Shown: positions 1 through 63,166, counted from the whole stretch's first letter. The stretch: DNA of 63,166 bases, filler included, from Licmophora abbreviata (GCA_900291995.1; 6 parts of 6 records of this genome joined end to end with filler, not necessarily neighbours in it), one strand, 5' to 3'. The notes: generated from the sequence alone by a model not told the origin. Numbers and translations are program-made.

Positions 1-372
1 ATCCTTCCACTGATCGACCGATTCTTCGTAGAAGACAGTCGTCGGTACGTCCGCGCCAGTGGGACAAGGTTCGTCGCCACGGGCACAGTGACAGTCGCCG
101 CATGTTCCGTAGAGCGGCTGCGGGGCGCTGCACCAAGTAAAGTCGACCTCCATGTAGTGGCAGCTGGCCAGACTCATAATGGTAAAGATCCATGCGACTG
201 TAGCTACGGAAGCGACGGCTGCCGACCAAGCTCCATGGGGAAGAGTGCAGCAAGGACGACAGGTGGCACAGTAGATGCTCTCGTAGGCACCGTGGGGCTT
301 CTCGGAAAGATCCGTGTTCTCCACCGTCTTGGTTTGCGTCGACGAGAACACGGCCTTGACCTTTGAAGACAT
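1..372 (-). CDS. N-terminal part of a Cys-rich membrane protein (runs off the left edge of the window)
   Basis: My translation from ATG at 372 is open to base 1: MSSKVKAVFSSTQTK...CATCRPCC...AWSAAVASVATVAWIFTIMSLASCHYM...CGDCHCARGDEPCP. It has a hydrophobic helix and a CGxCxC...CP motif. Absent from the ORF track because there is no stop in the window. Confidence 0.6.
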   Translation of the reverse strand, partial: MSSKVKAVFSSTQTKTVENTDLSEKPHGAYESIYCATCRPCCTLPHGAWSAAVASVATVAWIFTIMSLASCHYMEVDFTWCSAPQPLYGTCGDCHCARGDEPCPTGADVPTTVFYEESVDQWKD

Positions 373-1188
373 GATTCTTGCTCTTGCTTTGGGAGAACAC
401 GAGCTGCACGGTAAAAACTAGTCAGTCTGTACCTTCGAAGTGCATAGAGTCCGATGAAATGTGTAGAGTCTAGAGATACGCATCACAGTGTAGCAAAGAG
501 CAGAGTTCGCATCCCATTTTCAATTTTCGGAACGACATCACTATCATCGCTTGACATCACTTGATGTGGAGAGGCGCGCGAATTGAACGACACTTTCCGA
601 AATCGTAGGATATTTCAATACTCATATACAAGCTTTTTATATTTTGATTTTGCCTAATGTACGAGTAGGTACAGTATCTTTCGAAGATCGTTGAGCGCCT
701 CAGACGCTTTCCGCATTTATGAATTATGCATTTGAGGTCAAAATGACCAAAACATTTGTTGCAAATTCACCAAAACACTGAGACGATCACAACATCATAA
801 CGCGATGAGAGCAGTCGAGCTCGACAGGCACTGTATCTTCGAGACAGCACGTCATCCATAGACGCTGCAACACGCGTCGATCGACATGCGTCCTCATCTC
901 GATAGTAGTTTGCTTCACGGTAACGGTTCTCGTAGGGATCCTGATCTTCAGCATTCGCTACAACAAAATCGCTCAGAGTGAAGAGTGACTCGTTCCGAAA
1001 CATCGACCTGACGATGGAGAAGCTGTGGAAAGAGGGAAAAATGTTATTTTGGGAGTTTCAACAAGACCAAAGAAACCTCGGGAGATAACGTGGATGCAGC
1101 GTCGAAGCCCCAAATCCCTTGACTGCTTCATGTTTGCAAGTAGTTGACATCTTTGATGTTTATCCGTAGTGCGTTGCAGTTTACTCGA

Positions 1189-2880
1189 TTATACCAATGA
1201 GGCGGTCTTTGTCGACACCAGAGAAGCCTGCTCTTCGAATAACTGTACAGCGTACTCATACACCTCCATGTCAGCCCAATTCAAACGCGCCAACCCCTGG
1301 AATCCGGGGTCCGATTCGGGGGGTTCTGGATGAGGCACTTGGTTGTGGGAGGCCTGCGTCTTACTTTGTTGGCAACGAATGCATTTCTCAGGGTATTTTC
1401 TAACAATCTCTTCCCACCAGCCAAAGTAGAGCTGTATCCGCTTGATGCTCTCGTCGAACTTTTCCAACAGTCCCACGATAAATTTCCGCCGAAGGATTTC
1501 CTTTGCAAGATCGACATGCTGCTCGGTAAGGGGCTCTTCATATTCGTGCGTGAGGGAGCGCGTCACCCAGTTTTCCTCGGCTCGGGATGACTGGGCATAC
1601 TCCTCTAAAGTCAAGTTGGCCAGACTCGCATCATATGTCGGTTCCCACGTAGCGCGTTGCAAGTAGTAGAGCATCGAAATTGCTCTACGAACGGGATGGC
1701 GTAGCACCGCAAAGCCTCTTGCCCGATGCGTCGAGTCAAACAACGCCGCTCCTTCATGGAATCTGTGTGTGATGATCACATCTGCGAGCCCCGATGACAC
1801 CAAACCCAAATCACGGGCTCGTTGCAGTCCTTCGGTTGAAGCGGTGTTAACATTGACATACTTTCCTTTGTCTTTGTAGGTATTCACCTCCAGCATAGGA
1901 TCACTGGCGTGTCCTTCGGTGACACCAATCATGCTGGCACTAACCAAGTGTAAGCAATGCGTCAAAATGTCCTGAAGAGATGTACTGCCACTCTTGGGTA
2001 TTTGGAAATAGTATGGTCGATCCGTGTGTTGTATCGGCAAGTCCCAAACATCGGCAAACGAATCACGCAGCTGATGAGGAAGGAAATCCTCATGTCGTCC
2101 ATGAGCGTACTGCGACATGGCGGATGTGATAACCGACGTCGTCAACGCGTCACTTCGATCTCTTAATACTTCTTGCTGCTTCTCCGCTAGTAGGCGTGCC
2201 TGTACTGAGACTCCTTCTGGGTCTTCTCTCCTCAATCTTGCTGCCTCCGTCGAAACGCGGTCTGGTCGATACGTTTGTTGTGCATGCATTGATTGAGTAG
2301 TCTGTAACCTACGCGGTCCAATCGGATTACCATGCCATTTTGGCGACAAGTTCAGCCATACCATACAAGTGCATGTCAAGATACCGACCCCCAACATGGC
2401 TCGTCGTCGCGGCGGCATGTGTACCAGCTGCAGGAACCACTTTCGTACAACACCAGCAGGATTCGATTCTCTCAGGTAAAGTTGATACTCTGACAATTGT
2501 GAGTTGGACGATGTTCCATGCTTTCGTCGTTGTCGTCGACGACTCTTGTAGACGGACCGACTGGCCGAGAACGAGTCATCGTTGTCAGCATACGAAGAGT
2601 AGTACGATGTCGTGGATGGCGCAATGGACGCCATATCGCAGGGATCTTCCGTTCGCGGTTCCAGAAGGTCATTCAGTTCGTTGTCAATGGCTGTTCCCAT
2701 GCAGTCTGGATGCAGGGCATGCCCCTTGCGATGCCGTGCAGTGTGTGCATTGTCCTTGACGACGGCTCGGGCATGCTCTTCGACCTCAAGTTCTTCCTCG
2801 ATATCGTCGAATACGGAACTTTCGTCTCTGAACTTTTCCGTCGGGGTACAGGACGAGTCGTCTCCTATCCATCGGAACAT
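1189..2880 (-). CDS. Type II membrane sulfotransferase-like protein (PAPS-dependent, Sulfotransfer_2-like)
   Basis: 563-aa ORF with one TM helix (AMLGVGILTCTCMVWLNL), 5'-PSB motif FQIPKSGSTS, 3'-PB motif LRHPVRRAISMLYY and C-terminal N-x-x-D-x-x-x-Y motif (NWADMEVY). Confidence 0.8.
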   Translation of the reverse strand: MFRWIGDDSSCTPTEKFRDESSVFDDIEEELEVEEHARAVVKDNAHTARHRKGHALHPDCMGTAIDNELNDLLEPRTEDPCDMASIAPSTTSYYSSYADNDDSFSASRSVYKSRRRQRRKHGTSSNSQLSEYQLYLRESNPAGVVRKWFLQLVHMPPRRRAMLGVGILTCTCMVWLNLSPKWHGNPIGPRRLQTTQSMHAQQTYRPDRVSTEAARLRREDPEGVSVQARLLAEKQQEVLRDRSDALTTSVITSAMSQYAHGRHEDFLPHQLRDSFADVWDLPIQHTDRPYYFQIPKSGSTSLQDILTHCLHLVSASMIGVTEGHASDPMLEVNTYKDKGKYVNVNTASTEGLQRARDLGLVSSGLADVIITHRFHEGAALFDSTHRARGFAVLRHPVRRAISMLYYLQRATWEPTYDASLANLTLEEYAQSSRAEENWVTRSLTHEYEEPLTEQHVDLAKEILRRKFIVGLLEKFDESIKRIQLYFGWWEEIVRKYPEKCIRCQQSKTQASHNQVPHPEPPESDPGFQGLARLNWADMEVYEYAVQLFEEQASLVSTKTASLV

Positions 2881-3325
2881 GGTAGAGGGCAGCGAGAGAG
2901 TACCTGGTACGCAAGGCCGGTCTTGACGATAGCAAACTCATACGTTGAGTTTTGAGACCGCGAGAGACATGCTGAACGAAGTGTGACTGAGACGGGGTCA
3001 TTTTGAAACAATTCCTGTCGGTTGTGTATCCCAAAAATGTATTTCAAAATAATCATCCTGTCATCACGAGCGCGGGGAATAGAGTCTTTTGTTGAGTCTT
3101 TTGGAATTACCCAACGCATTTGCAAAAGGAAAAATTGAAGCAATTGAAGTGCCCCCTGCGGTCACTTGAACGTCGGCATCGCTGTATTACAGTTATTGTA
3201 CGCCAAAGTCACTCTCGTCTACATTCCGCTGCAGGGCAGTCATCCTATTGTTTGCTTAATTGGCCAGAGTAGGTTTGAGCAGAGCAACTAGTCATCACTT
3301 CCGCATTTCTCTCTATTGCGGAACC

Positions 3326-5458
3326 ATGTCCCTTCGTCTCCGTGACGGCCCTCGAGGGCGGAACAGTCGTACCAGGAGAGGCGACAGTACTCGTTCACTA
3401 GCTAATTCAGTTGCCACTGAAGATTCTTCAACTCCCTTCACCAAGGGCAACAAGCTCGATGGTCTCTTGGATTCAGTCCTGCAGCAAAGTTCTGCCGCTT
3501 CTGTCGCATCGTCAGTCAATCCCAACAAGGTGTCCAACGACGAGGACGATCATTTGGATACTTGGACGATCACCGACGAACTCAAGTCACAGGCAGATGA
3601 CTCGACTGCGGTGAGCAGTGCGAACTGGGCACCTATCCAAACTCCGTCGCAGATTCGTGCAACGGCTCCTCGTGCTCTTGCAGGCATCACTGAGAACAAA
3701 CAACAAGACCCTTCATCACCACATAGTCCTGTGAGACCCGAGTCAGCTTCCAAAGAGAAAGAAGAAGATGACGATGGTCTGGTGACGCTCGGAACGATCG
3801 ATCAGAACCGCCCAATCGACCAAGTCTTTGTATACTCGTCGACCAGCTCGAACGGTTCTCCTCAATTCTCTCCCCCGCCGTCCGCTTCTCATCGTCAACG
3901 ACGACAGTATCGATCGGGGAATCGCAGTACGGCGAGCAGTGTGGCAAGTCGTACGCGAAGCAGTGTTGGCGATGGCAGTTCTCGACTTGGAAGTATCCTC
4001 GACACTCTGGGACTCGACGGGCAGAGTGATGTGGATTCCTTCACAGCATCCACAACATCGAGTTCCAAATACAAGTCTATCTCCCGTCGACGTGGAACTA
4101 GTAACAATGCACAGATGAGCCAATACGCACGCGCCGGATTGGTAGTGATTTTGCTCATGATGATTCTGTACATTCAGTGGAATGCTTTGGAGCATCAGCC
4201 AGACTACGTTGTGAAACCTGGGTTAAGGTCTCATCACTATCATCACACTTATGCCACGCAAAAGGACGAGCAAGGAGAAGGATTGGATCGTCCTGTTCAC
4301 GACGAGAAGTTGCTCCAAAAGATTCATCATGACCCGAGTGACGTGGCGACTCGCAATGCTAGGGTACCGAAGGCACGAGAGGGACCAGAGCATCTCGTTG
4401 ACCAGCCCAAGGATACTGGTGTGGCGGCCCATGATGTCAGCCCTCCCGTGGATGCGCTACCAAAACGAGCGGACGATGAAGATGCCGATGGAGTGACAAT
4501 ACCACCTGAAATTCAGATTGGATACGCTGGTACATACACGCAAAATCGAAACCACGAAAATGTTCCACTTCTTTGGTACATTCCTCGGTCGGGTGGTGGC
4601 ATGATTAAAAACATATGCTCGCAATGTCTGGGTCTCACGTTGGCAAGTGAAGTTGGAGGAACGATACCCAGCACTGAAGGAGAAAAGGTACGAACGATTC
4701 TTGTGCTCTATATCGCTTCTGTTTGAAAGCGTTCTACTACAGCGTTCGGTTGCCACTTGTCCCCACAGAAGCTGGAAATTGTTAGCGTAGGAGGACACAA
4801 GTATGTGAACGTCGACACCACGACAGAGGATGGAATCAAGGAGGCCAAGTCGCTGGGCCTAGTTTCGTCCGGACTAGCCGAGCTTGTCGTCTCACCTCGA
4901 ATTCGAGAGAGCGCATCCATGTTCGATTCTAAGAAGGGGCGCGTCTTCGCCTTGTTGCGCCACCCAGTCGAACGCGGGGTCTCCATGTTTTATTTTCTTC
5001 AGCAGCACAAGGTTGTAGCGGTGGAGAAGATGACTATCGAAGAGTACGCCAAGTCCCCACACGTGGAGAACAATTGGATGGTGAGAATACTGTCCGGAAG
5101 AATGGAAGGAGAAGTGGGCGAGGAGGAGCTGGCAATCGCCAAGGAAGTCCTTCGCACCAAGGTTGTCGTCGGGCTACTAGAGCGAAAGGAAGAGTCCATG
5201 GCACGGTTTGCTCATTACTTTGGATGGTCGTTGGATGAGGATGGCAAACAGAGTGGGTGCCAATCAAGAATACTCACAGGCGACTACCGGACAAACGAAA
5301 GCGCCAAGGAAAAAGTCAAGGAAGGGAGCCAAGCATGGTCATTGATTCTCTGGCAGAATAAGCTTGACGCCAAATTGTACAAATACGCCAAGGCGTTGTA
5401 CCTGCAGCAGGGTGCTGAGTTGTTTACGGAAATGCCAGAGAGCAAAACGGTCACGTAA
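3326..5458 (+). CDS. Type II membrane sulfotransferase-like protein, 2 exons (3326-4687, 4769-5458)
   Basis: ORFs 3260-4726 and 4757-5458 join through a phase-0 GT-AG intron at 4688-4768. TM helix AGLVVILLMMILYIQW; motifs WYIPRSGGG, LRHPVERGVSMFYF and NKLDAKLY. Clear paralogue of 1189-2880. Confidence 0.8.
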
Positions 5459-7730
5459 ACAGGAGAGGCTGCAACAATTTAGGGGAATGTATATGAGCAG
5501 AACGTGTAATACAGCCAATCACGTTTCGAATGTACGAGCAGCTTTATGAGGATGATGATGTCGATCGTAGGTGAACAGCTGTAGTCAAGTTTTCTTTCTT
5601 TCGTCAAGCCCAGACGAACGAAGTTGAGAGGCGTGAAGAGTGAACAATTGCCTACCCTCACTTCCAAACGCGACGTCACTTGTCTCGGATTGTCGATGCT
5701 GATCAACTGTTCAACGTCCGTCACGCTCTTCATAGTTCGTCCCAAAGTCCCAGAGTCGATGAGGATGGGTTTGCCGAAGAGAATCAAATTGTTGGGCCTT
5801 CGAAGCCTCTCTTCACCCCGGTTTCATCAAAAGCTCCAAAATGTGAGCACCCCATCACAGCAAGCTTGGCAAGCAGACAGAAATGTCAGTTCCATTGATG
5901 AAAAATGTAATCGTGTATGAGGAATGTATTAGCAGTTTAGGCCTCTCGCCGAAAGTTTGAAGTGTCAATACATTTTTTCTTAGCAGGCGTTGAAGTCACA
6001 ATTCACACTTGTGAATCCAAAATACACTTGCCCACAATTGCCTTTTGTATTGTAAGAGAACTGTCATGCTTCAGGATTGCCCATTCCTTGCACATCACGT
6101 CTCTTACAGCACCTTTCATTCTTTGTCTTGTCATCTCGTGAACCCCATCACTCTGTGCTAACGATGACATCTCAGCAAGAATCACCAACTTGAAGCAGAC
6201 TTTCTCACCATGGGTGTTCGAAGGTCCACAAACAAAGCCGCCGAACGCGCTGTCTATCAAAAGGGAGGATATCCCGCTTGGATAAAGTTCAAGATGGTTC
6301 GCTTCTACAAGACTTGTTGCAGCTGCTGCGCATGAGAATCGCATCAGTCGACGACGAGCGAGAAAGCTCCTGTGCGCGGTGCAAAACGACACATTGTTTA
6401 AGACTAGCTGGTCACTGAAGAAACCTCGATTCGAAGTAGAGCTGCTGGATTATCTTGCTAGTTTGCGTACTTCCATTGGAGCAGTCTATGATACCTACCA
6501 CAAACAAGAACACAGCCCGATGATACTATACACTTACACTACTATAGGTAGTTGCGAAATCGGTGATTATGAACATGTCAAAAGTCGTGTCTTGAATTCA
6601 GAACCACTCTTCCTTTAACAGGGCGACCGCGGCAGCGGGCGGCAGCGGGAAGCCATACTCGTTCTCTATCATAGTATCGCAACATGTCAAAGTTGCTACC
6701 ACGTTTTCCGCGTCTATTACGTGCGAGGTACCATGGTCGCGGACCCAGAAGAATTGTCCCCCCAACCCCCCAACGGACCGATCACGATATCTCCTATCCT
6801 CATGTAGGTATATAGCTGTACAGCTAAGTTCTTCGAATTACAACTCCCACACTTCCGAGTGCTCTCAATTCAGAAATCAAAACACGCAATACATTATGGT
6901 ACGAGTACAGAATACGACGACCGCTGAGAAAGACAGTAGTGCCGGTACTGCAACCCATCACGCACTCTCACACAGTGCAAAACCATGCCGGCTGCTATGG
7001 CTGCATGTCACACACCCACGCACACCCAACGCCAACACCAGCAGCGCTACATCCCACCATGAATCGCATCTGAATGGACAATGTCGCTCTTTCACGTTTT
7101 ACCTTCCACCGCGGAACGTTTAGAACGAGGAAGCATCCCTCGTGAGATAATACTGGACTCCGAGGAGAGCCCCGGAGGTCTTGACGACTTCATGGACGAC
7201 AGCTCTGCTTCCGCTTGCTGCCAAGTTAAACCGGAGCGGCAGCCAATTTTGCTTGAGAAGCTACCAAGGGAAGAGTATGTCGATGAAGACGAGGGCAAGA
7301 ACGACAACCAAGTGTTCAAGATTATAATAGAGTTGTGTCGGCTCCCAGACATGTGCTGCGGTTGTACCTCACAGGTTATTGGCGCAAGTCGTCCGTCGAC
7401 ACCAATATTATAGAAATGGTGCCAAGGCCAGAACTGTTCTCGCAGCCAGGGATCCCGTGCTGATGAAATAGAAATCATACAAGGAAAACATGACAAGAAA
7501 CGAAACAAGCTAGAATTGTTCTTGTGGCTAGATTGCAAGCTGAAATCGGGAGCTCGCATGAGACTGTTGAACTGTTGAATCAAACGAGTATTGCATTAAA
7601 AATAGCATTGCCGATCAGCACGTCCTTGCCAATCCTACTACGATACAAAACTACCCCCAACTCCTTAGTTGCCCCGAAACGTGGCATTCTCCCAAAAGCC
7701 GCTCCTTACAGTCCCTGTCGCAGTCGATAC

Positions 7731-8771
7731 CTACTTCAATGCTTCATCGCGTGCTTCCATATCGTCATTTTCCACTTTCTTCATAGACGACGTCTCTCGT
7801 CCAAGGCTCGTACGCCCGGAGACTGGAGACTCTCGAACAGAATCTTCACGCGATTGAACGCGGAGCTCCAGTCCAGTCTTCACAAGCATGCAAGAGCAGC
7901 AACCAGAAGTCTCGGTACATTCCTTGCGATGAGCGATCAACTTCTTGAGTCGAGTGCATCCAGGCTCTCGACACTCAGATGACTGACACTCTGTAGCATG
8001 AAGCACAGCAGCAAGATCATTTGTACCGTTGAGAGAATCCGCGTCATCCTCAAAGAGGGCGAGCAGGCTTCCTCGGCGATGCTCTTCGCGCACTATCGGC
8101 CCCGGAACCTGCGGCTGGCGAGCACCTCGATGCTTGGCCCGTGCCGCAGATACGGCCTCCCGGCGCTTGGCGCTCGCCAGACTCCGTGCCGTCCGACTGC
8201 GCCGCGTTGCAAATGTAGCAGCACCAGAGGTTGAGGCAGTAAATTTCTTCAGTTGATCTTGGCCAATAGACAGTTCAGTGAAACCGTGCATCATGTCACG
8301 CGCTTGACGACGCCGGGTGACACGCCGGTGGAGTCTCTGCTTTGACTTTTCCATGGTTTCGATGATGCGCGAGGCAAGGGTCGTCGTGTCACTGTACTCT
8401 TCACGGCATAGGGCCGACCGATACAGTTTCGATTCAATGCCGCGGACCACGCGCGGAATCAAAGACGTACGCCCGTCCCTGCATTTGGAGCGAAGAATGT
8501 TCTCGCTGAGAGACGTATTGACGAGACAAGAAAGAGTATTGAAGACAACGTGAGTAGACTGGCGGGCTGCAGAAGATGCTTCAGTATCTCCCGCAATAGG
8601 CTGCCGCACGTACATTTGTTGGGCAACTTCTTCGCGTAGAAGTGCATCCCCCGCGCTCTGCCACGCCACTCCTCCAGTCGTGGTGGTCCAGGGTACCGTT
8701 TCGTTCGAAGATGAACGGGGCGCCAGGTTGGGTACCGTCTCAGGTTTCATAGTATTCAACTTGACGTCCAT
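7731..8771 (-). CDS. KIX-like + TAZ zinc-finger protein (putative transcriptional co-regulator)
   Basis: TAZ-type H/C pattern LHATECQSSECREPGCTRLKKLIAHRKECTETSGCCSC. Upstream segment VRGIESKLYRSALCREEYSDTTTLASRI resembles the MED15/CBP KIX helix 3. First ATG at 8771. Confidence 0.65.
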   Translation of the reverse strand: MDVKLNTMKPETVPNLAPRSSSNETVPWTTTTGGVAWQSAGDALLREEVAQQMYVRQPIAGDTEASSAARQSTHVVFNTLSCLVNTSLSENILRSKCRDGRTSLIPRVVRGIESKLYRSALCREEYSDTTTLASRIIETMEKSKQRLHRRVTRRRQARDMMHGFTELSIGQDQLKKFTASTSGAATFATRRSRTARSLASAKRREAVSAARAKHRGARQPQVPGPIVREEHRRGSLLALFEDDADSLNGTNDLAAVLHATECQSSECREPGCTRLKKLIAHRKECTETSGCCSCMLVKTGLELRVQSREDSVRESPVSGRTSLGRETSSMKKVENDDMEARDEALK

Positions 8772-9012
8772 GATATGACAATCGTAGATTTTGTGAGGCG
8801 AGATTTTGTGATTTGCGGTCTGGTTGGCGCATGGCACATTTTCGAAATGTAGCCGAAATCGCACTTGCGTCAAACCAGTCAATCATTTCGATCACGCTTT
8901 CAAAACACATTGTTTGTGGAGTCGAGTTGAGAAATATTCGTGAACAAGGAACAAAGGGGCGAGAAAATCCGAGCTGGACCATCATCATAGTGTGTAAAAC
9001 AGGTATCCCATC

Positions 9013-9226
9013 TGTTGAACATCAATAATGACGTCAGTACCGACGAATCTGAATGGACGGTTGTGAGAAGCCGAAAGCAGAAAAGCATGCGATCGTAAGA
9101 TCACCGATCGCTCACTTTAATTTTAATATCTGGTTTGCAAGTGTTATCACCTCTGCAGTCTCCTTCTATCCTTCAGTGTAGTCTGATTGACTCATTGGAT
9201 AGTATCAGAGACTGCTAGATTCAACA
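9013..9226 (+). repeat. 5' LTR (214 bp)
   Basis: TGTTGAA...TTCAACA 7-bp terminal inverted repeats; identical by eye to 14226-14439. Confidence 0.97.
9112..9118 (+). promoter_or_regulatory. Predicted LTR initiator/TSS (TCA+1CTTT, +1 = A9114)
   Basis: Matches the YYANWYY initiator consensus and coincides exactly with the 5' end of the segment complementary to the PBS; inferred, not mapped. Confidence 0.55.
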
Positions 9227-9241
9227 TATTAAAATTAAAGT
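9227..9241 (+). promoter_or_regulatory. Non-tRNA primer-binding site complementary to the LTR (putative self-priming PBS)
   Basis: TATTAAAATTAAAGT directly abuts the 5' LTR, has no TGG, and is the exact reverse complement of 9114-9128 (ACTTTAATTTTAATA). Confidence 0.75.
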
Positions 9242-9269
9242 CGCAGCAGTCTTCGCAGATTCAAAAAGC

Positions 9270-12200
9270 ATGACAGAATCCAGCGACAACAAGCAGCAGG
9301 ACGACAAATCGTCATCAGGTCCTCGCGGCAACAACCAGCGCAAAGGTGCTACCAAGAAGAACGCCAAGGCTCTTACATACAACAAGTGGAAGTGCACAAC
9401 TCCAGAACTTGAAGGATACATCTATGACAAGAGTGGATATGGACAGACGGAACAGTTCACTCGGACTACCGATCGAATCGGAGAATACGCAGCGACGACA
9501 TTCAAGCATTCTGGGGATGATGTTAGGAAGGCAATTGAAAACAAGTTGGAACCGATGTTTGTGGAACCAGCTGATCCAGTTGACCCAACTAACCCTCTTG
9601 CTTTCAAACGTTGGTCAGCCGAGTATGACAAATGGAACAAGTCCCAAGAGAACTGGAAAAACAACAATTCCCGACTCTTTAACATCGTTCGAGGTCAGTG
9701 TACGGAAGCAATGAAGCAGGAACTGGACTCTAACTCCAAATACCCAGCGATATCGTCGAGCAGTAATGGAATTGCTCTAATCAATCTTCTACGGGAGATT
9801 ATGTTCGATTTCAAAGAGACAAAGTACCATCCGTTGGCGGTCTACAATGCTGTGTTCAATGTCTACAAGGTTCGCCAACACCGATCCACTCTCAACGAAT
9901 ACTATGATCGGTTCAAGAACCAGATTGAAGTTGCCACCAATGCAGGAGGCAATTTCAGCAAGCATCCTGGCTTGATTGACGTTACCAACCCAGGAGCAGA
10001 CGGCGAAAAGTTTATGGCAATCGCATTTATTCTTGGAGCCAACAAGGAGCGATACCATTCATTATGGGCAGACCTTCGTAACAACTTTGCCCTGGGACAA
10101 GACAAATATCCCAAGACGCTCAACGATGCCTTCAACGCACTTCAGCAATATCGTCCTCAGAGTATCTTGCCAACCACGGAATTGGGCGCCAGCTTCCATA
10201 CAGATGGCATTGACCCCGATGATCCTGATCAAGACATTGCATTGTACCAGAAGGGTGATTTCAAGCCGAAGGGTGATTCCAAGCCGTACAAGCAACAACA
10301 AAAGAACCGCAAGAAAAAGACAACTACTGCGGATGACCCACCTGATAAGAAGGGAACACAGTTGACCCAGGACAGTGATACTCAGCAGGACACACCCACA
10401 GCTGAGGACGGAATTCAGCACCTGATCTCCGCAGCACAGAACACGGATGGGTTCGAAGAGTTTGCATTTGCGCAGCAGGCCAATGTGTGTCATATCGAGA
10501 ATGCAATCGTGGCTGGGAGTCTTCCCAGTGGTTGGATCCTTCTTGACAACCAATCTACGTGTGATGTGTTTAGCAACGGGAAATTGCTCCGCAATATTCG
10601 CCGAAACGTTACTTCGCTTCGTATCAACTGCAATGCGGGATCAGCCTCTACAAATCTGATCGGTGACTTGCCAGGATATGGGACAGTGTGGTATCATCCT
10701 AAAGGCATTGCCAACATCCTCTCACTCGCCAAGGTGAAATCACGATACCGTGTCACCTACGACAGCCAAGACGATAACACATTTGTGGTGCACAAGAAAG
10801 ATGGCACTACCAGAGAATTTGTCGAGTCAGCCAAAGGTTTGTACTATCATGATGCAGCTCTGAACGACAGCGACGCCCACGTATTGGTTACTACTGTAGA
10901 TGGTAACAAGTCTAAGTATACCAACCGCGACTACTCTCAAGCTGTCCTCGCTCGTAAGCTTCAACGCATCATGCAGCGTCCCAGCACCAAGGACTTCCTA
11001 CGGCTGATTGATGAAAACCTGATACCGAACTGCCCGATCACTCGTGCAGATGTCGTCGCGGCAGAACATATTTTCGGGCCTGACGTGGGATCGCTTCGTG
11101 GGAAGACAGTTCGAAGGACACCAGCGACCGTCGCAGCAACCAACATCTCGATCCCACCGGAAATTTTGGCTAGGTACCATGACATTGTGCTCTGCACCGA
11201 TATCATGACAGTGAATCGAAACGTATTTCTGATCACCCGATCTCGAGCAATCAATTTTGCTACTGCCGAAGCTCTGCACAATATGCAGCTTCCGACGCTG
11301 CTCAAAGCGCTACAGCGTGTTATTAACCTATATCGCAGTCGAGGATTCAAGGCCAATATGCTATTGTCAGATGGACAGTTTGAACCACTCCGCGACAGTC
11401 TACGAGACAACCTCGTGCAGCTCAATGCTACTTCTCGTGACGAACATGTTGGCGATATCGAACGGTTCCTTAGAACCGTGAAAGAGCGCACGCGCGCCAC
11501 CTGGAACACTCTCCCCTTCAAACGAATTCCGGCACGTATGACGATCGAGCTGGTATGCTCCGTTATCTTTTGGCTTAATTCCCTCCCAGGACAGTCCGGG
11601 CTCTCCAAAGTCCTCAGCCCACGAGCTATAATGACCGGGCAATCAATTAACTATACGAAACATTGCGTCCTCGAGTATGGTGCATACGTTCAAACACATG
11701 AAGAACATGACAACTCCATGCAATCCCGCACTACGGGTGCTATTGCACTACGTCCTACCGGCAATGAACAAGGTGGTTTCTACTTTATGAGTCTCTCTAC
11801 TGGCCGGCGTATCAATCGCAATCGATGGACAGAACTCCCTATGCCGCAGGATGTCATCGACCGTGTACACCAGCTAGCCCGTCAGCAACAAGCCAACCCT
11901 GGTCTTGTCTTCCTTGATATCAACGGACAGCCCGAGCCTGATCCTGACGACGCTATGGATGATGATAACGACTCTGCCTATGTCCCTGAGCCGGAAGAAA
12001 TGAGCATTGCCGAGGATTCTCTGGAAAACGCCAGCATTGCCAATGATGAACCCGAGCCTGATCTGTACCCACATCATCTCGCAGGAGTGAACGAACCGGC
12101 TGTGGAGGTTGCAGAACCACCAATCCAAATCCCAGGAGTGCATCACGAGAATGAGCCGGCTGTGGAGGATGAAGAACCACCAATCCCAGGAGTGCATCCC

Positions 12201-14311
12201 GAGCATGAGCCAGTCGATGATAACGAACCCGCCGTTGACGGTGAAGAACCACCAATCGCAGGAGTGCATCATGAGAACGAGCCAGTCAATGACAACGAAC
12301 CGGCCGGTGAAGAACTACCACCAGAACCACCAATCGCAGAGCATGTTGAGGAACAAAACCCTGCCGCAAATGATGAAATTGGTGCTGCAGAGCAAGAAGA
12401 GCCTATGAACACAGTCGAGGATGAGATGAATGCAAGATATGGGGAAAGAAGTGGCCAATACGATCTACGGCCCCGCCGGACACGTACCTTTGAACACCTT
12501 TTTGCAATGATCGATGATGAAGACCAACTTATTGACGCTATCATACAGCTCAATCACGATGATAGCGATGCACAGTTCGATTCAAAGCAATATTTCGTCA
12601 ACAAGGGTCTCAAAGTATTTGGCAAATCAGGCGAGGAAGCAGTCGAGAGAGAAATTAAACAACTCCACGACCTCAAAGTAATGGAGCCCGTCGATCCAGA
12701 CACTCTATCCAGGGGACAGAAACAGCAAGCCCTCCGCTACTTGATGTTCCTCAAACGCAAAATGTGCGGTCGAGTGAAAGGTTGCGGCTGTGCTGATGGA
12801 AGCACACAGCGAGGGCATATCAGCAAAGATGAGTCAAGCTCCCCTACAGTAGCCCTCGAATCAGTCATGCTGTCATGTGCCATCGATGCAAAAGAAAATC
12901 GGGACGTTGCCACTGTCGACATACCAGGCGCGTTCATGCAGGCCGACAATGACCAACTGGTGCATATGAAACTCGAAGGCCGAATGGCGGAGCTCCTCAC
13001 CAAAGTTGACCCCGTACTGTACCGAAAATACGTGAAAGTCGAAGGCAGCAAGAAAGTCCTCTATGTTGTTCTGCGGAAAGCTCTATACGGTCAACTCCGT
13101 GCCGCCTTGCTATTTTGGCAGCGACTCAGCGCACAACTCGTAGAATGGGGATTCACGATCAATCCATACGACTGGTGTGTTGCCAACAAAATCATTAATG
13201 GCAAACAGTGCACCATCCTTTGGCACGTGGACGACCTGAAAATCTCTCACATCGACTCCGATGTTGTAAGCATGGTCATATCTGACCTCGAAAGTCAATT
13301 CGGTCTGAACAAGCCGCTCACTGTCACACGAGGCACATGCCATGACTACCTGGGTATGCATCTGAGCTTTAAAATTCCGGGAAAAGTCCAAATCACCATG
13401 AAGGACTATATCAAGAAAATGCTCCACGAAATTGACGACGACCCAACCATGGCAGGCGAGGCACCCACACCAGCAGCCCATCATCTGTTCACCGTTAACG
13501 AAAAAGACCCAAGTTTCCTGTCCGAGCAAGAGGCGACTGATTTTCATCATGTCACCGCCAAACTCCTCTTCCTATGCAAGCGTGCTCGGCCTGACATTCA
13601 AACATCCGTATCCTTCCTTTGCACACGTGTTAAGCGCCCTGATCAAGACGACAAGAAGAAGTTAAACCGAGTTATGAAATATCTCCGAAGTACTCAAGAC
13701 ATGCCGCTTACAACATGCTTAACATCTCTTGGTGGATCGATGCATCATATGCTGTCCATCCCGACATGAAAAGTCATACTGGAGCAGTAATGACTCTGGG
13801 AAGCGGTGCATTCTACGGGACCTCCACTCGCCAGAAACTGAACACACGCAGCTCCACCGAAGCTGAACTCGTCGGTGTGAATGATGCCATGTCTCAAGTA
13901 CTGTGGACCCGATACTTCCTCGAAGCTCAAGGCTATCCTATCAAGTCCAACGTCGTATACCAAGACAACCATAGTGCAATGCTTCTTGAGAAGAACGGGA
14001 AGGGATCCAGTAGCAAGCGTACCCGACACATCGACATCCGGTATTTCTTCGTCACTGATCGTATCAAATCGGGCGAAATTCAAGTTCAATACTGTCCTAC
14101 CCAAGAGATGCTCGCCGACTTCTTCACTAAGCCTCTTCAAGGTTCCCTGTTCATTCAGCTCCGCAATCGGATTATGAATTATGATCCTAAAGCAAATGTC
14201 CATGGCAATCAGGATCACAGGAGTGTGTTGAACATCAATAATGACGTCAGTACCGACGAATCTGAATGGACGGTTGTGAGAAGCCGAAAGCAGAAAAGCA
14301 TGCGATCGTAA
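9270..14311 (+). CDS. Gag-Pol polyprotein, interrupted by a frameshift near 13712 between RT and RNase H
   Basis: Protease WILLDNQSTCDVF; integrase D(DIMTVN)-D(SDGQF)-E(HVGDIER); RT VDIPGAFM, KALYG, HVDDL; RNase H WWIDASYAVH, SSTEAELV, QDNHSA, ADFFTKPLQG in the second frame (13715-14311). Confidence 0.92.
12079..12340 (+). repeat. Degenerate coding tandem repeat in the IN-RT spacer carrying four CAGGAGTG copies
   Basis: Peptide units such as EPAVExEEPPIPGVHHE; CAGGAGTG at 12082, 12133, 12187 and 12259. Confidence 0.85.
14214..14225 (+). promoter_or_regulatory. Plus-strand primer (PPT-position) motif ATCACAGGAGTG
   Basis: Lies immediately before the TG of the 3' LTR; short purine-rich core AGGAG. 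Confidence 0.7.
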
Positions 14312-14439
14312 GATCACCGATCGCTCACTTTAATTTTAATATCTGGTTTGCAAGTGTTATCACCTCTGCAGTCTCCTTCTATCCTTCAGTGTAGTCTGAT
14401 TGACTCATTGGATAGTATCAGAGACTGCTAGATTCAACA
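14226..14439 (+). repeat. 3' LTR (214 bp)
   Basis: Direct repeat of 9013-9226; pol stop codon (14309-14311) lies inside it. Confidence 0.97.
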
Positions 14440-14464
14440 CCATCCCATCCCATCCCATTCCATC
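14440..14464 (+). repeat. (CCATC)n microsatellite at the insertion target
   Basis: CCATC CCATC CCATC CCATT CCATC right of the 3' LTR; ATCCCATC on the left flank. Confidence 0.8.
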
Positions 14465-14898
14465 TTTCGTTCGAGTTGATGTCACGCTATCAATCCAAGC
14501 GTCTGAGTACTCTATTTTTTCAACAATAAATCAAAAGTCACACACAAAATCCATGATAAATACTACACGTACCGCTCGAGAGTACACTGAAAGACCCGGA
14601 GTTCAAGAATTCGTTCCGACCTTCGAAGTTGTTCACAGCCGCGCATGCGCGCTGCGCGATCTCATGTGGTGAGGATCTGTTCTGAGATGTGCTCACAAAT
14701 CAAATCTGACCCTGTCAGTTTTGACGGAGACAGCGATCGCCCACAGGACTACAAGCGTCTGAGCAGCAGTGTAAGCAGCAAGTGCTTTCACAAGCGGTAA
14801 GTCGAGGACGAGAAGTGAGACTGAATCTGTTGAAAGTGGAGACAGGTCGACGCGAGAACTGACCTTGACTGAACACAAATAGATTTCGCGCCTCATAA

Positions 14899-16788
<1,890 letters not shown>

Positions 16789-16836
16789 AACTTTCTCTAC
16801 TTTAGGAAAGAATATCAAATCCGAATGCGACACTCT

Positions 16837-18198
16837 CTAGAAAGTGGAATCGCCATGTACGTAGCGCGGTGCATTGTCACAATCAAGACTTCTATCCCAG
16901 CGAGCTTTCTTGGGAGACAAATTCATCGCACTCTCAGGAGGAAGCATCATACAGCCGCTCTGGAGGTGAGCGGGATTCGCTTTCAAGAGTTCATAAACTG
17001 CGTCCACAGGCGAGTCCTCCTCTTTCAGATTGACTGCTGCGAGCATGAATGGCAGGAGGCTTGTGACAGGGTCGACTTCATTGACCAAATCCCTGCAGAC
17101 TGTGAGCATAGGCTCCACGTGGTTCTTCCAGCTTGTACCACTCTCGGCAGCAAGGTGTATCGGAAGTCTGCCGTCTTTGTTTCGACAGTTGACGCCGTTC
17201 GGATAGTGCTTGGTTAGCAAACTAACAGGGCTTCTCTCACACTCCTTGACAATTTCCTCCATCGACCACTGGATGTCTTCGAATTCCTCATTCGACAGGT
17301 CTTCCCCGAAGAAGTCTCGGTCGATGTATGGACTCAGGTTGTATCGCGTCGTCTGAGTTCGATTGCACGCCGCATAGTGCAACGGCAAATTCTCGGAGCT
17401 GTCTGCCCATCGTGCTTGCTCACCGTGAAGCTTCAAAGCAAACCACAGGGCAATGCTTGGAATGGGATCCTTGGAGAGGATGACAGTCCATACGATACTA
17501 GTTGGACTTTTGACACCCTGCAAAGCAGAAACGAGAAGCAATGTTTTTTCCCAGGTATTCTTCACGTCGTTGTCTAGGTGCGCACCACCCACAAAGTCTC
17601 CCTCGTGGTACTGGGCGAAACATGTTATTGTATCAAGCGACCACCAGAGAGTCACATCTTGCTGCGATGGGACACAGAGCTCTTGCGACCGAGTACTATC
17701 GTACATGACGTACCCAGGATTCTGTCGGAGCCAGACGACATCCAAGGGTGTCAGACCACGCGCATCCTTCTCCAGCGCCATCTGTCGAGACAGCTCTGGT
17801 CTTATGGAGAGCAAGTTTCTGACTGTTTGTACAGATCCCACCTCGCAAGCAAGGTGTAAGGGGGTCGCACCATCCGCATTAGCAGTCTTGGTGGTTAAGT
17901 TTCGTTCATCGAGCTCTACGATTCGAGCCAGTAGATCGACTGGAATCTCAGGACCAAGAATGCTCCCTACTTGTTGTGGAAGCACGCGAGGGACAACGCA
18001 GCAGACCTGCTGAAAGGCATTGCACCCACTGCCGCGACTGTCTTCCGTATGATGACGAAAATAAAATCTGTTTGCTGAGAAATAGTGCATGGAATCACTG
18101 GGCAAACGCTCAGGATGATAATGCCGGTGCTCTTGCCGCTGTTCTTGGGAAGAGACAAGAAAACACCAGTATGGAAAGCACGATGAAGAAGATGCCAT
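16837..18198 (-). CDS. Ankyrin-repeat-like protein
   Basis: Motifs GATPLHLACEVG, GLTPLD, NLPLHYAAC, GRLPIHLAAESG and C-terminal D-P-V-T-x-L-x-P-F-M-L-A-A; the 5' end is uncertain. Confidence 0.75.
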   Translation of the reverse strand: MASSSSCFPYWCFLVSSQEQRQEHRHYHPERLPSDSMHYFSANRFYFRHHTEDSRGSGCNAFQQVCCVVPRVLPQQVGSILGPEIPVDLLARIVELDERNLTTKTANADGATPLHLACEVGSVQTVRNLLSIRPELSRQMALEKDARGLTPLDVVWLRQNPGYVMYDSTRSQELCVPSQQDVTLWWSLDTITCFAQYHEGDFVGGAHLDNDVKNTWEKTLLLVSALQGVKSPTSIVWTVILSKDPIPSIALWFALKLHGEQARWADSSENLPLHYAACNRTQTTRYNLSPYIDRDFFGEDLSNEEFEDIQWSMEEIVKECERSPVSLLTKHYPNGVNCRNKDGRLPIHLAAESGTSWKNHVEPMLTVCRDLVNEVDPVTSLLPFMLAAVNLKEEDSPVDAVYELLKANPAHLQSGCMMLPPESAMNLSPKKARWDRSLDCDNAPRYVHGDSTF

Positions 18199-18631
18199 GA
18201 TGCAGCAGCCAACGATAGCGGGCCTAGAAACCCGCAACTCCAAACAATGATCTACTTTAAGTCACAGATCACAGTCACAGTTCAGAGTTTCACAGGATCT
18301 TCTGCCTCACACGAGCAAAACATATCACAGTGTAGGCACAGGACTCACAAAAAGTGTTGTCGCCCGCTTTTTTGACACGATAATTTGACGTTCGCGCCGC
18401 CGCGCTTTCGGAGTCAGTCGTGGCTGACCTTCAGTCCCACATTGAGCTTTCTATCAGTCACGCGATCGACTACATCGATTCGATTCAGGTACCCGTACGA
18501 CTGTCAAACGTCAGAATTCTGTTTGCGTTGCTCTCCATACTGATTCCTACGTGGCCGAGAGACACAATTTACAATTTCGAAATTCAGAGGATGCCGCTTT
18601 TTCTTCTTCTCGTTTCGAAGCACACACCGCC

Positions 18632-20006
18632 ATGATGATGATCTTCAAACCGAGCCGTTTTCTCCTGTCCAGTGCCGTTTTGGTGGGCCGGAATAACCAA
18701 CGAGCTGCCACTTCGTTTGTGTTGAAAGCGAGCATCAACGGTATCAATGGAAACGCCCGTTCCGCGTCGACTTCGACGAGTCCACCACTTGTGAGTTCGC
18801 CGGTTCGTTGGGGCATTCTGAGCGCGGGCAAAATTTCGTCGGATTTCGCAAAGGCCATCGCCATGACCGAAGGTGCGCAGGCGCAGGCCGTTGCGGCTCG
18901 TTCCGGAGATAAGGCACAAGAGTTCGCCGCCAAACATGAGGTTCAAAAGTCGTACGGGAGCTACGAGGACTTGCTTGCCGACCCGGAGGTGGATGTCGTC
19001 TACGTGGGGAGTGTGGCAGATCAGCACTTCAAGCTTGCCACCATGTCTCTGTTGGCTGGTAAGCCGACTGTCGTAGAGAAGCCCCTCACCCTGACATACA
19101 AGCAGTCGGAAATGTTAGTCAATCTGGCGAAAAAGACTGACACGTTCTTGATGTAAGTTCGTTTAACCTTTGCGGAATTTGCGATATTGTGATGTTGTAT
19201 GTACCAAAACCATGCCGTGGCCAGCAGACTTCTAACGAATCACTGTGCTGCATGTCATGACAACAATGAACAGGGAAGGAATCTGGACGCGTTTCTTTCC
19301 TGCAATGAGAAAGGCGCGTGACCTCATCGCAGAGGGTGCAATTGGACGTCCGATCTGCGTTCAAGGAGACTTTGGCTGGTCGACCGCAGAGTGTGATGGA
19401 AACGACCGAATATGGTATCCCGATTCAGGTGGCTTTACGTACGACATAGGAATGTACCTGGCTCAGATGGGACAATTGGCCTATCCTGAGTACGACGTGG
19501 AAAAGATTCAGGCCATGGGCACTGTTAAGAATGGAGTAGACTTGACGGTGCTTGCCAACTTGCAGTACAGCAACGCCGAGACCGATGACAAGGGTATGCT
19601 GCAGTTTTACGTTACTGGCGATGCCAATACGGACGAGCGATTATGTATCCAAGGCACCCAAGGTCGTATTGTCATGGATCCGCCGGCCCACGTGCCGAGT
19701 GTCATTCGATTGTTCACCGATGAAGGACGCGGGGTATCCAAAGAAACGGTCATGGATTTCCCTCTTCCCGACGACTCGTACACCTCCTGGAACTATCCGC
19801 GCTCGATTGGATTTACGTATCAGGTGCAAGCGGTAGGAGAAGCGCTTCGTGCTGGAAAGAAGGAGGTTGCCGACATGACGCACATGGACTCCCTCCAGCT
19901 CGCTTCGATCGTTGACGAGGTCCGCAGACAAGTGATTGCCACCGGACACGTGAATGACCTCGACACGCGTGACATTGTTCCAACAGAAGAGGCAGTCGTG
20001 GCGTAA
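18632..20006 (+). CDS. GFO/IDH/MocA oxidoreductase (dihydrodiol/D-xylose dehydrogenase-like), 2 exons (intron 19153-19273)
   Basis: VRWGILSAGKIS, DPEVDVVYVG, VEKPLT, FLMEGIWTRFFP restored by splicing, GGFTYDIGMY. Confidence 0.88.
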
Positions 20007-20457
20007 ATACGACAGCGAGCTATGGAGTCGTAGCTACAGGCGGCGTAAGATTTTGTGAGATTTTGATACACAGCATCAACTCGTAGAAGATACCGGATGT
20101 CGACATCATGGCTTGTATCGGTGCTGTCCTTGTACGCGTCAGTTAGCATGACAGTGTGAACAGGTGCCCGGGAGTACAGTCGTCGGCGTCGTGCTCACAC
20201 ATCGAACATCGTAGTTCCGGAAGAAAGCATGGACGCAAGTAGTGTATAGGGATAGTGTTTTCTGGGAATCTATTCCCCAGCCTCACTACGCAACGTACTT
20301 TGACATTCTGTTTACATAATGTCCGATATGAAACTACGGACGCTAAGGATTGGAATGTCGCACGCGCACTGCAACCATGGCACTCACAGCCTCACGGCGT
20401 CCTGAGCATCCACAGTAACCTCATTTCTTATCTTGTGAGAGGACGACATTCACCACC

Positions 20458-21965
20458 ATGGTTCGAATACTCGAAAGGATCAGTAGATTTCTCTGCCTTG
20501 TCGTGCTGTGTCAGATTCCAGCGAAAATGGCCGCGTTTCGAACCACATCGCCGAGCACAAGATTTCGTCCAACGATACACGGCATGAAATCAAGGTCCTG
20601 TCGGACGCCGTTTCCGGGTAGAGCAATGAAAAGAGCCACAAGTGTAACCATACAGCTTTACATGAGCGATAGCTCGTCTGAGCCTTCCGATGATGAAGAA
20701 GAACAGGGTCAAGGAGTGGTGTCTTCGTCCTTCAATCTCATGAAGGCAATCCTAGGTAGTGGAGTGCTGACACTGCCGTATGGAGTAGCGGCAATGAGCA
20801 ATTCTCGACAAACGTACGTAAAGCCGCACCCCTGTGATAACCCTGTCCCCCAATCGAGCTGCAAAGTGACTCATGATGTGAACTTGTACTTCTCATATCG
20901 ACCAACAGCGCGATTCCAGCGAGTCTCTTCATCTTGGCCTTGGGCGGTCTCAGTGCGTACACATTCTACTTGGCTGGACGACTCTGTCATTTAAGCGGTG
21001 CGAAAACCATTGGAGAACTCTGGGATCAAGAAATTGGCAACAAGTCATCCTGGTTGGTATCGTCGTCAATTGTGACCTTTGCTCTAGGCGCATCGCTCTC
21101 CTATTCCATTATGCTCGGCGATACCTTTAGCAGTCTAGCCAAGAGCGTCGGGGTGAAGGTACGTGTCAGCGTCCATTTTCTCGAAACGACGTACTACAGA
21201 CTCTGTCAAACTCACTGCTTGGCTCCTCGTCTCGAAAGGGCTTTCTGGCATCTCGCCACGCTTCCATTCTGGCAATCACCTTGACAGCCTTGTATCCGCT
21301 CTGCACTCTTGGATCCCTCGCGTCCCTGGCGCCCGCCTCTGTAGTGGGCGTCGTTGGTGTAGTCATGACGTGCCTCTTCATGGCAGCACGATGTTTCTTG
21401 CCATCCAGTCCATACGCCCTTCCTAATGGAAACTACTTGGCCACATTGCCGGAACAGTTCGTGCCACTCTTCGGAACGAACAGCAACATGGCCTCACCGT
21501 CTGCCTTGATTTTGGTAGCCATGGCGTGCTGTGCGTTTCAAGCACATTACTCGGCCCCAGACTTTTACCATGCACTCAGAAAGGACGACAAGGTACTGCA
21601 GAAGTTTCGAAACTTGACCATTCTGGGATTTTCGGGAGTGGCTCTCATCAACATGGCGCTCATGACATTTGGGTTTTTGACGTTTGGAGCCAACAGTTCA
21701 GGAATCATACTGAACAACTATTCTACAGCAGATCTAGGAGCCTCCATTTGCCGTCTTCTCATGGGCATCAGTGTCATTGGGGGGTTTCCTTTCGTGATTC
21801 AGGCAGCCAAGTCTGCTTTTTTCAAGCTGATGACTGACATCAAGTGGATGAGCAGCGACGAAACGAAGAAGGTACCAAAAGGGAAGAACCGCCTGGTAAC
21901 TCAGTCCTTTGTCGCGATTGTGACGGGACTAGCGCTGGTGTTGGAAGATGCGGGGTTTGTCGTGA
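20458..21965 (+). CDS. Amino-acid transporter (Aa_trans/AAAP family), probable plastid presequence; truncated by the spacer
   Basis: SSFNLMKAILGSGVLTLPYG, GFLTFG, ILNNYS and several TM helices; introns 20814-20908 and 21159-21238 keep the frame; signal peptide followed by AAF. Confidence 0.85.
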
Positions 21966-22065
21966 NNNNNNNNNNNNNNNNNNNNNNNNNNNNNNNNNNN
22001 NNNNNNNNNTTAATTAATTAANNNNNNNNNNNNNNNNNNNNNNNNNNNNNNNNNNNNNNNNNNNN
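21966..22065. other. Artificial contig spacer (N44-TTAATTAATTAA-N44)
   Basis: Identical 100-nt cassette with a six-frame-stop linker, recurring five times in the window. Confidence 0.97.
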
Positions 22066-22125
22066 TAGGGCGTTTGATCCTACTACATCTAAGACTACCA
22101 GCAGCTATGGGTGTAGTTATCAAGT

Positions 22126-23076
22126 CTACTTGCGAGTCGTCTTCTTCTTGCTACTACTGGCGTCAACTTTTGCTTGCGCACGTTCAAAGGCGTCACCCGC
22201 CAAGGGATCGTCATCTGTCACACCGTAGCGATCCTTGAGGCCTTGGAACATGGTTTCAAAACCAGCTTGCCGCTGCGACAAGGCATGCTTGTTCCGCATC
22301 TTTGCAAGTAGCTCCTCGGCCGCCTCAGACTCCTTTTGCGACTTGGTTTTTTTCTTCGCCTTGGTAGGTTTGGCCTTTTTCGGAGCTGATGATGACGACT
22401 TCTGCTTCTTGGACGGCGGTGGCTTTGCCGCGGCGCCGATATCACTATCCTCCGACTCTGTGGCGTCATCGTCTTCCATGAAGAGTTCATCTTCCTTGTC
22501 GACCTTAGCCATGCACTTTTTCAGTGTCTTGTCGAGAGTCTGCTTATACTCGCTACTGACCTCTCCTCGTTCCATGGCAGGATGAATGTAGTCTTCCACC
22601 CACCGTTTCGTATCCCGCGGCTCGCTCGCCATGACACTCGTTAGCATCTTGAGGAGATTCCCTTGAAACTTTTCACAGTACTTCAGGACATCCTGCTCCT
22701 CCTCCTCCGAACACTTGTACTTGAGAATGAACTGATCAATGTCACTGGTAGTAACTTGCCCAAAGACTTGCTGAAAGTACGACTTCCACATTTTGGAAGA
22801 GTCCGCCGTAGTCGTGTCGTCGTCCTCCACGAGTTCCCCCGTCTCATCGTATTCCGCACGCTTCTCCGCGTCCTTCAGAATACTGTAAGCGACCGAAATG
22901 GCCTGAAACTTGGCCTGCTCTCCCCCCTGCTTGTCGGGATGGTACTGGAGAGCCTTTCGGTAGTAGGCCTTGCGAAGCTGGGCGGCCGTGGCGTCCCTGT
23001 TGGAAACACCCAAGACATCCTCGTACAAATCGGCGCCTTCGCCAAAGGCATCCGCAATGATCGTCGCAGCAGACAT
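22126..23076 (-). CDS. DnaJ/J-domain co-chaperone, DNAJC9-like
   Basis: LYEDVLGV...[17 protein letters not shown]...[13 protein letters not shown]...RAEYDETG, followed by [11 protein letters not shown] and a K/E-rich tail. Confidence 0.88.
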
Positions 23077-23351
23077 GATGATGCCACAGAACAACAACTG
23101 CAAGACTCCAGGAAGGGACGATACAGCAACAGGATAGTCTAGCGGATGATACTGCAATGTGTTTTTGTGTGCGTTTGCGGAAACAAACTCTCGAATCGCG
23201 CTCTGCGTGGAGGTAAAAAATGGCGCGCCCAAAAGCTAGTCGAAGGAGTCATTGAGTGGGCGCGCAACAAAGTCATTTGGAAGTTTCGAAACGCTGCGCC
23301 GACCATGATATATAGACAACACCGCGTTCACTGTCATTTTTGTGTTTCACC

Positions 23352-25061
23352 ATGTTGCTTCAATTAATCCCTCATCAGGTTCATATACCACCGCTTCTAT
23401 TGTTATCGGGATGCATCTTGGTACTCCAAGCATCCTTGCTGATGCGAATGTTGCCGTCCATTTCAGAAGTCGTCGTCATGCAGCGTGGTGGCGTAGGGCA
23501 CATGATGCAGTCATCGTCGAGGGAACATAGAGAGGAAGGGACCGATCCGAATAGCTTACGACATGGAGAGAATCCTCAGGAGATGAACGCAGCCACTGTC
23601 TCTCATCAACGACTACCAAGGGCCACTGATGACTCCGCCTATAGTACCTTCCCCAAGTCGCCCATCATGACATCATCATCATCATCATCATCCATTGGGA
23701 ATCATGACAGACTCACCGGAGACCATCATCCGGACGACAAGCGTCCGTTTCCAACCTACCAGTCCTACCCACGATGGGGTGATACGAGAGCAATTGACTT
23801 TGAAGAGTTCTTGCGCCACATCCAGAATGATTTGTTGGCTCAGACTCAACACTTTCCAGAGACACTTTACGTTATACGGCCCAACCATGAGCTTTGGGTC
23901 TCACACACGCTGCGGGAAAGACAGTTTGGGTTTCTTGCCCACGATCGAATTGATCCTATGGAGACCTTATTTTATGAGGCACTGCAGTATCTACTTCGTA
24001 CTCGCAAAGACACGGTAGGTACTCGATGGAAGGCACTGCGGAGCGCATTGGAGGAGACGGATGGGGTGGGCGTCCCATTCGTGGCCATCTATCGTGACTA
24101 TACGGGGTGCGGGGGCAGAAATCGACGGGCTCTCATTGACAGCAACTATACACTATCTATGCTCCCCATCTTTTCTCTCTGTGGGACTGTATCCCCCGAT
24201 TGTGAATATGCCTTTCCTGTCCCGACGTACTTTGTTGTCAAGACGGCACGTCAGGATTGGGCATCCCATGTGCGGGTTCAGGAGGAGCACCAACCCTTTC
24301 ATCTCAAGCGTAAGCAGGCCGTGTGGAGAGGAGCTTTCACAGGACGTACATGGAATCACGGACTAAGCAATCAACGCAGTACCATGTACCACCTCTCGAG
24401 AAACCACACTGATGTTCTGGATGTCCAACAAGCAACGCTCGGCCCCCCACACGAGAAACATTTTTTGCCAATGGACAAGTTTCGTAATTATCGTGCGGTT
24501 CTAGATCTGGATGGTGATGCTTGGTCCAAACGATTCGTGGGACTGCTATGCTATAATTCGGTGGTACTCAAGGTCCAGCCTGAGTACATTGACTACTTTC
24601 ATCCAAACCTACAACCGTGGACGCACTACATCCCGGTGAACGCGAATCTCTCTGACTTGGTAGAGAAAGTCACGTATGCTATATCGGACGAGAATATGGA
24701 GACTGTCCGTCAGATCATTCAAAACGCACAGCAGTGGTGTGCAGAACAAGTGGTACGAGAAAGAACCCTTGATCGACAGGAAATACCAAGTAGAATATCC
24801 AATGTCACTCACACTTTAACCGTTTCTCCCGTTTTCCAGACTAAACCGGCCTTGATAGAAGACATGTTGGACATTTGGAATAGCTACGTAGAGTTCTTGA
24901 ACCGAGGGGATCCCTCTTGGCATCAAAAGTGGAGCCTTGCGACTACCAGACGGAAGTTGTGGTCGGAGTTTGACATGGTGCCATTTCGGGCCGTAGGCAC
25001 CACTCAGTACGCGGACGAGCCAGAAGCGTTGGAGTGGACCAAGTTGGAATGGCGACACTGA
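23352..25061 (+). CDS. Glycosyltransferase family 90 (CAP10/Rumi-like); probable in-frame intron 24753-24839
   Basis: N-terminal TM; AVWRGAFTG, YRAVLDLDGDAWSKRF, LQPWTHYIPV. Confidence 0.8.
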   Translation: MLLQLIPHQVHIPPLLLLSGCILVLQASLLMRMLPSISEVVVMQRGGVGHMMQSSSREHREEGTDPNSLRHGENPQEMNAATVSHQRLPRATDDSAYSTFPKSPIMTSSSSSSSIGNHDRLTGDHHPDDKRPFPTYQSYPRWGDTRAIDFEEFLRHIQNDLLAQTQHFPETLYVIRPNHELWVSHTLRERQFGFLAHDRIDPMETLFYEALQYLLRTRKDTVGTRWKALRSALEETDGVGVPFVAIYRDYTGCGGRNRRALIDSNYTLSMLPIFSLCGTVSPDCEYAFPVPTYFVVKTARQDWASHVRVQEEHQPFHLKRKQAVWRGAFTGRTWNHGLSNQRSTMYHLSRNHTDVLDVQQATLGPPHEKHFLPMDKFRNYRAVLDLDGDAWSKRFVGLLCYNSVVLKVQPEYIDYFHPNLQPWTHYIPVNANLSDLVEKVTYAISDENMETVRQIIQNAQQWCAEQVVRERTLDRQEIPSRISNVTHTLTVSPVFQTKPALIEDMLDIWNSYVEFLNRGDPSWHQKWSLATTRRKLWSEFDMVPFRAVGTTQYADEPEALEWTKLEWRH

Positions 25062-25199
25062 TGACATACTAACATTACAACGCTACGGCTTACTCAAATC
25101 ATGTACAATTGTCGAGTTACCAGGGAGACTCATCGCATCAAGACCCCACTCCTTCAGGGCACAGCACCTGCTTCCGTTCCCCACCACGAGTAGTTGCAG

Positions 25200-26873
25200 T
25201 CATCTCGATTTTGGTTTTGTTTCCTCCACCATCTTGCGTAATCTTTCAAGCTCCTGCCCCTGTTGCTTGATCACCTCCTGCAACTTGGAAATATCTGTCG
25301 TAGGACGAGAGGCGTCTTCGATTGGTTCTTCGCACTCAGGAACCGTCCACATGGACGTCTGGTTGGAAGCATGACTGTGTTGTCCATTGAGCTTGCTCGA
25401 CTCGTCATCCCAATAAGAATCCGGATGGAACCCTGCATACATTGTGAGAAGGCCTTCATTGAACATGGCCTGCAACGTCACCAATGGAAGCTCGTTCGGG
25501 ACATTTCGAAATGGATTTTCCAATTCGCGGGCCACCTCGTGCAGTGCCACAAGACACGTTGTAGCAAAGAACGAAAGCAAGGCACCCAGCCATGTTTCTG
25601 ACGTGTACTGATCCATCAAATACGGAACGGTTGGAACCATTAGCAAGATGTAGAACACAGAAAGCTGAGCGTGGGGCATTGGGAAGGGAATGTACATGAT
25701 CTTTCGAGCATGGTTGTAGAATATCATGCCATCAGACAAGAATTGCATGACACGAGAGATAATCGGTGATCCAATTCCACCCATACTACCAGCCAAATGC
25801 TCTCGAACAATGAATTCACTCAACCAGTTCCAGCAGAGCTGAGTTTTGGCTGACGGGCCCCGTGCCATTTGCAAGAACCGAATTTCTGCATCAGAAACAC
25901 CACCAATGACGCCAAGAGGTCGCGATGCATTGTACTTTGTACGCTGAGCGGGAGTTCGATCAGCTCCGAACCAGTGTTTGAGCATAGATGACATCGACTG
26001 ATGATTCGGCTTGCCCTCGATCATGTCGGGATCAACTTCCGGCCACTGTGAGCCAGGCTCGTACACATCCAGCGGCGATTCGGCTCCCTCCACATCGTTT
26101 CGTAGAGTCGACAAGGCGACAGCCATCATCAATGACGACAAGTGCGCTAGCTCCTGCAAAAACAATGGAGGTGTCCTGCCTCCTTTCGTTCCCGCAAATC
26201 CCTCTGAGAAAGCCCAGTCCTCGTCCTCTGGGTCGAAGAAAGTAGCACTGCCTTTTCCAAAATATGCCCCCCATCCCCCATCCAGACGTGGCTTTCCCAT
26301 CAGCGGCCCAGGCTCATCTTCATTCGCTTCCAAGATAGACTTCTGCAATGTTTTATCAGACGAGGAGCGCAGCGAGGGCTTCCTCACCACCTCGATCGAT
26401 TTTGCAACCGCGCGCCCCTTGATGAATTCAGACTCCCGAAGAGACGAACTCCGCTGGCCTCGTTCTCGATCCCGCGTGAGATAATATCGATCCAGATCGG
26501 GATGATTGTAAAAGGAGGGTGGCTTGATCTTATCGTACAGATCCGACTGCAGGTGATAGCATCCTGTGTGAGTCGCCGCATCGAGCCATTTGCTCATGAG
26601 CTGAAAGACCGCCCCCGTGGCCTCCCAGTACCGACCGTAGCCCTGGTTGGCTCGGAAGACAATCAGAAAAGTAACCGAGCCAATCAGCAATCCAACAGCG
26701 TAAGGATGACCCAGGTCTTGGTCCTCCTGAGGCTCGTTGTCGTTCAGTCCGACGTGGATGAAGAGGTAGAATCCCAAACTGAGCAGCCCGGGCAGCATGG
26801 CCCGATACACGGCAGAGCCGTGGAATCGAAACAGCAGATTCAAGCTGAAGACGCCCTTACCGTACGTTATCAT
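25200..26873 (-). CDS. Bestrophin-family anion channel
   Basis: LIVFRANQGYGRYWEA, IPFPMPHAQL, VARELENPF and 4 hydrophobic segments. Confidence 0.85.
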   Translation of the reverse strand: MITYGKGVFSLNLLFRFHGSAVYRAMLPGLLSLGFYLFIHVGLNDNEPQEDQDLGHPYAVGLLIGSVTFLIVFRANQGYGRYWEATGAVFQLMSKWLDAATHTGCYHLQSDLYDKIKPPSFYNHPDLDRYYLTRDRERGQRSSSLRESEFIKGRAVAKSIEVVRKPSLRSSSDKTLQKSILEANEDEPGPLMGKPRLDGGWGAYFGKGSATFFDPEDEDWAFSEGFAGTKGGRTPPLFLQELAHLSSLMMAVALSTLRNDVEGAESPLDVYEPGSQWPEVDPDMIEGKPNHQSMSSMLKHWFGADRTPAQRTKYNASRPLGVIGGVSDAEIRFLQMARGPSAKTQLCWNWLSEFIVREHLAGSMGGIGSPIISRVMQFLSDGMIFYNHARKIMYIPFPMPHAQLSVFYILLMVPTVPYLMDQYTSETWLGALLSFFATTCLVALHEVARELENPFRNVPNELPLVTLQAMFNEGLLTMYAGFHPDSYWDDESSKLNGQHSHASNQTSMWTVPECEEPIEDASRPTTDISKLQEVIKQQGQELERLRKMVEETKPKSR

Positions 26874-27576
26874 GATGGAGGCAAGAAGAGACAGAGTATA
26901 ATTTAGAGAATGATGCGATGCTCTTTACTCTCTCTCTACCTATGCTGTGTTGCTGCTGCGCTTCTGTTGGAATGCGCGCGGCGGCGAAGGGCGTGCTGGC
27001 ATCATCAACATTTTGCTAGCCGGACTAACTCTCTACTAGACCTCGTTTCTTGTATTCATCATTAATGCTAAACAATCATCGCCATGAACAACGATTTGAT
27101 TCATTCGATTCTTGGCGGCCGGTGGAACCCCCCCGATAGACTACCACAAAAAACCAAAAAAGCGGCGACTATTCGTACTAGTCTACGAGACCCTACCGGT
27201 AGGCGAAAGAGGCGGAGGCTCGTTGCAACACAAATATACAAGGTCCACCCTGTTGTTGAGCCTGGCCGTGGGGGTGGTATACGCATCTTCCATATCACCC
27301 TCTGGGTAGTTTGAAGCCACGCAGGTATGTGACGTCAATTGCGAACTCCTACACAGAGCTTGTACAGTCAGCGTCTCTCTCAGGTCATTAGAGAAGCTGA
27401 AAACGCTCTGATAATATGACACCGTCCATAAAAATAGTTATTGGGCCTTACTATGACCACAATAACAAGCGACGTGAGAGCATCTTGTAGTTTGAAGTTG
27501 TGACTGATGTGTGTCTCTACATGTGACCTGCCCATTCATTGCATTGAATAGATGCATTGACGTCGTTCTCTTCAAA

Positions 27577-29004
27577 ATGACGAAGCGTTCGCACCGAAGA
27601 AGGAGACAAGGAAGGCGTAAAGCCGGCCATGCTGCAACAGGTATGCTTCTGGCGTCCTTGTTCTGTCTTGCAGCCTTTCTAGGACTGCAAGGGAGTTCCA
27701 ACCAGACCAAAATGACCCATCCACCAGGAGCACTCCGCGCCACTTCTAGCACCCAACTGGTATCCGTGTCTAAATCTAAGCGGATACACCCTCCTTCTCT
27801 ATCATCAAGCTCGGTTACAGCAGAGGGTGAGCCGACAAAGTCGAATTCGATCTGGACGAAGCCTGCACAACAGAATACAGCATCAGCATCAGCTTCAGGT
27901 GTCGATGTCATGCTTTCCCGACTGCCCAAGACACTACAGCTACAGCTCCTCCAAGAAGAGAGGGACCAGAAAGCCCCTACAACCAGCAATCCCACACATG
28001 CCAATCCTGGTCGAGGGCACTCGTCACAACAGCCTGCATCCGACGAAACGGGCGCTAAATCGCCCATTGCTCCAGAACGGAACCCTAACAGCCTTTCACG
28101 ACAAACGGCGACCGAAAACGACTTGATTCCAGCAGCGCTGGAAAATATTGCAAATGTAGGCACTCCCTATGACCCTCAAAAAGACACTCCTCTCTTTTGG
28201 CACTTGCCGAAGAGTGGTGGGACGAGTATCAAACACATGTACACCGACTGCTACCAGCTTGTTGAGGCCTGCGAGAACGGGGTGACCGAAGGCCACGGCA
28301 ACGAACCTACACTCCAGGTCGTCGAGCTACGAAACAAATGGCGTGTTGTCAACGTAGACACAACGCTCGAAGCAGGCATCGACCGCGCCGCGGCCCTCGA
28401 CCTGATTCCGTCGCGACAAGCCCATCTGATCGTGACGCCCTTGTTGCAGTCGTCGGCCACCAAGCTGTTTTCGCAGGAGCACAAAGCGCGACTCTTTACC
28501 ATCTTCCGAGATCCACTGGAAAGGGTGGTGAGTCTCTTTTACTATTTGCAAAAAGCCGACTGGGAACCGACGTACAACCCAGTGCTCCGAAACATGACTC
28601 TGGAGCAGTATGCTAACTCGAGCTTACTTGAAAGTAACTTTGTGACTCGACTGCTGCTGGACAAGATGGAGGCACCTCTGGAAGAGCGCGACTTTTCTCG
28701 CTTGACAGAGATCCTTAGATCGAAGTGTTTAGTCGGACTCCTAGAAGATGGTCTACTCCAGGAGAGTGTGGAACGGTTTGACAAGTACTTTGGTTTCACT
28801 CCAGCTAGGCCCGAGTGCAAGCCAGGCTACTTACAACAAGGTACAAATCGCCACTCGCATCCTAGACTTCCCGCCAAAGATACGTTTGCTTACAAAGAAA
28901 TGGCACGAAAGAACCATATGGACTTGCGCCTATACAAATTTGTTCAGAATCTATTCATGGAACAGGCAGTTCTCTTTGAAGAGCGAGGGACAACGAAAAA
29001 CTAG
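27577..29004 (+). CDS. Type II membrane sulfotransferase-like protein
   Basis: TM LLASLFCLAAFLGL; FWHLPKSGGTS, FRDPLERVVSLFYYLQKADWEPTY, NHMDLRLY; third paralogue in the window. Confidence 0.82.
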   Translation: MTKRSHRRRRQGRRKAGHAATGMLLASLFCLAAFLGLQGSSNQTKMTHPPGALRATSSTQLVSVSKSKRIHPPSLSSSSVTAEGEPTKSNSIWTKPAQQNTASASASGVDVMLSRLPKTLQLQLLQEERDQKAPTTSNPTHANPGRGHSSQQPASDETGAKSPIAPERNPNSLSRQTATENDLIPAALENIANVGTPYDPQKDTPLFWHLPKSGGTSIKHMYTDCYQLVEACENGVTEGHGNEPTLQVVELRNKWRVVNVDTTLEAGIDRAAALDLIPSRQAHLIVTPLLQSSATKLFSQEHKARLFTIFRDPLERVVSLFYYLQKADWEPTYNPVLRNMTLEQYANSSLLESNFVTRLLLDKMEAPLEERDFSRLTEILRSKCLVGLLEDGLLQESVERFDKYFGFTPARPECKPGYLQQGTNRHSHPRLPAKDTFAYKEMARKNHMDLRLYKFVQNLFMEQAVLFEERGTTKN

Positions 29005-29439
29005 CGATGAACTGTAGATTCCTCACCCGCTATAAACTCTTGTATAACTACATGCATGGCGAATGAAACGGTGCTATCATGCATACTCTATTGTTTCTCC
29101 GGTTGGTACTCCCAACGAAAATTGACGATAGGTCCCACTTACGAGCTGCTCGATGAGGAATACATACGCAGGAGACACAGTCCACGACGTGAGCATAGTC
29201 TCCCATACCTCTTTTGCGACGGCAGCAACGTATTCATCCTCACATCGGTTGTCTTTTTCAACAAGGTTTCACAAAACGTCGCCCCGCGTGGAACAGAACG
29301 CCTACTATTCGCAAGACAAGAACGCCACGCGCGCGCCGAGCACAGAAAGGTGATGCCTTTCACGCCGTGAAACGCAAGTTCAAAGTCGAATGTAGGCATA
29401 CTGGCGCTGTGTCCAAGCCACATTTCATTTCACCGCACA

Positions 29440-31112
29440 ATGAGGTCACTAGCATCCTCCTGCGGAATTGCAATGCGATGGAGTGTCTTGAAACTCCTGA
29501 AAAGACTGTCTTCAATAAGCCCTCATGTTCGACCGCTTTCAATTATTTGCGAGTCTTCATCGGCGATCTCACAACATTCCGGCCTGAGGAGTCCAACTCC
29601 GGCCGATGCAGACGAGTTCCTAAAGCGCATGAACCATCGCAATGGATCTGTGGTTACCGATGATGAAATTCTTAAAGCGCATAACCAAGATTGGAGTGTA
29701 CGTACCCTTTGTTCTTAAAAAAAACTGTGATGTGGCATCATCCATCGACTGACAGCTGCTCTTCTTGGTGATTTCGATGCGCCTACACACAGAACAAGTG
29801 GACAGGACGATCTCGCATCATGGTGCGGCCACAATCGACGCAAGAGGTAGCCTCAATACTGCAATATTGCAACGAGAATCGTATCGGAGTCGTTCCTCAG
29901 GCCGGAAATACGGGGCTGGTTGGCGGCAGTGTTCCGATCGCAGATGAAGTTATTGTCAGTGTCAAGAGCATGAATCAGATCGAAGGGCTTGACGAGGCCA
30001 GTGGTATTCTCAAATGCGATGCTGGCTGTGTTTTACAAGACTTGCAGACCTACGCGACGAGACGAGAGTACATGATCCCGGTCGACATTGGGGCCAAAGG
30101 ATCTTGCTGCATAGGAGGCAACGTGAGCACCAACGCTGGCGGCCAGTACTTTCGTCGATACGGGTCGATGCACGCCAACGTGCTCGGAGTGGAAGCAGCA
30201 CTGCCCGATGGCAGGATACTAGACCTGATGAAGTCAGTGAATCTGAAAGACAACACGGGATATGACATGAAACAGCTCTTTATCGGGGCCGAGGGGACGC
30301 TTGGGATCGTAACGCGAGTAGCACTGCTGTGTCCGCGACTTCCCAAGGCCCGGGATGTCGCGTTTCTCGCATGCAGTGACTTCGAGGCTGTTCAGAAGCT
30401 ATTGGCGCTTGCAAAGGATATACTTGGGGAGGTTCTTGCTGCGTTCGAGTATATGGACTGTGCCGTACTGAATCTTATCAAGAAGCACATGGCGATTCCC
30501 GTCACCATGAATGAATCGGTGAACTACCCATTCTGTGTGTTGATAGAGACACACGGTTCCAACAAGGAGCATAACACTACCAAAATGGAAGCATTTATCG
30601 AAGCAGCAATGAAAACTGAGACGGTTGTCGACGGTATACTTTCACAAGATCTGACACAGGTGAATGACATGTGGGAAGTTAGGGAGTACGCTGGTCCAGC
30701 GGTATCACAAGCGGGCTACATCTACAAGTACGACATCTCCATTCCGGTCCCCGAATTTGAAGATTTGACAAATGAGGTCCGGAAGAACTTGGGAGGCCAA
30801 TCGACTGCTACTGTCATTGCCAACTGGGGGCACATAATGGATGGCAATCAACACCTGAATGTTGTCACACCTGACGTGTTCGAGCCGACTCCGGAGGTAC
30901 TAGAGCATCTCGAACCCTTTATTTTTGAATCAGTGGTTCGTCGTGGAGGATCGATATCTGCCGAGCATGGACTGGGCCAATGCAAGAATGACTATCTTCC
31001 AATGTGCAGAGAAACGACAAGCTTGGATGTGATGTCGGCAATCAAGACGATGTTCGACCCTAATGGCATTATGAATCCTGGAAAATTTCTTCCTGAGACA
31101 ATCATACCATAG
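29440..31112 (+). CDS. D2HGDH: D-2-hydroxyglutarate dehydrogenase-like FAD-linked oxidase, mitochondrial; 2 exons (intron 29698-29792)
   Basis: NQDWS/NKWTG joined by splicing, PQAGNTGLVGGSVP, GSCCIGGNVSTNAGG, KDNTGYDMKQLFIGAEGTLG, GHIMDGNQHLN, SISAEHGLG, FDPNGIMNPGK. Confidence 0.88.
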
Positions 31113-31192
31113 TCAAACAGACACTGCAGCCCTCAAGAGCTTCCGGGTAAGTCGATCGATTTATTGTATTTATACCAAACGAAAGTCATCTC

Positions 31193-33082
31193 TCACATCC
31201 CATTCTTCATTGCCTCCAGATCTTGCATGTAATCACCGGTCGGCATGAGGTTGTAGTTCTTGCTCAATACCTGCAATACATTGGGAGAAATGTAGGCGGG
31301 GATCGAGGGACCCAGTCGAATGTTCTTGACGCCAAGGTGCAGCAACGTCAAGAGAACTGCCGCAGCCTTTTGTTCCAAGTGCGATACGGCCAACGATAGA
31401 GGCAAGTCATTGATACTGCAGTCGAGCGCCTTGGCGAGTTCAGTGGCAACAACTACGGCAGAGTATGCATCGTTACACTGACCCATGTCCAACACTCGAG
31501 GAAGTCCGTTCGGCAAGGTCGCATTTAGTAGCTTGTCACTGTGAATCACGCGGTTCTTGGCACAGCCCAAGGTGAGAATGATGGAATCCTCTGGTGTTTC
31601 CTCTGCGAGATCGGTGAAATAGTTCCGATTCCACTGACTACCGTCACAACCTCCAATCAAAAAGATCCTGGACAACTCTCCACTCTTGGCGGCCGCAATA
31701 ATCTGATCCGCCAGTGGCAAGACTGCGCGATGATTGAATCCTGTTGTAAGGTACTGTGGAGGTTGGATTGTACGCTCAAAGCCCTTGCATTCCTTGGCTT
31801 GCGCAATCACCTCAGTAAAGTCCCTATCCTCTCCGATATGCTTCACGTCATCGTAACCTGCTTCATTCATCGTATAGATACGATTCTTGTAGATTCGACG
31901 CGGTTCAATGATACAGTTGGTCGTGACAATGACGGGGCCAGGAAAGGAGGCAAACTCAAACTTTTGATTCTGCCAGGCCGTTCCGTAGTTTCCGACGAGA
32001 TGGTCGTACTTCCTCAGTTCGGGATAGGCATGCGCCGGCATCATTTCACCGTGAGTATACACATTGACACCCGTGCCTTCGGTTTGCTCCAACAAGGCAT
32101 GCAAGTCTTTCAGGTCATGCCCAGAAACGAGAATAGCCTTGCCCGCCACAGCCGTCGTGCAGACTTGAGACGGTCCTGGTTCTCCAAAGACAGTTGCATG
32201 TGCTGTGTCCAGGAGACCGAGTACTTTCGCCGAAATGGCACCGACGTTGTCGACAAGCTTCAACAAGCCATCCATGTCTGCCTCATCGGATGCCAACTGA
32301 ACAAAGCTCTGGTGAATGCCCTCCATGATGGAATCGTCCACATGTCCTAACTGAAGACAGTGCGTCGCATACGCACACGCCCCCTTGAGTCCGTAGGTGG
32401 CAATCTCATTCAACGAAAAACAGTCATCGTTGTTCATCTGTGCCATGCGTGTCGGAATTGAGACGGTCTTTCCAAAGAGTTCCAGATCGTCAAGCGAGTG
32501 GAGAGTGTCGGAAGTGAGCTGTAAGGAAGCAATAGGTTCCGTAGGAGCTGATCCACCCTTGCCTTCGACGACTCCCTTCAAGTGTGTCTGAATGTCCATG
32601 CCCTGTTGAATGTACTGTTGAATCCTCATCTCACTAAAGTTGACATTAGTCAGTGTACTAAAGGTAGCCTTGAGCGTCCACTCATTGGCCTCAGCGAGTT
32701 CCATGTTTGTAGCTCTTGCAGCACGTGCAGCCATGGCCCAACTGCTGACACTCTTGACGACGTGAACGAGGGCATCTTGGATACTAGCCGTTTCAGGTGT
32801 CTTGCCACAGACTCCCAAGGACGTACAGGCAAAGTGATCTTTGGTTTGTTCGCATTGACGACAGAACATCTCGGGGTTGACTACTTTGGCAGAGTACGGA
32901 GCAGCTGCGGTCGAAAATAAGCTAGAGGGAGTCGTCGTAGTACTGCTGGACAGTGATGATACGGTGGGAAGTGCTCGACGAAGCGTGATCCGACGAGGAG
33001 GAGCCACAGTCGTAGTGCGTACGGACGATGCCATCGCACTGCGGGACTTGCCGATGGCCTGGATGGCGGCACGAGAGAACAT
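31193..33082 (-). CDS. hcp: Hybrid-cluster protein (prismane; NO/hydroxylamine reductase) with mitochondrial-type presequence
   Basis: MFCRQCEQT-x5-CTSLGVCGK cubane motif; SGHDL, YTHGEM, TTNC, GGCDG, LGCAK, DMGQCND, EQKA; R/S/T-rich acid-free N-terminus from ATG 33082. Confidence 0.95.
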   Translation of the reverse strand: MFSRAAIQAIGKSRSAMASSVRTTTVAPPRRITLRRALPTVSSLSSSTTTTPSSLFSTAAAPYSAKVVNPEMFCRQCEQTKDHFACTSLGVCGKTPETASIQDALVHVVKSVSSWAMAARAARATNMELAEANEWTLKATFSTLTNVNFSEMRIQQYIQQGMDIQTHLKGVVEGKGGSAPTEPIASLQLTSDTLHSLDDLELFGKTVSIPTRMAQMNNDDCFSLNEIATYGLKGACAYATHCLQLGHVDDSIMEGIHQSFVQLASDEADMDGLLKLVDNVGAISAKVLGLLDTAHATVFGEPGPSQVCTTAVAGKAILVSGHDLKDLHALLEQTEGTGVNVYTHGEMMPAHAYPELRKYDHLVGNYGTAWQNQKFEFASFPGPVIVTTNCIIEPRRIYKNRIYTMNEAGYDDVKHIGEDRDFTEVIAQAKECKGFERTIQPPQYLTTGFNHRAVLPLADQIIAAAKSGELSRIFLIGGCDGSQWNRNYFTDLAEETPEDSIILTLGCAKNRVIHSDKLLNATLPNGLPRVLDMGQCNDAYSAVVVATELAKALDCSINDLPLSLAVSHLEQKAAAVLLTLLHLGVKNIRLGPSIPAYISPNVLQVLSKNYNLMPTGDYMQDLEAMKNGM

Positions 33083-33434
33083 GATGGTGAAGATAGAGAG
33101 AGAGTTTGGATGCTTCAAGTGAATGATCCCAAAAAATATGACGATCTTCTGAACTGCTTTTTCGTTTTTTGTGATGATGATGGGTTCGCATTGATGAAGA
33201 TGGGATGCGACATCTCCAGATGTCATAGTGCGTACTTTTCCATAAATAAGAGTTTCAAGAGGAGTTGAAATTCCAACTCACAAACGTCATGATACCATTC
33301 CATTACAGAAAGTGATCCCATTTGAGTTCGCATTTCGCACGCCGATCACAAAAGTCTGGAAGTTTGGAAGTTGATGGCAAAAAAGAGAACGAATGAGATA
33401 GAGACACACAGTTCGACTCTCTTGAGAATCTATC
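33083..33434. promoter_or_regulatory. Short divergent intergenic region (putative bidirectional promoter) between hcp and the diflavin reductase
   Basis: About 350 bp separates two head-to-head start codons; no specific element recognised. Confidence 0.5.
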
Positions 33435-35528
33435 ATGCTGCGACTCCTATCGTCGGCGCATCCCTCCAGGATCGGCCTACTGCAACTGCACCGACCATGC
33501 CCTGTACTAGCGCCGATGATACGTCGCTTGTTCTCATCCTCGAATGCCATTGACCATCATGAACAACAACAACAACAACAACACATTCGCATCTTGTACG
33601 GCACACAGGGAGGGACAGCTCAAATGTTTGGCATGCAGCTGCAAGACGCCTTGCAAACGACCCAGCCTGAGTCCACCGCCGTGAGTCTCATGGGCCTTCA
33701 TGAAAACAAGCCCCCTGATGTACTACTACCTGTAGTAGGAGTGCCACCCTCACATCCAAGCAACAACAACAAGATTACCGTCGCGGAGGATGCAATTCAC
33801 ATTTTTCTCATTTCCGTTGCCGGCGTCGGCGAACCTCCCGACAATGCCCGAGCCTTTTACGAGTACATTATGAATACTAACAGTACAACGACACTGGACA
33901 AGATGCGCTACACGGTCTTTGGATTGGGCAATCGCAAGGCGCATCCGAATCATTACAATGTCATTGGGAAACGATTGGATCAAAGATTACAAGACCTTGG
34001 TGCAACACGTGTATTTCCATTGGGATTGGGAGATGATGGAGAGTGTATTGAAGATGACTTTGATGTGTGGATGGAGGAGTTGGTAACATCACTTCAACAA
34101 CAGGAAAGAACCAGTGGTATCACCATGGCACAAGAAGGAGCTTCATCAGTACAACCCGTAGTGGGCGAAACAGTGGTGGCACCAGTCAAGATAAACAAAC
34201 AAGCCGAGCTCGATTCTTCCACCACAACAAGTGCACGACGCGTGCCAGACAAATATCCCACCTTGACTCTCTCCCCGCCCAAGAGCGACGTGGTCCGAGA
34301 TGACTTATTGCCAGAAACTTCCACGGAACGCAATGAGCTGTCGTCCTTATACTATGCTCCCGATGTGAACAGATTGGTCGTGGCCGACAATCGACCGCTT
34401 GGCGTGCGGAGCATGGAGTACGGGCTGCGGGAGCTGACAGTGTCGTTGCCCGACCATGTCACGTATGAAGCAGGGGATCATTTGGTCTTGTACCCTCGGA
34501 ACTCAAACTGTGTCACGGAGGCGTTCCTGCAGCTGCTCGACGTGGACCCGCATGCTGTGATCGAGCGCGTCGGTTCCTCGAGCAATGAGCGCACAACCCG
34601 GAACCGGCAATATCCTTTTCCTACCGGTATTTCGGTCATGGAAACGTTATCACATTGTGTGGATCTGGGGGCACCGCCATCACCCGCGTTTGCTCGATTG
34701 CTGTTGGGAAGGCAAGACGTTTCATACAAGGATGAAATTGTGAATCCTCGAAGGACTGTATTGGATTTGGCCTTGGAGGCACATTCAAAGCTGTCCCTAG
34801 AGGAATGGTTGTTCAATCTCCCTCCTATGCAGCCTCGCTTTTATTCCATTGCATCATCACCATTGGCGCACCCACACGACATCCTTCTTACCTACCGACC
34901 CGTAAAATACGTGACATCCAGAGGGGTCTTGCGAGAAGGCGTCTGTACAAGCTACATGCAGAATCTGGGAGTACCGGTAGACGACTCGCCACCCTCTCAT
35001 GTTGTGGCAGCCATTCGATCGAATCCCACGTTCCGACTGCCACGAGATCACACGGCACCCGTGTTGCTCATTGCGGGTGGATGTGGAATTGCACCGATAC
35101 GAGCCTTTCTAGAGGAACGCCTGACGATGTACAATCAAGGCACGGTAACGCAGTTTGGTGAATCTCATTTGTTTCTAGGATTCCGTAGTCCTTTGGACGA
35201 GGTCTACCAACGGATGGTGGCTGAAGCAACAGAGAAAGACGTTGTGTCTGAGGCGCACGTTTCGTATACGGCTGGATGTGTGACGGCCGAACAGAACTGT
35301 CGATTGGTATCCGACACACTGCGCGTCAATGGCTCGCTTGTGTGGGAATTATTCCAAAGGGGAGGATACGCATACCTGTGCGGAGGTGCCCGCACGTTTG
35401 GTGCCGCAATCGAAAGAGAGGTTATGGATGTGTTTCAAGAACACGGCAATCTATCGGCAGAAGAGGCCACAAAGTATCTTCAAAAGCTCATCAAGGAAGG
35501 ACGATTCTGTGAGGATCTCGCAGATTGA
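33435..35528 (+). CDS. Diflavin (FMN/FAD/NAD(P)H) reductase of the CPR/NOS-reductase/CysJ family, with mitochondrial-type presequence
   Basis: Flavodoxin motifs ILYGTQGGTA, GVGEPPDNA, YTVFGLGN, LGLGDD; FAD motifs YEAGDHL, PRFYSIASS, GVCTSY; NAD(P) motifs AGGCGIAPIRAF, LFLGFRS, YLCGG; no N-terminal TM anchor; presequence ending ...IRRLFSS. Confidence 0.9.
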   Translation: MLRLLSSAHPSRIGLLQLHRPCPVLAPMIRRLFSSSNAIDHHEQQQQQQHIRILYGTQGGTAQMFGMQLQDALQTTQPESTAVSLMGLHENKPPDVLLPVVGVPPSHPSNNNKITVAEDAIHIFLISVAGVGEPPDNARAFYEYIMNTNSTTTLDKMRYTVFGLGNRKAHPNHYNVIGKRLDQRLQDLGATRVFPLGLGDDGECIEDDFDVWMEELVTSLQQQERTSGITMAQEGASSVQPVVGETVVAPVKINKQAELDSSTTTSARRVPDKYPTLTLSPPKSDVVRDDLLPETSTERNELSSLYYAPDVNRLVVADNRPLGVRSMEYGLRELTVSLPDHVTYEAGDHLVLYPRNSNCVTEAFLQLLDVDPHAVIERVGSSSNERTTRNRQYPFPTGISVMETLSHCVDLGAPPSPAFARLLLGRQDVSYKDEIVNPRRTVLDLALEAHSKLSLEEWLFNLPPMQPRFYSIASSPLAHPHDILLTYRPVKYVTSRGVLREGVCTSYMQNLGVPVDDSPPSHVVAAIRSNPTFRLPRDHTAPVLLIAGGCGIAPIRAFLEERLTMYNQGTVTQFGESHLFLGFRSPLDEVYQRMVAEATEKDVVSEAHVSYTAGCVTAEQNCRLVSDTLRVNGSLVWELFQRGGYAYLCGGARTFGAAIEREVMDVFQEHGNLSAEEATKYLQKLIKEGRFCEDLAD

Positions 35529-35614
35529 CGCACAAAATAGTGTGGAACGAGACAGGGTAAACATGATAGCAAACACGGCTAAGTTTCCTTCTCTGTGTAC
35601 TAGTGCCATTGAGA

Positions 35615-37687
35615 TCACCACTCGGTCTCTCTGTAGTCTTTGAGGAACTTGCCATATACATGGGAAGCCGTGCAGCCTTCATTGACCCCCGTAAACACAG
35701 GATCGAGAATCCGTGCCGCCGCGTCAATCTCGTCTATTGGCGTCTGAAACAGATTCGTCTTTGCAATCTTGTTAGCCTTTTCCAGTGGATTCTCATCATT
35801 TATCCAACCTGTGTCAACGGCATTCATGAAAATTTTGTGCTTCTTGGCCAGATCCTCCGCCGAAGTGCGCGTCATCATGTTGAGAGCCGCCTTGGCCATG
35901 TTAGTATGGGGATGGTTAGGCATTTTGTAGCGATAGAACTTGCCCTCCATGGCAGAGACATTGATAATATATCGATCGGGACGATTTGCATCGTCAGGTG
36001 GATACGCCATGAGCGGCTTGAGGCGTGAGCTGAGAACAAATGGAGCAATTGCATTGATAAACATGCATTCCATGATCTCCGGTGTTGACACCTCTTCCAT
36101 CTTGAGAAGCCATGAGTTGGTCTTCCTCAAATCCAACTGCTGTCCATTAATGTCAGACAGACCTGGAGGTAGAACGGCATCAGAAACTCCCACGTCTTCT
36201 GGAAGTAGAATCATCTGCGACATGGCTGCTGAGTGGGAGAGTCCAGAGGTCTCGAATGGCGCAGTATCATCTTCTTGACTGGTTTGTACAATTGATCGAT
36301 TCGAGTCAGCCACGACGATCGCGTTACTTGTGCTGCAATCAGCATCCACGTTGCTTCCATCCATTTCCACCGGCGTCTCCGATGCTTCCAGTTGGGCCAC
36401 ATCACCACTGCTATTTCGAAACAGCCGACGCCGCACTCTCTCAAACGCCACACATCCCTCCAGCAACGACTTGTGAACGTTGTCTGATTCACTCCACAGT
36501 GTCTGTTCCTTTTCCACCATAGGCACGTAGTACGCTCGCGGACGTCGTACAGTCTGACATGCATTATTGATGAGGACATCAACGCCCGACTCAAAGGATT
36601 GTTTCAAGTACCGCGTGAACGCTTCCAATCCCGTCACATCTCGCAAGTCCAATCCATAGATTTGCAATCTACTCTCCCACTGTTGAAAATCGGCTTCCTG
36701 CCGATACGTATGTGCCGCAGCATTGGGAAATCGCGTGGTGGCAACTACCGTCGCCCCCGCCCGCAGCAACTTCAAACACGTCTGATAACCAATCTTCACG
36801 CGACTACCCGTCACAATAGCCACCTTGCCACGCAAATTGGCCGTTTGGTGGCGTTTCTGCCAATTCAAGTCGGCACACGATGGGCACAGCTGATCGTAAA
36901 ATGTGTGGAGCTGACGAAAACGAACCTTGCAGACGTAGCAGGAACGTAGCTTGGCGGGGAGGGATGTAGACGTCGCAGCAGCAGTGTCCTCATCGCCATT
37001 CTCGACCGTACCCTCAGCCTGTTCCTTGTGACTCCCATTCTCCAGTAGCTTGACATTTGTTGTCACTGTATCGGTATCAACGTGTCCATCGGGAATGAGA
37101 TACTGTAACTTGGCCAGTTCCTCTTCTTGTGCGTCATTGTGGAGCTGATTTAATTTGTCCATACGGCCTTTGCGCAGATGGGTCGTCGCAATGTACATTT
37201 TCTGATGATGCCGTTCTGACTGTTTCTGGCGTTTGAGCGATCGCTCTTTGTAGCGGTCCTCAAAATGCTGATCCTCCGACTTGCCCCTGTACATGAGTTT
37301 CGATTGGAGTTCGATACATCCAGCCAGTGCTTTGCGGAGGGGGCGGAGACTCGAAGAAGAGCGGTAGACATCGACACCCGACGGCTCCGCTGCTGCATCG
37401 CAGGTCGATTTCTTTCGTTTCTTAGTCTTTCCAAGCTTCCCCACCTCTATCAAGACACGGACCGCTGTGTCCAAGTCGGACTGTGAAATGCCAGAAAGTG
37501 GGATCGTCGGATTGTCGTTTTCTTCTTTGTCTACTGATGCGGATGATGAGTTTGGAATATCGTCTTCGTTCGGAATGTCATCGCGGATGCTTTTATCACG
37601 CTTTGGCGCATTGCTCGAATTTCCTTCCATTTCCATTGGCCTGTTGTCGAGAGTCTCTGCGCTGATGCTTGTGGATGTCTTTGCCAT
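35615..37687 (-). CDS. Short-chain dehydrogenase/reductase with an N-terminal CxxC...CxxC module
   Basis: CYVCK...LCPSC; AIVTGSRVKIG, LINNACQT, INVSAMEG, HPHTNMAKAALNM, VDTGW. Confidence 0.85.
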   Translation of the reverse strand: MAKTSTSISAETLDNRPMEMEGNSSNAPKRDKSIRDDIPNEDDIPNSSSASVDKEENDNPTIPLSGISQSDLDTAVRVLIEVGKLGKTKKRKKSTCDAAAEPSGVDVYRSSSSLRPLRKALAGCIELQSKLMYRGKSEDQHFEDRYKERSLKRQKQSERHHQKMYIATTHLRKGRMDKLNQLHNDAQEEELAKLQYLIPDGHVDTDTVTTNVKLLENGSHKEQAEGTVENGDEDTAAATSTSLPAKLRSCYVCKVRFRQLHTFYDQLCPSCADLNWQKRHQTANLRGKVAIVTGSRVKIGYQTCLKLLRAGATVVATTRFPNAAAHTYRQEADFQQWESRLQIYGLDLRDVTGLEAFTRYLKQSFESGVDVLINNACQTVRRPRAYYVPMVEKEQTLWSESDNVHKSLLEGCVAFERVRRRLFRNSSGDVAQLEASETPVEMDGSNVDADCSTSNAIVVADSNRSIVQTSQEDDTAPFETSGLSHSAAMSQMILLPEDVGVSDAVLPPGLSDINGQQLDLRKTNSWLLKMEEVSTPEIMECMFINAIAPFVLSSRLKPLMAYPPDDANRPDRYIINVSAMEGKFYRYKMPNHPHTNMAKAALNMMTRTSAEDLAKKHKIFMNAVDTGWINDENPLEKANKIAKTNLFQTPIDEIDAAARILDPVFTGVNEGCTASHVYGKFLKDYRETEW

Positions 37688-37751
37688 GGTTTTTTGACGA
37701 GACTGTGATGAGGATACGAAACTTCGAAACTTCAGATTTCGCAGAAGTTCG

Positions 37752-37851
37752 NNNNNNNNNNNNNNNNNNNNNNNNNNNNNNNNNNNNNNNNNNNNTTAAT
37801 TAATTAANNNNNNNNNNNNNNNNNNNNNNNNNNNNNNNNNNNNNNNNNNNN
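37752..37851. other. Artificial contig spacer
   Basis: N44-TTAATTAATTAA-N44. Confidence 0.97.
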
Positions 37852-39081
37852 TTCTAGCCATCGACGTACCATGGCAAAGTGGACTCCCTTCAAGTCGCGT
37901 CCGGGGACCGGGAGATCGCGCGGTTTGGTCGCTCCAAGACAAAGAGCCAGAGCATCGTAATTGGCACGAAGCTCGTTGACGTCAACATTCTTTCCGATAT
38001 CAGCATTTGTGACAAACTCAATCCCCTCCTCACGAAGAAGATTGACGCGACGATCGACAGTCTCCTTTTCGAGCTTCATATTCGGAATCCCGTACATGAG
38101 AAGTCCGCCGATACGGTCTGCACGTTCGTACACTGTCACCTTATGACCCATCTGGTTCAACTCATCTGCAGCCGCAAGTCCAGACGGCCCCGATCCCACC
38201 ACGGCCACCGTCATGCCGCTCCGCTCCTTCGGGATACGAGGTGTAATAAGACCATCCTTCCAAGCCCTATCGACAATGGCATACTCAATGTTCTTAATCG
38301 TCACGGGACTATCGACAAGCCCAGCCACACAGGATCCTTCACAAGGCGCAGGACAAACACGCCCAGTGAACTCGGGGAAGTTGTTGGTCTTATGCAGACG
38401 CTCAATGGCCTCAGGCCACTGTCCGTTGTAAACCAGATTGTTCCACTCGGGGATCAGGTTGTTGACAGGACATCCTGTATGCGTCTGGCAAAAAGGAGTT
38501 CCACAGTCCATGCACCGCGCAGCTTGGACTTTACGTTCAACGTCCGTGTGATGCAAATCGTCTCCCTCCACGGGATTTAGTTCGCCCCAGTCCATGACGC
38601 GTTCCAGGGGTGCTCGATACGGCTCGGCGTTTCGCTCGTAGTTGATGAAGCCGCGAAGCTTTTCGATCGTCTCGTAAGAACCATCTCGCCTCTTGACTCT
38701 GTTTGCGAGTGTAGGGAGGGAAGGAGGGTGTCAGTGAGTACTTGTGCAGAAAACGAAGAGTGCCAAACATCCTGGGTTCTCCCAGCCACCGGCGAAGAAC
38801 ATAGAGTGATAGAGGCTCCGCCGCCACATTGACTGACTGTGGCTCACAGAATTTTCAGTACAAACTGTGCGTAGTTTCTACACAGATTTCACTTACTTTG
38901 GTTCATTATCATGATCATAGATACCCTCGCGCCAGATTTCGTGGCGTCCATCCTGACCGATTGGCCCACCTTGTTCAGTATTGGCACCTTTTTCAACTGA
39001 TGTCGACTTGAGACGAGTGACTTGAGCCGTCCAGGCCACGCTTGCCCGACGACGGGCCGTAGCGCAAGCGGAAGCCAACAT
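37852..39081 (-). CDS. gltD: NAD(P)H-dependent glutamate synthase small (beta) subunit, stand-alone, mitochondrial-type presequence; 3' end lost in the spacer
   Basis: [61 protein letters not shown]. Exon 1 (39081-38897; [12 protein letters not shown]...) splices across intron 38896-38699 into [10 protein letters not shown]. Confidence 0.92.
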
Positions 39082-39658
39082 GGTGCGCTTGGTGCTTGTG
39101 GTTCTGATTTTGTGTTTTGGAAGTGCAGAAAGATCGATCTTCCGTACATTGCTACATAGGATCTACGGAGTGTGCCAAAACTCCCAAACTTTTTCAGAAG
39201 GAATCTGGAATATGGAATCCACCCTTGCAAAAGCTTCTCGACGAAAACATCAAGACAATTCCCATTCAAGGTTCGGGGGCAAACACCCCGCGAAGACGAA
39301 AGGGAGAGAGAGAGATTACAAGTAACTAGAAATGGCCACCAAGCCATTGGCGTCACATCGATTAGGTTACGAATGTGACGTATCACGACGAGCATCGACC
39401 AATATTGGGTTTGTGGAGGGGGTTTACCTTAGTCTACGCGAGTGCGGCAAGCTACCTGGATCGCTTGCTATACAGGTATTGTACCGGATGTACCTACTCT
39501 ACTCTAGCTAGAGTACTCGTAGCTAGAAGTACCCCCCGACTCAACGCTGACTGCAATCGTTGGCCTTCATCCGTTTGAGTTTGCAAGGTAGAGCAAGATA
39601 GCGACGATAATTGCTGCATTTGTAAGCTGGGCGTATGTTCTTATTTATACAATTGCAT

Positions 39659-41068
39659 CTACTCTGGGATATCGTATTGACGCACTTGTAGTATCTCCCC
39701 TGCATCGCTCGCCTTATCGTGAACTATCTCTTCGTACCATTCGGACGTGTCGGCACGTCGCAATGCCACCGTCGCCACGCGCGAGTCCCAGTCTATTTCA
39801 AGAGATCCAAAATTGTTCACGCGAACAAAATCGTCCACTCTTCGCTCGTCGACTTCGTCACATGTCGCAGCGTTTGTACAGTTACTAAAGGCTCCATATG
39901 GGATGGTGTGAGTCCAGCTGCTTGCTGTAATTTCGTGAACACCATCGTATTCGTAAAATGCTCCGACATGCCGATCGCCCGACAGGATGAGCGTGAGTGA
40001 CGGGCTTTCACTTTGCGATCGCTGAATCATCTGTAGGAGTCGATCCCGTTCGTGGGGCAAATGGCGCCAGCAATCAAAGCCACTCGCATCCTGCAGCACT
40101 TGTATGGAGCTCACCACGAGTCGAACATCAATGTTGGGTTTGAAGATCTGTTCTTCCAGCCAGGTCCACTGCCTATCAGAAAGCATTCGTTTCGATTCAT
40201 TTTGAAAGTCTGGCATGTACACTTCCTTGCCGGGAGTGAACGGTTCGTCCGACTCTAAAAGTGGCGATCGATGAAATCGAGTATCCAACACAATCACTTG
40301 CACCCGTTTGTCAGCGACGCCCCAGTCGTACGAAATATACACCCCGTCGTCCAATCGTGCTCGTCGTTCGTCGTGAATGTTGAAAAAGTCTAGGAATAGT
40401 TCTTTCGCGACATGCTTGTAAGGATTCAAGCCCGAGGCATCGTCGACTCCATAGTCACCGTCATCCAACATCGACACAATGGGAAAAGAGCGCTTGGCAC
40501 CCTGAAATGACGGGTGTTCTCTCAGCTTTTCATACGATTGCTCGAGTTCCGGGCAAACGTCAGTGCGTTCCCCAGTACACACGCCATAGACATTGTCTCC
40601 CATTAGCATCACTAGATCGGGACCGTGCGTGGCGACAGTATCCCAATACGGCTGGGGCATGTCTTGAGCTGCACAAGATCCAAACACGATCTTTGAAATG
40701 ATCTGATTCGAAGAAGGCAGTGGTTCCCAGGTAGAAGCGAATGAGGACGATGCATCGTCTCGCACGACATAGAACGATAGGATAATGACGTCCACAAGGA
40801 GTGCCAGCACTAAAACGAGCAGTACCCTAATCCAAGCACGACTCCAATTGTATTGATGAAGAGTTGATGAATACCGCAGGTCGCCTTCCTCCCCTGAAGT
40901 CATTGGATTGAGAACTGTCACGTACTGCGTCCCATCAGCGCGGTGATGATGACTTCCCATGTCTGCGTGACGCCGTTGGTCATTCTCGTCATCGTGAAGC
41001 GGCGCTGTCATGATTCTATCTCCAGAGCCATCCTGGTCTGTAACATTCTCTAGGGATTGCTTCGTCAT
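39659..41068 (-). CDS. phoD: PhoD-family alkaline phosphatase/phosphodiesterase, type II membrane-anchored
   Basis: TM VLLVLVLALLVDVIILSFYVV; FGSC, GDNVY, DDGDYG, LDTRFHR, SGDRH. Confidence 0.85.
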   Translation of the reverse strand: MTKQSLENVTDQDGSGDRIMTAPLHDDENDQRRHADMGSHHHRADGTQYVTVLNPMTSGEEGDLRYSSTLHQYNWSRAWIRVLLVLVLALLVDVIILSFYVVRDDASSSFASTWEPLPSSNQIISKIVFGSCAAQDMPQPYWDTVATHGPDLVMLMGDNVYGVCTGERTDVCPELEQSYEKLREHPSFQGAKRSFPIVSMLDDGDYGVDDASGLNPYKHVAKELFLDFFNIHDERRARLDDGVYISYDWGVADKRVQVIVLDTRFHRSPLLESDEPFTPGKEVYMPDFQNESKRMLSDRQWTWLEEQIFKPNIDVRLVVSSIQVLQDASGFDCWRHLPHERDRLLQMIQRSQSESPSLTLILSGDRHVGAFYEYDGVHEITASSWTHTIPYGAFSNCTNAATCDEVDERRVDDFVRVNNFGSLEIDWDSRVATVALRRADTSEWYEEIVHDKASDAGEILQVRQYDIPE

Positions 41069-41105
41069 CCATGTAAATGTTTCAGTGGCGTCGAAAGATA
41101 CGCCA

Positions 41106-41205
41106 NNNNNNNNNNNNNNNNNNNNNNNNNNNNNNNNNNNNNNNNNNNNTTAATTAATTAANNNNNNNNNNNNNNNNNNNNNNNNNNNNNNNNNNNNNNN
41201 NNNNN
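41106..41205. other. Artificial contig spacer
   Basis: N44-TTAATTAATTAA-N44. Confidence 0.97.
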
Positions 41206-41338
41206 AACACACACACAGCGGTTTGAATGCGATTTCGCACCAGACCAATGACGATTGGCTAGCTATTTCCTTCATAGTCTGTCATGCTACTGGAATTGCA
41301 TCGCCCTATTGTTGTCGTTTACTTGCATCGTCCACCAG

Positions 41339-43351
41339 CTACGCATACTTCTCGCAGAACATTCTATGGTGCTCAGCAATGTCGTCAATAGCCTTCAAAA
41401 TCTTGTCTTCCGGTGGCAAGAACGTCGTCCGGAATCCATACCTTCCTTCTTCCTGACCAAAACCGCTAGCAGGAACTACACAGATTCCTGTTTCTTCCAG
41501 AAGCGATAACGCGTATAAGGTGTCCGGTGTGATTTCTTGCCTGTCCGCTTCGGCGAGGGCTTTTTCCGGAAGAGCAATCTTAGGAAAAGCGTACATGGCT
41601 CCTTCAGCTCGTACGCAGTCAATGCCATCGACCTGATTGAGACCTTCCACCAAAGCCAAGGCATTGCGTTTGAGACGCTCCATAATGGCACTCTCCTCTC
41701 CCACAAACTTGTCGTATGACTCTTCCCCGGGCTGAGGAGGCGTCACCATCAAACTAGTCATGATTTGGCCCGTCACACAGGAGCACAAGCCCGACGACGC
41801 CAGTTTGTAAATCTGACTTTGAACATAAGGACAAATGTTGTGAAGCTCCATATAGCCGCCACGTCGTCCGCACTCTCCAATGAGGCCTTTGCTTGTCGAG
41901 TGGAAACTGACCAGCTGCAGCTTCTCGCACCCCTCTGTTTCGAGGGCAACCTTTTTGGCGCTGACGAACTCTTTGTCTTCCGCATAAACGTTGCGTTGAT
42001 AGACTTCGTCTGCCAACAAGACAATTCCATTTTCCGCGCAAAATAAGCAAATCACGTCCAAGTCCTTCTTGCTCAATACCTGCCCTGTCGGATTGCCTGG
42101 GTTAATTACTGCAAGCGCCTTGACTTCAAGGCCTGAGTTCTTTGCATCAGTAAGCTTCTGGGTCAACTCTTCCTTGGATACAGACCATCCAGCAGACTCA
42201 TCGAGCATGTAGCCAACCTGACGTCCACCGAGACGTGCAATGAGGGCCGAGTAAATTGGATACTGGGGGATGGGAATCATGACGGCAGAGTTGTCGCCAG
42301 AAATCAGAGCCGTCAATATCATGTCGATTGCGCTCGAAGCGCCGTTGGTAAGAAATACATTCCCCGCATACGCCGGGTGTCCATCGCGCTCTGAGATATA
42401 ATTGGCCACCTTCTCTCGGAACGACAAGACTCCCTGCGATCCTGTATAGGCACCCGTACCGGCGGATCCGATCGCACTTCTAATTTCCTTGGCTCGCGCA
42501 ATCACGTCCTTGGGAAAGATTTTGTCGATATCGGGGTGGTCAATACCCTCCTCGGCAGGTAGGTCGCATAACGCTAGGACTTGCCGGTAAAATGTTATTG
42601 GTTTCTGCCCAACACCATGTGGATTGCCTGCGAAACGTCGGCAGCAGTCGGTCAGCAAAACAATTCACAAACAAAGATCTGGGCTGGCTGTTCCTTCATC
42701 TCTGCATTTACCTATGTTTGTAAATAGAATCTCCCGCCCCTTCGCCTTGAGGGAGTCAGCCTTCATGACAACCTCACCACGAACTGCGTACTGCATTCTC
42801 CTCAAACTCTGCGACATGGTGACCTCATTCCACGAGTAGTCCGAGTACTTGGATTCCTTTAGGCTCCCAAGATCGGGATGACTTTCATAGGAAGTCTTGT
42901 AGGACGTGTTTTTGGTCGTGCCGAATTTCGTAGCAATTATAAGCCAGCTTTTGAACTCCTTGATGTCAATCTTGTGATCGTCCGCGAGCACATCCAGAAT
43001 CTTGAATGCCTTCGGGTTGACGCCCTTGCCTTCGACCGCGTCAAGAAAGAGGAGGAGGTTCTCTCGAGAGATGAAGCCTGACATGCCAATGTCGATCGAC
43101 TTGAAGAGAGTATCGCTTCCGCGGCCACTTGCCAAATAGGCTTCCCAGCACAGTCTCTGGAGGAGTTTCTGCTGTAGGTCGGTACTTGGGACTGCGGGGG
43201 TCGAGAAGGGTGCGGCACGATGCGAACTCTTCCATCCCGACAAACTATTACAGGTCACCGCCGGCAAAACTGAGGGGCGGGTCATCATCATGCGGCCTAC
43301 AGCCGACCGCACCAGGGGGCGACCCATCATCGTCCTCAAAGTACTCAGCAT
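41339..43351 (-). CDS. Alanine aminotransferase with mitochondrial presequence and N-terminal EF-hand-like pair; 2 exons (intron 42628-42711)
   Basis: YAVRGE, TNIGNPH restored by splicing, PIPQYPIYSA, INPGNPTGQ, ADEVYQ, PLP lysine in SFHSTSKGLIGECGRRGGY, VVPASGFGQ, FRTTFLP. Confidence 0.93.
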
Positions 43352-43760
43352 GGTCCAAGAAAACACGGCAGATATCTTGTTGCACTTGTGTTACCTCTCT
43401 CGATCTTCGGATCGCTCTTCGGAAGTTCAATGTGTTTGTTCGTGATGTGAACGCGAACCCTGGGATCGAAATGTGACAAAAAAAAGATCGCACATTTTTC
43501 AGCTCGTGACTCGTGGTATACCATCAGACTCGTGACTGATGATGGTACTCGTACAGAACAATATCAAAACCCGGAGTTTACGAGGCGATACGACGCGGCG
43601 CCGAGAGAGAGCCATGATGTGATGTCGTTGTCGCAGCACTCTGCCAAGCGGCGACTACCGGTATTACTGTGTCGTCTTCTAGAAATAGAAGAGCTCCCGG
43701 AAGATAGATGGATAGAGGCACTGCAGAAACCCGGGACCTAGCACTCAGAATACAAGAAAA

Positions 43761-46535
43761 ATGATAAACCCGTATGCCAAGAAGGCTGGAGCCAAGCGGC
43801 CGAGGCCAGCGGACAATGACGGCGTCGTCAATACCTCATGCGGTTCATCGACAGTTCCCGAATCGTCAAGCGCGAATCCAGCTGTTCCTGCAATAGATCC
43901 GATATGCTCAAGGCCGCAAGGAGGATTCACTGATGACTCGGGTGGAACTGCAGCACCGACATCGCTTCTGCCACAGCGCCCATCAGACGGCGACAGTGCT
44001 GGGATGACGACGAGCAAAGCATGTTTCGGTACGGTGAACCCATACTCGGGTCTTGCAATTGATTTGGACGTTTCCAGTACATCGCAACGGATACATGGGT
44101 CCCTTTCGACCGGTGGTGACTCAACGAAAACAACAGGCTTGGCGTCCGGCATGCATTGGAAGACGATGACAACGAGTGCTTCGGGCAACAGACCGCATGC
44201 TGAGGGGAGTCCCATCAAAAATCCGTACGTTCGAGCCATCACAGGCACAAAGACAGGAGGCGGTACAAGTCCAGTCAAGAATCTGTATGCAAAATCGGCG
44301 CTAGCTGGCAGTCCTGTACGTCGCAATCCGTATGCGGTGGCATCTGTCGCGAGCGCGTCCGTATTGGTCGAGACGAGTATTTCGTCAGTCGCTACCAATG
44401 CCGATACTGCCCGCGAAGTAGCCCTTCCACCATCATTGGACACAAGCTCTCGATTGAATCCATCATCTTCTATAGCAGCGCCGATGAACAGTACAAGTTC
44501 CGTATCACAGGCTCCAACGAAGGCCCCGCCTTCTTCGGTAGTGCAATCCAGTGGGCAAGGTTTGCCGCTGCCTCCGACGTGGCCCGTACGAAGTACATCG
44601 GCTCGCCACGAACCATCTGTGCCCATCACGATGACGGCTTCTAAAATGACTACGCAGACTACTTCCATACGACTCCCTCACTCTCGCTCTGCCCCCCTCC
44701 AGCCGCTTGACCCGAACTCGCTGCCCGCTCTCCTTCAATATTCCAAGGAAGCGGTGCAGCCGCCGAATGACGAATACCGAAAGATTCTCATCAAACATGC
44801 GCGACTTTCAGAACCGCTGCAGAATGGATGGACACTCTTTTCTCATCAAAAGAAGGCAATCCTCCAAGCGCTGCTGATGCGACGTATGATTCTGGCGCTG
44901 GACATGGGGTGAGATATTACGTTGCTGTTGCGTGGAGACCAAATTGCTCTTATTCTTATTCTAACGAAATGCGTTCTTTCCTGCTCAGCTTGGGCAAGAC
45001 TTTGATCGGTTGCGTTTGGGCAAGAGCGTTTCGGGATACCTTTGGCGGCTCCGAACTCAAAGTCTTTGTCGTTTGCCCGGTGTCGCTGACGCGGGAGTGG
45101 AAGCGCACGGCCGAAGAGGCGACGGGCTTACCAGTGGTTGACGAGAAGGAACCCGAGGAAACCATGGGGATGCAGATTTGTAGCTGGGGGAAAGTGCCCA
45201 CATCAGTTCCTTCTGGAGTGTCAAAATATATCGTCATCATGGATGAGGCTCACTCAATACAGTCCCTGGAGGCAGCCCGAACCAAGGCGGCACTGAGCCT
45301 TGTCTCTCCGAATCGGTAAGGAAACTCGGCATGGTCGAGAGTAGCCCCCAGCATGGACGCTCACATACACCTACATACCCTTTTTTTAGATGTGTTGGAG
45401 TGTTGATGCTGACAGGCACACCCATGAAAAATGGTAAACCTCTTAACCTCTTCCCTCTGCTAAAGGCCTCCGGCCATCCGTTCGGCGACCGACAGAAGGC
45501 GTACGAGTCGCATTTTTGCGCGGGACGAGAAAAGTCGTTCGGGCGCGGCAGAGTGGTTTGGGATGCTAACGGGGCAACAAATCTTTCGCAGCTGCGTGAG
45601 CATGTGTCGTCGCACTTGCTGTACATGACAAAGGAGCAGTGCCTAAAGGACCTCCCCGCCAAGACTCGGGTCACTCGTCAGGTTCCTGTCAGCAGCCGGC
45701 ACCAGCTACAGCACGATCAGGCTCTCAAAGATTTGGTAAGTTCCTCTGCCATTTAGTTTCATTGTAAGTCAATCGACATCTCAAACTGTTAATTTACCCC
45801 CGATCCACGTTTGACAGGCGAGGTTATACGCCACATCGGGAAGCATTGACAATGGCGGCGAGCTCATTCTTACGGCCGTGCAGAGGGTACGTCAGATTGG
45901 CTCGTTTGCCAAAATCGAGGCAACTGTCGGTCTCGCCAAAGGCGTGTTGGAGGAGCAACCCGCCGTGGTTATTTTTTCTAGCTTTGCTCAGGTGGCAAAG
46001 CAAGTTTACGGCTTGCTGTCAGAATCGGGCTGGGAAGGTGAGCTGCTCACCGGTGAAACGCCGCAAAAGAAACGGCAGGGAATGGTGGATAAATTTCAAG
46101 CGGGGCTCTCCCCTGTCTTTGTATGCACATTTGGAGCGGGCGGGGTTGGTTTGACCTTGACAGCCGCCCATACAATAATCTTGCTGGATCGTCCATGGAC
46201 GCCAGGAGACGCAGAACAAGCAGGTACGCAAACAAAGGCTGAATGCGTGACTGCGCTATAGTGTTTCTCTCTGCTGATAGTCGCATCGCTTTACGTTTGC
46301 AGAGGATCGAGTACGACGAATAGGTCAGACGAAGCCAGTAACGAGCATCTTCATGGTGGCGTTTGACTTGGACAAACAGATCGACTCTATCCTCGCCAAA
46401 AAGAAACAGACCACGTCTGCAGTCTTAACAGATGGTGAAGAACAGAAGGACAGTTTCGATGCACCCAAGATTTCTGTCTTTCAACTACTCAAGTCTTTGC
46501 TGAGCAATACGACAAAGCTTGGTTCTGGCTCATAG
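43761..46535 (+). CDS. SNF2-family helicase, SMARCAL1/ZRANB3-like; exons 43761-44908, 44989-45315, 45390-45735, 45818-46223, 46303-46535
   Basis: Splicing restores LDMGLGKT and QAEDRVRRIGQ; also DEAH, LTGTP, GVGLTLTAA, WTPG. Confidence 0.88.
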
Positions 46536-46582
46536 ATTCTGTATTTAAACGTGTACTCCGCCACTTTTTCATCAGGTGCTTA

Positions 46583-47311
46583 TTATTCTGTCTTTTTCCG
46601 TCGAGGGCTTCCTTTTAGACCAGCTGCATCGTCGCCGTCGAGTTGGATCGTCTCACCGGAGAACATTCCTCCAAAGAGGCCCTTATTCTCCTTCTTTGTC
46701 TCAGCCTTTGGCTGCTCGTCACTAGCAAACAACCCACCAATAGCTTTAAAGGCTGCACCCACGTCAATAGGCTTCTCCTCTTCCACCTCCACCTTCACTG
46801 GAGACTCGTAGTTCTCGTCCATCACCACGACTTCGTCCTCGTCCTCATCTTGGAGATCGGGATACATGTTATTGAGCATAATGGCCAGAGATCGAACTGA
46901 TCCTCGATACAGCTGCAGTTTTACTGTGCCAGAGGAGCTCTTTAAGAGTCCCATGACGCTTTCAAAGTCGTCTCCAACGACAGCTTGATCATTCACAGTC
47001 AGTAGCTGATCTCCAATTCGCATTCCGGCCAAGAGACCATTTCCGTCCTCTGCCAATTCGTCAATCACTAGGCCATTGTAGGGATCCCCATTTTCACCGA
47101 ATACGATACCCAGTGGCGTTTGAACACGTGCAGCATAGCCGACAGTTTTCAAGTCGTCGTAGCTATACTTGCTCATCGCAAGAGGAGGCGAGCAGGATTG
47201 TGTTCGATGCTGACGTGAGACGACTCGAACATTTCTTGGAGTCACGACAAAGGAAGCGCTACTGTCGACTGCATACAAGAATAGCAAAACTAGTAACGAG
47301 GGGATAGACAT
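46583..47311 (-). CDS. PDZ-domain protein with bipartite plastid presequence
   Basis: Signal peptide followed by ASF; PLGIVFGE...GMRIGDQLLTVN...FESVMGLL. Confidence 0.8.
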   Translation of the reverse strand: MSIPSLLVLLFLYAVDSSASFVVTPRNVRVVSRQHRTQSCSPPLAMSKYSYDDLKTVGYAARVQTPLGIVFGENGDPYNGLVIDELAEDGNGLLAGMRIGDQLLTVNDQAVVGDDFESVMGLLKSSSGTVKLQLYRGSVRSLAIMLNNMYPDLQDEDEDEVVVMDENYESPVKVEVEEEKPIDVGAAFKAIGGLFASDEQPKAETKKENKGLFGGMFSGETIQLDGDDAAGLKGSPRRKKTE

Positions 47312-47662
47312 TGTTAAGGGTGGATGGAGTCGAATGATGGAGCTATTAATTGCTGCATGAGCAGGTTTCTCATGGAGCACCTCTGATGTGGTCGTCGCGA
47401 ATTCGAGGCGCGCTTTTTTTCTTGAAGCGGATCCCAAAAGATACCGGAGCGCAAAGCTCGTAGTGGAAGAGGGTACGCGCTCTGAGCTTCTAAGAACCTT
47501 GATGGAGCTCGAGGCGTGCGCGACCACTCACACAAAAGCGGCCAAAAACCGAAAGCTGAGCGAGAAGCGCCGTGGTGCTACGATTGATGAGATTGAATAG
47601 CAACTGTAGCACTTCCTAGACGTATCGTCTCTTGTCTGTTGCTCAGACGAACAAGAGTCACT

Positions 47663-48823
47663 ATGGACAATAATAAACCAGCTTGGGAAGGCCTCGGCGG
47701 TCCCGTCGGCATCGACCGTCCGGACTACTCGCACATTGACCCTGCGCTGGACGACTGCTGCCGCCGCGAAGCCGAGTCGCATCGGCGAAGGTCCGTTTTG
47801 GAAACCACGTTGGCTCGTCACGATGTCACAGTACTCGCGGAGCGACGAAGGCGTCATCTGGTAGAGGGGCTGAGCTTTGGAACTGGATGTCGATGCTGTT
47901 ACGACCCCAACAGCGACGGTGGAGACTATCAAGCCTTGATAGAGATGCGAGTGAACCAAGGCAACGGGAACAAGAAAGAAGAAGACGAGCAAGAATTTGA
48001 TAGGCCTAGAGAAGAGCAGCAAGATCAAGAGAGTGATGATGATGACAGCACTGATGATGAGTTTGACTACCTCCTTGATGACGACTTGCCCGGAGACGAC
48101 GGCATCAAGGCCCTTGAGAAGCGACGCCGTGCGGAGCTGGAGCTTACTTTGCTGCATAACGAAATCGCTCTCTGGCATGGATATGGTGCTCATCGACAGA
48201 TGCATCCTAGCCGCGCGTTGCGTGCCGCTGGCTTGGGCGGTACCCCGTCACCAGCACCCGCGGTTGTGCTACACCTGTTCGACCCAGACTCGCTGGCTTC
48301 AGCGTCACTTGACTGGTACTTGGAACTGCTGGCCGAAGGGCCCTACCGTGGAACTAAGTTCATGCGAAGCGTCGGGAGGTCGACCTTATTGCTAGATGCA
48401 GAAATGGCTTCGAAAGTGTTACCGCGGCTTCGCCCTGATGCTGACATGCCAACCCTTGTGGCCATTCGCGATGGTGTTGTCGTGACGGTATGCCCCAACC
48501 TAAACGGCCTCCTGGAGGAAGGTCCAGAGGGTGAGATCCAAATTGTTGAAGAATCCGTGCGCCAGTGGATGGATAGAGCTGGGGTTTTGGTGGAGAATCC
48601 TCCACCCTTGGAGGAGGTATGTCGCGTAAGACCCGAGGAGGAAGCTCTGTACGATCACTTGGCGGCGGCCAAGCAAGTGGAGCCACCACGATATGACTGC
48701 GGCGTTCCAACGTGTCAAAAGACATTTGCCCATGAGCATGTCGGCGTTCAAAATCAACAACAGGATGGACTTATCGTCCAGGAGGAAGAAGTACTAGGCT
48801 TCGGAGACGCTTCGAAGGAGTAG
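47663..48823 (+). CDS. Phosducin-like / thioredoxin-fold protein with Cys-rich ends
   Basis: Acidic linker followed by AVVLHLFDPDS...LELLA...YRGTKFMR...MPTLVAIRDGVVV; C-terminal CGVPTC..H.H. Confidence 0.6.
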   Translation: MDNNKPAWEGLGGPVGIDRPDYSHIDPALDDCCRREAESHRRRSVLETTLARHDVTVLAERRRRHLVEGLSFGTGCRCCYDPNSDGGDYQALIEMRVNQGNGNKKEEDEQEFDRPREEQQDQESDDDDSTDDEFDYLLDDDLPGDDGIKALEKRRRAELELTLLHNEIALWHGYGAHRQMHPSRALRAAGLGGTPSPAPAVVLHLFDPDSLASASLDWYLELLAEGPYRGTKFMRSVGRSTLLLDAEMASKVLPRLRPDADMPTLVAIRDGVVVTVCPNLNGLLEEGPEGEIQIVEESVRQWMDRAGVLVENPPPLEEVCRVRPEEEALYDHLAAAKQVEPPRYDCGVPTCQKTFAHEHVGVQNQQQDGLIVQEEEVLGFGDASKE

Positions 48824-48979
48824 AAGAGACTTCTTCTTTTAAAATACAGTTGTGTTACCATATACATTGACGGCATGCTTCCTCGGAATATTGGTCTTTT
48901 GCCCTCGGTACTAGGCAGCAAGAAGCAATGTGCCATCGTAGCAAGGATGATGGCTGGTATTCCTGACAGCATGGTCGCT

Positions 48980-50341
48980 CTACCAATCGTCTCGGTTACG
49001 ACCACCACGCCGGCGGTGTTGACTAAGGCCCTTCATTTTCGTTTTGCCGCCTTTCCGGGCTCCGGCATTCCTCCGATTCTTGGGGCCTCCACTCCCGGTG
49101 TTAACGCTTTCATCTGGTACCGGTATGCCCCACAAGGAAGCTAGCTCACCGGCCATTTGCTTTGCTCTGGACCGTTCACCCTCAAAAATACCCATGCTCA
49201 CAACGGGAAGTCGCCAGATGGGTTGTGTCGCCCACGCCTCCGAATCTACAGTGACAACATACTCAGTACGCGGAGACTCATTGTCGACATCGTCGTCGTC
49301 GAAAATGTCGAAAGTGTTGTCTTCGTTATAATCCTCGCGTAATTCCATTCCCGCATTACCGGCAGCCACAAGAATATCTCTTTTCCATTTTAGTAGAAAC
49401 GCTTCCACATCTTTCGGGTCATCAAAGACACCGTTCAGACGTAGCGGTGACAGATCGACGATGACATTGTCCAGCGATCGGCCACCCGAGGCCTTGCAGA
49501 GGATAATCTGTGGTTTTTCCCGTGCGTCACACCACTGCCGATGAATGTTGGCCAATGGCGACCCCTTGCGCCCGCGACGGTATCCCGTCCCCAGCAGTGT
49601 CACGTGTCCCTTCCTAGTAGCCCGGTTCATTTCTTGTCGTTCCTCATCGTTTAGACGGTGCGGGACCGATCGACTGCCGTAACCACGCTTCTTGGAAGGT
49701 TGCCCACGAGACAGCCGCTCCACATCATCACGTGATATGCGCCTCAGATTATTCACTCTTCCGTCCCGTGTCTTTTTTGGTGCCCCAGAAACATACGCCA
49801 CCATCTTTTCCGGGATTCGCACTCGACTGTTCTTCGGTCCATCTTTGATCTCCTCCACCTTGATCTTGCGACCCCTCCACTCGTATCCATGATACCTCAG
49901 TAGTGCAGCCTCTTTCTCTGCTACAGACGGAAAGGTAACAAAACCATACTGCAGAGAGTTCATATTGGGCTTTCGGATGACGCAGGCGGGCACCGAGTGA
50001 AGCTTGCTCACGCGTTGAAAGAGGTCGGAGAGGTGATCGTCCGTGACGAACTCGCAAAGGTTCCCAACAAACAAGGTCGTTTCGACCATACTGTCAGGAA
50101 GAGGAATCATCTCGTAGCGCTCTCCCCCCACCATCATTTCCGCCAAGTCGGCATCTCGCACATTGCTGACATGCAAAAAGCGCAAATTGTTATTGTTCCT
50201 CGGAAAAGGTCGGATGCAGTGCGCACGCGGCGACAGAAATTGATTCCGAGATGGCGAAAAGGAGGCAATGCGGCGAAGCATCACGATCCCTACGGCCATC
50301 GACATCAACAAACGTCTTATCCGCAACATGGGGACGGGCAT
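48980..50341 (-). CDS. RRM-containing RNA-binding protein, probable plastid presequence
   Basis: RNP2 LFVGNL, RNP1 YGFVTF; signal-like segment followed by ASF; basic C-terminal region. Confidence 0.8.
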   Translation of the reverse strand: MPVPMLRIRRLLMSMAVGIVMLRRIASFSPSRNQFLSPRAHCIRPFPRNNNNLRFLHVSNVRDADLAEMMVGGERYEMIPLPDSMVETTLFVGNLCEFVTDDHLSDLFQRVSKLHSVPACVIRKPNMNSLQYGFVTFPSVAEKEAALLRYHGYEWRGRKIKVEEIKDGPKNSRVRIPEKMVAYVSGAPKKTRDGRVNNLRRISRDDVERLSRGQPSKKRGYGSRSVPHRLNDEERQEMNRATRKGHVTLLGTGYRRGRKGSPLANIHRQWCDAREKPQIILCKASGGRSLDNVIVDLSPLRLNGVFDDPKDVEAFLLKWKRDILVAAGNAGMELREDYNEDNTFDIFDDDDVDNESPRTEYVVTVDSEAWATQPIWRLPVVSMGIFEGERSRAKQMAGELASLWGIPVPDESVNTGSGGPKNRRNAGARKGGKTKMKGLSQHRRRGGRNRDDW

Positions 50342-50760
50342 TTGAGAGCTGAACTTGGCGGATGGCGCCGGTGAAGACCTTCTTTCTCACAACAACGTTG
50401 CGCGCCGAGAAAATGAGCTGGCAATGGGATTTTGTTTTGGAGCGATGTACTGGGTTGTACGTAGCTTCCACGAAGATTCTGATTTTGCACGTTGCAATAC
50501 GTACAATTCGTACTGCGAGAATCCGAATCTCATTCGGAACGTTGGCGCGCTGGACCCGAGTGGGAATCTTCAATAGGACGACGCGGTCAGTTTTCCAGCA
50601 ACAACGTAACACGCGCTAGACATAGATACTACCATTACCACAGGATAAGCGAAATCGATGATTGTGGTGCCGTAAAACTCTGAAATTTAGTAAATAGAAA
50701 GTGAGGCTACCGTTCGCGAATCATCAAAGGTAAAGATCCATCCGGATAGACGATCATTTT

Positions 50761-50860
50761 NNNNNNNNNNNNNNNNNNNNNNNNNNNNNNNNNNNNNNNN
50801 NNNNTTAATTAATTAANNNNNNNNNNNNNNNNNNNNNNNNNNNNNNNNNNNNNNNNNNNN
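50761..50860. other. Artificial contig spacer
   Basis: N44-TTAATTAATTAA-N44. Confidence 0.97.
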
Positions 50861-51914
50861 GTTTTCTGAAGCTCCCCTTCAAACTTCTTCCAGCACGTCG
50901 TCCAAATGATTCGTGCACCACAGCGACAATGGCTCATACTCCGCTTAACCAAACAAGCTCCTCCTCTTCTTCTCTATCATGGCAAGTACGCCGGCACGAG
51001 CATGAACGCAGAAAACTGAACACTTCATAGTCCCTGGTACCAACCGAAGCTTCTTGAGAGAAAAATGCTCAGACGTCCACGCTTTGCTGCGAGAGAATAC
51101 GAATAGTTATCAACTACTGCGTTTGCATCGAGACGGTCATCCTGGTCAGTGACCTTCTTGGCTACCACCGCAAGGTTCTACGTCAACTCAGCATTATTTC
51201 GAGAACGAACTCTGCCACCGAGTCGAGGGATAGTGCATAGAGTAGACAGCACAAAATGTCTTTACGTGGTTGCTTGATCTGCGTCTTTTCTTCATCGGAC
51301 AGCTGTCGAATTTGACGGCTCTTGAGCGAGCTAGTGAACGAGTAGTACTGTTTGACGTTGAACACAGCAGTCTGTATCAGTAGAGGCCACGCCTCTTTCA
51401 CATTGGAATGTAGCAGCAGCAACAAACGATGTTCGTCAGAACACGACTTTCCTTCTCGCAGAAAGGCTCGCTTAGTCCCCTTGGAATACGAAACATCATT
51501 CGACGAGAAGGAGCCGAAGAGGAACTGGGCAAAGCTGAAGCGAAATGGATTATCCTGAGGCCCACTCTGAAGCTCCTTTTGAAGATCTTTGAACGTGGTC
51601 TCGTGCAGGTGGTAATTCTTGAATGCCTTTTTGTATACCGCATTGAAAACCTTGACTTTGGGGAGAGCCAAGTCCACCCGGCTCACCATGACTTACTCCT
51701 CGCCCTCAAGAATATCCACCAGTAGCGTTTCCATAGCGTCCACCTTATCAACTCCCACACACCAAATTTTGTGCTTCGGAAGGAGGTTGTTGTTGGGCGC
51801 CAGAGATGGCCGTGTGCCCCTCCATGACGAGCGAAAACAGGCGTCCGAACAATAGGTTGCCTGTTTGCATCGACTGCGCTGGATAACTCTATTTGTTACT
51901 GGACTGATCCGCAA
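50861..51914 (-). pseudogene. Fragmented protein-like region (pseudogene or unmodelled gene)
   Basis: Consecutive minus-strand ORFs 51693-51914 and 51183-51689 read like protein but are broken by stops or frame changes; no family recognised. Confidence 0.3.
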
Positions 51915-52298
51915 CAGATACAGATGCTATCATAGCACATGAGGCGCTTGCGATGAACCGCGGGGGGCTCATTGGAAAGCGGTACACGTGCGTCCGCCAT
52001 GTTGGATACCGTGACAGTTCCGAAAACGTGAGTGTGTGTGTGTGTATCATGGTTAATAGAAGTGTGTGTGTGTGCTCGTCGAAAAAATCATCCGTAATTT
52101 TTGGCGGGAAAGGAAGCACGTAAACTTTGTATGGGAGTCTACAGAATACGCGACCCCTTCGACCCCTTGTTATCCTCGAGATTTCGAGACTTCGTCGACG
52201 GCGTCGACACATCGACGCATAAGATTGTGCAATAGGTCTTGCTGTTCTGTTCGTTGGGGTGCTTCAATCTTTGTGGATTCAGCAGGGTTTCTCATACA

Positions 52299-55200
52299 AT
52301 GGACCAGAGTCAGCAGCAGACAGTTCTCAGATCCATCGCTATATCATCGACACTGACGCCAGTATCTCCGCAGGATCGTCAGGTGGCCTTTCAAGTACTC
52401 GAAGAGTTCAAGCAGTACGAGGGACGCATTGCAGTGTGCATCGGCTGGCTTCATCAAGAACGCCACGATGTGCCACTAGGAAATGCTACCGACGATGCGA
52501 CTGTCGCCGTCAAACTGTATGCTGCCACGACATTGGAATCTTTCTTACAACGGGGCTATGCAGGCCTGCAAGAAAACGATCGATTGGCCCTCCGTCACGC
52601 GGTCGTGACAGCAGCACGCCAGCTTGCGCCTCTGCCGATTCTGGATCAACATCGGATCTTGGCGAATAAACTGGCCGTGTTATTAGCTGGGTTAGTAGTG
52701 AGAGACTTCCCGCAGCGATGGACCACCTTTGTACAAGACATATTTGTCCCGATGTCCAGAGGAGGCCTGTGGTTTGACGAGGAGTCAGAAAACAAACATA
52801 TCATGGGCGTCATGCTTTGTCTGGAGTGCCTTCGAGTGGTCACAGAAGATTGTACCGATAGCGATTTCAACGCAAAGGTAAGAGGAGAATAGGGGTGCAA
52901 GATTCCGACCAACCATGCGTGCTCATGGTGCTATCGACCGCGGGACCTTTTTTCCCCAACAGATTTCCACGGCTCGCCGCAATGATGTCTTGATTGGTCT
53001 GAATGAGGTTTCGTCTCAGTTTCTACCGCTTTTATTTGGCGTGCTGGAACAGTATTCTGTTTTGGTGCAGTCGAAGTCCACACTGCAAAACATGAAAACC
53101 TATCTGCAATCGAACGGGAGAAGTCTTGGGCAAATGTCAACAGACGAGAGCACTATGTATCAGAGAGAATTGCAGCGTAAGGCGCAGTCTGCACGCATGA
53201 TTTCAGACTGTCTGTCTACATTGGAACGATTCTGCGGGTCTATGCCCTTGGATTGGATGCTGGGAGCACAACATGACTTTGCCGCGGGCTTTTTGCATTT
53301 TCTGAGAGAACCAACAGACTCCATTCAAGTGCAGGCTGTGACGTGTCTGGAACGACTGGCCACTCGCAAGTTGGACTCTACCGCATGGATGCGATTCATC
53401 TCGCAGCTTCCACCTGCAATGAGTGAAGCCAATCAGATCATCCAAGCAGAACTGCGACAAGACGGAGACCCGTTGACAACGGAACTCGGATTCCATCGGG
53501 CACTTTCGCGAACCATGTCGTTGTTGGTATCGGCACAGATTTCACACATAACGACTGACAAAAAGATTGTGAGTAAACGGTGATCATCGAGGCGATGCAT
53601 AGGCTCCGTAACCATATGTCTCAGTTTCATCTCGTTCCCTACCTGCAGTTAAGTGGGCAAGGGGACAAGTATCAGGATCTATCTACCTTTCTTCGTCTCA
53701 TGGTAGACATGATTCATCATCCTTCTGGGAGGGTATGCGGCGAGCAAACCAATACATGGATTGCAATCATGAGAGATCCTCAACTGTCGAAGATGAGCAT
53801 TCTTTCCCCGTTTGCGGGCGAGCTGATCAACTCGTATATGGATCACCTTGTCCGAATACGATGGGACGATGTTGAAGAAGGGGCCCATCCGAACGCTAGT
53901 ATACTTGAAGCTAGTTGGGACGACGAGGTAGGCTGCTTGACCAGATCGTTGATGAGTGTTACATGCTTTGTCTCACCTTTACGTTCTTGTCGCTCCAGGA
54001 TGAGTATGATCAATGGTTTGCGGATTTTCGCTCGAAGGCTAGCCAGATGTTTCGACTTCTCGGGATTGTGGAACCGCAGATTGCGTCGTCGGCTGTATGT
54101 GCTCGAGTTCAGGCTCTGTTGGCTCGACATGGAAATGGGTACCCCAGTGACCATCTCGACCCTGTCTCAAATCAACTCTCATCGAACAGCGACGCTTGTC
54201 TTCAATTTGAAGGGTTATTTCATCCGCTCGATAACATGCTCCACGGGATACCATCGTGGACTCTAGAAGAGGAGCAGAGAAAGAAGCAGAGGAAGGGTGG
54301 ACGACGACAGGAAGCAAGTATATCGTGGTATTTGACTGCTCTTATCAGTCTGAATGTGTCTTCTCACAAGTGCCATTGTTTACCTCGCGTCCCCTCAGAT
54401 ACAAACAGGCGTTCAAACTGCGCTATCTCAGTTGACATCCGCCGTCGTAGCATGGGAACCAATCTTCGTTTGGCTCAAGTTTCGAAAAGCCACACTGCTT
54501 GAGGCGCTCAGATACTACTGGAAATACGACCCGTCAACCCTTCCACAGGCCGTTCAGTGCTTGCTTACGTACTTGAGTTGCCCAGAAGAGTGGCTGCCGC
54601 TTGAAAGGCGAACTCGCGGGGAGCTCAGCGGGGAGATCGTCAGCCTTCGGAAGAAAAGTGGCGTATCTCTAGTGTCAATCGCAAAGCATGTTCCCCACCA
54701 TCTCGTTCCCTGGCTCTCGGAGCTAAGTGAGGCTGCCAAGAGACTTTTGACTTCTGGCGATCTTCTCCCTCCCAATCAGATGCATCTTTACGAGTTCCTG
54801 TCGTGTGTGGCTGCTGCCGTTGACAATCCAGTCTCGCGTTCTTCTTTCATAGCGGATGTTCTCTCCAATGCGATTGGTGATCTACAGTCCCCCGAGGTCC
54901 AGCAAAGCATTTCATCCGTCGAAGGCTTCTTGCAGTGTTTGGGTGTCGGCCAAGCTGCCACAAATCCGTCGAGCGTCACAGACCCAAACACCGTCAAGAA
55001 TGTCACCAGTCGCTACGTCAGCATATTTTCTTCAGTAAATCAGTTGCTCTCAGTTGGAAAGCGATGTAATGAAGCCGCAAGGAAACGGCACCGAGGAATT
55101 GTGCAAGTGTCAGTATCTCGAGTTGGCACCAGCTCCTCGAATTTCCCCGATGAGGGCCCAGTCAGTATTCAAGATTTGGCAATGAACGACCCTTTCATCC

Positions 55201-57329
55201 CTCTGTGGCCACGGATACTCCCTAGTTTGCTTCAGATAGTCGATGTGACGCTTCGGCTTTGGCATCCGGAATACCAGGCACTGCTATTGCGGCACCCGAT
55301 TCAGAGGTATGCTCTTGCAATATCAGATGACGAGGCATATCTTTCGCAGAAGCACGACCACAAGAACGGTGGAGTTTTCGGGGACGGCGGGACTGCGGGT
55401 AGTGTGGTATCGGGAACCGATCGCCGAGGCAACAATCTTGCGCCCAAGTGGAGTGGCTGGCTGAACGAGCTTCGTAACACTTGCTTCCAGCTACTTGGTC
55501 TCTTGGCTGGCGGCCGAGCGCTCTACGCGCCTGAGCTCTCTGGTATCTTCCCGCAGTTCGTGTCGATTGTGGGGAGCCCCGATCACCTTCAGGCTATGGA
55601 ACACCGACATATCACGCAGTACATGTAAGCGTTCTATCATATTTTTCTGTTCTCGCCTTGCCGCCTTGCGATGAAACTCACGCGTCCTCGTGCTGCGCAA
55701 TATGTCATTCTCAGGAAGCAGTTTCTAGAGATTATGATACAGAGCTGCCCTTCAACCCTCTATATCTCGCATCTCTCTCCCATCGTCTCCCCGTTTTTCG
55801 AGAAAATGAAATATAGATTCGAGCGGACGTGGGCACACATAATCAATCCCGCGGCATCCAACAATCCAGAGGTTGGCAGGGCGCTAGCAACTGAGACCTG
55901 CGGTCTCGCTGCTACGTTGGCGTCGGCCGGTGGAGAAGCTTGGTATGCATCCTTTTACGCACGATCGGGTATATTTGTTGGAGATTTGGACGCTATCACC
56001 GCAGAATCTGCGGTCGAGAAATATCGCATTGAAGTCACTCGCACCTACTGCGACATGTTACAGACTACATTGGCCCTAAAGGGAGATTGGTACGTGAACT
56101 ATCGGTGGTGTAATCGAATCCCGCAATCGGAATGCATGTTAATGACCCATTCTTCTCTCAATGTCGAAGGGCACTGGTACTTGCCAATCAGGCCAAAGAA
56201 GAACAGGCCGCACGACGAAATGATCCCGGGAAGCTGACCACTCGACCGAAGTCGCGTCTGTTCGGACTGGATAGTGGAGGTGCCGTAAACGCGAACGGCT
56301 CGCCACGGGATGAGAAGGACGTCGCTCTGGACGCCCGAAAGCTCTTGCGAATCAACGGACTCTGCCACTTCTTGCTTTTGGAGAACGAGAACGTGGCTGG
56401 ATCGGTTTGCTTGACGGTGGTCGAGGTGAGATTATGCAATCAAGCGTGCGGTCGTTCCTACGGTGTTCGATGTCAACCTCACAAACGCGTTTCTCTTGGA
56501 CCGTCCATTGTCTGGTCTGTGTATCAGTGCCTAGAGTACCCCGACGCGTACACGTGTCGAAGATGCACGCGAATCTGCCATCGAATACTGGAAACTGTCG
56601 CTTGGTCAAGCAGATACACGCCTCTACTAAGCAACCAGATGTTCTTAGCAGCCATCAAGAATATTGTGATCGAGCCCAAATGGATGGTCGGCATCGAGTG
56701 GGATATGATCAACCTGGTGAGAGACATATACTGCCGGTTAGTACTCGGACAGACGCTCCAGTTCGGTGGTCAGGGGGCGGCCGTACAGCAACCGAAGGAC
56801 CCGAAAGATAAGTACCGGTTTGAGCAGGCCAAGACGGCGGATCAGCCACTGCAGGGCGGTGGAATCCTGGTTTCGCCAAGTGCCGTCCCCCGGGACGTCT
56901 TGGCTCGTCTACCCGGCGTCGGCCTTGCAGCAGCCGACAAACTTGAGAACGACATGAACAGAAAACGGGCCGCCAAGGATCAGGTATGTGTTTTTTGTTT
57001 GTGGACTGTTTTCATCGCAATTTCAAAATGCAGTGTGATGCACCATTACTCAAACATCCTTCTATCGTAAATTGCAGAAGGATTTTCTTCGCATCCTGCT
57101 AAGGACAGCCGCCGAGAATTCCCACTTTCTTGATGAAGGCCGAGGGGGCGTCCTCGACCGTGCCATCAAAGAAGAATCGCTATTGAACAAGAAATCGGGA
57201 AATACTACTGTGATCCAGGACATTCCCGAGAAGCTAGTAACACAGAGCATGATCGACAAGAAGACCAAAAAGGCTGAAGAGCAGATTCCCGAAGGTCTGG
57301 GCGCTTTTCAATTGTTTGGCTCTTCCTAG
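52299..57329 (+). CDS. Importin-beta superfamily exportin (exportin-5-like), multi-exon (about 8 introns)
   Basis: RQVAFQVLEEFK, NKLAVLL...RDFPQRW (Xpo1 domain) and helical repeats across ORFs 52239-57329 separated by short GT-AG introns. Confidence 0.75.
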
Positions 57330-57403
57330 GAAAGCATGACCGATGTAATCGTACACTTATAGATAATAGAAGCAATGTTTCGCCATTCGACAAGTCATGC
57401 CCG

Positions 57404-58501
57404 TCAGGATCCTGTTGAGCTCCCCGTCGCCTGCCACGGACTCGACTTGAGATTCAGAATAGCAACAAGGCCCTCTCTGTATGTCGGATACTTCCATTCT
57501 TTGACCAGCTCTTGTTTGCAACGATCGTTCGACACGCGCTTCCGCTCGGCCGTTCCTCCCACCCGCCGCCGTGCTCTGGGCGACATGAATGCGGCGGATG
57601 CGGTATCTTCCGCAATCTCAGGCACCACAGCACCTATAGACTCTAACAAATCCACCGCATGGGACATTACAACAGCGCGACTTTCCGGTTCGTCGTCAGC
57701 TAGATTGTAGGTTCGTTCTAGTAGAGGAGCACCCGCTTCGTCCGACATGATCATACTGGCAACAATAGCCCGGGCGACATCATCTTCGTGGATGCGATTT
57801 GTCAGAACACTCCTCGACATGGACGTGCGTTTCTCGTAACCTTTTCTGTACACAGTATGAAGTGCCGATCGGTCAGGTCCGTACAATCCCGCACACCGAA
57901 AGATTCGAAATCTTCTGTTTCCTACGGATGACAGCAGCGTTCGCCAGGTCTCTTCGTACGCAAGATAGGGGTGATCAGGACTCGCACATTCCGTATCCTC
58001 CGTCACCCATGCGTTATCGTGATTTCCGTACACTCCAGTAGTGGAAACCAATCCAACCCAGGTATTGGGACCTAAGCACTCGGCGATGCATGCCTCGACC
58101 TTCCTTCGCACCGAGTCGCCCACAGAGTCTTCCTTCTTCTTTGGAGCCGGGATGGTCACCAGCAAATGAGAGCACATCTGGAGCGCGACTCGGATGGATT
58201 CCGGCGAAAAGACAATGAGATTTGGCTGAACGCTTGACGAAGGTTCGATGATCTTCCGAGTCGTTGCCGTTATCTCCCACGAAGGGTGATGGAGGGATGA
58301 GCGTTGCATCATCAGCTTGCGTGACACGGCACGAGCGACCGGACCATAGCCGAGAATGAGAACATTGTGACCATTTGTACAAGTAGTAGTTGATGATTCA
58401 ACACTGATGGCAAGCGTCTCAATCGAAACAATCCATAACACACATAGGGCGAAACACAGTGTAGTTTCAGTCCATAACGACACAAAACGGGTGCATCTCA
58501 T
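57404..58501 (-). CDS. Atypical SDR / NAD-dependent epimerase-dehydratase (YeeZ-like)
   Basis: LILGYGPVA, VSTTGVYGNHDNAWVTED, RCAGLYGP, NRIHEDD, YNLADDEP, KRVSN, YPTYREGL. Confidence 0.85.
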   Translation of the reverse strand: MRCTRFVSLWTETTLCFALCVLWIVSIETLAISVESSTTTCTNGHNVLILGYGPVARAVSRKLMMQRSSLHHPSWEITATTRKIIEPSSSVQPNLIVFSPESIRVALQMCSHLLVTIPAPKKKEDSVGDSVRRKVEACIAECLGPNTWVGLVSTTGVYGNHDNAWVTEDTECASPDHPYLAYEETWRTLLSSVGNRRFRIFRCAGLYGPDRSALHTVYRKGYEKRTSMSRSVLTNRIHEDDVARAIVASMIMSDEAGAPLLERTYNLADDEPESRAVVMSHAVDLLESIGAVVPEIAEDTASAAFMSPRARRRVGGTAERKRVSNDRCKQELVKEWKYPTYREGLVAILNLKSSPWQATGSSTGS

Positions 58502-58716
58502 CTTCGTGAACACTCATGATGCGACGAGAGTGAGGCCTGAGAGGATGCGATGTGAAAGCCGCGAGGCGAAGGCAACAGAAACCCGGAGGTAAAACGTTGG
58601 ACGATTTCGAGCCTCCGCCGTTCCCATAATCGTTCTAGGCCAAGCGACAGAGTAAGTTTAGCCGTACCATCAGGTATGGCAGTACTAGCTATAGCCCCGA
58701 CCGCTCGCACTGCAGT

Positions 58717-58816
58717 NNNNNNNNNNNNNNNNNNNNNNNNNNNNNNNNNNNNNNNNNNNNTTAATTAATTAANNNNNNNNNNNNNNNNNNNNNNNNNNNN
58801 NNNNNNNNNNNNNNNN
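58717..58816. other. Artificial contig spacer
   Basis: N44-TTAATTAATTAA-N44. Confidence 0.97.
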
Positions 58817-58846
58817 AATCATCACTTGCTAACACCACCGGTAGTC

Positions 58847-59698
58847 TTACTTCTCCATGCCCTCAAAATTACCATCAAAGTCAATTCCCGCCTGTGAGAT
58901 CGACCAAAGGTCCCGACAGTCGCGGTATAACTCGTTGAAATCCAAACCATATCCAATCACGAAGGCATCCGGGATGCTAAATCCAAGGTACTTTGCAGTG
59001 ACTTTTGGAGGCTCCTTCAGCCGCTTGACCAAGAGCGAACATACTTCCACGGACTTTGGCTTGGCGCGATCGGCTAGAATCGGAAGCAAGTGTGACAAAG
59101 TCGTTCCCGTGTCGATAATGTCTTCTATGAGAATGACATGCTTTCCAGTCAGACTATCAGGATTCAACCCACCATTGATCGCAACAGTACCAGAGGTCGA
59201 TAAGCCTTCGTACGACGAGGCGCGAAGGAACTCCATGGTGTATCCCTGTCGAAGTGCCTGCAGGGCCTCCAGCAGGTGCTGGTAGAACTGCGAAATGTCG
59301 GAAAAAAGACAAAGGCAAAGCGGGAATGAGAAATAGAAGCTCCATGCGAGCAATCCGATCCAATGTCTCACACAGTACCTACCGGATTGCCTCCCTTGAG
59401 GACACAGACGAGTACAGGACGTGTCCCCTCGTAATCCTGACGAATTTGGCGTGCCAATACTTGCACCCGCTTCTGTATGTCTTCAGTCGAGATCAATAAT
59501 CTATCAAAGTGCCCTTCATATTCAAGAGGATAGAGCTTTTGAGAGTGAGAGTGCACAAGAGTAGAATTGGAAGTTAGCCACATCGTCCCTCGGCGCCGCG
59601 GAGACCCTATAACGCGCTTTCTTTCGTACCGCGTCGCCCAAGGCGGCGTCTTCTCCAGGGTCGTCCGGAACGACAATCGGATCTCGGTCAAGCGACAT
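58847..59698 (-). CDS. HPRT: Hypoxanthine-guanine phosphoribosyltransferase; exons 59698-59630, 59535-59383, 59287-58847
   Basis: VCVLKGG, FLRASSY, PRPP loop ILIEDIIDTGTT, FVIGYGLDFNELYR. Confidence 0.92.
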
Positions 59699-60073
59699 GG
59701 CTGTTTCGTGTGGCTTCAGAGAAAGTGACGTGCTTTCGAACAGGAAAGAGACAAAACAAAGTTCTCCTGATGGTAATATAGACGGATGTGTCGCAGCACA
59801 CTGCTGTGGGTGTGCTTTGTTGGGTGTACCAGAATGTGTGTGGTGGATGATGCCGCGCTCCGCCGCGCGACGACGAGATGACGAAGGAAGCTTCGACAAG
59901 AGGATGGAGAACCATACTACATACGACACGCCCGTTCATTTCGCGAGAGGGTTCGTTGCATACCTAGTCCCGCACGAAAATGCTATACTCTCACCATACT
60001 AGCATATATAGTGCTAGCTAGAGCGCGAAAAATCGTCCACAAGGACTCTAGCTAAATTCCGTGTTGTAGAGGA

Positions 60074-61665
60074 TCAGTAGCGCACTCCTGCACCGGGTCT
60101 AGCAGCGCCGTATCCCATACCGCCCATACCGTACATTCGCCTGCCACCTCTACGGCGTCCGCCCATCATGTTCATCATCATGAGAACATGCAAGGGGTTG
60201 ATTCCAGCCTTGTAGCACAAGTAGGCAAGGGCAAGCACAACAAACAGCGACTGTGGACTCCCGTCGAACAGGTCTGGGAAATGAAATGATCGACTCGACG
60301 ACGATCCTCCGTAGTTTGCATCGCTATACCAAGGCGCCTCTCTGTTGCTCGATGTTCGTTGCGGAGGCGTGTCATGGGATGAGCTTGGGCTTGCGTCACT
60401 GTACTCTCCACTCCTGTAAAATTCGCCCTCGGCATCCACCGATCGCTCATGACGACGCGTCTCAGTCGAGGACGGTCCGTCGCGAGAACCCGTGTATCTA
60501 CCACTGCTGTACCAAGGCGATTCACCCTCTAAGCCGGCCGATCGTTCAGGGGGATGAGTCTCAACAGTGGAAGCTTCGCGTGAACCAGTGTATTTGCCAC
60601 TACTGTACCAAAGAGATTCGCCCTCCGCCGACTTTACGGATCGCTGAGGGGGAGTTTCAACAGTGGGAGGATCGTGTTGACCCCTGTACTTGCCGCTGCT
60701 GTAAGAACGGGCATCGTCCTCTGCCACCTCCGCGTTGTTCTGTCGATGGTACCGATCGTACACGTTTCCCGCCTCGTAATTGCCAAGATTCTGCGGGGTT
60801 CCACCGCCAATGAGGCTCTCCAGTCCAAATCGGCCACCAAATGCCACATACAAAGCAAGTAATCCTAGGAATACTTTGAGAAGCGTCTTGATATCCTCCG
60901 ACTGCATGTTGTACAACGCGACGCCCTGCGTGTAGTGAAAATTGAGTCGGTCCGTCCACGATACCGTAGTGTCCTCGACCCCACCGCCGTTGGAAATATC
61001 CCCTGCCTCCTGTTGTGGCTGTCGATCCTCCTCTTGTTCCGGTGCAGGTGGATCATTCGAGGGAGTTTGTTTGTCTCGCCGCAGTTCACGCATCAGCATC
61101 TGCCTTGCCGTCGCATTGCCCGGTTCAATGGAAATTGCCCTTTGAAGCGAATTGCAGGCATCGTTGCTATGTCCGCCCAGCTCCACATAGGCCGAAGCCA
61201 GTCGAATGTGACCCTTGGCCCAATTTTCATTCAGTGCCACACACTGGTGTGAGACGAAAGAAATGGCGAGTGCAGAGTGAGACGACTCTCTTTCTAACTT
61301 GAGTCGGGTTTTGAGATGAACGTACGTACCTGCTTGGCCTCCTCAACGGCAGCACTCGCTTGAGCAGGGCCGCCCATCTGACACAAGATAAGAACCAAGA
61401 GAGCCGACGTGTGAGATCACAAAAGGAATCATCGAGCGGACAGCGACCCCATGCACGCATCGTAATCCATATGTACCTTGAGACGACACGCGACGACGTT
61501 TGACAGAAGTATCTGCCGTTCGGCCGTTGGGCAGCCATATTCCGGGCTCAGCGCCGCCCTATACGACGCCAGGGCTTCTTCATACTCCTCATTCTCAAAC
61601 TGAACGCGCCCTTTCTCCTTGTGACCCGTCCACGTCGAAATGTTTGATGGCGGCGTGTTCCTCAT
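60074..61665 (-). CDS. TPR-containing membrane protein with internal repeats and a Gly/Met-rich tail (multi-exon 5' end)
   Basis: KEKGRVQFENEEYEEALASY...LLSNVVACRLK, WAKGHIRLASAY...AISIEPGN; two hydrophobic segments. Confidence 0.72.
60311..60703 (-). repeat. Coding tandem repeat, about 96-nt (30-32 aa) unit, about 4.5 copies
   Basis: YSSGKYRG...EGESLW / YSSGKYTG...EGESPW / YSSGRYTG...EGEF / YRSGEY...EAPW / YSDANY. Confidence 0.85.
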
Positions 61666-62120
61666 GGTCGGAGCGTCCTTCGAAGAATAAAAGTGAACCG
61701 AGAAAGCGCGCGGAATCGGCCAGAATTCTGATGCTCATTTTCTACGTACATTTTGTACTGCAATGACGTAGAGAGCTGGCCGGGTACTTTGTTTTGAGTC
61801 GGGCTAGTCGTCACAAACCCAAAGGTTACGCGTGGCAGTGACGAACGAACCTCGCACACAGATCGACCAGACCGCTCTTAGATTGTTGGCTATCATCCTC
61901 CGCCTTAGCTATCAACTTGCGCCTGTGTGCTACCAGCGCGATGAGAGTCGCCCTAGCAATAATGCAGTTCCTGTACAGCGGTCAAGTCCAAGACGATTGT
62001 TCGATTATTCAATCGTCTACAACGTCCAATTACAGATCAGAGCACAATCAGCCACAGAATCACTCTACCAGCAACTACAGATCAGTTTGAACACGGCAAT
62101 GATAGATATCGATCCTGTGT

Positions 62121-63125
62121 CTATCCCTTCATAATCTTTGGTTCATCATCTTCGTCGTCCTTCTTTTCAGGTTGCTGAGTGCGCTGCTGACTGCCCCAGC
62201 CACCTTCATTCTTCTGATTCTGATATTTCTGATCCCCTTCTCCTTCAAACGCGCCCAAATCCGCCGACTGCCCTCGCGCCGCCCTCTTGTTGGGGGTAGG
62301 GAGCAAGACCTGATCAATCAAGCCATACTGCACAGCTTCATCGCTACTCAGATAGAAATCACGCCTGAAATCCTGCGTCACTTTGGCCGCTGGTTGTCCA
62401 GTGATTTTAGAAATCTCTCCTTCCATACGATCGTTCCAATTCTTCAGATTCTTCACCTCCAACCCAATATCCGACGCTTGTCCCTGGAACGGCTGATCCA
62501 TACCCGTCCGATGCATTAAGAATCGTGCATTCGGCATACTGGAACGCCGTCCCTTGGTGCCCGCACCACACAGCACGGCACCCATACCGGTACACAATCC
62601 CAGATTGACAGTTGTAATTTCACACATTTCTCTTGTTTGCAGCAACACATCGTAGACTGCCAACGCAGGACGCATCATGGCACCAGGAACGTTCAGGTAC
62701 AAGGCAATCGGTCCCTTGGGATCTTCCTTGCGCAGGTATAGCAAGGTGGATATGATTTCGTTGGCAGCTTCTTCGTCAATGAACCGACTGATCATCATGA
62801 TGCGATCTCGGTACATGGCGGAGAAGATGTCGACAAATTGAGCATAGTCGGAACCTTCTGGCTGTAATACAGAAACACACGCAGAATAATGTATAGATAA
62901 GAACATTCAGTAGCTCCAGACAAGGACACATTCTCCACGAGCAGCAAAACGTACTTTGTAGGGGACCATGGGTGTTTGCGAAGGCATTCGCAAGGGATCT
63001 CGCTTCACCTGGAGACTCGTAGACGAACGTGGATTCGATGGTGATGACTGGACAGTAAATGCCCAGACTGTTGAGCCCCAGCAAGCCGCCATGGCGACAC
63101 TCAGAGCGGCGAACCTCAACATCAT
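62121..63125 (-). CDS. Plastid Clp protease non-catalytic subunit (ClpR-like); intron 62862-62954
   Basis: Signal peptide followed by VWAF; PMVPYK/PEG, DIFSAMYRDRI, YLNVPG, RDFYLSSDEAVQYGLID; the catalytic Ser position reads GLCTGMG (no Ser). Confidence 0.85.
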
Positions 63126-63166
63126 GGTGATGAGGTGATGCAAATAGACGCAAAGAATGTTTCATC

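Follow-up and report, generated by a model that had tools for sequence, protein, structure and literature searches.

Structure and insertion site of the element

The stretch of DNA analysed here (the window; 63,166 nt, six parts of six records of the Licmophora abbreviata genome joined end to end with filler) contains a Ty1/copia-type LTR retrotransposon of 5.4 kb (9013-14439), the parts of which described below all lie on the + strand. The 5' LTR (9013-9226) and the 3' LTR (14226-14439) are each 214 nt long, are 100% identical to each other and have the ends TGTTG...CAACA. The element is bordered by a target-site duplication, CCATC, at 9008-9012 and 14440-14444. The TG...CA ends of the LTRs and the short duplication are both features of the Ty1/copia type. 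A polypurine-tract-like sequence, ATCACAGGAGTG (14214-14225), lies immediately 5' of the 3' LTR. In a contig from a marine metagenome (run X2), 8899-9012 is joined directly to 14440-14484; because this contig (one contig, depth 2) shows the empty-site allele, the insertion is polymorphic. The X2 contig contains fewer CCATC-like units than the window, and a contig from run X4 carries a junction between the pol end and the 3' LTR that is identical to that of the window. Among the sequencing runs listed for this sequence, none is an RNA run, and the best DNA run contains a fraction of 0.25 of its words; among the contigs obtained from four runs over 8800-9800, none extends across 9107-9164. The element is a young, recently inserted Ty1/copia-type retrotransposon of a diatom. 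The named best matches of the neighbouring glutathione reductase gene are all from diatoms (73-79% identity). Further along the window, a gene for a hybrid-cluster (Prismane family) protein (31193-33226, - strand) and a gene for a flavodoxin/FAD/NAD-binding reductase (33435-35528, + strand) form a divergent pair.

The gag-pol reading frame (9270-13769) encodes 1499 aa, and its reverse transcriptase (RT) is of the Copia type, matching the Pfam family RVT_2 (PF07727) at aa 1161-1389 with an E-value of 3.2e-15 (56.8 bits versus a cut-off of 31.6). Pol retains an intact RNase H-like end, which is, however, encoded by a second frame (13652-14311) that is out of frame with the first and stops 86 nt into the 3' LTR; the switch is located between ...STQDMPLT and NMLNISWWIDAS... 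(window 13690-13770). This frame change, present despite the identity of the LTRs, could mean that the copy is defective and was mobilised in trans, that the mutation is very recent or that the assembly contains an error. Unless it is such an error, the window copy may depend on the enzyme of other copies for its RNase H. As the pol frame enters the 3' LTR by 86 nt, the polypurine-like sequence and the first bases of the LTR are coding. The coding junction CAGGAGTG/TGTTG corresponds to the conserved C-terminal RSVL motif of the protein family and was found again in most relatives, in which U3 is approximately 90-380 nt long.

A database search yielded 679 protein relatives at E <= 0.001, the best 120 of which are 30-59% identical to the element; among these 120, the nearest named proteins are those of the diatoms Fragilaria crotonensis and Fistulifera solaris, together with one labelled as a Marinobacter MAG. 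We prepared an alignment of 50 relatives (A1). A CCHC zinc knuckle is present in 44 of the 50 aligned proteins and absent from the Gag of the window element, in which a basic stretch replaces it (about aa 330-360; window 10200-10400). The open reading frame of the window copy also contains a tandem 72-nt repeat (81% identical) at 12147-12290, whose translation gives acidic units rich in proline (NEPAV...EEPPI.GVH) within the linker preceding the RT. Pfam searches with sub-regions at E <= 10 recognised neither a protease nor an integrase nor an RNase H family, and the A1 profile, compared with the PDB, matched zinc knuckles only (E ~0.05) and no integrase. A weak lead was obtained from the ESM Atlas, where the nearest clusters to aa 560-900 carry rve, gag_pre-integrs or SH3_retrovirus in 13-78% of their members. 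In Ty1/copia elements, the integrase is encoded before the RT (PR-INT-RT-RH). The RNase H-like sequence that comes after the RT is only about 300 aa long, which leaves no space for a C-terminal integrase.

LTR complement and RNA fold of the window copy

The 15 nt that directly follow the 5' LTR (9227-9241, TATTAAAATTAAAGT) are the exact reverse complement of 9114-9128 (ACTTTAATTTTAATA) inside the LTR. This confirms the central observation of the original prediction, including its extension to 16 bp when T9129:A9226 is counted, and an inverted-repeat search returned the same 16-bp perfect repeat, with a loop of 96 nt. The complement begins, as had also been pointed out, at the A of TCACTTT (9112-9118), and TGG is indeed absent from the primer-binding site (PBS) of the window copy. 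The comparison with related loci described in the next section reduces the conserved core to 14 nt, and we therefore distinguish a predicted self-primer, or 5' arm, at 9115-9128, which is the presumed start of the transcript, and a predicted PBS, or 3' arm, at 9227-9240, which also lacks TGG; A9114 and T9241 form a fifteenth pair in this copy. The 5' arm overlaps the last two positions of a conserved initiator-like motif, GCTCA followed by CT (9110-9116).

RNA folding of 9114-9245, with 200 dinucleotide shuffles as a control, gave a minimum energy of -41.4 kcal/mol versus -21.8 +/- 3.2 kcal/mol for the shuffled sequences (z = -6.1; 0/200 as good), and the 16-bp terminal stem closes this fold. 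Between the arms, a weakly paired stretch (9129-9151) is followed by a long R-U5 hairpin (9152-9219) and by the conserved LTR end TTCAACA (9220-9226), of which 9220-9225 are single-stranded and A9226 is paired with T9129. Three nested stems had been predicted in this region. Two of them, GCAGTCTC (9155-9162) with GAGACTGC (9208-9215) and CTATCC (9166-9171) with GGATAG (9197-9202), are present in the minimum-energy fold as parts of the long hairpin, which also contains an apical hairpin (9175-9196). The third, TCTGG (9129-9133) with CTAGA (9215-9219), is absent from this fold and was rejected, because AGA (9217-9219) pairs with UCU (9152-9154) instead. No match to 8900-9400 was found in Rfam at E <= 1.

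Recurrence and co-variation among related loci

In a scan of JGI/ENA metagenome contigs with A1, 465 stretches were found to encode a relative, and the best 80 of these 465 yielded 78 loci; a scan of viral contigs with the same alignment gave 167 pattern matches and no relatives. Many of the 78 loci are collapsed or circularly permuted assemblies (9 with exact terminal overlaps) and therefore include the junction of pol end, LTR, PBS and gag, and a few of the LTR/PBS junctions in these contigs could be chimeric. All 78 loci were scanned for perfect inverted repeats of at least 12 bp with loops of 55-165 nt. In 48 of them, the 3' arm of such a repeat begins at, or one base before, the ...ACA terminus of the LTR; off-junction repeats numbered just five, in three loci (L046, L064 and L070). 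In two further loci, L003 and L059, where the 5' LTR is cut at the contig end, the 14 nt after TTCAACA exactly complement a segment of the 3' LTR that is preceded by CTCA. In all, 50 of the 78 loci (48 in cis and 2 via the 3' LTR) carry a perfect or near-perfect complement of 12-16 nt, and in the shared geometry GCTCA precedes a 14-nt arm, a structured loop of roughly 100 nt leads from this arm to the LTR end TTCAACA, and the 14-nt complement comes next.

In the other 28 loci, the junction and the LTR interior are not both present: 24 are without a match to the 5' part of gag, L012 and L074 begin inside or at the LTR end, L021 is short of upstream sequence and L055 is a rearranged copy. Among the 78 loci, with the 24 that are without a gag 5' match judged by search, no recognisable junction without a complement was found. 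Two of the loci have structures of their own. In L055 (2400-2960), the RNase H-like part runs straight into the zinc-knuckle region of Gag, with no LTR between them, and in L070 (180-505) two perfect inverted repeats of 22 bp, each with a loop of about 100 nt, overlap one another at a place that is not an LTR end.

The 48 loci with a complement in cis and the window element were combined into a co-variation set of 49 elements. When anchored at the first post-LTR base, the complement is 12-16 nt long in 49 of 49 elements; it is 14 nt in 42, 15 nt in 4, 16 nt in 1, 13 nt in 1 and 12 nt in 1 (15 nt in the window copy). In offset controls placed 25, 45 and 65 nt downstream (144 tests), the complement was never longer than 6 nt, and in 9800 composition-preserving shuffles of the upstream 210 nt it was never longer than 11 nt. 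The arm/PBS complement is far beyond chance.

The arms of these elements differ widely in sequence. Of the 14-nt arm/PBS pairs, 33 are distinct; their pairwise identity averages 48% and is 14% at the lowest, and the 462 base-pair cells include no mispair and only two G:U pairs. A minimum spanning tree of the arms contains 102 differences, and every one of them (102/102) is compensated in the PBS. In the comparison of related families proposed with the original prediction, both complementarity and compensatory changes were thus found to be kept (50 loci; 33 arms). The arms are 86% A+T, and this richness raises random complementarity, but that the match arose by chance or from A/T-rich low-complexity sequence, without any function, is scarcely conceivable: the shuffled and offset sequences stay well short of the observed lengths, and the geometry is repeated in 50 loci with co-varying sequence. 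A chance match was ruled out by these controls and by the co-variation.

Conserved structure is also found between the arms. In single folds of 18 elements, the terminal stem is present in 18 of 18, with z-scores of -3.2 to -6.8 and 0-2 of 200 shuffles as good. Most of the 18 folds follow a common plan, in which the terminal stem encloses a small hairpin (UGGUUU...AAACCA) and a long irregular hairpin with a conserved apical hairpin on top, and 6-7 unpaired bases (UUCAAC) precede the PBS. In the window copy, the weakly paired stretch at 9129-9151 is the counterpart of the small hairpin, and the stems 9155-9162/9208-9215 and 9166-9171/9197-9202 are, as modelled by folding, its own version of the long hairpin of its relatives. 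A first MAFFT alignment of all 45 R-U5-PBS regions (A2) misaligned several 5' arms; the terminal stem was therefore counted by motif anchoring, and a subset of 23 sequences was used for the consensus fold. RNAalifold on a MAFFT alignment of these 23 sequences predicted the terminal stem, and 24 of the 25 predicted pairs show double changes. Paired cells amounted to 90.4%, versus 65.4% in shuffled alignments (0/500 as high) and 39-45% when the partner was slid by 1-3 columns, and the covariation score was 0.641 versus 0.215. The small hairpin and the apical hairpin co-vary among the relatives as well: in the former (helix 3), 92% of the cells are paired, and in the latter (helix 4), 8 of 8 pairs have changed on both sides (23 sequences).

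To place the arms in the phylogeny of the elements, a quick RT tree with 45 rows was constructed; the RT of the 44 other rows is 53-65% identical to that of the window element. The 16 loci with one common arm, CTCTTTTTACGAAA, belong to a single short-branched, well-supported clade, which also includes the variant arms of L035, L026/L030 and L051; outside this clade, the arms of neighbours differ. The contrast between L026 (4917-5048) and L030 (6483-6614), whose RT proteins are identical over 371 columns and whose arms show two differences, both compensated, points to a rapid paired turnover of arm and PBS.

These data bear on the possibility that the LTR complement is incidental and that a host tRNA, a tRNA half or another small RNA primes at 9227-9241, half-tRNA priming being that of the Drosophila copia type. 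Priming by a tRNA or half-tRNA is the rule in Ty1/copia elements (PMC6317226), and the invariant PBS of one clade, seen in 16 loci, would be expected from a trans-acting partner too. However, the 33 PBS sequences, with their low mean identity, are each perfectly matched in the element's own LTR, and none of the 49 PBSs begins with TGG, which excludes priming by a tRNA 3' end. The A+T content of the arms is also unlike that of tRNA stems. One host primer shared by all these elements is excluded by the lack of TGG, the A+T content and the variation of the arms among families, and we regard priming by a host RNA in general as highly improbable. Searches for tRNA genes found none in the window and none in the 40 of the 78 loci that were scanned.

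A different possibility is that the arm/PBS duplex and the R-U5 hairpins constitute a structural RNA, which might serve to package or dimerise the transcript, to control translation or to mask the 5' poly(A) site, and that another primer is used. A conserved and co-varying structure indicates selection on pairing and not on priming as such, 5' RNA structures are required for the replication of other LTR elements, and structured cis-acting elements are described in Ty1 RNA (PMC3592414). A purely structural role nevertheless appears unlikely, given the position of the 3' arm, which starts at the first base after the CA of the LTR, or one base earlier, in 49 of 49 elements; the LTR end is the sole place where the 3' end of a primer must sit. 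Moreover, no alternative primer site is evident, there being neither a TGG-type PBS nor any complement in the offset windows, and more G:U pairs and mismatches would be expected of a structural RNA than the two among 462 cells.

Predicted self-priming and its relation to known systems

In the 45 nt upstream of the arm, GCTCA at -5 to -1 is the sole conserved block among 43 distinct upstream sequences, with C at -2 and A at -1 in 41 of 43 each, and no TATA-like block was found in this interval. Of the 49 elements, 39 have TCA and 46 have CA immediately before the arm, whose first two bases are C/T and then T/A. The Inr-like motif proposed for diatom genes is TCAH(+1)W, with CAY(+1)A for FCP genes, so that +1 follows CA (PMC4686930). 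As GCTCA fits TCAH(+1)W, the predicted +1 is the first base of the arm, C9115 rather than A9114, and, judged from this motif match, the transcript would open with the 14 nt of the arm. The complement reaches 15 nt, and no more, in 4 of 49 elements and 16 nt in 1; these numbers are no higher than expected by chance, and there is therefore no sign of selection for A9114:T9241.

Taken together, these results make it likely that the window element and its approximately 50 metagenome relatives prime their own reverse transcription in the manner of Tf1, without a host tRNA. Of the original proposal that this diatom Copia element self-primes with a 15-nt primer, self-priming is supported by the co-variation; the length is not, since the conserved core is 14 nt. 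Three of the features expected of self-priming elements are present: a PBS that adjoins the 5' LTR and does not match the 3' end of a tRNA (0/49 with TGG), a complement in the element's own LTR that is kept by co-variation (50/78 loci; 33 arm pairs) and additional conserved RNA structure between primer and PBS (consensus fold and 18/18 single folds).

The replication cycle may proceed as follows. Transcription would begin in the 5' LTR right after GCTCA, at C9115, and nt 1-14 of the RNA (9115-9128) would fold back over the structured R-U5 region of about 98 nt and pair with 9227-9240. For this fold-back step, the complementarity, the structure and the co-variation have all been demonstrated by sequence analysis. 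By analogy with Tf1, the element's RNase H would then cut after nt 14, between A9128 and U9129, and the freed 3' OH would be extended across A9226 into U5 and R. The 3' end of the primer must pair with the base after U5, because that base defines the end of the LTR; in 49 of 49 elements, no partner for the post-U5 position is visible other than the LTR segment of the element itself at the presumed start of the RNA. We propose that the LTR ends exactly at A9226 because extension from the primer 3' OH starts there. In every cycle, the primer would again be copied into the plus strand and the arm would thereby supply the PBS anew; such re-making of the PBS would account for the occurrence of 33 arm variants without a mispair. 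The primer could act either in cis or from a co-packaged RNA. The A/U-rich composition of the arms makes the duplex a weak one.

Self-priming is established for Tf1 and Tf2 of Schizosaccharomyces pombe and has been proposed for Tcn1, as described in PMC7175516. In Tf1, according to the same source, nt 1-11 of the RNA anneal to the PBS, and cleavage by RNase H falls between nt 11 and 12 (PMC7175516). The window element resembles Tf1/Tf2 in that an LTR-adjacent PBS complements the start of its own RNA (here a predicted start), in having RNA structure between the arms and in the expected RNase H cut that frees the primer (PMC7175516). It differs from Tf1 in its RT, which is of the RVT_2 (Copia) type, in its arm of 14 nt versus 11 nt and in being known from sequence alone. 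The Ty3/gypsy RT and the integrase downstream of RNase H that characterise the Tf1/sushi branch were not found in the window element, in which the RNase H-like part is the last of pol and terminates within the 3' LTR, and its R-U5 structure is analogous, not homologous, to that of Tf1. To our knowledge, experimental proof of self-priming among LTR elements is confined to the Tf1/sushi branch of Ty3/gypsy. Self-priming has likewise been proposed from sequence for Tcn1 of Cryptococcus neoformans and for the plant Tcn1 chromovirus clade (PMC7175516, PMC6317226); unlike the window element, these are Ty3/gypsy chromoviruses related to Tf1/sushi.

Within the Copia superfamily, self-priming has been predicted in silico for the plant Ty1/copia TAR lineage, which includes Houba and Osr-1 (PMC6317226); the statement in the original prediction that self-complementary PBSs had been predicted for some plant Copia lineages is borne out by this lineage. 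Compared by description, the TAR elements and the window element are both of the Copia superfamily and have a PBS predicted to be complementary to the element itself and not to a tRNA (PMC6317226); TAR is a lineage of land plants, whereas the window element is from a diatom. The fungal GalEa Copia elements have a 'Conserved Hairpin Site', a 9-bp palindrome after the LTR, in place of a PBS, and their authors report that no complement to the palindrome was found in U5 or the LTR (PMC5445492). They share with the window element the lack of a tRNA-type PBS in a Copia element and the presence of a conserved structure at the PBS position (PMC5445492). The PBS of the window element, in contrast, is not palindromic and has its complement inside the LTR.

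The CoDi Copia elements of diatoms, such as Blackbeard and Surcouf (Maumus et al. 2009), resemble the window element, again by description, in their size of about 5-6 kb and their highly similar LTRs. Priming and the PBS are not discussed in the main text of the founding paper on CoDi elements (PMC2806351). The term 'primer binding site' is absent from the accessible text of that paper and of PMC4247016, PMC7017206, PMC8147415 and bioRxiv 10.1101/2025.10.24.684338, and it occurs once in that of the Cyclotella genome paper (PMC7466962). We found no report of self-priming in diatoms in the main texts of the openly accessible literature.

The diatom Copia clade described here is thus predicted to add to the self-priming LTR elements, although the kind of mechanism is already known. 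The signature extends across a whole diatom Copia clade and is widespread in environmental DNA, whereas the precedent among Copia elements is the prediction for one plant lineage. The record of co-variation is an unusually clean one; the primer has a fixed length of 14 nt, and an initiator-like motif anchors the arm. Copia elements are described as the main transposons of diatom genomes and as stress-activated (PMC2806351), and knowledge of the priming mode implies that standard tRNA-based PBS searches would overlook or mis-annotate them. The succession of GCTCA, a 14-nt arm, about 100 nt, TTCAACA and then the complement offers a simple diagnostic, and transformable model diatoms make the mechanism testable.

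A broader interpretation, which we put forward tentatively and consider rather doubtful at present, is that self-priming is the standard mode of a large and old diatom Copia clade, independent of Tf1/sushi, and that each family possesses its own 14-nt code. If this is true, the primer/PBS code of each family would be private and free to drift, because the primer is re-copied into the PBS in each cycle, and, with a 14-nt code read from a fixed initiator, the element would no longer depend on host tRNAs. More speculatively, the PBS might also be hidden from silencing based on tRNA fragments, of the kind known for mammalian 3' tRNA fragments. Hairpin self-priming has been suggested to be ancestral for LTR elements (PMC3601003), and the diatom clade would, if the broader interpretation is correct, provide support for this idea from the stramenopiles.

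Follow-up and report, generated by a model that had tools for sequence, protein, structure and literature searches.

Hybrid cluster proteins (HCPs) are assigned to class I or class II by their cubane motif and by a four-residue insertion that marks class II and has been proposed as the docking site of Hcr (PMC10210160, available portion). In the Escherichia coli system, a class II HCP is encoded in an operon with Hcr, an FAD/[2Fe-2S] NADH oxidoreductase thought to reduce the N-terminal [4Fe-4S] cluster of HCP. For class I HCPs, the available portion of the same article (2023) describes no known reductase equivalent to Hcr and an unknown electron donor. It also states that reducing HCP with NAD(P)H would be an exergonic reaction, and it argues from missing synteny for a general donor in bacterial class I HCPs.

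Among eukaryotes, the HCP of Acanthamoeba castellanii is mitochondrial by microscopy and is induced by hypoxia/anoxia; the available portion of the report names no electron donor (PMC13632651). In Chlamydomonas, a link between HCP4 and ferredoxin oxidation has been described, and a plastid location is predicted for three of the four HCPs (PMC8003979, available portion). A heterolobosean HCP groups with a diatom HCP (PMC1484493, available portion).

A divergent HCP and diflavin reductase gene pair in Licmophora abbreviata

We analysed a 63,166-nucleotide stretch of Licmophora abbreviata DNA (the window; GCA_900291995.1). On a diatom-type nuclear contig, an HCP gene and an FMN/FAD/NAD(P)H diflavin reductase gene lie head to head (Table 1). 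The preliminary description placed these genes about 350 bp apart and took both to be intronless. Both points stand: the spacing is 352 bp from ATG to ATG, and each gene is a single unbroken ORF that spans the full length of its homologues. Both genes are intact, with cofactor motifs present. The layout suggests that the spacer is a putative bidirectional promoter from which the two genes may be regulated together.

The complete HCP ORF (31193..33226, minus strand) encodes 677 aa, and the start previously proposed (MFSRAAIQ...) corresponds to its Met49. HCP orthologues in three metagenomic loci (L002, L006 and L009, described below) start at the Met that matches this position. In the HCP ORFs of the orthologue loci, the corresponding ML(S/T)R start is not preceded by any other Met, and nothing matches the 48-aa extension. 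The 48 upstream codons are probably a non-coding 5' leader.

Table 1. Features of the HCP–reductase locus (positions in the window).
Feature	Position	Strand	Basis or remark
Hybrid cluster protein gene	31193..33082	-	629 aa from the conserved Met (ATG at 33082), stop codon included; Prismane and NCBIfam matches
HCP catalytic body	31217..32869	-	Pfam stretch, residues 120-670 of the 677-aa ORF; CX2CX8CX5C cubane motif
HCP N-terminal extension, putative mitochondrial presequence	32870..33082	-	71 aa; composition
48 in-frame codons before the conserved HCP start, probable 5' leader	33083..33226	-	Extra ATG at 33226; unconserved
Divergent intergenic region, putative shared (bidirectional) promoter	33083..33434	.	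352 bp between ATGs
Soluble CPR-like diflavin reductase gene, 'EDLAD' clade	33435..35528	+	697 aa, stop codon included
Reductase N-terminal extension, putative mitochondrial presequence	33435..33584	+	About 50 aa, contains RRLFSS
FMN (flavodoxin-like) domain	33591..34070	+	Pfam Flavodoxin_1, residues 53-212
Low-complexity linker between FMN and FAD domains	34071..34379	+	Residues 213-315
FAD/NAD(P)H-binding (FNR-like) domain	34380..35525	+	Residues 316-694, aligned to CPR 227-615
C-terminal EDLAD	35511..35525	+	Ala where CPRs place the FAD-stacking Trp

The HCP ORF matches Prismane (Pfam accession PF03063; 2.9e-145, 485 bits, cut-off 27) in one stretch that covers profile positions 1–512 of 513, and it matches the NCBIfam hydroxylamine reductase model NF003658 (1.3e-201, 671 bits, cut-off 367). 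Among solved structures, E. coli HCP (7de4, 9.9e-145) is the nearest. The N-terminal cubane motif reads C74-x2-C77-x8-C86-x5-C92, and its four Cys residues are invariant in our HCP alignment (A3). By sequence, the window HCP is a complete class-I-type protein. Its motif lacks the four-residue class II insertion: aligned with the class II HCP of E. coli, it has 3+1 gap positions between the Cys residues (four residues in total). In A3, seven further blocks (GHD, THGE, NC, GGCDG, GC.K, GQCND and EQKA) are either invariant or conserved at 90% or more, and the alignment shows them to be the same in E. coli HCP. The His, Glu and Cys ligands of the hybrid cluster presumably lie within these blocks.

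The locus resembles Hcp-Hcr in that an HCP is encoded beside an apparently dedicated, pyridine-nucleotide-dependent flavoprotein. However, the window partner is an FMN+FAD diflavin reductase, in which Pfam detected no 2Fe-2S domain of the kind expected in an Hcr-type neighbour. The window genes are also divergent, nuclear and equipped with organelle-type presequences, whereas Hcp-Hcr forms an operon. The preliminary description had proposed a non-homologous replacement of Hcr. A diflavin partner is indeed found beside hcp, but 'Hcr replacement' is imprecise for an HCP with the class I motif.

The reductase is CPR-like but distinct from named CPRs

The reductase ORF matches Flavodoxin_1 (2.6e-21), FAD_binding_1 (6e-22) and NAD_binding_1 (6.1e-06, residues 545–652), and it belongs to a family conserved across diatoms. 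The FNR-like domain contains the motifs RFYSIASS and GGCGIAP, and the interdomain linker is weakly conserved and of varying length within the family (alignment A1).

This three-domain FMN, FAD and NAD(P)H architecture is shared with NADPH-cytochrome P450 reductase (CPR). CPRs are the best matches among solved structures (1.2e-59), followed by NOS (1.6e-34), CysJ (7.7e-29), MTRR (1.5e-27) and the NDOR1 FMN domain (4.8e-12). The FAD/NADPH domain alone scores 131.9 bits against CPR and 99.6 bits against MTRR. The FMN domain is likewise nearer to CPR (81 bits) than to NDOR1 (48 bits); a true NDOR1-like protein reaches 171 bits against the NDOR1 FMN domain. NDOR1, MTRR, CysJ and NOS are all less similar to the window reductase than CPR is, in the case of MTRR by scores only.

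These similarities raise the question of whether the reductase is simply the diatom orthologue of a housekeeping enzyme, be it ER CPR, NDOR1/Tah18, methionine synthase reductase or CysJ. Such an identity is compatible with the CPR structure matches, with the names that public sources give to proteins of the family ('NADPH-ferrihemoprotein reductase' or 'P450 reductase') and with a protein-language-model atlas that places the reductase nearest NDOR1-type clusters. We nevertheless consider it very improbable, given the MTRR and NDOR1 scores above and several features that set the protein apart from CPR.

First, the window protein has a presequence-like extension instead of a membrane anchor. As previously described, no ER anchor is present: the maximum Kyte-Doolittle 19-residue mean (KD19) is 0.68 in the first 90 aa, versus a maximum above 2 in most proteins ending in DVW/ELW. 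Second, CPR C-termini read DVWS or ELWS, with a Trp to which work on rat and human CPR assigns a place over FAD. The window protein has Ala at this position and no C-terminal aromatic residue. Across the family, the ending [DEN][DE][LVI][AS][DNG] occurs in 100 of 120 hits and DVW(S) in none of the 120. Third, 'YTAGC' stands in place of CPR 'FSRE', so that the Ser-Arg pair, a 2'-phosphate motif in rat and human CPR, is missing. Fourth, the FGLGN loop of the FMN domain contains a clade-specific two-residue insertion ('AHPNHYN'). In the alignment, the window protein does not keep the Tyr residues found in the FMN loop of CPR, and its FMN chemistry may therefore differ.

Phylogenetic trees place the reductase in an EDLAD clade (support 96–98), apart from a clade of named plant CPRs (support 98). 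The latter clade holds the CPRs of Ricinus, Catharanthus, Centaurium and Chlorokybus; the comparison with MTRR and CysJ is by similarity scores. A reductase from the heterolobosean Willaertia magna (P0252) falls inside the EDLAD clade. Lacking the anchor, the C-terminal Trp and the Ser-Arg motif and branching apart from named CPRs, the protein was rejected as a canonical NADPH-cytochrome P450 reductase.

The gene pair is conserved in other diatoms

We identified 12 metagenomic loci that encode an orthologue of the reductase (L001–L011 and L013) and scored those in which the DNA upstream spans 1.5 kb or more. All five scorable loci (L002, L006, L007, L008 and L009, two of which are near-duplicates of others) have a divergent HCP gene upstream of the reductase gene; the other seven are too short upstream. 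The scorable loci represent three further diatom taxa, centric and pennate. L002 is 95% identical to Skeletonema dohrnii, while L006/L007 and L008/L009 correspond to two relatives of Seminavis (58–62% identity). The window reductase itself is 39–47% identical to any named diatom protein.

We also searched these five loci for eight neighbour genes of the window and found none (0/8). In L007, the pair is flanked by a phosphotriesterase-like gene and a transketolase-like gene. The linkage of hcp and reductase is thus conserved, while the flanks are not.

Adjacency could reflect nothing beyond a shared promoter region. Under this alternative, the reductase would pass its electrons to other acceptors in the mitochondrion (P450, cytochrome b5, haem oxygenase, Fe-S assembly or quinones), with HCP fed by a general donor, for example ferredoxin. 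A general donor would accord with the argument made for bacterial class I HCPs (PMC10210160, available portion) and with the tie between Chlamydomonas HCP4 and ferredoxin oxidation (PMC8003979, available portion). It would also fit our finding that a diflavin reductase is near hcp in 0 of 80 bacterial hcp loci, and the CPR-like character of the EDLAD clade, as CPRs are promiscuous donors. Retention of the pair across centric and pennate diatoms, in loci that keep none of the eight other neighbours, argues against a mere shared promoter, as do fusions of HCP to diflavin reductases in other eukaryotes (below). We regard this alternative as rather unlikely.

HCP is fused to diflavin reductases in other eukaryotes

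The HCP homologues that exceed 1,100 aa number 72, of which 67 contain Flavodoxin_1, FAD_binding_1 and Prismane together. These proteins are about 1,160–1,280 aa long and occur in fungi, oomycetes, ichthyosporeans, Chromera, Cyanophora and others (hosts include Basidiobolus, Gonapodya, Aphanomyces, Thraustotheca, Sphaeroforma, Creolimax, Chromera, Chrysophaeum and Cyanophora). In all 12 fusions scanned for domain order, the reductase is N-terminal and the HCP C-terminal.

The fusions and the window locus both combine a diflavin (FMN/FAD/NAD(P)H) reductase with a class-I-motif HCP, in one polypeptide in the former and in two divergent genes in the latter. In the HCP tree, diatom HCPs, fusion-protein HCP domains and green-algal HCPs group together (SH-aLRT 93), apart from the 24 sampled bacterial HCPs.

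The reductase portions are less alike. BLAST with the window reductase hit 64 of the 72 long HCP homologues (47–148 bits), with 21–34% identity between the fusion reductase domains and the window protein over the best-scoring segments. The fusion domains keep a C-terminal aromatic residue (EAY), in contrast to the window EDLAD. In an unconstrained tree, the fusion reductase domain groups with an NDOR1-like protein, outside the EDLAD clade. A topology that holds the fusion domains and the EDLAD clade together was not rejected by the AU test (p 0.56), a result compatible with either grouping. Because identity is low and the free tree separates the two, we treat the fusions as an analogy and not as orthology. 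As an analogy, they independently support the view that this type of reductase may work with HCP.

Both proteins carry mitochondrial-type N-terminal extensions

The preliminary description attributed R/S-rich, acid-free presequences to both proteins. By composition, both have acid-poor, mitochondrial-type extensions, as do the orthologues. The HCP extension has 9 R+K, 24 S+T and a single acidic residue, at position 71, and it lacks a hydrophobic core (maximum KD15 0.82). It has no counterpart in bacterial and PDB HCPs, whose alignment starts at residue 72, while comparable extensions of 60–80 aa are present on the HCP orthologues of L002, L006 and L009. The reductase extension contains five basic residues and no acidic residue before position 40, which is acidic. 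An R-x-F-S-S-type motif that precedes the FMN domain is conserved in alignment A1. Among 86 full-length family members, 52 have R.[FYL][STA] and 64 lack D/E within their first 25 aa. By composition, both extensions are thus basic, hydroxylated and acid-poor, without a hydrophobic core and with an R-2/R-3-type motif. Both proteins are probably mitochondrial.

The same module could instead operate in the plastid or the cytosol. The plastidial predictions for Chlamydomonas HCPs (PMC8003979, available portion) would be in line with this placement. In addition, the 48 aa added by the upstream HCP ATG include a moderately hydrophobic stretch (KD15 1.51) that could mimic the signal peptide of a bipartite diatom plastid signal. 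However, the orthologues lack these 48 aa, and neither protein has a signal-peptide hydrophobic core when counted from the conserved Met. The basic, acid-poor N-termini of the family, with their R-x-F-S-type motif, and the mitochondrial location of Acanthamoeba HCP (PMC13632651, available portion) also speak against a plastid or cytosolic module, which we consider unlikely. The predicted mitochondrial location of the window HCP would match that of its Acanthamoeba counterpart.

A candidate electron donor for a eukaryotic HCP

The gene order and domain content suggest a conserved two-gene module in diatoms, with the reductase most likely acting as a dedicated electron donor to HCP and both proteins probably in mitochondria, a reading that we favour with some confidence. 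We infer the following route. HCP and reductase would both be imported into the mitochondrion, where NAD(P)H would reduce the FAD of the reductase and electrons would move on to FMN. The FMN domain would then dock on HCP and pass electrons to its N-terminal [4Fe-4S] cluster, which would feed the hybrid [4Fe-2S-2O] cluster. This cluster may in turn reduce NO, hydroxylamine or both, with N2O and ammonium as the respective products.

Within the literature searched, we found no description of a diflavin reductase as partner of a class I HCP, and the earlier statement that no such donor had been described for eukaryotic HCPs largely holds there. Because the pairing recurs in diatoms and fused proteins occur in many other eukaryotes, the reductase would be the likely missing electron supplier of HCP.

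A conserved HCP and diflavin reductase gene pair

The window consists of eukaryotic, diatom-like nuclear DNA (~50% G+C), with a gene content that includes a Copia-type reverse transcriptase, ankyrin, DnaJ, bestrophin and exportin-5. It encodes a hybrid cluster protein (HCP) and a diflavin reductase (see table). The two genes are divergent, with 352 bp between the start codons (the HCP start is Met49 of its ORF, ATG at 33082), and both coding regions are uninterrupted. The preliminary description of divergent, intronless hcp and diflavin reductase genes ~350 bp apart is thus correct, as domain matches, start spacing and uninterrupted coding regions all agree.

The ATG at 33082 is the conserved HCP start: orthologues at three other loci open with MLSRALKQ..., MLTQQVAR... 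and MLTRTSHQ..., and no upstream in-frame Met was found in them. In the window, an upstream in-frame ATG would extend HCP by 48 aa, including the moderately hydrophobic IVIFFGIIHL. These 48 codons have no counterpart in the three orthologue loci and are probably a 5′ leader, which could mislead gene callers or targeting predictors.

Features of the window and of related metagenomic loci (window positions unless a locus is named)
Feature	Position	Strand	Matches and remarks
1,499-aa ORF	9270-13769	+	Copia-type reverse transcriptase (RVT_2); apparently intact retrotransposon polyprotein
FAD-linked oxidase gene	29820-31112	+	FAD_binding_4 and FAD-oxidase_C, D-lactate-dehydrogenase-like; tail-to-tail with HCP, 80 bp apart
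HCP ORF	31193-33226	−	Pfam Prismane, whole profile, 2.9e-145; NCBIfam hydroxylamine reductase equivalog, 671 bits (cut-off 367)
HCP gene, 629 aa	31193-33082	−	
Probable HCP 5′ leader	33083-33226	−	
Diflavin reductase ORF, 697 aa	33435-35528	+	Flavodoxin_1, FAD_binding_1, NAD_binding_1
Reductase C-terminus	35511-35525		
Short-chain dehydrogenase, 690 aa	35615-37687	−	Long charged N-terminal half; convergent with the reductase, 86 bp between stop codons
Glutamate-synthase-small-subunit-like ORF	37804-38595	−	Fer4_20 and Pyr_redox_2; cut by an N run (X in translation)
FAD-linked oxidase fragment, locus L010	3402-3602		51% identical to the window gene; downstream of the L010 reductase orthologue
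HCP with presequence exon, locus L009	1860-2439		Pennate diatom
HCP with presequence exon, locus L008	830-1366		Pennate diatom

Because the ORF of the neighbouring FAD-linked oxidase opens within its FAD domain, the gene probably has an exon further upstream. The glutamate-synthase-small-subunit-like ORF adds another nitrogen/redox gene, lying ~2 kb away from the reductase in joined-window coordinates.

Scanning metagenomes with a reductase-family alignment identified 12 orthologue loci (L001-L011, L013). Seven are unscorable because they begin within the reductase or leave no more than 530 bp ahead of it. An opposite-strand HCP gene lies upstream of the reductase in 5/5 scorable loci (L002, L006, L007, L008 and L009). 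Judging from ORF starts, the spacers measure roughly 170-270, 550 and 1,000 bp. Identity to named proteins marks L002 as a Skeletonema (95%) and L006/L007 and L008/L009 as two distinct Seminavis relatives (58-62%); with any named diatom protein, the window reductase shares 39-47% identity. Four taxa (these three and the window) therefore share the arrangement, covering centric and pennate diatoms, and the synteny check proposed in the preliminary description came out in favour of the pair. None of the window's eight other neighbour genes was found in the five loci, and the genes flanking L007 are unrelated to the window's. Among the window genes, only the HCP-reductase pair is kept across the five loci.

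A class I HCP

The nearest solved structure to the window HCP is E. coli HCP (7de4, 9.9e-145). Because the alignment to 7de4 opens at residue 72, the first 71 residues constitute an extension. The cubane motif is C74-x2-C77-x8-C86-x5-C92, four residues shorter between the cysteines than in the class II E. coli HCP. In the excerpted text of a structural study, this four-residue difference separates class I from class II HCPs (PMC10210160). An HCP alignment of 25 rows shows conservation of the GHD, THGE, NC, GGCDG, GQCND and EQKA blocks, and the window HCP looks intact.

In the pennate diatom loci L008 and L009, an exon of its own encodes the HCP presequence. The intron sits one or two residues before the first cubane Cys, where the extension meets the bacterial-type body.

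A CPR-like reductase clade with altered FAD and NADPH sites

Among solved structures, the reductase best matches NADPH-cytochrome P450 reductase (CPR, 1.2e-59), followed by P450-BM3-type fusions (4.8e-38) and NOS (1.6e-34). CysJ (7.7e-29), MTRR (1.5e-27) and the NDOR1 FMN domain (4.8e-12) match more weakly. Despite CPRs being its best structure matches, the reductase, judged from its sequence, is not a canonical CPR. CPR has a Trp near its C-terminus, whereas the window protein has an Ala aligned there and ends in EDLAD. The reductase also lacks the 'SR' found in the FSRE block of CPR, and its FGLGN loop carries a two-residue insertion (AHPNHYN). We take the CPR residues at these positions to be the FAD-stacking Trp, the Ser-Arg that binds the NADPH 2′-phosphate and the FMN-flanking Tyr residues. 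The reductase lacks an ER anchor, as originally proposed: its maximum KD19 is 0.68, versus >2 in most DVWS/ELWS-ending proteins.

Related reductases occur diatom-wide, with 37-54% identity among the best 120 matches listed. Named members include Cylindrotheca, Seminavis, Stephanodiscus, Cyclostephanos, Thalassiosira, Cyclotella, Skeletonema, Mayamaea and Astrosyne. The C-terminus conforms to [DEN][DE][LVI][AS][DNG] in 100 of these 120 matches and to close variants in 13 more; the remaining sequences appear to be truncated, and a DVW(S) ending occurs in none of the 120.

Proteins with an EDLAD-type C-terminus form a single clade, with support of 98 (FastTree, 87 rows) and 96 (IQ-TREE LG+C20 quick, 48 rows). 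This EDLAD clade lies apart from a clade of named plant and Chlorokybus CPRs (support 98). A phylogeny against CPR had been suggested as a check on whether the reductase is a housekeeping enzyme; the separation from named CPRs indicates that it is not a CPR orthologue. MTRR, NDOR1 and CysJ were set aside by similarity scores, and NDOR1 also by one NDOR1-like sequence in the tree. The clade extends outside diatoms; of its non-diatom members, few of which carried names, those named are Willaertia magna (Heterolobosea) and Lapot gusevi (Rhizaria). A profile search from the non-diatom members was swamped by plant CPRs, gaining few EDLAD taxa and supplying the named CPR references. In a protein atlas built on language-model features, the clusters nearest the reductase are NDOR1-type; this result was not discriminating and was given no weight.

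The aromatic residue covering FAD is W in CPR and NDOR1-like proteins, F in other relatives and Y in the reductase domains of the HCP fusions described below. It is absent across the EDLAD clade, which is also without the Ser-Arg of the CPR FSRE block. The clade thus represents a natural 'Trp-less' diflavin reductase, possibly with a changed NADH/NADPH preference. By analogy with CPR mutants, lack of the Trp and Ser-Arg suggests that coenzyme handling is altered, possibly towards NADH use.

Putative mitochondrial targeting

The 71-aa HCP extension contains 9 R+K, 1 D/E and 24 S+T residues and has no hydrophobic core; the extensions of HCP orthologues span 60-80 aa. In the reductase, the first acidic residue is at position 40, and RRLFSS lies ahead of the FMN domain. 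Acidic residues are missing from the first 25 aa of 64 of the 86 full-length reductases in the family, and an R-x-[FYL]-[STA] motif occurs in 52. In composition, these N-terminal extensions fit mitochondrial presequences and not the signal-peptide-led diatom plastid signal. In Acanthamoeba, microscopy places HCP in mitochondria and hypoxia or anoxia induces it, in an account whose excerpted text names no electron donor (PMC13632651).

HCP-diflavin fusions across eukaryotes

We identified 72 HCP homologues longer than 1,100 aa (P0121-P0192), 67 of which contain Flavodoxin_1, FAD_binding_1 and Prismane domains. The diflavin reductase is N-terminal and the HCP C-terminal in 12/12 fusions scanned. 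Hosts include fungi (Basidiobolus, Gonapodya, Podochytrium, Polychytrium and Hyaloraphidium), oomycetes (Aphanomyces and Thraustotheca), ichthyosporeans (Sphaeroforma and Creolimax), and Chromera, Chrysophaeum, Papus and Cyanophora. The HCP domains have class I Cys spacing in the alignment consensus. In the HCP tree they join the HCPs of diatoms and green algae (SH-aLRT 93), and 24 bacterial HCPs, a biased sample picked by exact peptide patterns, fall outside this group.

The fusion family is large and taxonomically scattered, at ~1,160-1,280 aa, and combines an NDOR1-like diflavin reductase with a class-I-motif HCP. By group, these hosts are fungi, oomycetes, ichthyosporeans, Chromera, a pelagophyte, a kinetoplastid relative and Cyanophora.

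Several observations bear on whether the fused and unfused reductases share one origin. In BLAST searches, the window reductase matched 64 of the 72 long proteins (best segments 47-148 bits, 21-34% identity), mostly at 21-27% identity over long segments. The FMN part of the fusions scores 83 bits against human NDOR1 and 61 bits against CPR FMN domains; the window FMN domain shows the reverse (48 and 81 bits, respectively). Both free trees place the fusion reductase domains as the sister group of P0298, which is NDOR1-like and scores 171 bits against the NDOR1 FMN domain. The free trees by themselves would read as two independent recruitments, but an AU test does not reject a tree in which the EDLAD clade and fusion domains are held together (p 0.56), the constrained tree being 2.6 log-likelihood units better. 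Whether recruited once or twice, diflavin reductases are physically coupled to this type of HCP in many eukaryotes.

Bacterial hcp loci

The preliminary description cast the diflavin reductase as a replacement for Hcr, the NADH oxidoreductase partner of E. coli HCP. Using tblastn, we found a diflavin reductase near hcp in 0/80 bacterial loci, a biased sample chosen by exact peptides of the diatom HCP. Neither an Hcr-like nor a diflavin gene was present among the 73 of 147 flanking ORFs scanned, from 39 of the 80 loci. On this sample, the HCP-diflavin pairing is therefore a eukaryotic feature, and 'Hcr replacement' is an imprecise description.

Some bacterial hcp genes are flanked by DUF438-hemerythrin-PAS proteins (L086, L095 and L110). 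Other flanks include Crp/Fnr-type regulators (L088, L090, L100 and L101), an Rrf2 regulator (L102), NrfA (L109) and a protoglobin (L096). Such a neighbourhood is consistent with a role in nitrosative stress.

A candidate electron donor for class I HCP

HCPs are widespread and, to our knowledge, a physiological electron donor is known for class II only (Hcr). A 2023 structural paper, in its excerpted text, describes the class I donor as unknown and the lack of synteny as giving no clue to a partner (PMC10210160). In the pathway proposed here, the reductase would pass electrons from NAD(P)H to FAD and then FMN, from which they would enter the HCP [4Fe-4S] cluster, reach the hybrid cluster and reduce NO or NH2OH. 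The same excerpted text puts class I hybrid-cluster potentials at -250 to -150 mV and notes that NAD(P)H could drive the reduction exergonically (PMC10210160). A complex prediction of HCP residues 67-629 with reductase FMN residues 48-225, run without alignments or controls, scored 0.21 (mark 0.34), which counts neither for nor against the pairing.

The system would resemble the known Hcp-Hcr system in pairing an HCP with a dedicated pyridine-nucleotide reductase. It differs in that the putative partner is a non-homologous diflavin enzyme, the HCP is class I and the setting is probably a eukaryotic organelle. We found no paper on the diatom HCP-reductase pair or analysing the fusions, the only trace being a Cyanophora footnote, and a full-text search found none joining 'hybrid cluster protein' with 'diflavin'.

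A broader reading, which we consider unlikely in its entirety, is that HCP and a dedicated diflavin reductase form an ancient eukaryotic mitochondrial module, possibly from the last eukaryotic common ancestor. Diatoms and heteroloboseans would retain the module as separate head-to-head genes, whereas fungi, oomycetes, ichthyosporeans, alveolates and glaucophytes would have it as a fusion, with both reductase lineages of one origin. EDLAD enzymes would be NADH-driven through loss of the FAD-gating Trp and the NADPH 2′-phosphate motif. In diatoms, the module would provide the mitochondrial NO/hydroxylamine-reducing step of dark-anoxic nitrate ammonification.

The head-to-head pairing in diatoms and the eukaryote-wide HCP-diflavin fusions name a concrete, purifiable donor candidate for class I HCP, and electron flow from NAD(P)H through the diflavin reductase and HCP to NO or NH2OH is thus testable in vitro. 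As natural diflavin reductases that lack the aromatic residue stacked on FAD, EDLAD-clade enzymes also merit interest in studies of flavoenzyme mechanism and coenzyme specificity. The candidate system bears on mitochondrial NO and hydroxylamine handling under anoxia in diatoms and other protists, and on eukaryotic N2O production.
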